A stretch of 63,895 nucleotides of DNA, counting the filler, from Pelomyxa schiedti (taxonomy: Eukaryota > Protista > Evosea): assembly GCA_020536535.1 (NCBI GenBank). It is 20 parts of 20 records of this genome, joined end to end, with 100 filler letters (N's around TTAATTAATTAA, not from the genome) between each part and the next. Parts side by side here need not be neighbours in the genome. Positions count along the whole stretch, not along the records: positions 1 to 9,726 come from JAHLWZ010000572.1; 19 more parts are not named here. One strand, 5' to 3'. A program made the position numbers and the translations under genes. The notes beneath the pieces are model-generated. The model was given only the letters and a program-made list of their open reading frames with translations. It was not told where the DNA came from and searched no databases. The stretch's first letter is position 1, and the number at the start of each line of letters is the position of its first letter. This document shows positions 1 through 63,895 of this stretch, piece by piece.

Positions 1-650
1 TATCGCACGCGCAGTTCCAGTTTCTCTGAGGATGGCTTGCAGTGACTTCTCCTTCAGTGTCAACAACAACGTCTGGGTCCGGCGATACACTGGTGTGTGT
101 TTGCTCGTGGAATGAACCAGATTTTTGAACAAAACATGTTCTGAAAACAGTTCCAACATGTTTGCGAAGTTCGTTTGCAAGTTTTTGTGCAAAGTTTGTT
201 TGGGAAGTAAAAAACCAAAAAAACCCAAAAACCCCAAGTGACGGGCGTTGGTATGTCGGTGCCACCTTCACATTTTTTTCTTATTTTATTTTTTGTAATT
301 GCCACATTGTTTGACCTCTGTGTTGTCTGTATTGCTTTGGAAACTGTTGTACAATGCCGTCCTTTCACTGTTGTCTGCACTGTTGGGTTCATCGACTCTA
401 CGATGATGGTGTCTGTGATTCTTGGCGATTGTGGTTTCACTGTTGTCACGATTGTTGCCATGACAGTAGCCAACAGTGCCTGCCATTTCCGTCGATCGTC
501 GCTGACATTGTCACCAATCGTTGCCAACATATTCTGCCTCCTTTTTTCGTGACTGTGATCCTTTTCTTTGATTATCCCACTCTTGATTGGCTTTGTTGTT
601 AGTTGCTTGTCACACTTTTGCGGACTCTGTGATAATCTATCATTGTATCC

Positions 651-2407
651 ATGTTGAGGAGAAGAAACAGTAGGACTATAAGTAAGACAAACCCTAAGGA
701 GGTTCAGATACCAGGTAATTATTTTTACTACTATGTCCGTCAAATAATGACTGTAGTCGACCCTGAACCTGTTAATCCAAGATGTTTTCACTGCACCCAC
801 CCAGTGCAAGTGGAGAAAAGAAAAATCCACAAGGTTTTTCCCTGTCTCTTCAAAAAACCTAACATATTAACAGCTACCTGGGGAACCAACTGGGAAATAA
901 ATATTCATGGTATGCAGAATGTCGTTGTAGTGGTCACTGCCGGAACCCATGTTTAGGTAATCAACACTAGTACTGAAGTGTGTAATTTTTAAGTTGCATC
1001 TAGAAAATGCACTTGTATTTGCAGTGATGAAACTAAAGAAGAATCTCACAGTGCATGGCCATGGAAGAAGTTTACCACATTGGGTCAAAAATGGCAAAAA
1101 AAACTGAATGAGGAAGATACTGAGGAAATCTTCAATGCCTCAGCTAGCAGTGACCCCAGGCAGCGAGATCTTGCAATGCATCATATGTTATTGAGGTCAG
1201 ATCTNNNNNNNNNNNNNNNNNNNNNNNNNNNNNNNNNNNNNNNNNNNNNNNNNNNNNNNNNNNNNNNNNNNNNNNNNNNNNNNNNNNNNNNNNNNNNNNN
1301 NNNNGCATCATATGTTATTGAGGTCAGATCTCCAGGATTCCCTGCGACAGCAATACCAAAGGCAACAATTTTCAGGTTGTTTTTGTTTCTTTTTCTTTAC
1401 AACTCATTACTAAACAGGAACAACAACATCACAATCGACAACAACTATGACTTCTGTGAGGAATGCAAGGCAAGGTGGATGTGACAGTGGAGGAAGAAGA
1501 AGAGACCCACAACAGGAAGAAAAGCAACAGGAAGATGACACTTCCAATGGAAACCCAGACCCAGAGTTGGACTTGCAGGACCAGGATGAGGATGACTCAG
1601 GTCTGAACCAAGGTTTATCATGCAGTAATCAACATCAAACTTATTTTCAAAAAGGTACCGATGCTCAGGAACCACCAATGAAAAAAGCCCGGGCACAGAT
1701 GCTTGATGCTTTGAAAAGTATTGTATTCTTTCACTTTTCATTATCTTCATGATGATCCACAGGCTGTTGGAGGCTGCTTCAACTTTCCGTCAGACTACAG
1801 GTGAACCAGATGGCTTTTTAAAAAGTGCTAATTCTCTAACAGGAGGAGATTTGTTCCACAGAATAGATACAAGTTTCCCCTCTCCATTATCCAAAACAGA
1901 CCTGCCCCCCTCAACACCAGGGGTAGCTATGTCAATGGAATCAGGAGTAGCAACAATCTCCAATCAGCTTCCTTTCAACCAAAACAGTGCTTCAAGTGTG
2001 CACATTAACCAAAATTTAACAAATACTTACACACCTGCCACAAATACTTCTGCACATGGAACATCTACTTTCGCACCTAAAACAATGGCACCAGCACCTG
2101 TCGCAAATACTTCCGCACCTGTAACAAACACATTCGCACCTGTTGTGAATACTTCAACACCGGGAATCCCTGTCAAATACTTCCATGCCTACAACACCTG
2201 GAAGTCATAGTGTGCACTTTTATGCCACTGCCACTGCAAGCTGCAAGTGACAAGCCAGGATAATGATGTTCCTCTCTATCTGGGTCAAGCATTTGACCCA
2301 TTTGATCCTTCTGCCCACCACCACCTCCACCAGGGCCTCCTACATACTCATTCCAAATTCCCCCTGGTTATGTGTTGGTACCTAACCCAACAACAAAAAC
2401 CACTTAA
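651..2407 (+). pseudogene. Cys-rich multi-exon transposon-associated gene, copy A (internal deletions, N gap)
   Basis: Colinear with copy C (5072-7140) but lacks segments equivalent to about 5410-5550, 6190-6325 and 6541-6643. Confidence 0.6.
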
Positions 2408-2449
2408 AAACTTTCTGTTTCCTTTAAACATTGTGCCAAAAGCACACTT

Positions 2450-2855
2450 TTCATAAGGTTGATAGACTTGTCCTGGAACAAAGTAATGACAGTGTGCTGC
2501 ATAGGCGGAAACCATTCTTCCTGTTATGTTTTCAGCTTCAGCATAAAGCCATGCCTCCAGATTGTGCTGGTTGATGAGTTTTGTGTTCTTACGGAGATTT
2601 TGCTTGATGGTACCAAAGCAGGTTTCTATCCAGGCAAAATCAGGAGAGCTGACAGGTCTGTGTAAAAATAAGAAAAAATGAAAAAATAATAAAAAGAACA
2701 GGAAGCCCACCTACGGACAAGTAGATGACCCTCACTTTCAACAAGCTCAAAGATGGACTTGTCTAAATGTGATTTGTGGTTATCCATCAGGCACACCCTG
2801 GGTCTTCCTCGAATTGCAGGAAGTAACAGTGTGGCAAGCCAACAATAAAAAACAT
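2450..2855 (-). pseudogene. 3' part of Tc1/IS630 DD34E transposase, copy A (cut by N gap)
   Basis: Encodes RVCLMDNHKSHLD...PVSSPDFAWIE and is nearly identical to 7200-7620. Confidence 0.8.
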
Positions 2856-3495
2856 NNNNNNNNNNNNNNNNNNNNNNNNNNNNNNNNNNNNNNNNNNNNN
2901 NNNNNNNNNNNNNNNNNNNNNNNNNNNNNNNNNNNNNNNNNNNNNNNNNNNNNNNACGGGGCGTGACTACCACAATGGGACGGCGACTCAACACTCTCGT
3001 GGGGCCGTTGACTTGGGGGTAGATGTGGTCACAGCATTCTCATTCTCTTGCTTTTTCGTTCCACCTGATGACTTCGGCTGGGAAGTAAAAAAACCAAAAA
3101 CCCCAAGTGCCGGGGCGTTTGTATGTCATTGCCACCTTCACATTTTTTCTGAGTCAGCTTCACGAAGTAGCTCCAGTTCCATACAAAAAACTGTACCAAG
3201 GTCAGAGAGTGGCACTGCTTTGGCCTCTCAATCCCACTCTGGTTCACGAAGTGGCTCTAGCTATAGACGTGGATCAGGCTCAAGAATTTGTGGTTTCACT
3301 GTTGCCACGATTGTTGCCACGACAGTAGCCAACAGTGCCCGCCATTTCCGTCGATCGTCGCCGACATTGTCACCAATCGTCGCCAACATATCGTGACTGT
3401 GATCCTTTGCTTTGACTATCCCGCTCTTGATTGGCTTTGTTGTTAGTTGCTTGTCACACTTTCGCGGACTCTGTGATAATCCCTCAATTGTATCC

Positions 3496-4930
3496 ATGTC
3501 GAGGAGAAGAAACGGTAGGACTATAAGTAAGACAAACCCTAAGGAGGTTCAGATACCAGGTAATTATTTTTACTACTATGTAAAAACCTTCAAATAATGA
3601 CTGTAGTCGACCCTGAACCTGTTAATCCAAGATGTTTTCACTGCACCCACCCAGTGCAAGTGGAAAAAAGAAAAATCCGCAAGGTTTTTCCCTGTCTCTT
3701 CAAAAAACCATGTTTAGGTAATCAACACCAGTACTGAAGTGTGTAATTGACAGTAATTTTTATAGGGTGTGATGACTGACTGTGGACTTGGGTTACTGTG
3801 CATGCAATCGAGACCAACAAACATGTAGTATTTGTGGCAAAGGTTTTTGCTCTAACTGCCCGTATGAACACACTTTTTCTTTTTATTTTTAAGTTGTGTC
3901 TAGAAAAATGCACTTGTATTTGCAGTGATGAAACTGAAGAAGAATCTCACAGTGCATGGCCATGGAAGAAGTTTACCACATTGAGTGTCAAAAATGGCAA
4001 AAAAAAACTGAATGAGGAAGATACTGAGGAAATCTTCAATGCCTCAGCTAGAAGTGACCCCCAGCAGTGCGATTTTGCAATGCATCATATGTTATTGAGG
4101 TCAGATCTCCAGGATTCCCTGCGACAGCAATACCAAAGGCAACAATTTTCAGGTTGTTTTTGTTTCTTTTTCTTTACAACTCATTACTAAACAGGAACAA
4201 CATCATCACAATCGACAACAACTATGACTTCTGTGAGGAATGCAAGGCAAGGTGGATGTGACAGTGGAGGAAGAAGAAGAGACCCACAAGTGGAAGAAAA
4301 GCAACAGGAAGATGACACTTCTGATGGAAACCCAGACCCAGAGTTGGAGTTGCTAGACCAGGATGAGGATGACCAAGACTCAGGTCTGAACCAAGGTTTA
4401 TCATGCAGTAATCAACATCAAACTTATTTTAAAAAAGGTACTGATGCTCAGGAACCACCAATGAAAAAAGCCCGGGCACAGATGCTTGATGCTTTGAAAA
4501 GTATTGTATTCTTTCACTTTTCATTATCTTCATGGTGTTTCAGAATTCATTCTTTACATGACACCATTATGTGAGAGTACTGATACAACCAAAGCAGTCC
4601 TTTCTTTTTTGGTTTCTGTCATGCAGGCTTATGAAGGCACAGTTTTCTATCAACAGTCTAATGACATGATGATCCACAGGCTGTTGGAGGCTGCTTCAAC
4701 TTTCCGTCAGACTACAGGTGAACTAGATGGCTTTTTAAGAAGTGCTAATTCTCTAACAGGAGGAGATTTGTTCCACAGAATAGATACAAGTTTACCTTCT
4801 CCATTATCCAAAACAGACCTGCCCCCCTCAACACCAGGGGTAGCTATGTCAATGGAATTCAGGAGTAGCAACAATCTCCAAAAGTGGACTCACAGCAACA
4901 GCACTGGGGAATAATCTAGCAGTAACCACT
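3496..4930 (+). pseudogene. Cys-rich transposon-associated gene, copy B (3'-truncated at a rearranged junction)
   Basis: Colinear with 5072-6590 and ends in the mosaic junction at 4930-5021. Confidence 0.6.
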
Positions 4931-5071
4931 TAAATCAAGTGTGCACCAGCACCTGTCGCAAATACTTCCGCACCTGTCACATCCACCTTGCCTTGCATTC
5001 CTCACAGAAGTCATAGTTGTTAGTTGCTTGTCACACTTTCGCGGACTCTGTGATAATCTATCATTGCATCC

Positions 5072-7140
5072 ATGTCGAGGAGAAGAAACAGTAGGACTAT
5101 AAGTAAGACAAACCCTAAGGAGGTTCATATACCAGGTAATTATTTTTACTACTATGCAAAAACCTTCAAATAATGACTGCAGTCGACCCTGAACCTGTTA
5201 ATCCAAGATGTTTTCACTGCACCCACCCAGTGCAAGTGGAAAAAAGAAAAATCCACAAGGTTTTTCCCTGTCTCTTCAAAAAACCTAACATATTAACAGC
5301 TCCCTGGTGAACCAACTGGGAAATATTCATGGTATGCAGAATGTCGTTGTAGTGGTCACTGCCGGAACCCATGTTTAGGTAATCAACACGAGTACTGAAG
5401 TGTGTAATTGACAGTAATTTTTATAGGGTGTGATGACTGTGTGGACTTGGGTTACTGTGCATGCAAGAAACAAAATCGAGACCAACAAACATGTAGTATT
5501 TGTGGCAAAGGTTTTTGCTCTAACTGCCCGTATGAACACACTTTTTCTTTTTATTTTTAAGTTGCATCTAGAAAATGCACTTGTATTTGCAGTGATGAAA
5601 CTAAAGAAGAATCTCACAGTGCATGGCCATGGAAGAAGTTTACCACATTGAGTCAAAAATGGCAAAAAAAACTGAATGAGGAAGATACTGAGGAAATCTT
5701 CAATGCCTCAGCTAGCAGTGACCCCAGGCAGCGAGATCTTGCAATGCATCATATGTTATTGAGGTCAGATCTCCAGGATTCCCTGTGACAGCAATACCAA
5801 AGGCAACAATTTTCAGGTTATTTTTGTTTCTTTTTCTTTACAACTCATTACTAAACAGGAACAACAACATCACAATCAACTATGACTTCTGTGAGGAATG
5901 CAAGGCAAGGTGGATGTGACAGTGGAGGAAGAAGAAGAGACCCACAACAGGAAGAAACGCAACAGGAAGATGACACTTCTGATGGAAACCCAGACCCAGA
6001 GTTGGACTTGCCAGACCAGGATGAGGATGACCAAGACTCAGGTCTGAACCAAGGTTTATCATGCAGTAATCAACATCAAACTTATTTTAAAAAAGGTACC
6101 GATGCTCGGGAACCACCAATGAAAAAAGCCCGGGCACAGATGCTTGATGCTTTGAAAAGTATTGTATTCTTCCACTTTTCATTATCTTCATGGTGTTTCA
6201 GAATTCATTCTTTACACGACACCATTATGTGAGAGTACTGATACAACCAAAGCAGTCCTTTCTTTTTTGGTTTCTGTCATGCAGGCTTATGAAGGCACAG
6301 TTTTCTATCAACAACAGTCTAATGACATGATGATCCACAGGCTGTTGGAGGCTGCTTCAACTTTCCGTCAGACTACAGGTGAACCAGATGGCTTTTTAAA
6401 AAGTGTTAATTCTCTAACAGGAGGAGATTTGTTCCACAGAATAGATACAAGTTTCCCTTCTCCATTATCCAAAACAGACCTGCCCCCCTCAACACCAGGG
6501 GTAGCTATGTCAATGGAATCAGGAGTAGCAACAATCTCCAAAAGTGGACTCACAGCAACAGCACTGGGGAATAATCTAGCAGTAACCACTGGAATCAAAG
6601 CAATAGGGAATGGGTCTTCTACAGAAGTTACTAATGGACTAACCAATCAGCTTCCTTTCAATCAAAACAGTGCTTCAAGTGTGCACATTAACCAAAATTT
6701 AACAAATACTTACACACCTGCCACAAATACTTCCGCACATGGAACATCTACTTCCACACCTAAAACAATGGCACCAGCACCTGTCACAAATACTTCCGCA
6801 TCTGTAACAAATACATTCGCACCTGTAACAAATACATTCGCACCTGTTGTGAATACTTCAACACCGGGAATCCCTGTCACAAATACTTCCATGCCTACAA
6901 CACCTGGAAGTAATATTGTGCACTTTGTTGCCACTGCCACTGCCACTGCAGCTGCGTGACAGGACAAGCCAGGATAATGATGATGTTCCTCTCTATCTGG
7001 GTCAAGCATTTGACCCATTTGATCCTTCTGTGTTTATTAATGACTGCCCACCACCACCTCCACCAGGGCCTCCTACACACTCATTCCAAATTCCCCCTGG
7101 TTATGTATTGGTACCTAACCCAACAACAAAAACCACTTAA
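5072..7140 (+). pseudogene. Cys-rich (CxC/Zn-cluster-like) protein with acidic and Thr/Pro-rich C-terminal half, copy C (most complete; frameshifted)
   Basis: Spliced reading MSRRRN...EVQIP | VDPEPVNPRCFHCTHP | YAECRCSGHCRNPCL | GCDDCGLGYCAC...CSICGKGFCSNC | KCTCIC, followed by ORF 6162-6959 and a final exon ending at 7140. GT-AG boundaries are visible. Confidence 0.6.
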
Positions 7141-7198
7141 GAACTAGAAAAACTTTCTGTTTCCTTTAAACATTGTGCCAAAAGCACACACACACTTT

Positions 7199-8351
7199 TC
7201 ATATGAAAAGTTGATAGACTTGTCCTGGAACAAAGTAATGACAGTGTGCTGCATAGGCGGAAACCATACTTCCTGTTATGTTTTCAGCTTCAGCATAAAG
7301 CCATGCAATGCCTCCAGATTGTTGGTTGATGAGTTTTGTGTTCTTACGGAGATTTTGCTTGATGGTACCAAAGCAGGTTTCTATCCAGGCAAAATCAGGA
7401 GAGCTGACAGGTCTGTGTAAAAATAAGAAAAAAATGAAAAAATAAATAAAAAGAACAAAAAGAACAGGAAGCCCACCTACGGACAAGTAGATGACCCTCC
7501 CTTTCAACAAGCTCAAAGATGGACTTGTCTAAATGTGATTTGTGGTTATCCATCAGGCACACCCTGGGTCTTCCTCGAATTGCAGGAAGTAACAGTGTGG
7601 CAAGCCAACAATAAAAAACATGCACATTGAAACTCTCTGAGAAGACAAAAGGGGCAATCACCCCAACATTGATATCTGCAGCCATGATCAAATTAAGCCT
7701 TTTGGAGGCAGATGGCTGTATGTGAGGAGTTAGGCAATCCCGGAAGTAGGAAACTGAAGATGCCTGACAATTTTGACACGGACAGACTCCCCAGGTAATG
7801 AATGTCCTTGCCTTCTGCATGTTGATTTCAAGTCACAGCCCATTTCATCCATATCGAGCATGCAATCCACTGGGACATCACATATCCTTCAGGGACTTGG
7901 TATTAGGTTATCGGGTGCAACCACCATATGATTCTAGAGCCCTAGGGAAACAACTACTATGTGAGATAGACGAAAATCAAAGAAAAAAAAAACCCTAGCA
8001 CCTCATTTTCAGAGCTGATTTTCTTTTTAGTTATATAGCACAACTTGAATCCTAGGTTTTTTTGTTGCTCATGAAATATCTGTGACACTTGATCATTGTT
8101 ACAATTAAATTATAGAAGAAGGAACAAAATTTGAATAGCATTCAAGTCTTTGCCAACAGAAATTCGATTTGTTCACCTCTAGTGGAAGACCCTTCTTTAC
8201 AAATAAATTCTTTCAACATACATAGAACCTCTGGTGACATCTTTGTTGGCCGACCTCCTCCATGTCGGGGTCTTTTCTTATATTCATATACAGTAGAAAG
8301 AGCCACCCCTTCTTCAAAGGCCACTTGTTGTGCATTCTCGTTGTGGTCCAT
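7199..8351 (-). pseudogene. Intron-containing Tc1/IS630-family DD34E transposase
   Basis: N-terminal HTH (VALSTVYEYKKRPRHGGGRPTKMS); D1 in MLDMDEMG...RRQGHSLPGE (~7847); D2 in CLMDNHKSH. After removing intron 7413-7476 the frame reads LVRRPVSSPDFAWIE, giving exactly 34 residues between D2 and E. In-frame TGA at 8069-8071 and 7889-7891. Confidence 0.9.
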
Positions 8352-9012
8352 TCACTGAGAAGACAGTGACAGGTTAAGTCGAAAAGATCTTTGCAGGTGC
8401 CGAAAGGATCGCCACAAGTATCGATATCAGTCGAAATATTGTCGCTAAAACTATCGCGAGTGCCGATAAATGCCGGAAAGATCGCGACCAATCCACCCCC
8501 ACAGTCTGGACTGAATGCCACAAGCCACAAATATACTGTTGTAAGGAATGACGAAAAAAAATGAGGAAAACATTTGTGGAGGTACTAATATGGCAAATAA
8601 CAACATGCCACAGTCACAACGAGCCACACAATACACCCCACACACAACCCGACCGATCTTCCTTTTTTTCTTTTCCCCGATCACAACTTTGTTTGTGAAA
8701 CTCGCTTGCAAAGCCATTGGTGTGCAAGCCATTTTTTTTCAAGGTGCAGTGGCACCCTCAACGCAACTCACCCAAGAATCTTCCAAAAACACATGATGAT
8801 TCACAACACCCAACAGTGAAACCAGGAAAAAAACCCCAAACTGAATGTGAAGCACAGGGGGTGTAGAAACCCCCCACAAGCTGGGAAAAAGGGTATGTCT
8901 CACAAACAGGAAGCCTGGTATTAAGGCAAAAGCCTGACTGGGTTGGCAAGCGCTTAAAAACTGTTCCCAACTCTTTGCCAAAGAAAATGAAAATACAAAA
9001 AAATTTCGTCGA

Positions 9013-9726
9013 ATGGGCAACGCGCCACCGTCGACGCCTCCTTCAGGGACGCCGCTAAAGCGGGGAGCGGGAGCAGATCCGAAGACGAAGACCACCGGCC
9101 CCGGCCCCCGGCTGAGGATCGGGGACCGCGTGTGCATGTGCTTCCCGCTGCGGCTGACTCATTACGCCCTCCTCGTGGAGTTGTTCCTGAGGGCATCGGG
9201 TTTCAAGTCCATCAACAGAGCACTTTCAGATGGCGGAGGAACCAGTATGAGGAAGAATAATAATAATAATAAAAATACTAATGCTGCTGCTGCTGCTGCG
9301 GAGTTTGACTTTGCGGTTGCTGTTGTGGACAAGGGGGAACTCAGAACATATAATTTGGCTAAATCCAAGGTGGGAGTGGGACAACTGCCGGAACGATTGG
9401 CGTCAGTTCACGTTGCTGTTGTATCTATTTCCAAGGGTTGTGACGTGGAACCAGGTACTTTGGAGTTGCTGCTTCAGCCGGTTACAAGTGTGGATACACT
9501 CACGAGCATGATTATTGCAAAACTTGTGATTCCCATCGCATTCCAGGAGTTGGCTAACGTTATACAAGGCGGGTGGTCGTCGCCTTATGTGGCTGGTGTT
9601 CTGGATCGATGCGACGGTGCCTGGCCCACGCCAAGTGGAAAAGATTTCAATGGGATGGCAGCGCTATTTATGTTTGTTTTTTCTGAAGCAATCAAAGCGA
9701 TTCCTGGGGGGAAATTTGTGCACTAC
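9013..9726 (+). CDS. Hypothetical protein, 3'-partial; MGN start suggests possible N-myristoylation
   Basis: Uninterrupted ORF from an ATG after an A-rich leader to the contig end. Confidence 0.6.
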
Positions 9727-9826
9727 NNNNNNNNNNNNNNNNNNNNNNNNNNNNNNNNNNNNNNNNNNNNTTAATTAATTAANNNNNNNNNNNNNNNNNN
9801 NNNNNNNNNNNNNNNNNNNNNNNNNN
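9727..9826. other. Artificial contig-join spacer (N-run + TTAATTAATTAA + N-run). Same spacer at ~14963, 26757, 28274, 30482, 32807, 33919, 35922, 37625, 44133, 47050, 49016, 51973, 53177, 54300, 56710, 57911, 61278 and 62449
   Basis: Identical 12-mer with stops in all six frames, centred in N padding each time. Confidence 0.98.
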
Positions 9827-10261
9827 AACATGGACTTCCCTGGCGGCACCCTCACGGTCTCGGGCAACAGCGCCATCACCTGCAGCAGTATCAGATGTGA
9901 CCGGATAGTTATTGGTGAATGAGGGAGCCAGTGGCTCTGTAAGAAGGCTGTCACGCGACCGCACATTAACTCGTCCACAAGACTAAAATAAAACCTGGTC
10001 ATTCTTATTCTTTTCTTACGGCTGACCATCGTTGGTTGGCACAAACTTTGCTGGTGTGGAAACCATCATCAAAAAACGAAGCTTTTTCTGGTAATCAGTA
10101 TCTGTAATCAACCGGGGAAGTCATCACTTTCACCGCCCAATTCACCTGTCTCTTGATGTGAACCTTGGTCACGCCACCACATGCATGTGGCAGCCAGAAT
10201 AATAATACTGTGTACACACCGGAGTTCCAAGAAAAACGCTCTATATCAAAATCAAAGAAGC

Positions 10262-13200
10262 ATGGCAAAGACAACAACACACAGCCACGACGACGCGAAG
10301 TACGTTGTGGATCTCAACGAACGAGTTGGTGCGGGTGACACCGACGCGATGTGTGATCTTGCCGACTGTTACCTGAATTCCAAACGCCGTGTGCACAGAG
10401 ACTGCACCAAAGGCGTGTTGTTGTTGCATCAAGCTGCCGACGGGAACAACACCAGAGCCATGGTGGAACTTGCCGAGATCTACAAGGAGGGAGGGTACGG
10501 TTTGGCCAGAGACAAACCCAAAGCCGTGTCGCTGCTGGAAAAGGCCGTCAGTGTCGGCGACAACACCGACGCCATGGTCGAGCTTGCGCGGTGTTACCTG
10601 CACCCGAGATTGTATGGGCTGACACAAGACACGGGAAGAGGTGTGTCCCTGCTGCAGCGAGCTGTTGGTGGCAATAACACCAACGCAATGGTGAGGCTTG
10701 CTGATGGATACGTGGGGGCAAAGTATGGGTTGACACAGGACATCGAAAAGGGCATGTCGTTGTTGCTACAGGCTGTGGACTGTGGGAGCTCCACTGCAGG
10801 GCGTGTACTAAAGCTCATAAAGAAAGTTGGCACAGGTGACACTGAAGCAATGTGCGACCTCTCTCGGTGTTACCTGGACCCATGGGGGTGCTTGGCTGAA
10901 GACTACACTAGTGGGGTGTCACTTTTGCAGCAGGCTGCTGAAGGAAACAACACCAAAGCCAAGGTGGAACTCGCCAGTGGTTACATGTATTCACAGTACG
11001 GGCTGACACGAGACAGCACCAAAGGTCTGTCGTTGCTGCAGCAAGCTATTGACTGTGGAAGCACTGAGGCCATGTCAGTTCTTGCTTCCTGTTACCTTGG
11101 GGGTAAGAATGTGGCCAAGGATGTGTACAAGGCACTGCAATGGTACCGAGCTGCTGACAATCCAGATGGCCGGTGGCTGGTGGGGGAGACCTATGTGCTT
11201 GACCACGACATGGACAAGGCCGTGCGAGTGTGGACCATGGCTGCTGCTATGGGTAATGTATACTGCAAGTATAGACTGGGGTGGTTCTACCAGCATGGTG
11301 TGGGTGTGGAGTGTGACCAACTCAAGGCTGTGTCGCTCTTCAATGATGTAACCAGGGTGAAACCAGGATACTCGTGGACACTGGGTGTGTGTTATTTGAG
11401 GGGTGAGGGAGTACCCAGAGACTGGGCAAAAGCAGTGTCACTTTTCAAGCAGGGTAATGTTATCGGAAAGGCATACCTGGGGTGGTGCCACTTGTGGGGG
11501 TGTGGTGTTGAAAGAGATGTCACAAAGGGTGTTCATCTCCTCTCAGAATCTGTTGTTGATGAGTGTCAGATTGCAAGTGTTTTCCTGGGGTATTGTCATG
11601 AAACAGGTCTTGGTGTTGATATGGATCTCAACAAAGCTTCTGTGATGTTTGGCCAATGTGATGAATATGGGGCCAGGCTGCTTGGTGAATTGGGAGTGTT
11701 TTGCCAAAGAGGTGATTGTGGTGCAATGGACAAGGCTCTGGCTGTCAAATATTTCAGGATGGCTGCAGTGGGTGGTGATCCAGTTTCCATGTTTCACCTT
11801 GGTGTGTGCCTAAGGGATGGTGATGGCATTGAGTGTGACATGGATGAGTCACGTCGCTGGTTGGAGGATGCTGCCCTGTTCGGATACAGAGGTGCTTCAA
11901 AGATCCTGTACCCTCCAGATATGCAACAATCCAATGTTGTTGAGGCACTGAAACAACAGATTCAATCTCTGCAGAAATCTGTGGCTGATTTGACAGATCG
12001 TTGCCATCACACCGAGACAATACTTGCTCAAGAACGCATTTCAGTTGCCAATCTGAACAAATCCCTCAAGGAGGAAGTTGACAGGTCCACGTCCTTTCAG
12101 GTTTGTTTTTCAAAAAAAAACCGGACTCAAATAAACTGCTGCAAAACAATGTACACAGGACATCATCAACACAATGACGGCACTGCTTTCAGCAACTGCA
12201 TCTGACTTCAGGGTTGAGAAACTCCTTGGAACTGGATCAAATGCAGCTGCGTTCAAGGTTCAGTATCTCACTGCATTTGACCATAGCATCAGCAACAGTG
12301 CAGACATGTCTACCCCCACACCCTCTTCTTCTGCTCTCGCAACATCATCATCCAAAGCCAAAGAAGAGGAGCTAACAATGAAGAGGGGGAGATACATGGT
12401 GATGAAGGTTCTTTTCAATTGGGAAAACACCCCACAGCAGACAATGCTGAGGCAGAAATACATGGCCGAGTGTGCAACACTCTCATTGCTTCCCAATCAT
12501 CCAAATGTGATCCACCCTCTTGGTGCAATTGTCACTCCTTTGTACATATCTTTTTTCTCTATCTCTGATGATTATCAGTAATGTCAGCAACACAACAACC
12601 AACGCAGCCTCCCAGCCGAGTTCGTTGAGAAAATACCAAGAGATAAGCCTTTCTTCAGAGAGATGTGCTCACACAAGTCACTTGCAATTCTCATGCCCCA
12701 TTGTGGAATCACTTTGTCAGCGTTTCTCTCTCCATTCCTGTCCAAAATGGATAGCAATTCCTCCAACAATGGGAGGATGCTGGAAGTTGCACAGAGTATC
12801 TTTGTTCAAGGATGCAAAGCCATCCAGCACATTGAAGCGCATTCCATTGTTCACAGGTAACTACCCCAGTGATTACGCTCAAACAATTACACACAGGGAC
12901 ATCAAACAGGACAACATTCTTGTTGACCCCGGGAGTGGGGAGATGACACTTATCGACTTTGGTGAGGCCCAGCAGTGCTGCCCACCAAACATGGAGATGA
13001 TGGTCACAGCAACAACCCACATTGCCTCCTGAGCTCAGCAAGTTCCTCAAGATCACCCCTACAGCATCAACAAGAGGTGTCAGTGGTTCTTTGTTCTCAT
13101 TCTCCAAGTGTGACTCATTTGCACTTGCCCTCACAGTCTGGGATGCCCTCCTCCCACAATCACACAAGTTCATTGGGAGTGCAATGAACCAGTACATGAG

Positions 13201-13357
13201 CCAGTTCAACACCAAATCCCTCCTTGATCACTTCAGTGTACCAATGTTTTCCTCATTGCCATCATCCACAGCACTTGAGGCAGTGATGATTGGGATGATG
13301 AACCCAGACAAGGCTGCCAGGGTGTCAGCCTCTGATGCGCTCTCATCTCTGATGTAG
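10262..13357 (+). CDS. Sel1-like repeat + coiled coil + PINK1-like protein kinase (multi-exon; frameshift in activation segment)
   Basis: More than 12 Sel1 repeats (AMVELA..Y..G.G...D..KAV.L...A). Kinase motifs LGTGSNA, VMKVLFNW, HPNVIH, HRDIKQDNILV, DFG, PPE and SKCDSFAL. Introns near 12101, 12542 and 12857; frame change near 13020. Confidence 0.85.
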
Positions 13358-13403
13358 TATTTTGTATTACCACAGTACAAAAAAAGAAACCTGGCAATAG
13401 CTT

Positions 13404-13950
13404 AAATTAATTGGCAAAATCAATTGACAATTAGAGATCAGTCCACAATGGAAATGAAAGGACCAGCACAGTGACCTATTGTGGTGTCATTGTTTTGGTG
13501 CAAGCACCCACAGAGAAAATGTTGTCAACCAGAGAGTGGGGCAGGGAGGCAGTGACATTCAGCCTGCTATCACGCAGTCGACACTCAGCACCCAGTGTCA
13601 GCGGCACCCCTCCCCGCCTGCGCTCCACGCCTCCGACCACGCCCCAGAGCAGCCGCGACACCCCCACCCGGGCAGAAACACCACGCCGAGCTTGTGGTGT
13701 TGTAGCCGCTGGCCCCCACCTCTCTCGTCCTTGCCGCCTGCTCGTCGGCGGTGTATCGGCTCGTCGTGGCGGGCAGGCGGCGCGTTGGTGGTTTCTTATG
13801 CTTGCCACTCGCGCGCAGCACGAACGTAGTGGCGGCGTTGTTGACAAGCTCCCGCAAGCGGGCGACGACGTGGCCGCCTACGGCTGGGAGCAGGGCAATG
13901 CAGAATTGAGGCCACGAGGTACATGCAGTCGTTGTTGTTGTTTGCTGCAC
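13404..13950 (-). pseudogene. Internally deleted member of the expanded lineage-specific family
   Basis: 13425-13476 is similar to the C-terminal coding segment 14233-14283 of the neighbouring paralogue. Confidence 0.45.
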
Positions 13951-14214
13951 TGTGATTTCCCATCACACCCCCCCTCCTCCATCAACTTTCTGAAAGCAAA
14001 CAATTGAGAGAGGGGGATTTACCTTCTTGGTGATGACAGGCTTTCGTCTCAGCAGCCGGCAAGTTGCTGCTCGACCTGGTATCAAGTGTGAGAAAAGAAA
14101 AACAACAAGAACAGGTGTTTCTGAAGGAAAGATAGACAGACAATAAAACCAACATCATATACACTAACACTGATCCATGGTTCTATTTACTACCTTTGGA
14201 ATACTCCAAGGAAG

Positions 14215-14916
14215 TCAATTTGCAAAATCAATTGACAAGGAGAGGTCAGTCAACAATGGAAATGAAAGCACCAGAACAGTGACGTGCTGTGGTGTCATGG
14301 CAGTGTGGTTTCTGAGGTTGGGATCAATAACTGTGATGCATGATTCGGCTGTGTTGGTGTGGAACAAGAACCCCCTGGAACCTTGCAACATGAGTCGCCG
14401 CTTATCACCACCGCCACCCCTCCTGGTGTTGCTTCTTTCTGGTGGAACTGTGGGAATTTTGATAACTTTCAATGGGGTTGTTGTGCCCCTGTTGTTGCAA
14501 TCCCAGATGGGAACATCACCAAGCCGAACTCTTCCATCAAGGAAATACTCCGAGTCATTGAGAGGCCAATACGACCCACCAGAGAGGAGCCTTGCAACAC
14601 CTGTTGATTCTTCCACTTCAAAGTAATGCAGCTCCACTTCAATGAAGAAAGAGCGGGTGCCATCTTTCCTCCTCATTGGAAACGCCGAGTCCAAGCTCAA
14701 GTATCCACGGATTCCAGTCAGGCAACGTGTTGTGCTGACAACTCTCAGTGTTCCACTGCGATGTGTCCCCTCCACGTCAACAACAACGAGTGTTGGGGTT
14801 GTGTCCCTTAAACCGCAGACTGCTAGCATAAGCTCATCCGGTCTTGATGGCATAAACTTCAACTCACACACAGCGAAAATAGTGCAAACAACAGACCGCG
14901 GCAGTGCAGTAATCAC
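14215..14916 (-). CDS. Expanded lineage-specific family (beta-rich, 'WDCN' motif), 5'-partial
   Basis: VVVDVEGTHRSGTLRVVSTT...IWDCNN...GSRGFLFH; clear paralogue of the + strand ORF at 47113. Confidence 0.75.
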   Translation of the reverse strand: MITALPRSVVCTIFAVCELKFMPSRPDELMLAVCGLRDTTPTLVVVDVEGTHRSGTLRVVSTTRCLTGIRGYLSLDSAFPMRRKDGTRSFFIEVELHYFEVEESTGVARLLSGGSYWPLNDSEYFLDGRVRLGDVPIWDCNNRGTTTPLKVIKIPTVPPERSNTRRGGGGDKRRLMLQGSRGFLFHTNTAESCITVIDPNLRNHTAMTPQHVTVLVLSFPLLTDLSLSIDFAN

Positions 14917-15599
14917 AGNNNNNNNNNNNNNNNNNNNNNNNNNNNNNNNNNNNNNNNNNNNNTTAATTAATTAANNNNNNNNNNNNNNNNNNNNNNNNNN
15001 NNNNNNNNNNNNNNNNNNTCCAGAACGGAAACTTTTGTTTTATCGCCAGCTTTCGATTTATCAAAAGCTGTTGCGTGAAGCTGATTTCTGCCAGATGGAT
15101 GAGAAAACGCTGATTAATGATTTTTAGGGTAAGTCTATTGCGGACCGTTGTGCGTGTTGTGTTTTTTTTTTCGTTTTTGTTGTTTTGTGGTGCAGCACAA
15201 CAACAACGGGTGCCAACACCAAGGGAGGACACTCCCAAACACATCCATACCTGAGTGTCCCCCGGTGTGCACCACCGTCAAGGTGGGAAAACGTTTCCGT
15301 AAAAAGCGAACTTGTGTCTATAAAGTTTATGAGATATGGATAACTACCTTTTTGAGAACTTGGAGACAGCTTTATATTGCTGGCAGAGAGTAGTCATACA
15401 CATGATAGGATATTCCAACGCTCTGAGGAGAAAAGCTGTCTCAACGAATTTCGGGATTACCCCAAGGTGGAAACAATCAATGATCCCAGCAAGCCATCCA
15501 AATGAAATGGTTGCCCACAGGGTTAAGAGTTTGGCACAATCAAGAGTGAGTAGTTACTTGCTTGGGCATGGCAAGATTTCAAGCAACAAGGATCAAACA

Positions 15600-17900
15600 A
15601 GTAATGATCTGCGCCTAGGAGAATAACAAGACCCAGAGTGGCATGACGAGGAATGAAGATAAACCAGCAGGAAGGGGGCAAGAAGTTCCTGAATCCAGAG
15701 ATGGAGACACTTGAAAGCGCCGATTCTGAGCAGGAAATTAGAAATTGCAGCATGAGAGGGGATGAAAACCCAAGTGTAGATCTGGCAGCAAGTAAGGAGG
15801 CCATGTATACTGGCATGAGATGGGATGCAGAAACTGTGCAGAGATTGACCCACAAGCTTTGAGAATCACCTGTGTTAAGTAAGGATCTGAAAGGCTGAGA
15901 ATAGGAGTACCTGAGGGTTCCAATTCGGCTGAGTATTCATATTGGAATACAGAAATAGATCATGAATGACTTTGGACTATGTCAGGCAAAAGAATGCGAG
16001 GACACCACATACTTTCATGCACCAAAGGAGCTTTGGCATTTGGCACATCTCTAGCACCGCTATCTATGGAGCAACTGGCGCAGCAATACTCACAGCAAAC
16101 CAGTATCTGCGTGCCAGTATTCACATCATCTGGAGGCACCAGAATGTTTTGATGAAGTTAGTTTGGTGTTTCAATCGAGAATGGTGTTACCCTGCACAAC
16201 ATGGGAGGGAATACGACATGAATAAGTCATTGTAATTCTGATGTCAAGTCAGCAGGAAGCATAGCCGGAATATTTAGTGGCAGGGGAAACGCAAAAGCAC
16301 CAGGAAGGCAGCAATACAGCCAGACAAGAACACCAGCCTTGAATTAGTGTGGAAAGCAAGAAATTGCTCAGCATTCTGGGAAGTTTTCAAAGCGGACTTA
16401 CTACTTGTGTTAGAAGCAAGCTATGAGGAGCTAGACATACCAGAGTTGCCAAGCAGCATCAACCTAGCAACGCGAGCATTGAGAGCAATTCAGCACTGGA
16501 ATTAGGACTGCCATAAGCAAGAATAGTGGGACAAGGTATCACAGTGATCACTGGAACAAAGCTGAAGACTTTGCAATGTGCAAGTGAGACTAATATACAC
16601 TCCTTTTCAAAAGGGAAAAGCAAACACACAGCTCAACAGTAATGCTGCAACGCAGACACTGATCAATTAATTAAGGCAGAATTAGCAGCACGCAAGTAGA
16701 ATTGCAGAAGTGGAAGCCTTGCTCTCAACACCTGTAATCGGCTTAGAATTCAATGCAACCCAATTCAGCATACTTTCTGGAAGAAGTCAAAGATGCAGTC
16801 GGAGTGGTGACAGTGTAATCCGGCAGGAAGGTACAGCACATGGAAAGAAAAGCAGTAGATATTGACATTCAGGGAGTTTTTGCCAAGCTTAGAGCCTGGC
16901 ACTGAGTAGTACTACGCAAAGTGGCAATGCAGACAACCTCAAAGGAATCTTTTACAACCTAAAACAGAATTAGAATTTGAATATCGTGAGAAACAAACCT
17001 GAATTATTTGGAACATCGTAGTAAAGACCTGCAGAGAAGCACAGCTCAGTGTAATATGCAGCAGACACATCTGGAAATTTCGGATTTGCAGAAAAGGACA
17101 TGGCAACGACAGTAATGATGACTTCTCACAACAGGGAGAGCCCTAACCTGCTAGCCACAACCGCAATCCAATCCAGGAACTGCTTTGTACAATTCTAAGT
17201 TGGGTGGAGAGTCAGCAAAACGCAGGAAATACCTTCAGGTTGGAGGGATCTGCAGTGAGCAGCTAGGCATCTACTGTAGTGATATTGGACTACTGGAGCA
17301 CTGAAAACGAATCTGACATGCAAGGCATCATCAACAGCGATTATTGGCAAGAAGGAGGTAGCTTAGAATGGTCAGCAATCACTGAGTAATACACATACCA
17401 AGGGAGTGCAAGCAGAAAACACAAGTTTCCTACAATTCGAACAGAATCCTGGGATGCCACAAATACTGCACTAGAAGGAAGCTGAGAGACGTAGGAGAAG
17501 TGGCAGACACACTGGGAGATACACAAAGCACAGCAAGCAGCATGAAGGACTCAGTATTCTATTCAAGCTGGACATAGTTTTTTGGAGCAGCATTCAATGC
17601 TAATGGAGCCAGTACAGATATGAAGGAACCTTTGTGTGGTGTTAGCAGTGTTGGAGGGAAAGCACAAGTTACCAGCAGCACTGAATTGAAGCAACATTTT
17701 GGGGAATAGGAGTCCTACAAGGTACGAAACTTTCAGCTGAGGCAGGAGTCATGCATCACTGACATTGCCACGGATACCAAGACAGAGGTGAGATGAGAAC
17801 CAATGGCATTGCAAGCAATGATAAATTGTTACCATGAAGCCTTGCAGAACCAAACATCTGAATGGTTAGTATTGAGACCGAATCAAACTACAGACCACAC
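15600..17900. repeat. Degenerate interspersed repeat of unassigned family, CpG-poor and lacking long ORFs
   Basis: The core 'aagtaaggatctgaaag.ctgagaa.aggagtacctgagggttccaatt' at 15877-15925 recurs at 31034-31082 on another contig. Confidence 0.55.
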
Positions 17901-19397
17901 CTACAGTATGGCTGATGTGGCACAAATACAACTTTCCAGTTCAAATTCAAACTCGCGGCAAAGACCACACCTAGTAGCGCATATGGGTACGATGCTATCT
18001 AACTTGAAAAAAAAAAAAAAAATGCACCACTGGATCGCCGCTTCACTGGCAGGATCAACGCACTTGCTGGCAACAAAAACGCAGCCTCGCCGAGCTCTTA
18101 CTGCTCCTACTTTACTTTTCACACCAAGAGCGATCGGCCACGAACCCGGCCGAGTTCATACATGCTCACAAACTATGGCATCATGATCCCGACCATTTCT
18201 ACTTCACCGGACTACCGCCGCGATCCAATTCGTGTCGTCGGCTACGCACCACTGACTGCGCATTTTTTGACTATTTATTATTATGTGAACTCTTGTGATT
18301 GGAACACACATTCGTGCTGAAGAGGAGGGGGAACGTGTGTACTTTAGCAAGTACACGAGCTTTAGCTCTTGGACACTCTGCGGACTCTGTACGAATCTCG
18401 ACTCTCGAGATCCAAGGTGGTGTGTAAGCACAAAATTCCTGCTGGTGGCCCATGTAAAAAGGGTACACAAGTTGCTGTAATGCAGCCCCACTGCTGTGAT
18501 GGTCTGCAACAGCATTTTCACGTTCATGAGGCCTTCAAGGGGAACACTCTCAAAGTGAGGATCAGTGGCTTGTCCATTATCTCCCAGCAGCCTCCCCTAT
18601 TGAGCCAATGCTGTGTCTGTCTATGAACTCATGGATTAATATACTCTGTGATTGGAGAAAGACCAGATGTCCACCTGCTTCAGGTTGGTTTTGATTCTGG
18701 CTTCAATTTGTGTGCCCTTGCTCTTTGAGATAACCTGAATTACCTGGGACTTGACACTTCGGTGTCTGCAAATATGAAGCTTGGGCAAAGTGGCAGTCTG
18801 CTTTGAGAAGGATCCAACATGAAGTGCTTCTGTCAGATACAGGAGATTTTCCCTCTCCCACATCTACTACAACGAATTTTAGGATTGTTTACAATCCCTC
18901 TCAGTCCAGCTCAGCACTGACTGTATCAAAAGAAATTCTGACTGGTGAGGAAGTTGATACCACAGTACCTTCCCTGAGTTCTTCTCCTTGCAACCTGGAA
19001 ATGCATCACAAATTCAACAAACCACAACCTTCACTGTGCATACTCCTCTAGCCCCACCTGTTCTTCTTCAGCAACCTTCAACAACAAGGGAAACCTGTCC
19101 CCAAACAAGCACCTTTGCCTTCATACAGAGACCTATTATGGCCAGCCAGATTACACTGAATGGTAATTCAGAATTTGAAATTGACTAACAAATCATTTAG
19201 GTTTGATAAACTGATTCTATGATGATTCTGAGAGTGGAAATTGATACATAGCTTGGTAGCTGATCAGTGTGCACAGACAGAGTGCAACCAAAACATTCAG
19301 ATTAATAGAACGATGCTTTCTTCGAACGAAATTCTTTTTTGTGATCGCTTCAATGGTGGCGATGAAGCAGTGACAACGATGCCGATGTCGAGCGTGT

Positions 19398-19649
19398 GCA
19401 AATTGTGTACGCGTGGTAGTAGTGCTCGCGTTGCGGCGATGGTGATGTCCAAGAAGTCGTTCCAGTTGTACGTGTCGGCGATGAAGTATGGTGCGCGATA
19501 GAGCGTGAAGGTGATGATGTAGTCCTTGTTGGTAGAACGCAACGAATTCAAGAATCAACACCACAATGTGTACTTGTGTGGGATGTGTAAATTCTTGGAC
19601 ATCACCATCACCGCAACGCGAGCACTACTACCACACATACACAATTTGC
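19398..19649. repeat. 58-bp inverted repeat (19398-19455 / 19592-19649) with a 136-bp spacer
   Basis: The arms are reverse complements except for three G->A changes, all at CpG sites. Confidence 0.9.
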
Positions 19650-20207
19650 CATCATAACGAACAAGAATGAGATCAAGAAAGAGATTCTATTATTTGTTCT
19701 GTTTGTTTGTTGTAGACTTTACTAGCAAATCCTAATAGTATGCATATTATTACTTGAACGGTGTTATGGAACTGGTAAACGGCTGAAAACCCTATCTAGG
19801 CAGCCTGTGATGCTCATAATCCAGTGCTATACATCATACAGGTAAATTACAAAAAAAAAAAAGTACCTGTCACGACGATTTCAAAACCGAACCGCTGCTA
19901 CCTATCATTACATTTTCGAAACTCTGCGGATGCACTCCAAAAAGAGTTCGCCCTGGACTCGTTTTTTTATCTCTCTAATAAAGGAAAAAGACACAGGGAG
20001 GGCCCGGTTATGGGTGGGGTGACTCTGAGAGGAGGATGTCGTGGCTCCGGCTCGCTTCTACAAGCTGCAAGTAATTTGCCTAATCCTACAATTCATTAGC
20101 ACAAGCTTGCACAATACATGCACTACTCACATTTTTGGACTGGTCTGGTAGGCATTTGCCCGTGAGGGTTTCTAGAAAAAGGTTAATGTTGAAGCTTGAA
20201 TGTATAT

Positions 20208-22725
20208 TTATACACTACTTTCCAATACTGCTTGGGCTTCTTCACGTTCAGTTGTGGTGTCTGTGTCAGGTAATGTGGCTACCAGAGGAACATGAGAGCA
20301 GACTTCTGGCCCGCAGATGATAAAAGCATTATGTGGGAGATGTGGAACAACGATCGCGTTAAGAGAGATGAACAAATAGAAACCTAAATAAATTGTGAGG
20401 CAAATATGGTAATACTTACTACATTTTGGAGAAGTTTGGCAAATTTGGCAAAACTTATCGACTTGGTGGGAAAGGTCTTCCTCTTTTGAATCAGACACCA
20501 GCACAAAACCTTGTTCTGATATAAGAACAAAAAAGGTGGAGGCATGTTACATGTTGTCTCTTCCCAAGATCCAGCAACTAATATTGTGACAGGCAGTACG
20601 AAGGTGAAAGGTCCTTCATTTGACAAGATACCTGCTCCGAACTGATGTAATTTCTCAATGTCCAAGTTAAATAGAACTCCAGCCCTGAAATCTGTCTCTG
20701 TTGAGTCATTTGAAAGAAGAATAGCAAAAAACTTTGGGGGTCACTGGAGCACATTCTCTTATGCAAGTAAGACCGCAGCGCACTCCTAGGCTCAGTCAAT
20801 GCTTGAAGACAATAGTTCATGAAGGGAGAAATGTGGGATTTTAACAATTCCGTCCAGCATAAAGCAGGCCAGGTCCATGTCTCCTAAATGGAGCAGGTTT
20901 GTGGACTAACTTTGAAAAAAGAACTACCTGCATGTTGGACCACTTGATCAAAAATCGGCAGTAGCTGAAGGGCACCATACATGAAAAAAGCAGTGGTGAA
21001 AGTGGAAGAACAAGTGACAGAAAATTAGAATTAATTCCATCAGCAATCCCCAATAGTTCCCGTGCATCCCTATCATCCACTGCTTGGAATGTAAATGTAT
21101 CCGTGGTCTTGCTGCAAATTTTGTCTAGATTAAAAATATTTTGCAATCGCTCAAGGCTGTGTAGAGCTTCAGGTTGGCGAACATATCTCCCCGAGGTCAG
21201 TTGAAGGAGGAGAATGTGAGTAATTACTCGATAAAAGAATTCTCCAGTAGATATTCACTTGTCATAGAGACAATGTCTTGTCTTTCATACTCCTTATTCT
21301 TGACCCTGGAAAATCTGTTAGAGTATTCCGGGTTGGAACTGCAAACATTTTAATGAACGCTGTTGTCATCCCTGCTGGGCCCCTGAAGGCTTCCGCCATT
21401 TTCTTCCAGGGAAAGTCATTTCGTGATGCATTTCCAAAGGCACTGGGATAAAACATATGAGAAAACAACTGCTCAGCAACAAGCGGGGTGACAACGGCAT
21501 TCTACAAAGAAGTGACACAGGAGATGCGATATAAAATGCATACCAAAATATTTTCGTATGGTATGGATGAAGCGAGAAATACAGGCAGAATTGTGGGTGT
21601 ACTACCAGAGATGATCACCGCGACTGCTTCCCTGAGTTGATCAAGTTTCCTTGCAAACAGTTAGAATTTTACCACAAGTATCCTTGTGCTACCGCAAAGC
21701 AGTATGTGTCATCACGGGGTCAGAGAAAGGTACCACATTACTTATATACAAAACGCGAAATGGTCCCCACGACGGGTTTGCCTGTTCCAGCTGTGAAAGT
21801 ACAAAACCTTCGTCCAATAGGTCTGAAAAAACGATGTGAACGAGACTGGCTTTGGTTTGCGCATTGATTTCTTCAAGTAATCCTTGAATGTTGTAGTGGC
21901 AGTGGGTCTCTTCGCCTAGATCAAAATCACCAAAAGAATCAAGAAAAAATCACACTCACCGAAACAACACCAGATGAACCCTGCAGAGCACACCACCTTA
22001 CTCGCTGTCACCGTATATATCTTCGTCTTCCACCATATGTTGCCATCCGGACATAGTCTCCACATCCACATTTGTTCGGGGTCGGCTTCTGTTACCCCCG
22101 ATGCCCTTACTTCTGTCACAATGTACTCTGCAGGCGTGTCCGCTCTCACTGTTGACAATTCTGTGGCAGAGAAATGGGGCTGTGGGTATATAAACACAGC
22201 AGGTAGTGGGGGAAGGGGCCGTGAAGAAAATCGTACATGGGGAGACGGCAGTGATAGTGGCGGTGGTGGTGGTGGTTGCTGTCGGGCCAAGCCAGCACCT
22301 TGCATGTATTCAGGGCGTGGATTCATGGAAAAACCTCGCTCTGTTGAAGAAGACACAAAGGCAACAATGACCAGGAATTTCACTTCTGGAGTTTCATTTC
22401 CAAAATCAGAAGATCTCCACATATTGTCGTCGCGAATTTCCGCAATACCGTTCAGTTTGCCAACATGAACAGGCAGGAGGTTGGCTGAAACACGGCGAAC
22501 TTCAGAAAGAAAGTACTCCTTGCCTCTGTGCAACGTGTGTCGCAAGGAGCTCCCTCTGTCAATCAATTCTGTCCATGTAATTTGTGGTATACTTGGGTAG
22601 CATTGATTGCTGCGAATGTGGGTGGCAAGGTCGACAAAGCTAGGCGACGTAACGACAAAGGTGCTGCTCAGTGCATCCAGGAATGTTTTTTCCAACCATT
22701 GAGGTGTACTGTCGGACATTTGCAA
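20208..22725 (-). CDS. Large multi-exon hypothetical protein in a TE-rich contig (some stops; possibly decaying)
   Basis: Consecutive minus-strand ORFs linked by GT-AG introns, e.g. ...IWCCF | GEETHCHYNIQGLLEE...LYISNV | ... | NAVVTPLVAEQLFSHMFYP. Confidence 0.55.
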
Positions 22726-22787
22726 CTCCTACTCCGGCTCAGATCTCGGGTTTATAAAAAGAAATGGATTAGGCATTAAAATAACTC

Positions 22788-22888
22788 TGCAGGGAACATG
22801 TGTCAGAGCAGGGAACATGTGTCAGAGCAGGGAACTGCCTAATCCTGCGATACATGTGTCAGAGCAGGGAACTGCCTAATCCTGTGAT
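22788..22888. repeat. Short tandem repeats (acatgtgtcagagcagggaac x3; tgcctaatcctg x2)
   Basis: Directly visible in the sequence. Confidence 0.85.
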
Positions 22889-23119
22889 TTGTCTTGTTCA
22901 GAAAGAACAAAAACAAGGCTGCCACGTAATGACAACAGTTTCCCTTCAGAAAACAATAGGGGTTTTTTTTTAAAGTGAGAGTAAATAAGGCACGATACTG
23001 TAACTTTGTAATTTCTTATGGCACCCACTGTCTCTGTGGTGGCCAGTACTGGCGCTTCTGCCAGTACCCCTTAGACCATTTTCTTTGTAGTATCTGGAAG
23101 ACGATTGACTTAAACTACA

Positions 23120-23696
23120 ACAGATGCCTTGCTGCCTTTGCGGCAGTGATATATTATTACGCTGTAGGAAAGACATCGCAACGCAGCCGCGGCAGACCAA
23201 AGGGCACGACGAGGTTACGTGGTGTGTACAAGACGTCTAGATCCACATGTTTATAATGCATTATAAGGGTACCACGTGTCATCGGGACGACCAAAGGGTA
23301 CCACGAAGGACAAGGGATATGGTGCATCACCCGGTAGACCGCCTTTAGGTTTGCAGATCTATGTCATTTAGATTCCCTAGACCTCTGCTGACTGCCACGG
23401 AACTTCGAGATGGAGAACTACATTTTAGATGTAACAATCCAATGTTTAACGCTACATCACCTACTTTGGCCGTATGTAACAATGATCTGTATTATTGCTC
23501 TAATGCCATGCAGTGTATGCTGGGTAGCAACACGGATGTCAAAATCGCACTTGGAAATGGAGATGCTGCTAGATTGCATAGGTTCTATACAACGCAGTAC
23601 ATATCTAAGGTACACGTTGTCCACAGGATCACTTCAGGATATAGTATTTCATGTACTACTACAAATGAAGCTTCAAAACTACACCTTATTGCCTGA
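23120..23696 (+). mobile_element. Helitron Rep (HUH-Y2 endonuclease) fragment, degenerate
   Basis: FRFP...RCNNPMFNATSP...LGSNTDVK...GDAARLHRFYTTQYISK matches the Helitron pattern CRFxFP...N-x-D-x-K...YxxxYxxK. A decayed 'FxxVxYYYAV..SQRxRG' motif lies upstream. Confidence 0.75.
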
Positions 23697-24076
23697 TTGC
23701 ATCACTGTGTTTATTTCTACAAACACCTCTACAACAGACGCTGAACTTTTTCTTTCTTTCCTTAAACACAGCTGTCTCATGTAAAGTTAGTTGCTTTTTT
23801 CATCACCTTGGTAAAACGGGCCGGACTTTTTTGTTTTCTTATTTTTGTAAAGTCAAAAGTAGTAAGAAGAAACGAAGGTTTGACAATCAGAGAGCAAGTA
23901 ATAGGGATGGCCAGATAAATTGTGTGTGTGCCAGTGTTGTGGAATTTGTCTGGAACTCTGGCATGATGACTGTGTGGCGCAAAATGCTATGCAGGGAGAG
24001 TGTCTGAGCAGTGGTTGGTTCACAAAGTAACACCTTGGTCTTAATGTTTCCTATGTATTAGTTAGCCACTACTATG

Positions 24077-26250
24077 TCAATCAAAAAGCGGAATACTTGT
24101 TGGGTCTGTTATCCAAGCAACATCAACGAAGCCTTGATTCCAGTGGATGCCACAAATGCGGCCAAAGGCAAACTGAAAGTCAGCTCTTGCTGGTGAAGAT
24201 GGCTTTGCACATAAATACACATCACCAATTCTAATAGTGAGGCCACGAACCACAACAGCCTGTGACTGTTCAAAATAAGATATTTCAGAGGATGGTAAAA
24301 GAGAGCGATTCCTATGCAACTCTCTGCCACAAGTAAGTTCTTTTCAAATGATCATTGGGATTCATACACTATTGACAGGCAAGTTTTTGCTGAACATCGC
24401 AGTAAAATGTGCTGAGCATCCTTCCCAACAAAGTGTTTCCCAACAAGCCCAACTTCTTGCTGTAATCGTTCTCCAGATTGAGTGTCAAAGCAAAATGGTG
24501 GTCCAAAGGCTGTTGGTACTATAAGTTACATTGCATATTGTAATCAAGTCTTACCTTCAATCCACTGACAAAAATGAACCGGAAGGTGTATGTTGATACT
24601 GTTGTCAAAAAGTGAGCCAAATAACATGAAGCACAGCTTTCTGTGGTCATATTGAAAGGAGTTTTATGAAAAAGAAGTGTGTACTTAAACTTCTTGAAGG
24701 TTTTATTACAGATTAAATTGAAGCTGGTACACCAAAATGGGCTCTTGACAAGGAAGACAAGTTTCACCAAACTACAAATGCACAGGGCATACTCTTCATG
24801 CAAATCTAAAAACAATTACCATTTGATGGTGGATGAAAAAAGTACCTGGTAATTGTTGTAAAGTGATAGGCGCCAGAGAAAGGAACTTTAATACATCCTT
24901 GCTGAAGAGATATTAGCAAAATAAAAATTATCGCTCTCATACCCATTCCATTGTTTTATTGCAGTTAGGTTCGGCAATGGAATGCAAATACCTTGTGCTT
25001 TCCAATAGTTGTGAATGAGTTGACTTCGCTGTTCAATCAAATGGACAGCGTCAGAGGTTAGTTTCTCTTGAAGGGTTTTCGCAATTTTTTTTGCCAAGTT
25101 GAGGAGGAAGACATGTAGAATATCACCTGGAACCTGTAAAAAGAGTTATAGCCTTGAAAAGCAATTTGATGGGGTGTAAGAAAAAAAAGAAAAAGGCCAG
25201 TGTTTACCTGGACAAAGGGGTTAAAGGATAACTTTTCTGCATAGGCCAAAAGTGGATTTGCAAAAGCATTCTTGTGTAAATGGCAACGATGCATAATTAG
25301 GTATGCTTGTGACTATTTGTTATTAGCTTAAATTAAATAGTTGAAAACAACCTCATTTGGGGCCTGACTGGCAATTTTGCATTGTTCTATGCAATACTGA
25401 AGATTTCGCTTTGGTGCCTGGTAGTCAGAGTGAAATCCAGCACATGGAATTTCACAGGTTTGACACCAGTAGGCACTCAGATTTCCACCTTCTCGAATTA
25501 GGTAGATATTGAGTGGCATGAAGATACTTGGTGGGTTGACACCAGCTGCCATCCATCGCATCTGCCCATCGGCTGTGAATAGTACCAGGCGGGCATATAA
25601 ACGAACTAGTTGTCCATGGAAGGCACTCCAAATAGGCACGCCAACCTTGTTTGTTATTAGGAAAAGGGAGGTAATTACACCACACCGTATTTAATTGGAT
25701 TAAAGTAGGAATCAAAAGGTCCAGAACATTATAAAACTGTTGCTGTGAATCAATTTTTGTTGAGAGTACAACAGAAGCCACGGGCATTTCTGCAATCTGA
25801 GGTACATGTTACTCTGAGAGAGGAAAAAAAAACCTGTATACCTTGACAGGTAGGTTTCTGATTGTACAAAGGAGTGTGCCAATTGATTTTTTCGAGGTTT
25901 GTTCAATTTTATCACTAAACAGTGACAGAACCAATGGTACACAAGGTAAGTTGTCAGAACCCCGCTCTGGAATAGAAGACAGCCATTCAGAAACAACCTT
26001 GCCATCACATATATTGCTATAAAAACCTAAAAAAATGGTTTGTGATGGGGTACTGTTGGTAAAATAGACCTGTGGGTGTTGATGGCTTTGTGATAAGGAA
26101 TTGTGTAAACGCCGGGCAAGCAAATAACAGCTCAAACCAAGAAAGGATATTTAGCACACAAAGCCCATTTCTTGTTATCTTCAATAATGTAAGAAGTAAC
26201 ACCAACTACTGAGGTTGCCGGGTGTAATTTATGTTAGCGAGTGTGTAAAA
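24077..26250 (-). mobile_element. Plavaka/CMC (EnSpm-related) transposase, intron-containing and frameshifted, with a possible BAH-like C-terminus
   Basis: Ordered motifs YSNICDG..W, LVLSLFSDK, LLCTIRNLP, GVPIWSA...RLVLFTADG, NPF...PGDILH (~25112-25130), IKQWNGYE, AFGPPFCFDTQSGER (~24470-24515), then IRIGDVYLC. Confidence 0.75.
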
Positions 26251-26812
26251 AGAGTGGGTGAATGGCCATTTTTTCCCCCTCCCTCTCCCCCACCATGCTC
26301 CTTCCTCCGCGAACACAGACACATCCTCGTTGCGTCTCACCAACAGCGATTACTTACAAATGACAGCCCATTCATCGACTTCACGGAATCAAAGATGAGG
26401 CTCTCCGATATCAGCACCCGGAACTCATGACAAACTTGAATCACTGCACGCACATCCTCTTGTGACCAATTCAGTTGGAGGTAAGCCTTCATCAGTTCCC
26501 AGGCACCCCTCTCCATCTGTTGACTGTGAATCGGTTTTCCCCTGTGCAAAAGACAACAAACCAGGGGGAAGCGTGTGTCAAGTGAATAACAGCCCAGTGT
26601 GGTGGTCATCAATGAGACTTCTGATGACTGTGCAGTTGTTGTCTTTTGGCAGTTAGAATGGAAAAGACACCGAACCACACCTCTGGTGGACATGGGGTGG
26701 CAGTTGGTTGTGNNNNNNNNNNNNNNNNNNNNNNNNNNNNNNNNNNNNNNNNNNNNTTAATTAATTAANNNNNNNNNNNNNNNNNNNNNNNNNNNNNNNN
26801 NNNNNNNNNNNN

Positions 26813-28224
26813 CACATTCTGTTTGCTCCTCAAATTTGTTTTGAAGAACCTGCCTTCCCTCCCTTGTTCTTTTTATTTCCAACAATGTTTCCTCTTTTTC
26901 TTTCGACATACTTTTCAGCTGGTTGTTTAACTCCACTATTTGTATGTCCATCACTGTACATGAGTTTAAATTCAAAAACCAAGTGCACTGTCATACTGGT
27001 TTTTTGTTGTTCAAACTCTTTGCACCGAATTTGAAAGTCTGTCCAGAAAGTGAAACAAAGAAGAAGAGCACAGAAAACTACACACACTCAGTTTGTGCGT
27101 CAAGTTTCTTTTGAAGAGTTTCACAAGTCCGTGTTGATTTCAACAAGGCTTCCTGTTTTTCTTTGGACTGTTGTTCAACCTTGCCTTCAAGCTCCTTGAG
27201 CTCTCTTTCCAAGGTTCTTACTTTTTCCTGTTTACAAATGAATGTTGTTTAGCAACGCAAGAGGTTAAAAACACACCTCCAACTGAATGTCACCATATCC
27301 AATGTTGCAGGAGACACCCCTTCCACCACCACATTTCGTTTCTTGGAAATCATTCTCTTCGAAATTCCCAACAAGTGTGATTGTATTGGTTGAAGAAGGC
27401 CCACCACACCTGAATGTGGCCATGCCCTCCCCACAACAGCCATTCATTGTGAATTTTCCAGTGAATTCGTCACCATTTAGCCACCTCTTTGTCCCAGACA
27501 TAATCACACCCATCTCCCAAACACCAGCGATTGAGGTACCATCACATGCCCACGTTTTTGTGCCTGCTCCATTCTCCTTCCCACTCACCCAGTCACCCTC
27601 GTACCTCGTCCCATCATCCCAAATCCTGACACCCCTCCCATGGAACACGTCATCTTTCCACCCACCAACATAACTCCCACCACACCATTTGTCATCACCA
27701 AACAGCATCCTCCCATAACCGCTCCTCTTGCCGTGATCAAACTCACCATGGTAGATGTCACCCGTCTCAGGTGAGTGCCATGTGCCACAGCCATGCCACT
27801 TGTGCCCTTTCCACTGACCCTCATACACTGTTTCCACAGTTCTTTCCGCACTACCATCACCATTATTTGTTCCCATGTTATTCGCCACTCTCCGCTGCAC
27901 ACCCCAACCCTGAGCGTGTTCGGGGTTGTCTTTCCACGCCCAGTCTCCATCAAATACGTCGACACCGTTCTTGCTGTGGTATGTCCCCCTCTTGCGGTCG
28001 CCCCTGTACAGTCCCTCAAACCAATCACCATCGAGAAAGTGGTACACACCCCACCCGTCGCGCTTGTCGTTGTGCCACTCGCCCTCATAGGTATCACCGT
28101 TGTCCCTCCTCCAGAACCCTCGGCCGTGCCTCACACCATCCTTCATCTCACCATTGTAGCCCACAACTTCGTTTGTCGGCGTTGGTAGTGGTTTGGTTGT
28201 TGTGCCGCCAAACCACCCCCACAT
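26813..28224 (-). CDS. MORN-repeat protein with coiled-coil C-terminus (multi-exon, 3'-partial)
   Basis: Repeated YEGEWxxDKRxGxG motifs; Lys/Glu/Gln-rich exons follow the GT at ~27274. Confidence 0.9.
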
Positions 28225-28329
28225 TTGTTNNNNNNNNNNNNNNNNNNNNNNNNNNNNNNNNNNNNNNNNNNNNTTAATTAATTAANNNNNNNNNNNNNNN
28301 NNNNNNNNNNNNNNNNNNNNNNNNNNNNN

Positions 28330-29957
28330 GTACTGTCAAACAAGTTAGGATTTGGCGGAAGAGGCTTATGTGCTGTTGGTATAAGATAAATGTGAAAGCC
28401 GCATTGGATGGGAAAGTATGCAACGGTGTCCACAATAACAGATGAAAGGTTCGATGGACCCTCTACAAGCAGTAAAGCTCCCACAACCGGATTGATGAGC
28501 CAAGTGAACCAAACAAAGTGATTGCCTGATGATGTAAAAGAAGAGTGCAACAATGAATAAGAGCAAAAAAGAAGCGGGCAAAAAAGAAAGCTTACTCCCA
28601 CATCTCTGACTCTGGCGGTTCTTGTTTAGGGAGTCGGTAATTTTCGATGCACCCTCAGCACCAATGCTGTTGTCTTGTTGTAGTTTTGAGGATTTTGTTT
28701 TTGTTGGTGAGTTGAACAGAAGTGTGTGAAGAGGGTATTTATTTGTCACACACATCCAAGATCCAGACTCACGAGTGACTTGTTTGACACAAGTGATTCG
28801 GCAATTTTCGATGCACCCTCATCACCAATGCTGTTGTCTTGTTGTCGTTTTGTTTTCGTTGGTGAGAGAGGGTATTTATTTGTCACACACTTCCAAGATC
28901 CAGACTCACGAGTGACTTGTTTGACACAAGTGATTCGGCAATTTTCGATGCACCCTCAGCACCAATTCTGTTCCCTTGTTGTCGTTTTGAGGATTTTATT
29001 TTTGTTGGTGAGAGAGGGTATTTATTTGTCACACACTTCCAAGATCCAGACTCACGAGTGACTTGTTTGACACAAGTGATTCGGCAATTTTCGATGCACT
29101 CTCATCACCAATGCTGTTGTCTTGTTGTTGTTTTGAGGATTTTGTTTTTGTTGGTGAGAGAGGGTATTTATTTGTCACACACATCCAAGATACAGACTCA
29201 CGAGTGACTTGTTTGACACAAGTGATTCGGCAATTTTCGATGCACCCTCATCACCAATGCTGTTGTCTTGTTGTTGTTTTGTTTTTGTTGGTGAGAGAGG
29301 GTATTTATTTGTCACACACCTCCAAGATACAGACTCACGAGTGACTTGTTTGACACAAGTGATTCGGCAATTTTCGATGCACCCTCAGCACCAATTCTGT
29401 TCCCTTGTTGTCGTTTTGAGGATTTTGTTTTTGTTGGTGAGTTGAACAGAAGTGTGTGTGAAGAGGGTATTTATTTGTCACACACATCCAAGATCCAGAC
29501 TCACGAGTGACTTGTTTGACACAAGTGATTCGGCAATTTTCGATGCACCCTCATCACCAATGCCGTTGCCTTGTTGTTGTTTTGGGGATTTTGTTTTTGT
29601 TGGTGAGTTGAACAGAAGTGTGTGTGAAGAGGGTATTTATTTGTCACACACCTCCAAGATCCAGACTCACGAGTGACTTGTTTGACACAAGTGATTCGGC
29701 AATTTTCGATGCACCCTCATCACCAATGCTGATGCCTTGTTGTTGTTTTGGGGATTTTGTTTTTGTTGGTGAGTTGAACAAAGTGTGCCGTGTTTATGTG
29801 TGAAGAGGGTATTCGTGAGCAAATGGGGCGTGTCGACACCTCTCAGCACCAGATTGGCACAAACACACTGAGGGCGTTTCAGAGCACTACAAAGACACGG
29901 TAGTGGTATATTGTCGGTGGTATCTATGACCGTTTTGAGGTGCAGGTCAGAGCTCAT
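28330..29957 (-). CDS. RNI/NLRC3-type leucine-rich repeat protein with one 28-aa LRR per exon (3'-partial)
   Basis: Seven 84-nt phase-1 exons encoding xNxIGxEGASKIAESLVSNKSLVSLxLG plus an eighth variant exon. First exon reads MSSDLHL...LCSALKRPQCVCANLVLRG. Confidence 0.9.
28640..29782. repeat. Tandem array of ~137-166-bp exon+intron units
   Basis: 'ccaagat.cagactcacgagtgacttgtttgacacaagtgattcggcaattttcgatgcac' at ~28756, 28893, 29039, 29185, 29322, 29488 and 29654. Confidence 0.95.
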
Positions 29958-30862
29958 AGTGGGTGCCGACAAAAAACCGGGCAATTGTAATTAATTCTCT
30001 TCACAAAAAATTGTTTTGGTCACAAATGGCCGCACCACATCACACTCATTCTTGTTGGTCGCCGGCAGGCCAACGGAGGCACCAAACTCACACATTGTAG
30101 GCCGTTTCAGAACCCACATCCAGCAGACCGAAATCACACTCACCCAAACTGGACCAGATCGGCTAGAGTTCTATCAGCAGTCGCAGTGACATCACCACAC
30201 AGGGTGAGGACTCCTCCTTATGTGAGTCCGATAATCGTATCCACCAACAGTGAAGGTAACCACACCTTTTATCAGAGAGCAAGTTCCGAGAAGCAGCGAG
30301 ATAATAGTTCAGGTTGTAACCAAAGAGCCAGAAATTCAACAACCTGTTGCACCTTCCAAGGCACACTAAGTTGAGTTCCTCAATTTTGTGTCTGTTGAGC
30401 TTTTGTGATAGGCCCAAGTCATGGTATCTATCATTCANNNNNNNNNNNNNNNNNNNNNNNNNNNNNNNNNNNNNNNNNNNNTTAATTAATTAANNNNNNN
30501 NNNNNNNNNNNNNNNNNNNNNNNNNNNNNNNNNNNNNTCAGAACAATGCAATGTTACTTGCAGCCATTATTTGGGCTTGGCAGCAAATTTTACATCTACC
30601 CATGGGTCTTAAAAACGGTGATTTTTTTGCTGGAATGTACTTATGGGCCAACTGGTACCAATGTGGTTTTGAGCCCTTTTTCTGCAAAGAACCAATTTGG
30701 AGCATATGGTAAAACAGGTTTGTTTTGTGCGCTAATTGTGGGTGTGGTGCTACACACGTTAGTCCTGACAGCTGCCACTGTGGCATACAATGTATATATA
30801 ATAATACAGCTTAATGAGCATGAATATAGAAATGGAATTTATTAAATGTGAAAGGGCCGATT

Positions 30863-31500
30863 CTAGGCATGAAGTAAGGAATTGTGGTGAAAATGGAGAC
30901 CTGACTGCCTCTCTGGCAAGGAGAGATCCCAGGGAGAAGCGGAAGTATGACGTGCTTGCAGGAATGTCTCTATGATGATACTGTGTAGAGACTGAGATTT
31001 ACTGGCAAGCAATACTCTGAGAACACCTGCGTCAAGTAAGGATCTGAAAGACTGAGAACAGGAGTACCTGAGGGTTCCAATTAGGCTTAGTACTTGTACA
31101 GGAACACGGAATATCTCAGGCAAAAGCTGGAAGCAACAAACTAGTATTGGTGAGCCAGTATTCAGAAAGAAAACTTTTGTGCTTAACATTATAATTCCTA
31201 GGATAACATGTGGGGATCATCTATGGTTGTGATTAGCGGCTATATACAAGAATATATGAAGTAACCTGTACTAGTACTGAACAACACTGGAGCGCTAACA
31301 GGGCGATTGCAGGCCTACAAACAAATCACTGGATCATCTTTGTGTTTTGAGATCATGCATACTAACATTCAGCAAGTATTCATGCATGGAGGTGAGCTAT
31401 CTTCAAAGGAGATACACCCAGCAATCCGTTGTGAATGTGCATGGCAAAATGAGAGCCTAGTATGAGGTGCTGAACCAAGCAGCTTAGCCTTGTTTAGAAG
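30863..31500. repeat. Second degenerate copy of the unassigned repeat seen at 15600-17900
   Basis: Shared ~49-bp core with two mismatches; weaker similarity between 31266-31293 and 17273-17302. Confidence 0.55.
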
Positions 31501-32303
31501 TCCCTGGTGATCACAAGCCTCAGGAGTTTTGGTGTTGGGCACCACGGCCACCACCACAGAACCCTCGGAATTCGCGCACTCATCCTTCATCATCACACTC
31601 CCCTCACAGTGAAACGCCACACAACCAACAACATCACCGCCACAATCACTATCACCAGTTCCAGTGGCACTGTTACTACCACGACCACACACGGTATAAT
31701 GATAATGATGTCGGTTGGAAGCGGGAGCACGAAAGGAATTGTGGGTCGGTGATGGTGAGGTCCTTGGGTGTCGACTCGCTCGGCTCCGTTGGGGCCTGCG
31801 TGACGATTCGTTCGCGAACCAACACAGATTTGGCGCGACTTCGTTGTCGCCGACCACGAAACAAGTCACAGTCCCCGTCGTGGTCGACGGCGAGGCGGCA
31901 ACGAATCGTTGGTTGATTGAGAACCCTTCAAGGAAATGATGTCCAAGAGGTACTTAAGCCGCTGCGACACCAACCAAATCCTCGGCCTGGAGTAACATTT
32001 AAAATGGCCACCCCCATAATCGAGAGCCCAACCAGCTGCCGACTCGTCGACGACCAAGATATTGGCCTGCCGGTTCAAGTGGGCCACATTTTGTTTTGGC
32101 TCGTTTGGTTCGGCGCCATTTTTGTACTACGGAGGCCACCCCGTAGTACATAAATAACATGTGTTTAGAAAAAGAAAAAAAGAAATAAAGACAGTTTTGT
32201 TTGGTGCTGGCATTTGCTGTTGTGATTCTGGTGGGTGTGCGTTTTGGGTGGTGCTTTTTGCATACAGGTCAGTGCTCATAGGCACCTGTGAGGCTAGGTG
32301 GGT

Positions 32304-32476
32304 GGTGCGGTGCTGTGCGGTGCCGTGCCGTGCCGTGCGGTGCGGTGCGGTGCGGTGCGGTGCGGTGCGGTGCGGTGCTGTGCGGTGCTGTGCGGTGCTG
32401 TGCGGTGCTGTGCTGTGCGGTGCTGTGCGGTGCTGTGCTGTGCTGTGCTGTGCTGTGCTGTGCTGTGCTGTGCCGT
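32304..32476. repeat. Compound pentanucleotide microsatellite (GTGCC/GTGCG/GTGCT)n
   Basis: Directly visible; about 34 units. Confidence 0.97.
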
Positions 32477-32862
32477 GAGACTGCTTGGGGTTGTGGATGT
32501 GTGCTGGCAAATGAGAAACCCCAGGGCCGCTTCTCACTAATTGTTCCAGTCCTGCAGCTGTCGTGGTTGTTCCTAGGTGCTAGTGAGAATGAAGCCATAC
32601 AGGGTGAGCGTACCAGTACATATTGTTTGGGTTCCTATCAGCTTGTCTTAAAGACCAGTGGAAATAATAACAACAGGGACACCTGTAGAAGTTAGAACAA
32701 GATATAAACAGAAGAGCTGAACATACTTGTGGGGTGGTACTGCACACAGGCAACCAAAGAAGNNNNNNNNNNNNNNNNNNNNNNNNNNNNNNNNNNNNNN
32801 NNNNNNTTAATTAATTAANNNNNNNNNNNNNNNNNNNNNNNNNNNNNNNNNNNNNNNNNNNN

Positions 32863-33407
32863 AGGGACCAGCAATCTTAGTATTCATCATCGTGGACTTG
32901 CTTAAAACTTCTGCAACGAAAACACTTGTTCTGAAAAGTACCACAACAGCACCACAGAAGAGCCTACCTCACAGCGATTTGTCTAAATTCATTGCTGAGG
33001 GTGCCAATCTGCACATGAAGAAGTCTGATGGAACTGACGTACTCATTGTTTTCTTGATCTCCAAGGGCGTTTTTCACATCGAATTGCCCAGTGGAAACGC
33101 ATCAATTCTTCACCAGGGAGAAAAGTGTGTCCCATCACAACTTGGTGTCACATTATTTTGCCTCCACGTTCTAAACAAGCAAAAATTGGAAGTGTGGGAC
33201 TGCAACAACATCACAGCACCACTGAGGTTCATTGAGGTTACACATGCTACAGCAAGGGTGATTGGGGCATCAGGGTTCCTGCTGACCACAATGGGGAACA
33301 CACTGCAAGTGTCAGAGGCATCATCTGGGTTCGTTGTTCTTTCTCTGGTACTCAATGTGCCCCAGTTCTTAATTTCCCAACGTGTTTCGATTGTGTCACA
33401 AAACTAA
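32863..33407 (+). CDS. Expanded lineage-specific family member, 5'-partial
   Basis: SQLGVTLFCL...EVWDCNNITAPLR...GASGFLL...VSEASSGFVVL. Confidence 0.8.
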
Positions 33408-33433
33408 GTTTTTCTTGTTTATTTTTTATTCAT

Positions 33434-33874
33434 CTACATTATTGACACTCGTTCTGAGATTGCAAAATTAACAACATCGAAAGACAGTTTCAGAACAACG
33501 AACCCAGATGATGCCTCTGACACTTGCAGTGTGTTCCCAATTGTGGTCAGCAGGAACCCTGATGCCCCAATCACAGAGGATTGTGGTGGCACTTCAATGA
33601 GCCTCAGTGGTGCTGTGATGGTGTTGCAGTCCCAAACTTCAAACATATATTTCTCTTCAACATGGAGGCAAAAGAATGCGTGGCTGAGTTGTGACAGTAT
33701 GCACTTCTCTCCCTGGTGAAGACCTGTTCTGTTTCCACTTGGCAATTCCATATAAAAAACACTCATCTTGTGGTGCAGAATTAGAACGTCAGTTCCATCC
33801 CTCTTCCTCAAGTGCAGCTTTTTGCCCACTGCAAAGATATCAGAAAAATTGATTGGCCCATTGTGCTCCACCAC
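33434..33874 (-). CDS. Expanded lineage-specific family member, 5'-partial, convergent with the previous gene
   Basis: SQLSHAFFCL...EVWDCNTITAPLR...GASGFLL...VSEASSGFVVL. Confidence 0.8.
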   Translation of the reverse strand: MVEHNGPINFSDIFAVGKKLHLRKRDGTDVLILHHKMSVFYMELPSGNRTGLHQGEKCILSQLSHAFFCLHVEEKYMFEVWDCNTITAPLRLIEVPPQSSVIGASGFLLTTIGNTLQVSEASSGFVVLKLSFDVVNFAISERVSIM

Positions 33875-33983
33875 NNNNNNNNNNNNNNNNNNNNNNNNNN
33901 NNNNNNNNNNNNNNNNNNTTAATTAATTAANNNNNNNNNNNNNNNNNNNNNNNNNNNNNNNNNNNNNNNNNNNNCCACTGAAA

Positions 33984-35667
33984 ATGACAGCACAAATGGG
34001 TTATCCCATAACTGCGACTGCGGCACGGCAGCACCTGGCCAACACCCTCACGATGTCTCTGGTCTCATCTTTTAAAATGCCGATGTCGACGACACCAACG
34101 CTTCCCACAATTGGCGATCAACAGCACCACAGCCAGGCTCAACAAAATGGAAATCATCCTCAGGGTGACGATACCGTGGTGTTTAACTACAACTACAGTG
34201 AAGAGGTGATTATGGGCGTGGAAGCTTGCCTGGGAGCTCTGTTCGAGACCGTGAGGTACAATGGCGAGCGAGGAATGCCCTGTGACACGTACTGGGCACC
34301 GTCAATCGATCCAGCTCTGTGGGACATATTCAGGGAGAGCGCCGAGGCATCTGCGGATTATGGGACAGCCGGTAGAGTTGCCCTCTGCGGCGGCCAATAC
34401 CTTGTTGCAAAACCAAGAACAAATGTCACAAGTATGTTACATATCCCATTCCATAATTTATTTGTGCATTAATGAATGTAATTTGTTTATTATTTGGGGT
34501 TATTGAGGAAAATTTTTATTATTAGTATAGCACACAAGGAACTTAAATGTTTTTTAGGTGGAGAACAACCACGATACATCAGGCTGGTGCTACTCTCTCT
34601 TACCCAAACACCGGAAAAGGAGTGGTACTCCTTCATGTTGTATGAGTGGTCCGCTGTTCAACACTGCTTTGCTCACTTCGGCATCGTTTATAGTATCATT
34701 CCAGCACGTATTTATTCGTTGTCTCACAGTCCTTATCAAAGGGGTTCCAAAGATGCAATCGCCGTGCCCTGTCGCCATTCCTGCTGCCTCGCCGATCCTT
34801 TCAGGCCTCTCCTTCACACCGGAAAGCTTTTGGGCTGCTATGTCACAGGGAACCGCGTCCAAAATAGCGTGGATCAGTGTCATCCAGCATGTAAAAGAAG
34901 CATTCCACGCTGATCTATCTTCCTGGGGGAACCTCAATGGTACTAATCAACCAATAATGTTGTAGTTTATTAATGATTCTCAGTTTGTGATTATGGAGAT
35001 TGTATCTCACAAAAACGTTGGATGCAAATTTGTGCCTTACTCTCTTCACCGGTTGAAGAATTCCAGATTGGGCAACAGGCCATTGATGAGTTGGCTTCAT
35101 TGTATGTCCAAAATTTTTTTTTCTTTCCAATCTTACGAACGCAAAAGAGGATCGAACTTTGGTTTCCTTGGGAGAAAGGAGGCTGAAGCACTTCTGCTTG
35201 AAAAACCTACAAAAGGAATGCTTATTAGATTCAGTGATTCGTCAGATGGTCTGTGTGCTGCCTCGATTAACACTGGCCTGGTATTTCTGAACTTTACTTT
35301 TCCCAATTTTCTTACACTCACCAAAGGGCGTGTTCCATTTGAGACTATGCCGGAGATGGCCTGGTGAAACCGGAACCTGGATGGACTGCAAAGGTATGCC
35401 AAATTCGTATCATAGTTCATTCCCAATCTCACAATTGCACAGGCGTTGTTGCGTATAAACCAATGAGAAGACATGAAAGGGCCGGCTGGTATGTTGTTCA
35501 TAAGGAAAATGAGCAACAACAGCCCGGACTGGAACCTGCTGATTCCCTCAAGCAACTTGTTGAAGTATCTCTTGTCAGATTCCTTGGTGTTTGGTTACAC
35601 TCACGCTGCTGATTGTGGAAACATACATCACTGTGCCATATGTATACATGTATACACTCCAATTTGA
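33984..35667 (+). CDS. SH2-domain protein, STAT-like (multi-exon; ends approximate)
   Basis: NFGFLGRKEAEALLLEKPTKGMLIRFSDSSDG matches the STAT SH2 consensus GFxxKxxAxxLL...GxFLLRFSDSxxG. Confidence 0.7.
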
Positions 35668-36607
35668 TCAAACAATAAATGAAGAATTTTTTGTTTCCTT
35701 TGGTCTTTTTTGTATTTAGCTTTGCTGTTGGAACCAGGGGAGTTGTGGAAGAAAAAACAAGCCAGTTAGTTATCCAAGCATTTTTTGTGGGTTCAAGGAG
35801 TATTTTTACGCAAGTCAGAGGGGCATAGGCGTGAGTGTGCGTCAAAGTAGTCAGTGACCTCGATGCGGAGGGTGAAGNNNNNNNNNNNNNNNNNNNNNNN
35901 NNNNNNNNNNNNNNNNNNNNNTTAATTAATTAANNNNNNNNNNNNNNNNNNNNNNNNNNNNNNNNNNNNNNNNNNNNAAATAGCAGGCCCAAGTGACAGA
36001 GTTTACTGGGCATTTGAAGTTGTCAAGTTAACGCCAGGTGCATGTCAGGTTTGTTGTGGTTGTATTTGTAGTCGTTTTTGTTGCAGTTGCTTTTGTTGTT
36101 GTTGATGGGGGTGGCTGTGGTTGTGGCTGTTGCTGCTGTTGTAGTTGTTGTGGTGGTGGGCGAGGGGGCACCAGTTACACTGATGACAGGTGCTGATGGT
36201 TTATTGTCGGTTTTGCGCTTTGTCTTAAAGAAAGACCACATCACCGCTGGTAAAAAACCAACTGAACAACTTTCCTTTGTGATGATTCATTTCGCGGAAC
36301 AAGCCAAGTGACGGATCAGAGATCAGTCTTCTGAAACGAAAAGTGGTGCTACGGCGCCGTTGGCTGCGCGTAGTGCGTCGGCTCGGTTCATGTCCGGTGT
36401 TGCATGGAGTTGTTGTCATTGAGATAACGAGGTAGTTGGTGAGGAATGTGCGTTGTAGGTTGATATTTGGTGTTCAGTGTTCGTTGTTCTGTGACAGTGC
36501 AGTTGTGTACTCCTTGAGTGTGCCAATGTACCCTTTGGTGCATTTTTTTTTTTCGAATTTATGTGTAATGTTAATTCGGAATTAACATGCAATAGCATTT
36601 TCTGGCT

Positions 36608-37580
36608 ATGAGCATCACGGACCTCTTCTCCTCTTCTCTGCATAACTCTGGTTTCGAGTTTGTAGTTACCATCCAAACCAGCAGCGCTGGCAAGGTTTGT
36701 GTTCTTGCTACATTCACTTTTATTCACAAGTCCCACAGATTTTTTCACACATTGTTGTTCAGCCCGATCCAGTGGAATGGGATAAGTGTGAATTTCATTT
36801 TCCTATGATGAAACAGCATCCAGTCACAGCCTTTAATTGTCGCGTGAGTTTTCTTTCAAATTACATATCAGCTGGGTGTTTTGTGCCTGTGTACCACAAA
36901 ACGCCACATCTTCCTGATTCTGCTTGTGGGTGAACCCTTCTTCAACTTCATTTTTCTTTTTTTAACATCATTGTAGTTGACAACCACAACAAGTACGTTA
37001 CGATGGTGAAACCGGGTGCGTGTGGCAATGCGAAGGCCTTTAAAGTTGGACTTGAATATAGACCTAGTATGGTACACAACTACCGCTTCAGCTATCACAA
37101 TGTCGACTGGGTGAACCAGTTGCGGAGGTACTACTACAGCTTTGTCGTACTAATATTCTTCCAAAAAAACCAAAAACACAAGATGTGCGGCACGTTATGC
37201 CGTTGACCATCGGCAAGTGGACAACAAAGTGTTCCTGGTCGTTTTTGTTGTGGGGAACACACCAAGCCCAACTGTTATATTGTGCCGTCAATCACTGTCG
37301 AATTAGTATGAGGGAGTTTGTGAAGGCAGTATGTTATTGCTTGTGTTTGTAATTTCTTTCTTACATCTTGACCCCAGGTTGTCACAGTTATTGCTTCCAA
37401 GTTTATTTGTCCAATGATTCTTTTACTGGACCCTTTCTCTCTATTCAATGTCAGGCTCTGTTATTGAAGCCAGTGCAGATTACACCAGATAATTGCTATC
37501 ACAGGTTTAAGGTGTCCATTTCTTTCCATGCCCATTGCAAAAACAGAGGGAAAGTACAGCATTGTATGCTTTGCTGGTTG
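36608..37580 (+). CDS. Multi-exon hypothetical protein; weak resemblance to the Sec63/Brr2 C-terminal FN3-like domain
   Basis: KCSWSFLLWGTHQAQLLY...PGCHSYCFQVYLSNDSFTG resembles WWxxxG...LL...pG..yxlxlxSDsYxG. Confidence 0.3.
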
Positions 37581-37710
37581 NNNNNNNNNNNNNNNNNNNN
37601 NNNNNNNNNNNNNNNNNNNNNNNNTTAATTAATTAANNNNNNNNNNNNNNNNNNNNNNNNNNNNNNNNNNNNNNNNNNNNTTGTTCAATAAAAACCTCAT
37701 CCACACACAG

Positions 37711-38273
37711 TACCAGCCGAAGTATCCTCCGTGGATACAATTGTCATTGGAGGGGGTGATGGGGGGTTCGGCGACTATCACACCGACGGGGAGAGCTCCA
37801 TGTTTGGTGGATATGCACAAGCAGCTGGCGGTGGATCATACAATCGCACACCAGCCACAGCAGAACTCGCCGGAAAGGGAGGGCCACTCAGTGCCACAGC
37901 CCAGAAGTGAGCACATCTCTTTCCATTACCCTCAACTCACATCAACCAAAGATACATCCGCCAAAGAAAATACGGGGAAGGTGGCGTACACATGAGCTCC
38001 TCCCCTCCTCAATATGCCGCACCTGGTGCATACACAACAATGGCTGGCATCAGGGTAAGTCGCCCCACATTCCACACCTCTTTTTGACACTCAGAACTCA
38101 ACTTTCTTCTTCCTTGTAACGAGTCTAACCTGTACATAATAATAGGTGACACCAGGGGAGATTGTAAAGATAGTTGTTGGCGCGGGGGGTGAGGGTGGTA
38201 GGGAACAAGGGGCTGCTTCTGGGAGTGGTTACCCGGGCTTGGTTGCTGTCTCTTGGGGTGGAATGATCCTCTG
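37711..38273 (+). CDS. Glycine-rich-domain protein, 3' exons, copy 1
   Basis: Spliced frame absent from the ORF track: VPAEVSSVDTIVIGGGDGG...GESSMFGGYAQAAGGG | ...PGAYTTMAGIR | VTPGEIVKIVVGAGGEGG...GSGYPGLVAVSW. Confidence 0.65.
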
Positions 38274-38400
38274 AGTTTGGTTTGGTTGTAGCATGTAATT
38301 GAAGATTTAAAAAGGATTTGTTTGTGTCCTGGTTTTCCGAGAAGATCTTGTCGATGATTGAGAAAGTGCATACCGTTGAAGACTCTGTCTCTCTCAGAAA

Positions 38401-38476
38401 GCGTCGGAGTTGGTCTAACGCGGTGCACTCAAGATGCATTTCCTTTGGAGCCTGGGTTCGAATCCCAGCCGGCGCA
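38401..38476 (+). pseudogene. tRNA-Leu(CAA) pseudogene or defective allele
   Basis: Identical to 40352-40433 except for a 6-nt deletion (tggcgg) that removes U8/G9 and the 5' strand of the D stem. Confidence 0.85.
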
Positions 38477-38614
38477 TCTTATTCCCAACCTGTTTTTTCG
38501 TCGTTGTTGTGGTTGCTTGCCCGCCTGTTTTGGCAACTCTTTTCACGTGGAGGCGTGTTGCGATGTGGCATCGCCGTGTGTTTTGAAATCCAACAAAACA
38601 AAAAAAAGGCGGGA

Positions 38615-39433
38615 ATGAGTGCGGATTGGTGAGCGTGTTGCGTTTGTTTTTGTTTCCAAACTTACGGAAGTTCTACTACTACATCTTGCTTGGTTCCCAA
38701 CCAGCACCTACGTGTGCAAATTATTAATCATCGGCGAGGCTGGAGTTGGCAAATGTACGCATCGTTGTTTTTTTTTTCTTACTGTATTAAGTACTCTTTC
38801 GTACTCATGACCTTGTAGCCGCTTTGTGCGTTAGATACACTGTATCTGGTTGGTTTATGTGATTTTGTTTTGTTCATGCATTCGGCAGGAGGGTACCTTT
38901 GGGGATGTCGGCAGAATCGGCATTGACTTTGTGTGTATTTGATTTGCGTTGTGGCGTCAGTTTTCGCTAATTTGAGTACTCAACAACAGAAAGTGCACAA
39001 AGTAAGGATAGCTTCAACGAACCTCAAGCTGCAACTTGTTGTGTAACGCCTTTTACCACACTCAATCTAATATTTTGATAACAGTGGGATACTGCAGGTG
39101 AAGAAAGGTACTCTGTCCATACCCTTTAAAAAAATTTATATTATAACTTAATAGGTTATACTCAGGTTCAGATCCCTCAATGCAAATTGTATGCACCTCC
39201 CTATTTGTTGCTAAGGTGATATTTGTTTTATAGATTACCGCGGAGCTGCCGGGATTTTCATTGTATTGTGAGTAATCCACGTCTCACCGCTCATTAATTT
39301 ATCTCCACTTCCCAGTGATGTGACTTGCCAGCGCTCGTTTGAGCGTTGCCGTGATTGGGCAAAGGAAGCTATATCCCATGTACCAGATGCATGCCGAATT
39401 CTCATTGGAAACAAAGTGAGGGTTTTTTTGGGA
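38615..39433 (+). CDS. Rab GTPase, copy 1 (cut by N gap after GNK)
   Basis: Same exons as 40572-41740 up to ILIGNK. Confidence 0.85.
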
Positions 39434-39563
39434 NNNNNNNNNNNNNNNNNNNNNNNNNNNNNNNNNNNNNNNNNNNNNNNNNNNNNNNNNNNNNNNNNNN
39501 NNNNNNNNNNNNNNNNNNNNNNNNNNNNNNNNNTTGTTCAATAAAAACCTCATCCACACACAG

Positions 39564-40127
39564 TACCAGCCGAAGTATCCTCCGTGGATACAATTGTCAT
39601 TGGAGGGGGTGATGGGGGGTTCGGCGACTATCACACCGACGGGGAGAGCTCCATATTTGGTGGATATGCACAAGCAGCTGGCGGTGGATCATACAATCGC
39701 ACACCAGCCACTGCAGAACTCGCCGGAAAGGGCGGGCCACTCAGTGCCACAGCCCAGAAGTGAGCACATCTCTTTCCATTACCCTCAACTCACATCAACC
39801 AAAGATACATCCGCCAAAGGAAATACGGGGAAGGTGGAGTACACATGAGCTCCTCCCCTCCTCAATATGCCGCACCTGGTGCATACACAACAATGGCTGG
39901 CATCAGGGTAAGTCGCCCCACATTCCACACCTCTTTTTGACACTCAGAACTCAACCTTCTTCTTCCTTGTAACGAGTCTAACCTGTACATAAAAATAGGT
40001 GACACCAGGGGAGATTGTAAAGATAGTTGTTGGCGCGGGGGGCGAGGGTGGTAGGGAACAAGGGGCTGCTTCTGGGAGTGGTTACCCGGGCTTGGTTGCT
40101 GTCTCTTGGGGTGGAATGATCCTCTGA
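39564..40127 (+). CDS. Glycine-rich-domain protein, 3' exons, copy 2
   Basis: Near-identical to 37711-38273. Confidence 0.65.
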
Positions 40128-40351
40128 GTTTGGTTTGGCAGTAGAATGTAATTGAAGATTTAAAAAGGATTTGTTTGAAGTTATGGCACCCGCATTCCAG
40201 ATCTATTGGCATAGGCCTGGATGTAGTAAACGCCCGGGTGTCATTGCATTCACAGCGCTCGACGCTCACAACGACGTTCCTGGTTTTCCGAGAAGATCTT
40301 GTCGATCATGGAGAAAGTGCAAACCGTTGAAGACTCTGTCTCTCTCAGAAA

Positions 40352-40433
40352 GCGTCGGTGGCGGAGTTGGTCTAACGCGGTGCACTCAAGATGCATTTCC
40401 TTTGGAGCCTGGGTTCGAATCCCAGCCGGCGCA
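40352..40433 (+). tRNA. tRNA-Leu(CAA)
   Basis: Acceptor GCGTCGG/CCGGCGC + A73; D arm GCG-GAGTTGGTCTAA-CGC; anticodon arm GTGCA-CTCAAGA-TGCAT; variable arm TCC-TTT-GGA; T arm CTGGG-TTCGAAT-CCCAG. Confidence 0.95.
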
Positions 40434-40571
40434 TCTTATTCCCAACCCGTTTTTTCGTCGTTGTTGTGGTAGCTTGCCCGCCTGTTTTGGCAACTCTTTT
40501 CACGTGGAGGCGTGTTGCGATGTAGCATCGCCGTGTGTTTTGAAATCCAACAAAACAAAAAAAAGGCGGGA

Positions 40572-41740
40572 ATGAGTGCGGATTGGTGAGCGTGTTGCGT
40601 TTGTTTTTGTTTCCAAACTCACGGAAGTTCTACTACTACATCTTGCTTGGTTCCCAACCAGCACCTACGTGTGCAAATTATTAATCATCGGCGAGGCTGG
40701 AGTTGGCAAATGTACGCATCGTTGTTTTTTTTTCTTACTGTATTAAGTACTCTTTCGTACTCATGACCTTTTAGCCGCTTTGTGCGTTAGATACACTGTA
40801 TCTGGTTGGTTTATGTGATTTTGTTTTGTTCATGCATTCGGCAGGAGGGTACCTTTGGGGATTTCGGCAGAATCGGCATTGACTTTGTGTGTATTTGATT
40901 TGCGTTGTGGCGTCAGTTTTCGCTAATTTTTGAGTACTCAACAACAGAAAGTGCACAAAGTAAGGATAGCCTCAACGAACCTCAAGCTGCAACTTGTTGT
41001 GTAACACTTTTTACCACACTCAATCTAATATTTTGATAACAGTGGGATACTGCAGGTGAAGAAAGGTACTCTGTCCATACCCTTTAAAAAAAATTTATAT
41101 TATAACTTAATAGGTTATACTCAGGTTCAGATCCCTCAATGCAAATTGTATGCACCTTCCTATTTGTTGCTAAGGTGATATTTGTTTTATAGATTACCGC
41201 GGAGCTGCCGGGATTTTCATTGTATTGTGAGTAATCCACGCCTCACCGCTCATTAATTTATCTCCACTTCTCAGTGATGTGACTTGCCAGCGCTCGTTTG
41301 AGCGTTGCCGTGATTGGGCAAAGGAAGCTATATCCCATGTACCAGATGCATGCCGAATTCTCATTGGAAACAAAGTGAGGGTTTTTTTGGGACTTCAACT
41401 CTCTTATCTTATTTTGCAGAGTGACTTGGAGAGCCAAAGAGTCATACCAATGGAAATGGCGCAAAAACTGGGTGAGGAATTCCAGATGCCCTACATGTGT
41501 GCACATATTTCTTCTTCCTCTTGTTGTTTCACACCCCATGCATCATTCCACCAATACACAACGGTCCATATTAGACAATTCCTCACCGCACCAAACAGAG
41601 AGTGTTCCGCTAAGAACGGAAACAACGTCGAGTCAGCATTCACACAAATGGCAACCACAATCGTTGACAGAGGAATCCCTCTTCCAATCCAGATAGCCAC
41701 CCCTCCACCCCCAACCACTGCTCCGCAGTATTGTTGCTAA
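40572..41740 (+). CDS. Rab-family small GTPase, 11 exons, divergent
   Basis: Spliced: KLLIIGEAGVGKS...IGIDF...[26 protein letters not shown]...ILIGNKSDL...ECSAKNG, with a C-terminal CC. Confidence 0.93.
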
Positions 41741-42352
41741 TCCGATGGGAGTCTCTCTACAAGTATCTCTCGCCCAACCCTGACTGACTCTTGCCCATTT
41801 CGTTCCTTGTTGTGATGTACTGCCTTACCTTTGGAAAGAAAGAACAACTTTTTTCTTTTCATTCCTTGTTGCGGAAGGGAACGAAAAGAAAAAAGCCGTA
41901 GATCTACTTCCAAAAGCAGATACGAAAATCAAGTAAGAATGATCTTCTTCTCTGATGTTACCTTCCCAGAAAGAAAAGCCGGCTCAACCCGCAATTGCCT
42001 CGAGGATGAAAACTACGGTTATTTTTATTTTCTGGATAAGATCGAAGAAGCACTACTTCCGCACCCAGAAAAAAAAAATAAAAACCGATCGAAACAACAC
42101 AGCACCGCACACAAAACAAAAAGACAAGACAATGACACCGATATACGTTTTGCTCCTCGTAGCGCTTATTTTTTGCTGCATGACCTTGGTACCTGCCCGA
42201 TATCGTTTTCTTTTTCNNNNNNNNNNNNNNNNNNNNNNNNNNNNNNNNNNNNNNNNNNNNNNNNNNNNNNNNNNNNNNNNNNNNNNNNNNNNNNNNNNNN
42301 NNNNNNNNNNNNNNNNAACACAGCACCGCACACAAAACAAAAAGACAAGACA

Positions 42353-42770
42353 ATGACACCGATATACGTTTTGCTCCTCGTAGCGCTTATTTTTTGCTGC
42401 ATGACCTTGGTACCTGCCCGATATCGTTTTCTTTTTCCCCCTCTTTTCCGACGTATTATTAAACAAAAACCAGGTCGATGCACGCGTTTCGCGCCTAGTC
42501 CCCCGAGCGATGACCGCCCGGCAAATGTCGATCTCGCGGCAGATGTCCCGTCTCACCAACAGGCAAGCCGTAAACAGGCAGGCGAAGACCGGGCTTGTTT
42601 CCAGGCAGGCCAAGTCCATTTCGAGGCAGATGAAGGCGAGGCTCGTTTCCAGGCAGGCCAAGTCCATTTCGAGGCAGACGAAGGCCAGGCTTGTTTCCAG
42701 GCAGGCGATTTCCAGGCAGGTGCAGAACAGGTTGATGAGTAGGCAAGTCAGGTCTATGAACAGGGCTTGA
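42353..42770 (+). CDS. Secreted cationic (S/N)RQ-repeat protein, 117 aa, two exons (42353-42409, 42474-42770)
   Basis: Hydrophobic leader MTPIYVLLLVALIFCCMTL joined by a 64-nt phase-0 GT-AG intron to VDARVSRL..., in frame with ORF 42510-42770. Confidence 0.75.
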
Positions 42771-42915
42771 GCCGACCCTTCTTCCGTAACCATCACCATG
42801 CCTAGTTGCATGTTTATAACCCTACCCTTTAAGTGAAAGTGAAAAGAACTGTTGTTTTAGACTGTGTCGCGTGTTGTTGCAATTTCTTTTTCGTTCTTTG
42901 TCTGGCTATTACCTG

Positions 42916-44028
42916 TTAGAGCACAGAACGAAGCCTGTGATTTGGTAACAGGGTGATGGTGGCGATGCAAATGCCTGAGAGGCAATCAGACACAGTGACA
43001 ACTTGTGCTCCTGTGTGTTGTTGCACTAAGAGGTCGTGTTTGAAGTACAGTGACGATGGAGCAGAAAAGGAGCGCTCAACGAGGGCTGCAGAGACGTGTA
43101 TCTGACGAACTTCACTGTGGTTGTCATGATGAGCAGAACAATGATTCAAGTCATGCACTGTGAAGTGCTGTCCGGCTTCGGCATCGATGGCAAAGAGAGT
43201 CCCACCAAGGTGTGAAACTTGGGAATCAACTGGAATATTGCTGACCACCACTTCACTTGTGGAGTACTTGACAATGAACCCGGGGCAAGGGAATTCCCTC
43301 AAGCGGCCAAAGGCGTATACATCCTGACCGGAATTCCAGAGCTGCTGAGGCGCCTTGATAAGCGGGAGTGACTTGGAGCCCACACAGCAAATTCTTCCAG
43401 ACAAGCAAGAAGCAGGCAGGTCCACAATATCAACGGTCCATTGCGCGTTGAAGGCATTCAAGTACACCATTGACAGCAGCCCCTCTCCAACAAGCCTAAT
43501 CGTGTACAGAAGATCCCTATCTAGGCTAAACTCTACCGGGGGCCCAACATCCCCCCCAGACTCACAGTATCTCGCCACATTCCACACCAGCAAAGTATCC
43601 CGAGGCAGCAACTGCAAAACCACCAAGTTTCCCTCGCACAGATACTCATCACCAGGCATCACGCCACCCCTCAGCATCACAGGCTCCCACTTCCCTCTGA
43701 TATCCACAATCCTCAGCCACATAGCACCTCTTGCCACTTCCTGTGCATCACTCGACGAGTGACTCCACCAAGAACCTGCTGGCTGCGGGATTCCCATTGT
43801 TCCGATGATGGGATTCCACAGCAGGGTGCAAGGACGAGGACGAAGAGGAGGAGTTTCCGACGAATCCAACAAAGTAAGCCCAGTTGTAGTAGACCAAGGG
43901 AGTCGTGACGAGGCCGAGGGTGGGCGACACGTCGAGGACGACGAGGGTCGACGAGGGGCCGGAGCCGGCGGGAAGGTAGTCGGCGGGGGTGATGAGCCAC
44001 AGCGAGACGCGATTGTGGGAGGGGACAA
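42916..44028 (-). CDS. Expanded lineage-specific family member (5' end uncertain or frameshifted)
   Basis: VDIVDLPASCLSG...VSHLGGTLFAI...TVHDLN...VTVSDCLSGICIATI. Confidence 0.7.
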   Translation of the reverse strand: MSPPTIASRCGSSPPPTTFPPAPAPRRPSSSSTCRPPSASSRLPWSTTTGLTLLDSSETPPLRPRPCTLLWNPIIGTMGIPQPAGSWWSHSSSDAQEVARGAMWLRIVDIRGKWEPVMLRGGVMPGDEYLCEGNLVVLQLLPRDTLLVWNVARYCESGGDVGPPVEFSLDRDLLYTIRLVGEGLLSMVYLNAFNAQWTVDIVDLPASCLSGRICCVGSKSLPLIKAPQQLWNSGQDVYAFGRLREFPCPGFIVKYSTSEVVVSNIPVDSQVSHLGGTLFAIDAEAGQHFTVHDLNHCSAHHDNHSEVRQIHVSAALVERSFSAPSSLYFKHDLLVQQHTGAQVVTVSDCLSGICIATITLLPNHRLRSVL

Positions 44029-44188
44029 CGACCCACTCGCGGCCGAGGAGGGAAAGCAGCGAAGGCGTGAGCGAAGAAACGGGGGACGNNNNNNNNNNNN
44101 NNNNNNNNNNNNNNNNNNNNNNNNNNNNNNNNTTAATTAATTAANNNNNNNNNNNNNNNNNNNNNNNNNNNNNNNNNNNNNNNNNNNN

Positions 44189-44413
44189 CAGGCCCTCAAC
44201 ACTTTGCCAGTTCCAAGGACAGCAGCACGGCCCATTGTCATCACCCCACCCCCACCCCCTCCTCTCACTGCCTCTGTGGCACCCCTCCATGAGGTGCACA
44301 GGCAGGGCGAACATACACCCCTCCCCACAGGGTGTGTGTTCGTCCCTCTCAACCCGCCTTGTGTATTTGTGCATCCCCCCCAAAGGGTGCAAAATACAGA
44401 ATGGCGGGTGTAA
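44189..44413 (+). CDS. C-terminal end of a second, oppositely oriented copy of the Sola-like ORF (5'-partial)
   Basis: 44189-44244 is the exact reverse complement of 45447-45502 (QALNTLPVPRTAARPIVIT) and diverges afterwards. Confidence 0.55.
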   Translation, partial: QALNTLPVPRTAARPIVITPPPPPPLTASVAPLHEVHRQGEHTPLPTGCVFVPLNPPCVFVHPPQRVQNTEWRV

Positions 44414-44734
44414 TACACCCTCCCCCACAGGGTGTTCACCTCCCCCCTCCTCCTCAGAAGATATGCATCCTTCCTCAGAATGCATATATATCCACCGGAG
44501 CAATCCCGCACCCTTCCAAAGGGAGGGAGTTGCAAGGTGGCCTGTATAGTACAAGTAAGTAAGTGCGGTGTGTGATAGAGGTTTATATTTCCGGGTAACC
44601 CGGAATTACTATGATTACAGTAATAATAATAGCGGCGTGAATAGTAGTGGTAGTAGTAATATATGTTGGTGATATTATTATATTAGGAGTAGAAGTAGTA
44701 GCCGGCGAATAGTAAGTAGTAGTAGAAGTCCTCT

Positions 44735-47005
44735 CTAATAATGTGCTGCCCTAGCACAGCGCCATTGTGGGACAGCAGCAGCAGCAGGTTGTTGCTGTGG
44801 AGGCAATATAGCTTGCTGGTAGCGCGGTGGTGGAACATACAGCAACGGTTGTGATGATGGTGATGAGGGAGTACGTGGCACACGTTGCTGTTGTTGTTGT
44901 TGTTGTTGTTGTGCAGGAACAGTGGCGGGATGTGCTGATGATGGCGGGATAGCATGCACATACTGTGATTGCTGTGATTGCCGGTATTGTTGTGATCCTG
45001 CATGTTGCTGCTGCTGTAGGTGTGGAGCTGTGTGCCTTGGTGGCGGTGCTGACTGATGCAACGGCGACGGTTGTGGTGGTGATACAACCCGGTGGGATTG
45101 ACCCCGTTGTTGCATCAGGGGAACAGCTGGCTGTGTGGTGTGTGTATTGCGGAACCCAAGAGATACTTGTTGAGGTGATGGTGGTGGTGGTTGTTCCTGG
45201 CGTGGTCTTAGTTGTTGCACTTGTGTGTGCACAACAGGGTGATGAGGTGGTGAAGAGGTTCCCCTTGGTGGTGTCGGATAGCTGTTTGGGAGAGATTGCG
45301 TCGGCTTATGATACTGCTGTTGTTGGCGGTTCTGGCACATCCCTTGATAAAGTTGTTGCAGCAACTGTGATTGAACCTGGGGTGCATCAGCAGCTCCCTG
45401 CTGCTGTACCACATGTGTGTAAGTGCAAGGTGGTGGTGGGGGTGTGGTGATGACAATGGGCCGTGCTGCTGTCCTTGGAACTGGCAAAGTGTTGAGGGCC
45501 TGTGTTTGTGCTCGTGGCTGTTGTTGTTGGGGTTGGGGTTGCTGGGTCCGCTGCTGGTGTTGTTGTTGTGGTTGCTGTTGCTGTTGCTGTTGCTGCGGCC
45601 GCTGTTGCTGCTGACGGCTGTGTCTATGGTGGTTGTGGTGGAGGTTCCGACTGTGGTCTTCTTGACCATGCTGTTCCGGCTGAGAGTCAGCAGTGTAAGA
45701 AGCAACCATACGCTGGTGTTGTCTTCTTGCTTGTTTCTGAAGTCTGGGACTATATTCGGTTCCTTGCTCCTCCTGCTCCATGCTTTGCTCTGCCGTCCTT
45801 TTGGAGTAGCTGAGCTTGATCTGATGAGTGTTGCTTCTGGTGCCAACCACCTTGGTTATAATGTGTCCTGGGCATGACTCGGCTGAAGTTGTTTTCAAGA
45901 TTATCTGGGAGCTGCCTGGACTGGACAGGAAACAGTGGTAGTCAGTGATTCCAGAGAACTTCAGAAAAGAAATGCTTTTTGGGGTTTCAGGGACTTCCAA
46001 GTGAGCAGGGTACCTTGAGATATGAAGAAGAGGAAGAGTAAGTAAAAATCAGGCTTATTTTTCTTTGAGGGGGTGAATTGAACAAACAACATACTTCAAG
46101 ATAAAGACATTTTTCATCAAGTGATCCTTCTCAAAGGCAGACTGCATTTCCGGAATGAACTGCTCCATTGTGTCAATTCTGGTTTTCTTTGTCCACTCAT
46201 TGTAAAATCGGGACAGCAGCCCAAAGTGCCCATCAACTTCGGACTTTCCATGCTTTGCTGCCCACAAATGCCAGGAAAGGTGGCAGTTCAACTTCTGAGG
46301 GAGATGGCAAAGGAATAGGTGTGCCACCTCATAGTTGTCAAAGTGTGGGCCTTTGTCTGTGAAGAGCTTGATGTCAGAGATCCCCTGAAACTCGTCAAGG
46401 TGGTCTGTGGTGAACTCTTCAAGTGCACCAGCAACAAAAGCAGCATCATTGCTCAATACGTAGGACACAATGTCCCAGTATTTCCTTTCTGTCTTGTGTG
46501 TTGTGGGATTTTTCCTGATTGTCTGAATCCCAAAGACAGACAAGGGTTGCCGGAAGTAGAAATCCCTGTTCAGCTCCTTTGGAGCTCTTCTCAGCTGCAT
46601 CTTTTCCTTGAAGTCCATGGTGATAATCATTTCATGGGCTTGGAGATTGGCTTCGAATTTTTGAAAAGCTTCTCTTTGTGTGTTTCTAATGGAAAGGTGC
46701 TGCTGGTAGATGTCCATTTGTGTTTGGAGTTGTTGTTTTTGTTTTTGTTTGTTTTCTGGCAACTTGTCACTAGGAGTTTTGTTGAGTTGTTCCAACTCAC
46801 AACGAATTTTCTTCCCTGTATCACAGATGTCACACATATCTGTTTGTCTTTCACTGTGTTTGTAAATGTGAGGTATCATGTTTAAAAGTGTTGTGACTGA
46901 GAGGTGTTGCTGCCCTCTTGTGGTGGCAGTGTTGTTGTTGGACATACCTTTCTGTTTCTCAATAAACTCCCTCACAAGGGATATCTTGGAGTCATCCAAG
47001 ATTCT
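44735..47005 (-). mobile_element. Sola-like DDD transposase with long Gln/Pro-rich C-terminal tail (5'-partial; intron 46014-46094)
   Basis: DMCDICD, IITMDFKEK, LFTDKGPHFDN and WAAKHGKSEVDGHFG. After splicing, KYPAHLEV...FSGITDYHCF joins ORF 46055-46999 to ORF 44735-46000. Confidence 0.8.
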
Positions 47006-47105
47006 NNNNNNNNNNNNNNNNNNNNNNNNNNNNNNNNNNNNNNNNNNNNTTAATTAATTAANNNNNNNNNNNNNNNNNNNNNNNNNNNNNNNNNNNNNNN
47101 NNNNN

Positions 47106-47645
47106 GCGGTTTGTGCCCTCAAGGCCAGATGAAATGCTGTTTGCAGTGATCAGCCCAAAGGAGTCCGCAGCATCGTTCCTTGTTGTTGATGTGGAGAGCA
47201 CCCACACCAGTGGAACTCTGAGAATCCTCAGCACTACACATGTGTTTCCACTGAGGAGGAATGACGGGGCCCTCTCTTTCATCACTGATGAAGTGGGGGT
47301 GGGTTCCTTTCAGGTGGAACAATCCACAGGTGCCGCAGTGCAGCTTCAAAAGCGCCGCGACTACCCTTTGAGTTCCTCTGAGTTTTTCAGTGAAGAAATT
47401 GCTCAAGTGAATGGTTCTTTGAATGTTCCAATCTGGAACTGCAACGACAGAAGCCAAACACCATCAAGATTCGTCAAGTTGCCCACCACTGCAACAGCAG
47501 TAACTGGTGCCAACACTCCTGATGCGAGCCACGAAGTCACAGGGTCACATGGATTCCTGTTTCATGTGGACCGTGCTCAATTCCGCATAAGCGTGATTGA
47601 CGCCTCCACCACATCCACGTGCACCGCCCACCCCCCGCCACTCGT
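47106..47645 (+). CDS. Expanded lineage-specific family member, partial
   Basis: PSRPDEMLFAV...VVDVESTHTSGTLRILSTT...IWNCND...GSHGFLFH. Confidence 0.7.
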
Positions 47646-47649
47646 TCCT

Positions 47650-48660
47650 CTGGTTCCAGAGGATTCCTCTGTCACGTGCATCTCTTTTCTGGATGTACTC
47701 ATCTGGAACAAAAGGCCACCCTCAAAGAAAGCATGGTCATCCAAGGTGGAACCACCCATGGGCATTTTCTGTGTCTTGAATGGTTTGGTTGTGTCATTCA
47801 CATCCCACACTTCATACCAGGTCAAAAGTGCAGAACTGTGACTGGTTCAGAGGTAACACACGCAAGCATCGAGAGTCCCCCTGTAACGTTGGATGTGACT
47901 TTCCAGTTGCCCCCTCAATTGTTATGTAGCCACTCGAAGGGGTAAATTCATCATAAGAGTCTTGCCCATTCCCACCATTCCCCACAACAAAATAGTAAGC
48001 ACCACTCTGTGTGTGGAAAGCAAGGCAAGAACCAAACAGACAAAATCGTGAAAATTGAGGAGGCAGATCACCCTGTAAACTGTAGTACATGAGAATTCCA
48101 CCCACCCCCAATTTGCACAACAACGGGCTTCTTGATCGCGGTTGTTTCACCCGCCGTCGAGTTCTTTCTTGGAATCTCAACAACAGCCATCCTCTGGTTG
48201 GTATTATCACAGCAACAACCACTTCCCATTCGATTTCGTATGGTCCCACTCTTCATCGAGGAGTGATATCTGACCTGTGGCCCGGTCCTGCAGGCATAAC
48301 ACCCATCCTATGTGCAGCACAATGTAGCCCCGATTGGCACCATACATGCAATCATTTTCCCGCTCCACCCACCACCTCATGTCGTGCGTCAGCGACAGAA
48401 GCACCAACGAAACACCAAACGCGATAATCACGTCGCCCCATTTATCATTCTCCCACTTCACGCAGTAGAACCTCGTGGAGTCGTCCGACATGAGCCACCA
48501 CCACACAACCCGAACAGCCAGCGCACCGTCGCCGGTGCATCCCATGATCGACATCAGCCGCAGCGGGCACCGCGCCCCGCACCGGGGGTGACCACCGGCA
48601 GCAAGCCGTCACTCGCGTCGGCGCCCCCGGTCGTGGTGGTGTTGTTGTTTGCTCTTCCAT
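47650..48660 (-). pseudogene. Expanded lineage-specific family member with frameshifts
   Basis: LNQSQFC...YEVWDVNDTTKP...FFEGGLLFQMSTSRKEMHVTEESSG; split over several frames. Confidence 0.6.
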
Positions 48661-49071
48661 TTTGGCTGTGTTGATTTGAAAAAAAGGGGCCCTCAGAGAA
48701 ACACTCACTAAGTAGTAGGTACTCAGTGAGTACATCAGATCTGAGGCGACAGTCGGATGAAGGAGAGTAATGCATGGACTTTCGGGCTGACTAGCATCCA
48801 CCTGACACGGAACCCCTCTCTCCAAACCGTATTGTGTGGATTCCATGCTTTGTTTTTTTTTTGTTTTGGCTACATTCTCTCCCTATCTATATTCACCATG
48901 TTGGGCCACCAGTTGTGCTGGACGACAGTGGCGGGTGTTGTTGTTGTGGGGGTGGTGGGTAGCCTGTGTATNNNNNNNNNNNNNNNNNNNNNNNNNNNNN
49001 NNNNNNNNNNNNNNNTTAATTAATTAANNNNNNNNNNNNNNNNNNNNNNNNNNNNNNNNNNNNNNNNNNNN

Positions 49072-50852
49072 ATGTGAGCCACAGCACTCAGTGATTGGAA
49101 AAGCAAGTTCCTCACCGTGTTGGTTGTGCTGGCCTCAGCGCCGATCTGATGAGGGGTGGTTGATGCTGCAGATGTGGCTGTGGCACAAGAAGGCATAATT
49201 GTCAGAAACTTGGGCAATGGAACACCACAGAAAGGAAGAAGGAAAGCAAGTGACTTGTTCAGTGCAAACTCTTTGTAAACTGGCTGATCAGAAGGTATTG
49301 CCTCGATGAACTCTGGTGGAAATCTTTTTTTTATGGTTTATTTATCCATCCATTAAAGAACGTATTTTTTTCATGTATGTTTTACAATTGCTCTCAAGAA
49401 CTGCTTAATTCCTTTTATTATTAAGAGCTCTTCATTATTTATAAATAGTTTCCTTATTATAATAACTTCTGTTTATTTCATTTATTTCTTATTTATGGAG
49501 TGTGTATAAAACACACACCTCGGAATGACAAGAGTTCCAAGAGGGTGGATAACATTTGGATGAAGTGGGACAGATGCAAGAACGATGCACTCTTTCATGT
49601 ACTTCTGCTTGATCAGTGTCTGATGTGCTGTGTTCTCCCAGTTGAACAGAACTTTCATTGCCATCGTTGGTGGTTGTGCGTTGTTTTGTTCATCACCTTT
49701 GGTGTTGTTGTCCAGAGGCAGAGGAGGTTGTGTGGTGGTGGAAGGAGGAGGAGGAAGAGAAGAAGAAGAAGGTTGGAGGAGGGGCAACAGCACGCTGCCG
49801 GTTGTTCCCCTGGGGAAAAATTTCACGTGGAATGTGGCTGCATTTGAGCCTGAACCGAGAAATTTCATCATTGCAAATGAATCAATGTTGGCTCCAACCA
49901 ACGATGTCATTGTCTCTGCTCTCTCCTGTGTGGTGTGTTTTTTTTGTTGGTGGGAGTGAACAGTGACTTGGGGAAGGATAGGAACAACACGACACACCTT
50001 GTAACATTCTTTGAGAACAGAGTTCTCCTCCTCGAGTGTCTTGATCCTCTTCTCCTTTTCTTGCAGTTTCCCTTCCAGATTCATCACCCTCTCATTCATT
50101 TCCCTCAGTGATTCTCCAAGCCGTTTGTTCTCCCCTGTGATTCTTGCAATTTCTCTCTCTTTCTCACCCAACTCCTGTTCAAATGTGCTATTTTTTGGTG
50201 TGTTTGTGGTGGGCTGCGGGGATTGTATTCTTGTGTTGTGATCCCTCAAGAGCTTGCAGATATCAGTGCTGTTCCGTCTTGTTGCCACGTCAAGTGGTGT
50301 TTCACCTTTTGCGTTTTTGCGGTTTGTGTCAATTCCATTGACCTGGAGCAGAGCCTTCACTCCTTTCAGGAATCCACGGTCACAAGCCGCGTGCAGTGCC
50401 GTTTGGCCAACAAGAAAGCCGTACGCCGACGTATACACCCCGTTGACGTCCACGCGTGGGCACCCGAGCAGTGCCGCCACCACGCCCATGTGGTTCCCCC
50501 AACACGCCAAGGCCAGCGGGCACCCCTTGTTCACATCCACACCGCTCGTTGCCAGCAGCACCCTCACCACTGCCTTCTTTCCGTATTCGGCAGCTTCGGA
50601 CAGTGGCGTATGACCCCCGCAGAAGGTGGGGTTTGGGTTGATCGGCGGGCTGCGCGTCGCGCCCACGGCGAGGAGCTTCCTCGCGAGCCGCACGTGCCCG
50701 CCCCCGCACGCGAGGTGGAGCATGGTGCAGCCCGAGGGTATGACGGGAGTGTTGAAGTCCCAGGTGGGGTACGGGAGCCGGGGCATGTCGCCGTGCGCAC
50801 ATGCGGCGAACATGGCGCTGCTCTGTTCCTGTGACAGTGGTGGCGTTGTCAT
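49072..50852 (-). CDS. Ankyrin repeat + coiled coil + PINK1-like protein kinase (3'-partial)
   Basis: Ankyrin repeats (GCTMLHLAC, GHTPLSEAA, GQTALHAAC, GETPLDVA), an EK-rich coil, then LGSGSNA, AMKVLFNWEN, HPNVIHPLG | FPPEFIEAIP...KSLAFLLPFCG. Confidence 0.9.
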
Positions 50853-52539
50853 CCTCACGGTTGGTGGGTTTCAGTTGTTTTGATGATGGTGGGGGGGCAA
50901 GGTGTTGGTTGGTTTTCAAACCAAAACTGGTTACAGGTTACTTAAACGGCAGAAAACACTGTGTGCGATGATTCCGTGGTACGGGTGTGAGGAGTGATGG
51001 GCGAAGGATTAAGGGAATCTTGAGTCGTGTTCCTCTTTGTTGTGTTGTTGGGTTAAAAAGGGAGGATTTTTTCTTTTCAAATGACACCAGCCCATTTGTT
51101 GAATTTGTCAGCGTGAGAGCCCATTGCTTCACCTGTCGGTCTGTGGATACTTCTGGTCCGGAACTTGCACGCCACGCAGTGGCGACCTGTTGTATATTAC
51201 TGTCAGTGGGGATACACATAAATCAAAAACGAATGAGTGCCTTGGATGCCTTTCCAGGTCCGTAACAGGAAGGCCCAGCAAGATTTCCCGTGATTATTCT
51301 ACGTTCATCGAAGCCAAAGTCCATACCCAAAATTGCATCACTGCCAAAATACTCAAGGCACGGCATTAGCATCCCAGTGGGACTGGCAGTGACTATGTAA
51401 ACCTGTGGGAATGTTAGGTTAGGTTAGTAGAATAAACAATTGAATACCCCGTCTGCTTGTCATTCCATTGGTCGGTGTTAGGCAACACACAATAACTCGT
51501 TGGGCGCTACCGGACAATTTCACACTTAACTCCGAGTTATGGGTCGTGAACGTTTGTAACCAAAAATTGGTATGGGTGCTGTTTGTGTCATTTGTGAACA
51601 CTTTATTTTGAGGTTCGTGTTGTGTTTTCCTTGTTTGTGGACACAAACAGTAGTCTTAAAAACTACAGTATCGATGGGGGCAACGATCTGCCACTATCTG
51701 TGATGGCCGAAGCAGAAGAGTTGCCCTGCTGTTGCCCTGAGATAGTATTCTGCGTGGGTGCAACAACAGTACCATTGGGCAGATGTACTTGGAAGTTATA
51801 CAGATTGGCACCTGCATACATAATCAGATCAAAAAAGAAGTAACTACAAACATTACGCAGGAAGCGTTTCAAGAAATGGATCATTTGTGTACAGCAGAAT
51901 AGAGGGCCCGTGCTTCATCAGCACCAAANNNNNNNNNNNNNNNNNNNNNNNNNNNNNNNNNNNNNNNNNNNNTTAATTAATTAANNNNNNNNNNNNNNNN
52001 NNNNNNNNNNNNNNNNNNNNNNNNNNNNGAGTGTGTTTTCCAAAATCTGATTTGTCCACAACGCCACATTTGCCTGAGCATACACAGTAGTCCGCGTGAG
52101 TGCCGATTCTATGGACTCCTGTATGATACTATTCACAGACTCTACATTTTAATGAGTAAGTAGTCCATTCAAGGGCACCACAGAACCAACACCGCAAAAA
52201 AAGCAACAACAACAAGCAAACCCTTTGAGAATAACGGGTCCTCGGTACCCTCCACAACTCCCACAATGTCGTCACCAACACCCCCGCCCCGCGACGATGA
52301 CGTCGCCGTACTAGGTGCCGCTTGGCTCGGCGTGCCGGTATCCCCCATATCGATGTGCCGAGAATTCCTTGTTGATGACTGAACGGGTGGTTTCCACTGC
52401 GGTGCATTGTTGGCCAACATGATGAGGAGGACAGGTAACACGAAGCCGCAGGGCGTGGAGCACCAGCACCTCAGAACAGCACGGAAAAAAAGAAAATGCA
52501 AAAATATTAAAAACAAACAAACCTATTTCCAACAAACAC

Positions 52540-53091
52540 ATGACAGGGACGTCGTCGTACGGGGTTGGGACCACGATCATGCCCCCTCCATTCGTAACCG
52601 CCCTATCGTCGTCGTCTTCTTCGTCGTCGACTAGCGCGGCGACGTCGTCGGGGGAAGGAGGCGGAGGAGGAGGGGAGGGTGGTGACGCGGCCAACGGGGG
52701 AGCGCCGCCGTCGGTCCCCGTGGTTAATCCAGTGCCCCCGCAAATTCTCGACAAACCAGCGAGGAAACAAGTCAAGAAGATAACCCACTACACCCCAAAC
52801 ACAAGCGGTATGCTTTTATTTTATTTTATTTTATTTTATTTTATTTTATTTTATTTTATTTTATTTTATTTTATTTTATTTTATTTTATTTTATTTTTGT
52901 TATGTTTTGTTTGGTTCGTTTGTTGTTTTGTTTTTATCTATGCTTTTTTTTGTTCTGAATATTGTTTTGTTGTTGTATTTGCTTTAGTTTGTTTTAGTTT
53001 GTTTATTTTGGTTAACGCGTTGCTTAGGTGATTACAATATTTGGTACCATCGATATTGTGGATACGAGTACAAGGAGTCACGGCGGGATAG
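52540..53091 (+). CDS. CWC2: Pre-mRNA splicing factor Cwc2 (RBM22-related), first two exons
   Basis: KPARKQV...PNTS | GDYNIWYHRYCG matches the Cwc2 N-terminal pattern (R/K)PARxQV...(F/Y)NIWYxKW. Intron 52808-53027. Confidence 0.75.
52814..52897. repeat. (TTTTA)n microsatellite inside the Cwc2 intron
   Basis: Directly visible; about 16 units. Confidence 0.97.
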
Positions 53092-53232
53092 GTCTGCCAC
53101 TTTACTCCACCCCTCACTTCCCTCCTTTTATTNNNNNNNNNNNNNNNNNNNNNNNNNNNNNNNNNNNNNNNNNNNNTTAATTAATTAANNNNNNNNNNNN
53201 NNNNNNNNNNNNNNNNNNNNNNNNNNNNNNNN

Positions 53233-53945
53233 AGAGTCACACACTCAGCCATGTACTTCTGCCTCAGGATCGTCTGCCTTTCTGTGCTCTCCCAGTTGAA
53301 TAAAACTTTCATCACCATCGTTGTTCCCTCTGTCATGGTTGATGCTTGTAGACCTGTTCCTTCTGAAGGTCCGGAAGTTGTGTTCCTGTGGAAGTGCACT
53401 GTGAAGGCGGCAGCACTTGCACCTGTTCCCAGGAGCCGACCCAATGTGAAGTCAGTGATATCTGCTGAAATCAGTGATGTCATTGACTCAACCATGCGCT
53501 GTGTGTTGGTGTATTCATCAGAATCACAATAACAGGCAGTACAAACCGACACAGAAAGACCTGGTATCTTCCCACGTCTTCATTATATTTCTTCTGCATT
53601 GCTCTCTTCTCATCTTGAAGCTGTTGTATCATCCTTTTTGCCTGCCCTCTTTATCGTGAGGAGACCAAGAGCAAACAAACCAAATCCATAAACTGGCACA
53701 CACAACCAAACAAACGTACATCCTCTGTGCGATGAGTCTCTTCCTCCACCTCTGAAACCAAGAACGCAATTTGTTGTTTCAGCTCTTCGATTTCCTGTGA
53801 CAGAACTGGGAGCATGAAAAAAAATAAAATGTCGAATACCGATTGGTGTCTGGCCCGCTCGTCCATCATAATCTTTCTTGTGGCTTCTAATTCGGTGACA
53901 CCCCCTTTTCTTGTGTCGTTGCCATCGGTCCTGCCCCTTTCATTT
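53233..53945 (-). CDS. Coiled coil + PINK1-like kinase N-lobe, third family member (partial; 5' end uncertain)
   Basis: EIEELKQQI... then MTSLISADITDFTLGRLLGTGASAAAF...VMKVLFNWESTERQTILRQKYMAEC. Confidence 0.8.
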
Positions 53946-54355
53946 TAGAATCTAGTGATGATTCCGCGAAGGTACTTCCATCAGGATGAATTATTTTACC
54001 TTCATCCGCCCAACCAGGGCAAACCAAGCCAGATCTTTGTTTCTTCAGACTTGGTCAGCTTTCCACTACGCACCTCATCAAGAGTGATGCCAAACTGTTG
54101 CATTGTGAACGTGGCCACATGTGGTGATGCCGACACCACACCCAGGAAGTGTGTGCGTATGAATGCTGCATCAATGGCGTCACCGTAGTGGTTGAGTATC
54201 GCCTGCCACCCTGCAAGGTTGATGTAAGAGCTTGGTGACAGCCGCGTGTCAAACANNNNNNNNNNNNNNNNNNNNNNNNNNNNNNNNNNNNNNNNNNNNT
54301 TAATTAATTAANNNNNNNNNNNNNNNNNNNNNNNNNNNNNNNNNNNNNNNNNNNN

Positions 54356-54935
54356 TTCGGGTGTGCCAACGAAGACCATGTGCTGCTGATGTTCAATGCT
54401 GGCGAGAGCTTCTTGGAGCTCATTTTGGTTGACCTTGCTCAAACTTGTTCAGCCAAGACTCTGTAGTATGGGTTACTCGTTACTACGGCCTACTTTGGGG
54501 TGACACAAGAAAGTGGTGTCCACTCATTCGTTGGAAAACGGGCTGATCTCGATCGCATCATCACAGTGGAGGAAGGAACTGGCAGATTGCGGTCGCCCAT
54601 GACCGGACCTCATTTGTGGGTATCCAAGCTGAATGAGTCACAGTTCTGTGTTTTTGTTGAAGGTAAGGGCACCTACACTGTGTGGGATGCCAATGACACA
54701 AGCAAGCCTGTGCGCACACAGCGATGTGCCTCTGAGCAAAAAGGGGGCCAATGTTTTGTTGAGGGTGGCCTGCTGTTCCAAGTGAGTGAGTCCAGAAAAG
54801 AGATAATTGTGACTGAGGAGTCCTCTGGTGACCACGTCATCTCATTTCAATTGTTCACACCCCTTGGCAGCTTCTATGACTGGTTCTCTGATTATCTCTG
54901 GATTAACTGTGTCAACAGTCCATCACTGAGTCCCA
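54356..54935 (+). pseudogene. Expanded lineage-specific family member, partial, with an upstream in-frame stop
   Basis: VSKLNESQFCV...TVWDANDTSKP...FVEGGLLFQVSESRKEIIVTEESSGDHVISF; TAG at ~54465. Confidence 0.65.
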
Positions 54936-55143
54936 CGTTATTTTTTTTGATTAGTTCGTGGAAGGTCTTCCACAGAGTGCGACTCAGCCTAGGACTACAC
55001 CAAGCATTTATTATTAAGAATCCCTTTGCCCCTTTTTCCCTTCTATTCTTGTGATCTCAAGATACGGGTAGAATGCCCACACCTTCGAAGTGGCAAGATG
55101 GTTGTTCCATCACCAGAACGACTTTTTTTTTTTGTTTTGAAAA

Positions 55144-56373
55144 ATGAGCACGACACAGTCTTCACCAAACTCTTCACCACGGGTCACACTCGACGTCATG
55201 ATATCAGCCGCGGGGCAGTTCGTCGCGTTCGCGTGCGGTTCACTCGTGGCCCGGACGGGGGCGCGGTCGCCGGCCAGGCTCCTCGCCGTTTCCCCATCGG
55301 TTATCGAGCAGTTTGGCAGGGAGTGGGTCGTGCGCGGCTGCCGCGACGCTGTCGAGTCCTTGGTCGTGGGCGAGGAGACTCATTGGGCACCTTGGGACGA
55401 CTACGGGTGGTGGTGGTGCCGTTGTTGCTCGCCCGAGGAAGGAGGGGGGTGTGATGGGAGACCATTCATCACGTTGTGGCGGCGTGATTGGCAGTTGTTG
55501 TGAAAGGCTTGTCCTGGAGGACGGCAGCTTGGGAACGCAAGACTTTGACTTTGATGTGGTGGATGGGAATGGATGTGTGGTGGAGCGTGTGGCACCTGTT
55601 TGGAACGGCATAGCTGTGGCGCAGCCGCATTCTTACATCCACATCAACAGCAGGTGGCTTGTGGTTGTCGGAGCCACACGCATGATAGTGTGGAGGATTG
55701 GAGGTTCAGGAGGAGGAAGTGAGTCGTTCACTGCGGGTTGCTGTCAAAGCATTGACCTGGGAACTGGCCATTTTCGTGCAGCTCTGAGCGACCACCACGT
55801 GAATGTTCTGTTTGTGCCAATCCGCACCCGCGGCGCAGATAGTAAGGCTCAGAACCACTTGGAGATGATAGACTTGGAGGAGAGTTTCAGCAAGGGAATG
55901 AAGGTGATGGTGGGCAAGCCAGTTTCCCTGCCACCTGGAGACTGTATGAACTTGCTTTGTGGTGATCCCCTTTGTGCAGTTTACTATGAAATCGGAGGAT
56001 GCTTAAGTGTGTACAACACAGAGTCCAAGAAAAGCCACACGTTCACAAGACAGAGTTGTGCTTGGTCACCGTCATTGCAATCACCTCCACTGAGATGGAA
56101 TTCGAGGTATACAACACAACCAACCTCAACAAACCCTGCCTGAGAATCAGTCCCCAGAGGTTTGTATCACAAGTGAAAATGCATGTGTGGTTTTGCAACC
56201 AACAAGTTACTGGAATTCTTATGTGGTCGTCTGAGGTGCAGAAGCATGCCCCACATTGGCCAACTGGCTGGACAAGAAGGTATGTGATCACTGATGCTGA
56301 GACTGACACCCTCTTGGCTGTTGTCAATTATGGTCTGACGGTAGGTCAGGACAAACTGTTTTTCTTTCATTGA
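55144..56373 (+). pseudogene. Expanded lineage-specific family member, full span with two frameshifts
   Basis: N-terminal ISAAGQFVAFACG...ARTGARSPARLL...REWVV continues in ORFs 55313-56143 and 55999-56373 (FEVYNTTNLNKP...VITDAETDTLLAV). Confidence 0.6.
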
Positions 56374-56765
56374 ATACCATGAACTAGTTTCCTTTCCTGT
56401 ATTGCATTCCAATTATAATGGGTGGTGTGGAAAAAATAACAAGGGAAGTGTTGTGGACCACACTGCCACAACACAACACAAAGCTGTTCCTTATCAACAA
56501 AAAAAAAATGTATTTCCTACTCCCACACTAAGAATTACTATCAGAGCTTGAGCAGGATGTCCGGCACCCAGTGCGAGAGTATTATCTTGAACGAGTCGTT
56601 GTCGAGGTCCTTCTGGTTGCACACCACGTCGGCAGCCACGTCGGCGCCGGCCAGCTCCGCCTTGANNNNNNNNNNNNNNNNNNNNNNNNNNNNNNNNNNN
56701 NNNNNNNNNTTAATTAATTAANNNNNNNNNNNNNNNNNNNNNNNNNNNNNNNNNNNNNNNNNNNN

Positions 56766-57424
56766 AAGCAAACTCTCTGCGAGCACGAGCGCGAACGCCG
56801 AGACTGGGAGACTGACCTGCTGAGTCAGCACTCGGACCTGACATCTTAGGAAATCAAGTTCGCGGAAATCTACCTGATCGTTCACCCCGATTTCAAGTCG
56901 TTTTCGAGTCCTTATAAGCCCGACACACTCCGACCTTAGAATCACGACCCAAACCTCCTAAATCGAAACAAACAACAAAACAGAACAAATAATAGAATCC
57001 TTTCTTGATCTCATTCTTGTTCTCTGCTTTGCCGTCTCACAACAAACTACATCCCACAGAAGCACACACATTCCCCGTATCCGTTCACCTTAATTTGTGT
57101 GATTCTGAAGAATACACAAGCAAACTCTCTGTGAGCATGAGCAATGCTGAGACTGAGAGACTGACCTGCTGAGTCAGCACCCAGACCTGACATCTAAGGA
57201 AATCAAGTTCGTGGAAATCTACCTGATCATTCACCTCGATTTCAAGTCCTTTTCGAGTCCGTATAAGCCCAACACACTCCAACCTTAGAATCGCAACTTA
57301 AACCCCACAAAGCAAAACAAACAATAAACAAACATAACAAATAATAGAATCTCTTTCTTGATCTTGATCTTGTTCTCTGCTTTACCATCACACAACCATC
57401 TACACATCCCACAGAAGCACACAA
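56766..57424. repeat. Direct tandem duplication of ~300 bp (56766-57068 / 57118-57423), unit spacing ~350 bp
   Basis: Both copies start 'aagcaaactctctg' and are colinear; the second copy is CpG-decayed. Confidence 0.9.
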
Positions 57425-57973
57425 TTGGTTCACAAATTGGTACTTTTGTGGCATCATTTGCTCACCCCAGAGCAGTACCCTCCACAGTAATTCAGTCCTG
57501 CAGTTAAGTTAAAAAAAGGTTCTGGGAGGTTAGGGAGTGGCTGAAAGTCTCAGAATGCAACTGCTGACAGAAACCCGGAATGGCCAACCCCCTGCAGCAG
57601 TGTTGCACAGATGGTGTCCCATCCTATTTCCATTGCTGGGCAGTGGCATCATTTGTTAACTTCTGTGGGCTCGAGAATAAGTCCCACAGAGGAAGAAAAC
57701 GAGTGAGAGTGAAGAGAATAAAGAGGTTCTCTTGTTTGTTTGGTAGTTGTTGTAAGGGGATAAAAAGGGAGTGTGTAAAATCTCGCAGAGCGGTTGTGCG
57801 ATTGGGTTAAAAGGCTGCGATGTTCAAATGGATTCTCGGACAAGTGTGCATGTGATCAAAACCGCCNNNNNNNNNNNNNNNNNNNNNNNNNNNNNNNNNN
57901 NNNNNNNNNNTTAATTAATTAANNNNNNNNNNNNNNNNNNNNNNNNNNNNNNNNNNNNNNNNNNNNAGAACCG

Positions 57974-59615
57974 ATGGTACTGTTCGCACCACCAAGGCTG
58001 TGCGACGTAGTGATGGGCAACTTATCCCAGAGGAAGGATACTACAACGCCGTCACAGTGTGTGGGTGGTTCTGATTTGAGGAGCGCATTTGGTGGTGAGT
58101 TAGCAGCACGCCCCTCTACTATTACTACTACTTATGTGGGTGATTTCGGTGCAACAACGAACTTCTTCTCAACCACTACCAGTGAACAACATGGCACTGT
58201 CAGAATAAAAACAGAAACTGACGGGACAGCCCTGCAGAACCGTTTTGCTGGGTTGTTCCGAAACGGTGTCAGTGGCTTTGTTCCATCGTTTTCTGTTGCA
58301 AACTCTTCACCCAGCTGTGCTTCTGTGTTTACAACGGCCCCTGCACCGCTGCAATTATTTGAAGCAGCAGTGAAGCCGCGAGAATCTGGTACAAGTATAA
58401 AAGACTTGCTTGATACTGAAGAACGCCACATCATTGACACCTGTGGTTATGGTCCTGCAGTCGCCGAGCTGAACTCAATGTATCAAATCCTCAACAAGCT
58501 GCTGCCGCAACTAGGCACTACTGCAAAGGAGGTATTACGCTTGGAGGAAGTGCAGCGTAAGAGTAAAACACTGAGAGAAAGAGCAGACACACTGGAATCT
58601 CGAATGCCAAAGCTTGTTGAACTTAGGAACACACTGATTAAGGAAAGTAATGAGACAGAGTTGAAGAGCAATCAAGTCCTTGGAAGGACACTCACCACCC
58701 AAAGCTGCGAGTCAGCACTTCAGCAAGCTTGTGAAAACATCAAAACTTTGACAGAGAGAGTAATGCAGACTCTGCCCTCTGATAGAAGTCCACCACCCCC
58801 AGTACCATCAAAAGGTAATGAAACCACAGTGAATTCCTTTCTCACATTTTCTTTTTTTGAAAAGACAGTGGAAACCTACTCTCTTCTACCATACCAACAC
58901 CATTGGCAAAGGTGATAGTGAAGAGTCCCAGTGACCCACCACTGTCTGTCAAGTGGCTTTCAGAAGGTCTTCGGCTCCTGCAGTCCTGCAGATTGGATGA
59001 GTGCTCTAAGCTTGTTGATAATCATGCCGTGTTGGCCCAAGAGTGCAGTGACTTGTCCTCGCATGTGGAACTCCTCGAGAAAGAGCATGGGGACTTGGTT
59101 TCCTCGTGCAAGGAATTGGAGGAGGCTTACCAACAAAGTTTCTTGCTTCAAAATGCACTGGCAGGAAATCCAGAATACTTTGCATCACCACTTGTGCGCC
59201 AGAAGCTGTGCAAGCTCCTTCCAGAGGCCCTGCAAACACTGATGGGCCTCTTGGCTGCGCAGAAGACAGTGTCACTTCCACCACTACCACTGCCACAGTG
59301 TGATGCACTTCCTGGACTGCCTTGCACCTCTCCTTCTTCCACTTCATCATCATCACGCTGCGGAGTAGGAGCTCTTCAGGTGTCATCAAACGAGAAGTCG
59401 TGCATTGTGTGTGACGAGAGACCGCGGGCTGTGCTCCTTCAACCATGCGGGCACTCAGTTCTTTGCTCGGAGGTTTGAGTCTTGAACTCCTTTTATTCTT
59501 GCCTGATGTTTTTTGATCCCCCACACAGTGTGCTGCCTTGGTGAGAAAGTGCCCGTTCTGCAGGAGCCCCATTGAAGATAAACAGAAACTGTGCCACATC
59601 AAGGACGAACCTTGA
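57974..59615 (+). CDS. Coiled-coil protein with C-terminal IAP-type C3HC4 RING finger (putative E3 ligase)
   Basis: CIVCDERPRAVLLQPCGHSVLCSE | CAALVRKCPFCRSPI after the intron at 59473-59528. Confidence 0.85.
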
Positions 59616-59818
59616 TGATGATACCCAAACAGCATTTCTCCCGATCAACCTTTTATGATCAGAAAGATTCTTTCGTCTGGTGCTCGACCACACCAGCATC
59701 GAGCGTGTGAGTGTCTTGGAAACAAGTGTTTCTTTTTTGTTTCGTTGACAGCACAGCACCTCCACTTGGTTTCGTTGGGGTTGATTCCCTGAAATCAACT
59801 GTAAACCGGAAGCGCACG

Positions 59819-61144
59819 ATGAACCGACATCGGGGCCCCCACCCGGCAGTGACTGTTTCGTTGAAGGCAAAGGACCAGGTCTTGTCGTTGTTGATGCTGA
59901 CACACCCTCGTTGTTTTTGTTGTTGTGGTGGCCATCAACAGCAGCAACTGGGTCTGGTCGTAAGGCTTGTTTGGGAATACTGCGTCGATGTCGCAAGGGT
60001 TTTCTGTGTTCCTCTGGGTTGTGTGGCTCAGTTCAGGGTGTCTGCTGTCTTGGGTTCTGTAATCATCATTGGTGACGACGATGACGACCCGGTGCACTGG
60101 GTCTGCACGGAATCGTCAGTGTTCCATCACCGTGGCACCATCAACGCAAACCACTGCAATGGGGTTGAATCTTTGTTCTATCTGGAGGACTTTGCCAGGG
60201 CGGCGTACATGAGGAGCAACGATGGGCGGCATGGATGGTGGTTGGTGCAAGATGGTGCCATCGGCGATGCTTTCTCGCTGAACCCGAGGTGGTTTGTTGA
60301 CCTGCAGGCTAAAGATCACAATCTGGTGATTGCACCAACAACGAGTCCAGTGGAAGGAACGAAGGGTGCAGATGCCAACGTTCAACTTGTCGTCGTTGTG
60401 GACGTGCCAATCATTGTTGATGATGGTGAACATGTGCAATTCTTTCTCGACAACACATGCCACGATGAGGGGGTTGTGTGCAAGCTCATCAAGAATGCTG
60501 CTGGCTCAATGACGGTTGTGGAGCTGAGCCGGGTTGACATTGGGAAAACGTGGGCATCAAAGAGATTGTCGGTGCTGAGTTCCACAAGGTGCCAACTGGG
60601 GAATGCTGTCTCCATACGTGATGCTTTGGTGCTGCACAAAAGAGATGGGTCTCGTGCTTTCATCCTCTCTGCCATGTGCGATCAACGTTGCTTGTACCCA
60701 CAAACCTTCTTCCAGGTGGATGAGGGAATAACAACGACTTTTGGTTCTGTGCTGTTCACTTTACCTCATCACTGCTGCACACCAGGAGGGGGAGGAGGCC
60801 GTGATTTGGCAATCAGCACCTCACAACTGACCGACTCACTGTTCTGCGTGGCATACCTCTCAGCCAACTGTTCATGCCAGCAACAAGTGGAAATTTGGGA
60901 TATAAACGGGCAAGCCACAACAGGCAGCAGAAGCCCACTGAAGGCAATCAAATTGAGTGCCTCAGTTCGTGAGTTGGTTGCTGAGGGAGGCCTGCTGGTC
61001 AGCCTGCTCATCAGAAGAACAACAAGGGACATCGTGCTGACTGACCCAGAAACAGGGGCACAAATACTCACTCTCTCTGGTCAAATAGAAAACAATTCAC
61101 TGAGCGACACAATGTCCTTCTTGTGTTACAAGTCGATGTGGTAA
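59819..61144 (+). CDS. Expanded lineage-specific family member, complete single exon
   Basis: AKDQVLSLLMLTHPRC...LVWEYCV at the N-terminus; SQLTDSLFCV...VEIWDIN...AEGGLLV...LTDPETGAQILTL at the C-terminus. Confidence 0.8.
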   Translation: MNRHRGPHPAVTVSLKAKDQVLSLLMLTHPRCFCCCGGHQQQQLGLVVRLVWEYCVDVARVFCVPLGCVAQFRVSAVLGSVIIIGDDDDDPVHWVCTESSVFHHRGTINANHCNGVESLFYLEDFARAAYMRSNDGRHGWWLVQDGAIGDAFSLNPRWFVDLQAKDHNLVIAPTTSPVEGTKGADANVQLVVVVDVPIIVDDGEHVQFFLDNTCHDEGVVCKLIKNAAGSMTVVELSRVDIGKTWASKRLSVLSSTRCQLGNAVSIRDALVLHKRDGSRAFILSAMCDQRCLYPQTFFQVDEGITTTFGSVLFTLPHHCCTPGGGGGRDLAISTSQLTDSLFCVAYLSANCSCQQQVEIWDINGQATTGSRSPLKAIKLSASVRELVAEGGLLVSLLIRRTTRDIVLTDPETGAQILTLSGQIENNSLSDTMSFLCYKSMW

Positions 61145-61333
61145 AGACTGTATGTACCTTGTGAATTAATTTCACCTGATAAAAAAATACTGTGTGCAGC
61201 GCTGATGAGGTCTTGTTTTTTTTTTTAATTGGTNNNNNNNNNNNNNNNNNNNNNNNNNNNNNNNNNNNNNNNNNNNNTTAATTAATTAANNNNNNNNNNN
61301 NNNNNNNNNNNNNNNNNNNNNNNNNNNNNNNNN

Positions 61334-62111
61334 CTTTGCCGTGTGGTTGATGATGGTAGGCCCTTCTGCTTAACGCCGTTGTGTATTTCACACAAATAGA
61401 ATGGGATCAACGATTTGAGCAAGTCGAAGTTCCGGTAATGATGGATATTAATGGCATTTGGAAGCACATCGAAGCTGCTGGGTCTATACCCTATTTATTC
61501 CCACTTGGACCTCACCCAAAAAACAGTATTGGAGCCTTCATCACTCACTCAGTTTACTCGGCGATAATATCAAACAATCTACCGGTGGATCTTCGTGTTG
61601 TTCTTTCCTGGTACCTTCTTCTTTCTCATTTCACATAATTCCACTCAATAACAAACCAACACGAAAAAATTAGGGATGTGGACATGACAGATGTGGTATG
61701 TTCTTTACTACTTTTCTCACGGTGCTAAGTCAGTGTTTAATAAAGGACCTCATTGTGGAGGACCCTCATGGGGAGCGCTGCTATCCTTTCCAAAACCACA
61801 CAAGACATGGAGGTTTACTCAGTGAGGACTTCACAAGAGGATATGGGCCAGTAGAGTATCTGATAAAAGAAGCCCTCCCTGGGCCTTACAAAATTTTCGC
61901 CTCATTGTTCCATGCACCCTCAACGTACGGACCAATCCCCCTTCACTTAGCTTCTTCTAACAAAAAACACAGAACATCACAAGTGTTTTGTGCTGCCAGA
62001 ATATACACCAATTTTGGCCGGCCTGATGCCCAGTCCCTGCGCGTTGTACCCAAAATTCTCACTGTTCCCAAAAAACTGGAACTCCTGGCCCAGGTCTTTG
62101 TAGCACCCTAA
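61334..62111 (+). CDS. DUF2135/YfaP-like domain protein, 3' part (multi-exon)
   Basis: PVDLRVVLSW | DVDMTDV | DLIVEDPHGERCY...GGLLSEDFTRGYGPVEYLIKEALPGPYKI. Confidence 0.8.
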
Positions 62112-62504
62112 AAAAGAATGAAAACAAAGAATCCTATCCTTCACGTTCCTCTCCTCTTTTTCATCGCTCACGATTTTTTTGGAGGTAGTACGATCCTAGG
62201 CCTGGTGGGTGGTGCATTTGAGGCCGAGGTTGTTCTTTCAGCAACCTTTGCTTTCCCATCATCTATCATTGCCACGAAATCACCCAGAAGAGCTTCCAGG
62301 TCTGGTCTGATGGCATCATCAACAGCAGTAACAACAGTACTAGAAGCAGTGCTTTGTTCACCCGAGGTCGTCACTGTTGTTGCTGGTGTTAGGAATTTGG
62401 CCTTNNNNNNNNNNNNNNNNNNNNNNNNNNNNNNNNNNNNNNNNNNNNTTAATTAATTAANNNNNNNNNNNNNNNNNNNNNNNNNNNNNNNNNNNNNNNN
62501 NNNN

Positions 62505-62916
62505 TCTGGTGCCTTTTAGGGCGTGGCACTTCAAAAACCCTGTCGGCCAGCGGCCTCGCAAGCAAGTGCCTTTTCACCAAATGATGCCAAAGCAACTGCT
62601 GGCCCCCGTCCCCGCCCTCATCTACCTCGACGGTTCCCATAACTCCCGTTGTTCCCTCGCCACCGACTACCGTCGTCGTGGCCGTGGCCGTGGCCGTGGT
62701 CGTGCTCCGCGGTACACACGACGCGGCAACAGATCGGCCGCCGTCGATGAGGCACAACCACAGGCGGCACACCCTCGCGCACAGAGCCAATGTCGTGGGC
62801 TCGAGAGCCGCAAGCACGCGACGGAGCAGCTCGCGGGGAAGTACCTCGTTCAGTGCCGGAGTGGCCTCACCAGAGACTGTTACCGACACTCCTGCAGGGT
62901 GTTCTGCGTCGTTCAT
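62505..62916 (-). CDS. F-box protein, N-terminal part
   Basis: LPRELLRRVLAALEPTTLALCARVCRLW. Confidence 0.85.
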
Positions 62917-62999
62917 GATTTGTTCAGAAAAGTGAAAAAGAATTTTTATTGGGTGCCATGGTGGTTGCCTGGCCAAACTTTTGGTTTTTTGACCCCGAC

Positions 63000-63895
63000 T
63001 TAAAGTGGGGTCCACACTTCGATTTCACTGACCAGCCATGTGTTGTATGTTCCAGCAAGGTATTCATTTGGGGGGTTGTGTGGCGGTGTCTCCATGTAAC
63101 TGGCATTGTCAACGCCCGTGTAGCTGCCTGTGTTTGTGTTGCAGTTGTCACAAATGTACAAGCAGTGGCATGGACCGTAGGTTGGTCCATAACCCCTGCC
63201 ACCATAAATGCAGTGGCTGTGGTTTTTGCACCTGAGGATTGTTCCTGTTGTGGTTCCCGCGCGAACAAGGCTGTATAAAAACGTGCGTCCCCCACACCCA
63301 CTTTGCCAGCCATTAATGAATGGCAGGTGTGAATAGCCTCCAAATATATCTGTGTGCGACTTAATAAGTTTTAGCTATAGGGAATCGGAACACACAGTTT
63401 GACGATGATCTGACGATAACCAGTGCTGACGCGATGTTGTCGCACAGTTCATGGAACTTGGCAGCAGTGAAACCGTGGTCTGATCCACGCCACAGCAGCC
63501 GCCACGTTGTGTTCGTCATCTTGTGTCCCATGGCACCCTCTGCGCCGACAACCATCTGGTGCAACTTGTTGTCGAGTTCACGTGTCGTGAGTATCTTGCT
63601 TCCTGGGAATGCTCTGTGTGTTGCGAATCGCTGTTTGTTTGTTGTTTTGAAGTGATTGAACAAGGGACACACCGATGATCAACAACAGGAATGACGAGAG
63701 GAGATCCAACGATGTGCACGTTGTTGAATTTGACTGTGAGAGTGTGATCACCAGTTGGACTCGGTGCCATTCTCACTGTCAGGTGTCCTCGTCCCTTCTC
63801 CGCGTTTTCTTCCATCAAAATTTTGGTTGTCGTCCCATCATTCCCTGGGCTCTGAATAATAATGGTTGGGCTATTACTGGATGAATTGGAAATGA
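63000..63895 (-). CDS. Filamin-type Ig repeat + TLDc domain protein (5'-partial, multi-exon)
   Basis: GDHTLTVKFNNVHIVGSPL (filamin); LLWRGSDHGFTAAKFHELCDN...IFGGYS...FLYSL...GPTYG...VSEIEVW (TLDc). Confidence 0.88.

Follow-up and report, generated by a model that had tools for sequence, protein, structure and literature searches.

The window, the 63,895-nt stretch of joined contig parts analysed here from the 52-Mb assembly of Pelomyxa schiedti, most probably holds two dead copies of a two-gene IS630/Tc1-like transposon of about 4.3 kb that inserts at TA (probability roughly 0.75). A Cys-rich gene on the plus strand and a DD34E, DDE_3/IS630-like transposase gene on the minus strand, both multi-exon, lie tail to tail, and the complete unit carries this convergent, intron-bearing pair. 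The reading of a two-component element, proposed in a first-pass annotation of the same DNA, is supported by recurrence of the pair in four diverged lineages and by termini that lie outside both genes.

Organization of the two elements

The repeats that had been described as a tandem stack are present, but they form two elements (element 1, 86-2855; element 2, 3075-8713), the stacking being in part an internal duplication of element 2 and in part a scaffold join. The features are as follows.

86-103, plus strand: TA (86-87) and left terminal inverted repeat (TIR) of element 1, CACTGGTGTGTGTTTG
104-650, plus strand: Cys-gene-side subterminal region and 5' leader of element 1, conserved in family copies
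651-2407, plus strand: Cys-rich partner gene copy A, defective, stop TAA at 2405-2407; NCBI model Pelo_7186 spans its downstream exons
1205-1304, no strand: spurious assembly gap; flanks overlap by 27 identical nt and the exon is in frame across it
2455-2855, minus strand: transposase copy A, 3' part with the second catalytic D and the E, cut by a gap; NCBI model Pelo_7187
2856-2955, no strand: assembly gap, a real discontinuity (scaffold join) with flanks unrelated to each other
3075-4989, plus strand: first part of element 2 with Cys gene copy B, left end truncated; NCBI model Pelo_7188
4965-5021, minus strand: inverted 57-nt fragment at the B/C junction, reverse complement of 5872-5931
5072-7140, plus strand: copy C of the Cys-rich partner gene, the most complete one, ATG at 5072, TAA at 7138-7140
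5072-5135, 5183-5259, 5300-5378, 5427-5529, 5572-5816, 5859-6053, 6096-6158 and 6202 onward, plus strand: predicted exons of Cys gene copy C
5183-5640, plus strand: Cys-rich, putative multi-zinc module in four exons, all Cys invariant in three lineages
6202-6380, plus strand: second conserved partner module of about 60 aa, EF..T.L..C....T.A...F...VLQAYE.GT.F, from alignment
7141-7198, no strand: 58-nt spacer between the convergent stops of copy C, shorter in other copies
7199-8351, minus strand: transposase copy C, a multi-exon pseudogene with the DDE_3 catalytic exon
8351-8131, 8087-8002, 7941-7922 (damaged), 7886-7769, 7715-7477 and 7412-7199, minus strand: predicted exons of transposase copy C
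8352-8713, minus strand: transposase-side leader and subterminal region, truncated so that the last 91 nt, with the right TIR, are missing
8714-8957, plus strand: a different repeat outside the element, abutting the truncated end of element 2, with a TIR-like start, CCATTGGTGTGCAAG

Element 1 ends on its right side at the N gap 2856-2955, a genuine assembly break: the left flank lies in mid-transposase, at the equivalent of 7621; the sequence on the right (2956-3076) has no relation to it and recurs on contig C289 outside a left terminus. At the gap 1205-1304, the 27-nt overlap matches 5746-5772 of copy C. Element 2 contains an internal partial duplication, in which copy B of the Cys-rich gene is followed by copy C, the two being connected via the inverted 57-nt piece; this piece is a trace of either a rearrangement or a phi29 amplification chimera. 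The assembly was built from phi29-amplified single-cell DNA (PMC8887013), and some of its rearrangements may therefore be chimeras. The repeat at 8714-8957 matches contigs C310 and C1467, and its final 47 nt match many contigs.

Both window copies are immobile, pseudogenised fossils rather than working elements, with termini lost and genes broken. In element 2 neither terminus survives, and stops, frameshifts and deletions disrupt the two genes. Its left end has no equivalent of 88-200, TIR included, and on the right its homology with C757, C1776, C4024 and C711 stops at 8713.

The transposase gene

The catalytic triad comprises the D of LDMDEMG, the D of MDNHKSH and the E of AWIE (codons 7847-7849, 7548-7550 and 7379-7381 in copy C), and all three residues are invariant in a 10-sequence alignment. 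Counted across the exon junction, 34 residues separate the MDNHKSH D from the AWIE E, and NCBI's gene model (Pelo_7187; P0001) gives the same reading, in agreement with the spliced DD34E transposase first reported. Copy C has accumulated a 42-nt N-terminal deletion, a TGA at 8142-8144 and a donor change of GT to AT near 8130, a CGA-to-TGA change plus a +1 frameshift in exon 2, a 55-nt deletion that removes the end and donor of exon 3, and C-terminal indels.

Against DDE_3, the window's catalytic exon scored 28.3 bits (E 1.9e-6; cut-off 28.6), the spliced relatives P0003, P0004 and P0005 scored 49-60 bits, and C1578 scored 45.8 bits in a genome scan. The IS630 profile NF033545 matched the transposase family over nearly its full length (58-97 bits, E 9e-16 to 2e-27), under the curated cut-off of 100 bits for this NCBIfam equivalog, so that by score the family is IS630-like and outside NF033545 membership. 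Mos1 (E 2e-5) and SB (E 3e-3) profiles also matched. As a refinement of the Tc1/IS630-like label, profile scores put the transposase closer to bacterial IS630 than to Tc1 or mariner proper. Matches to helix-turn-helix (HTH) profiles at the N-terminus were sub-threshold (HTH_7, HTH_23, HTH_32 and HTH_33, E 2e-4 to 0.03). A conserved C-terminal motif, CHYxVPG..Y.PY, sets the family apart as a separate clade, whose other members derive from metagenomes and MMETSP transcripts.

The Cys-rich partner and the convergent junction

For copy C of the partner gene, exons were translated one by one and their phases checked by arithmetic; the predicted introns are 40-48 nt and GT-AG, and the downstream junctions match NCBI models. 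The encoded protein of approximately 650 aa carries 18 invariant Cys in its N-terminal module. It also has an acidic stretch leading into a basic patch of KKAR/KRPR type, the second module of about 60 aa, and a T/N/P-rich tail of low complexity. Exon by exon, the Cys patterns are CFHC, CRCSGHCRNPC, CDDCVDLGYCAC, CSICGKGFCSNC and CTCIC; the cluster noted initially stands except for one spacing, CDDCVDLGYCAC reading C-x2-C-x6-C-x-C. Within 5183-5640 the order is CFHC, CRCSGHCRNPC, C-x2-C-x6-C-x-C-x9-C-x2-C-x4-C-x2-C and CTCIC...SH..W.W, and the second module adjoins the Cys exons on C753 (twice), C1578, C893 and C833.

Searches of Pfam, PDB and the ESM Atlas returned no significant match to the Cys-rich module or the partner, nor did the second module match Pfam, and Pfam searches of the partner detected no Myb/SANT, kinase or recombinase domain. 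Exon 5427-5529 gave weak matches only to zinc-finger profiles (Trim66 B-box, E 0.044; IBR, 0.33; zf-B_box, 2.1), its best PDB profile when searched as a single exon had E 0.15, and its AlphaFold model had a pLDDT of 58. The invariant Cys/His pattern suggests that the partner may bind zinc.

All three window copies are damaged. In copy A the exon equivalent to 5427-5529 is absent, 4 nt are inserted into the CRCSGHC exon, and frameshifts occur in the 3' part; copy B retains only a minor part of the CRCSGHC exon and is cut short at the 3' end; and copy C is interrupted by an in-frame TGA at 5786-5788, where copies A and B read CGA, and shifts frame near 6957. The first-pass annotation had recognized the gene pair in two copies with a third, partial copy between them, and both observations were confirmed: the stops at 2405-2407 and 7138-7140 face transposase sequence at 2455 and 7199, respectively, and the partial copy is Cys gene copy B (~3487-4989). 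The separation of about 60 nt held for copy C, but the transposase stop there is a secondary lesion. The frame continues in copy A and in C1776 (QPYEKCAFGTMFKGNRKFF), reaching in C1776 to within a few nt of the stop of the Cys gene, so that the actual spacing lies in the range from a few to ~60 nt.

Termini and target site

In the window's family, the terminus on the Cys-gene side reads TA|CACTGGTGTGCGTTTG and that on the transposase side is its inverted counterpart, CAAAAGCACACCAGTG|TA, the 16-nt TIRs being alike at 15/16 positions. The left terminus was found in five different flanks (the window, C2691, C289, C1735 and C1035) and the full right end, ...CAAAAGCACACCAGTG|TA, in four (C711, C4024, C1119 and C1735); TA adjoined 9/9 termini examined, all with different flanks. 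A 183-bp MITE-like deletion derivative on C1735 keeps exactly both ends with TA on each side, its flanks being themselves element-derived. It is deleted exactly between a TTTGCRAAGTTCG-type motif, repeats of which occur at ~158-200 in the subterminal region of element 1, and its twin at the opposite end. While no complete filled-versus-empty site pair was found, C158 has a paralogous, uninterrupted site that retains the TA; homology extends as far as this TA, and the sequences diverge beyond it.

Whether the TIRs might exclude the Cys-rich gene was a question raised at the outset. The TA-flanked termini of the window's family lie outside both genes, and on C753 the two genes lie between TIR arms that match over at least 146 nt at 99.3% identity, with the two start codons (ATGCCACG) just inside the arms. 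Short TIRs (CACTGGTGTGCKTTTG) bound the window's family; those of C753 are long.

Recurrence, selection and alternative explanations

Nor is the pairing restricted to this locus. Further instances lie on at least six other contigs; the tail-to-tail arrangement is seen twice on C572 and also on C833, C3255, C1776, C5157 and C757, with identities of 82-97%. Each of the two genes is multi-copy, and they also co-occur on C753 (two copies), C1578 and C449, where the transposase and the Cys exons are convergent and 1.5-1.8 kb apart; with co-occurrence on so many contigs, the pairing is not due to chance. Four diverged lineages in the genome retain the convergent pair, sharing about 60-70% protein identity. 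Between lineages pS is saturated (0.63-0.97), whereas pN is 0.21-0.24 in the transposase, rising to 0.37-0.47 in the Cys exons and 0.42-0.53 in the second module. As the motifs and every Cys are kept despite this saturation, comparison of the coding sequences indicates that the partner is under selection between lineages. Substitutions within the window's family showed no codon-position bias, which was weighed against the two-gene reading, and no intact, demonstrably active copy was seen, all inspected family copies bearing deletions or mutations and the C753 copy being interrupted by an in-frame stop in exon 1. The transposase lineages on C511, C633, C601, C714 and C968 have no detectable Cys partner and distant relatives on metagenome contigs appear single-gene; therefore, the partner is not universal in the clade.

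Such partnerless transposases, together with Cys-gene loci that have no detectable transposase (C893 with all three modules, C720 and C242) and the transposase's own putative HTH region, would suit an alternative in which an ancestral IS630-like element took up a host Cys-rich gene as a passenger with no role in transposition, to the benefit of the host or of nobody. We regard this as unlikely, since a useless gene would be expected to decay, yet orientation, exon order, all Cys and the second module have been kept despite synonymous saturation, and on C753 the partner's start codon is placed against its TIR arm just as that of the transposase is. Far less probable is a host gene cluster or segmental duplication with an adjacent transposase insertion, the pair itself not being a mobile unit: the direct repeats in the window could alone be local duplication, but this reading is already contradicted by the dispersal of the pair over many contigs with unrelated flanks, by TA-flanked inverted termini outside both genes, by the enclosure of both genes within the C753 TIRs and by the MITE-like derivative that retains both ends. 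Least probable of all are phi29 or scaffolding chimeras that created the adjacency, for although the genome comes from whole-genome-amplified single cells and an inverted junction piece, a spurious gap and a false join all occur in the window, the same tail-to-tail junction occurs in independent copies differing by 3-18% and in diverged lineages, and chimeras are not expected to recur in diverged form.

Comparison with known elements

ITm elements such as IS630, Tc1, Mos1 and Sleeping Beauty are 1.3-2.4 kb in length and normally carry the transposase as their sole gene. The Pelomyxa unit shares with the IS630-Tc1-mariner group a DDE_3-type catalytic domain, DD34E, a TA target and TIRs starting with CA, with sub-threshold matches to the N-terminal paired HTH region of that group, but differs in its greater length (~4.3 kb), in the many 40-90-nt introns that split both genes, and in a second conserved gene inside the TIRs in four lineages.

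To our knowledge, multi-ORF relatives of ITm elements are known only in ciliates. The elements concerned (Oxytricha TBE, Euplotes Tec, Paramecium Sardine/Anchois and relatives) contain extra ORFs inside their TIRs, among them a zinc-finger protein in TBE and an ORF2 of unknown function common to all Paramecium elements (PMC7325037, PMC5405496, PMC4724952). They resemble the Pelomyxa unit in combining an ITm DD34E-type transposase with an extra ORF, the partner being compared with ciliate ORFs by description only. In contrast, the Pelomyxa host belongs to Amoebozoa, a different supergroup, and its unit has two genes rather than three or more. Its termini (CACTGGTGTG...) are not telomeric, unlike the C4A4 ends of TBE/Tec, and Pfam detected no kinase or recombinase domain in the element to parallel the TBE/Tec zinc-finger/kinase protein or tyrosine recombinase.

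PIF/Harbinger elements have a PIF-type DDE transposase, a Myb/SANT-like DNA-binding partner and a 3-bp target site duplication (TSD). They offer a working analogy as cut-and-paste elements with a second gene, here a putative nucleic-acid- or chromatin-binding partner, but the Pelomyxa transposase is of DDE_3 and not PIF type, has a putative HTH region of its own, targets TA rather than generating a 3-bp TSD, and has a partner without Myb/SANT.

Proposed mechanism

In the two-gene transposon that we favour, the transposase gene is read inward from one end and that of the Cys-rich partner inward from the other, each element end presumably serving as the promoter for one gene. The two transcripts would terminate some tens of nt apart at most, perhaps with an overlap, and the transposase would excise and integrate the whole unit. 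The partner could be a nuclear, zinc-binding accessory factor required for propagation of the element; modelled on the Myb-like partner of PIF/Harbinger, this role is plausible at somewhat less than even odds. Its likeliest action would be to bind subterminal repeats or chromatin, or to bind and regulate the transposase, with self-regulation or the anti-silencing raised in the first-pass annotation as alternative roles; since the transposase has its own putative N-terminal HTH, it might not require a partner to bind DNA.

More tentatively still, this amoebozoan IS630-like branch may represent a true two-component system, in which transposition depends on a multi-zinc protein not seen before, of new fold and without database relatives, whose gene converges on that of the transposase and is expressed from the opposite TIR. 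If so, it would be the first two-component ITm system outside ciliates, and its partner would define a new class of transposon accessory factor.

Organization of the window copies

A transposase gene of the IS630-Tc1-mariner (ITm) superfamily and a convergent Cys-rich gene, here called the partner, recur together in the window, in agreement with the first-pass annotation, which had proposed that they form a two-gene transposon. We assign this reading a probability of roughly three in four, supported by the dispersal of the pair, by termini flanked by TA and by an inverted repeat enclosing both genes on contig C753. The copies analysed lie on contig C572 (NCBI gene models Pelo_7186, Pelo_7187 and Pelo_7188) of the 52.4-Mb, 5337-contig Pelomyxa schiedti assembly. 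Transposons are unmentioned in the genome paper, which reports 7.4 introns per gene and phi29-amplified DNA from seven single cells as the source material (PMC8887013). This background accounts for the multi-exon transposon genes and calls for caution over inverted chimeric joins.

Features of contig C572 (window coordinates)
86-2855: element 1, cut by the gap at 2856-2955
651-2407, plus strand: Cys-rich gene copy A, without the equivalent of exon 5427-5529; the preceding exon has a 4-nt insertion
1205-1304: N gap, spurious; its two 27-nt flanks are identical (= 5746-5772 of copy C)
2855->2455, minus strand: transposase 3' fragment
2856-2955: N gap, real break; left flank mid-transposase (= 7621), right flank unrelated
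3075-8713: element 2, with an internal duplication, copy B then copy C
~3487-4989, plus strand: Cys-rich gene copy B, with most of the exon 5300-5378 equivalent missing and the 3' end truncated
4965-5021: inverted 57-nt piece joining copies B and C within element 2
5072-7140, plus strand: Cys-rich gene copy C, the fullest of the three copies
5072-5135, 5183-5259, 5300-5378, 5427-5529, 5572-5816, 5859-6053, 6096-6158, 6202 onward, plus strand: modelled exons of copy C
8351->7199, minus strand: transposase copy C, a pseudogene
8351-8131, 8087-8002, 7941-7922, 7886-7769, 7715-7477, 7412-7199, minus strand: transposase exons

The pair had also been described as stacked in tandem, and while the repetition stands, the arrangement is one of two elements, the first cut by a gap and the second carrying the internal B/C duplication. 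Given the 27-nt identity across the gap at 1205-1304, the exon runs on without a break and keeps its frame. Sequence to the right of the second gap (2956-3076) is 100% identical to a stretch of C289 that lies beyond a left terminus, at a distance of 86 nt, and no transposase follows it there. In element 2 neither terminus remains, the left end being deleted relative to C289 and the right end adjoining another repeat.

All three copies of the Cys-rich gene are on the plus strand. Exon phases in copy C were checked arithmetically, with every exon translated separately, and its later exon junctions match the NCBI models; the partner models Pelo_7186 and Pelo_7188 begin downstream of the Cys-rich exons. 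The seven modelled introns (5136-6201) are GT-AG and strikingly uniform in length, at 40-48 nt. Copy C carries an in-frame TGA at 5786-5788, where copies A and B have CGA, and a frameshift near 6957.

Decay and neighbouring sequence

The window copies of the transposon are fossils. Observed/expected CpG is 0.32-0.35 in these copies (88-8713), compared with 0.89 in the adjacent host ORF (9013-9726) and intermediate values of 0.49-0.50 in the C753 and C1578 elements, and the observed/expected ratios of TpG and CpA in the window copies are 1.35-1.54. Several of the inactivating stops are CGA>TGA changes; this and the CpG loss are the hallmark of C>T decay, methylation-linked or similar, that targets repeats. 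The adjacent ORF, which is presumably a host gene, is intron-free, encodes at least 238 aa before running off the piece, begins MGNAPP, contains an Asn/Ala-rich run, has 52% GC and had no match in Pfam.

Between this ORF and the truncated right end of element 2 lies a different repeat (8714-8957), which starts with CCATTGGTGTGCAAG, similar to a TIR, and has matches on C310 and C1467. The final 47 nt of the repeat (8910-8956) occur on ~20 contigs, often 75-121 nt from the contig start.

Dispersal and termini of the two-gene unit

The first-pass annotation had named a pairing confined to this locus as a refuting case; the pair recurs elsewhere. Both genes are dispersed repeats, and the same tail-to-tail junction was found on C833, C3255, C1776 and C5157 at 82-97% identity, as well as on C757 with a deletion. 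On the Cys-gene side, homology between copies ends at window position 86, and in five copies with unrelated flanks the left terminus reads CACTGGTGTGCGTTTGCTCGTGG directly after a TA. On the transposase side, homology of the window copy ends at 8713, with the true end 91 nt further; this right terminus reads CAAAAGCACACCAGTG immediately before a TA on C711, C4024, C1119 and C1735, in four different flanks. Together these termini make up a TIR of 16 nt with 15/16 positions matching, and in the window's family TA-abutting inverted termini lie outside both genes, where the first-pass annotation had suggested looking for them. A search within the window (86-330 against 8340-8800) found no TIR, because the right end there is truncated. 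We estimate the full element at ~4.3 kb.

On C1735, a 183-bp derivative consists of just the two element ends with TA on each side, and its deletion point is at a TTTGCRAAGTTCG motif that occurs near both ends of the element. A paralogue of the window's left flank on C158 is homologous through the TA and then differs, as an uninterrupted target would. C912, a candidate for the ancestral host copy of the Cys-rich gene, was rejected, as it is a truncated, rearranged element fragment.

Several further junctions were observed. The left terminus on C2691 (locus piece L036, 443-446) and the right terminus on C1735 (L078, 1500-1502) adjoin one same TA, equivalent to window 249-250, in an inverted element copy, which suggests either that the element inserted into itself at a favoured site or that a single old nested insertion is represented on two contigs. 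A related family with terminus CACCGGTGTGCAAATG was found on C757 (L003, ~1044-1083), inserted at a TA within the right end of a window-family element, and on C912 (L020, 405-444), upstream of the fragment; these elements therefore nest in one another.

Affiliation of the transposase

Alignment with five other family copies identifies the window transposase as a pseudogene: 42 nt are deleted N-terminally, a TGA stands at 8142-8144, one splice donor is lost, exon 2 has both a CGA>TGA change and a +1 frameshift, a deletion of 55 nt took away the end and donor of exon 3, and C-terminal indels create the early stop at 7199. Its catalytic exon matched Pfam DDE_3 (E 1.9e-6), to which spliced NCBI models of family members scored 49-60 bits; these models also aligned to NCBIfam IS630 along almost their entire length (E 1e-20 to 2e-27, below the equivalog cut-off). 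PDB matches of the family profile were Mos1 (E 2e-5), SETMAR and Sleeping Beauty, and the D-to-E spacing is 34 residues.

A word-based protein search with the transposase exon matched only C572's own model, and among 1.84 billion proteins searched exhaustively with a profile, four Pelomyxa schiedti clusters scored E 1e-26 or better. The next-best relatives (E 1e-13 and weaker) were proteins of 311-360 aa, from metagenomes and one MMETSP transcript. A C-terminal CHYxVPG..Y.PY motif is common to all of these proteins, those of Pelomyxa schiedti included. No Cys-rich neighbour was present on the short contigs bearing the distant, non-Pelomyxa relatives. The closest of them (262 aa, E 1e-13), on the 2033-nt JGI 3300030609 contig L093, also has a convergent ORF, of 226 aa, 34 nt downstream; this ORF has none of the partner's Cys motifs and no Pfam match. 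A 536-aa Pelomyxa schiedti model named 'Ubiquitin-conjugating enzyme E2 J1' (P0127, KAH3760098.1) falls in one cluster, at 90% identity, with the transposase model Pelo_9106; it is probably a fused gene model, part host gene and part inserted element.

Diverged lineages and selection on the partner

Two relatives of the transposase, on C1578 and C753, stand at ~65% DNA identity to it, and at 64-70% identity over the catalytic exon. On C1578 (entire contig 4.6 kb), the plus-strand transposase (116-1328) converges on a minus-strand gene that has the same Cys exons, and a terminus-like CACTGGTGTGTGTGCAC lies ~970 nt upstream of the Cys-gene ATG. On C753, both genes are bracketed by a 146-nt inverted repeat of 99.3% identity, which begins with CACCCGTG directly after a TA and whose outer arm has lost 3 nt to the contig end; weaker arm homology runs on to both start codons, each ATGCCACG. 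The possibility raised earlier, that the TIRs exclude the Cys-rich gene, is contradicted by this arrangement.

Whole-genome profile searches placed the transposase and Cys exons in convergent orientation, separated by 1.5-1.8 kb, on C572, C753 (two copies), C1578 and C449, and no Cys partner was detected for transposase lineages C511, C633, C601, C714 and C968. Partner Cys exons in the right order, with no detectable transposase, were also seen on C893 (20605-21422), which additionally carries the partner's second module, and on C720 (66802-67058); these could be solo copies, domesticated copies or non-autonomous elements.

Substitutions within the window's family are even over codon positions, as expected of dead copies, and this lack of bias therefore carries no information on selection. 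Between the three lineages, synonymous sites are saturated (pS 0.63-0.97), and pN is 0.21-0.24 in the transposase exon, 0.37-0.47 in the Cys exons and 0.42-0.53 in the second module, figures biased toward conservation since the segments were selected for alignability. Every Cys is invariant, as are one His and several further residues. Even allowing for this bias, such conserved segments would not survive in a decaying passenger.

Architecture of the partner protein

Read exon by exon, the N-terminus of the partner runs CFHC, CRCSGHCRNPC, an 8-Cys exon (C-x2-C-x6-C-x-C-x9-C-x2-C-x4-C-x2-C) and CTCIC, then SH..W.W. Next come a stretch of acidic residues, a patch of basic ones (PPMKKAR in the window, SKRPR in C753), a conserved ~60-aa module and a long T/N/P-rich tail with a proline run at its end. 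Structure and profile searches, proposed at the outset for the Cys-rich protein, used single exons or exon alignments as queries and yielded no significant match. There was no significant match in Pfam for ten Cys-module exon ORFs from three lineages, in PDB profile searches with Cys-module exon alignments or in an ESM Atlas feature search with two Cys-module exons, and none in Pfam for the second conserved module. The sole recurring match of the 8-Cys exon, weak and below significance, was to B-box/IBR, and AlphaFold prediction of exon 4 alone from a 3-row alignment (pLDDT 58) was too poor for use.

Judging by its architecture and by analogy with PIF/Harbinger, the partner may bind zinc, may be nuclear and may act on DNA, chromatin or the transposase. 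A role as an accessory factor would be the best available explanation, held tentatively at somewhat under even odds.

Significance for ITm elements and Pelomyxa

In textbooks, ITm elements exemplify the transposon with a single gene between two TIRs, and gene-transfer tools in wide use are built on them. To our knowledge, conserved accessory genes in these elements are known only from ciliates. The multi-ORF ITm elements described there (PMC7325037, PMC5405496, PMC4724952) include TBE, with a zinc-finger ORF, Tec, with a recombinase, and the Paramecium elements, in which an ORF2 of unknown function is common to all thirteen. The Pelomyxa family follows the same principle but differs in termini, gene number and host group. 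A superfamily-wide survey recorded just two Tc1/mariner elements in Amoebozoa (PMC7325037); a diverse DNA-transposon family is now documented in Archamoebae, and about a dozen 'hypothetical protein' models in the Pelomyxa schiedti annotation are flagged as transposon fragments. As a second two-gene ITm lineage of independent origin, the family would be a convenient system in which to find out which tasks lie beyond an ITm transposase acting by itself, since its Cys module is small and strongly patterned and its proposed TIR-promoter architecture is symmetric.
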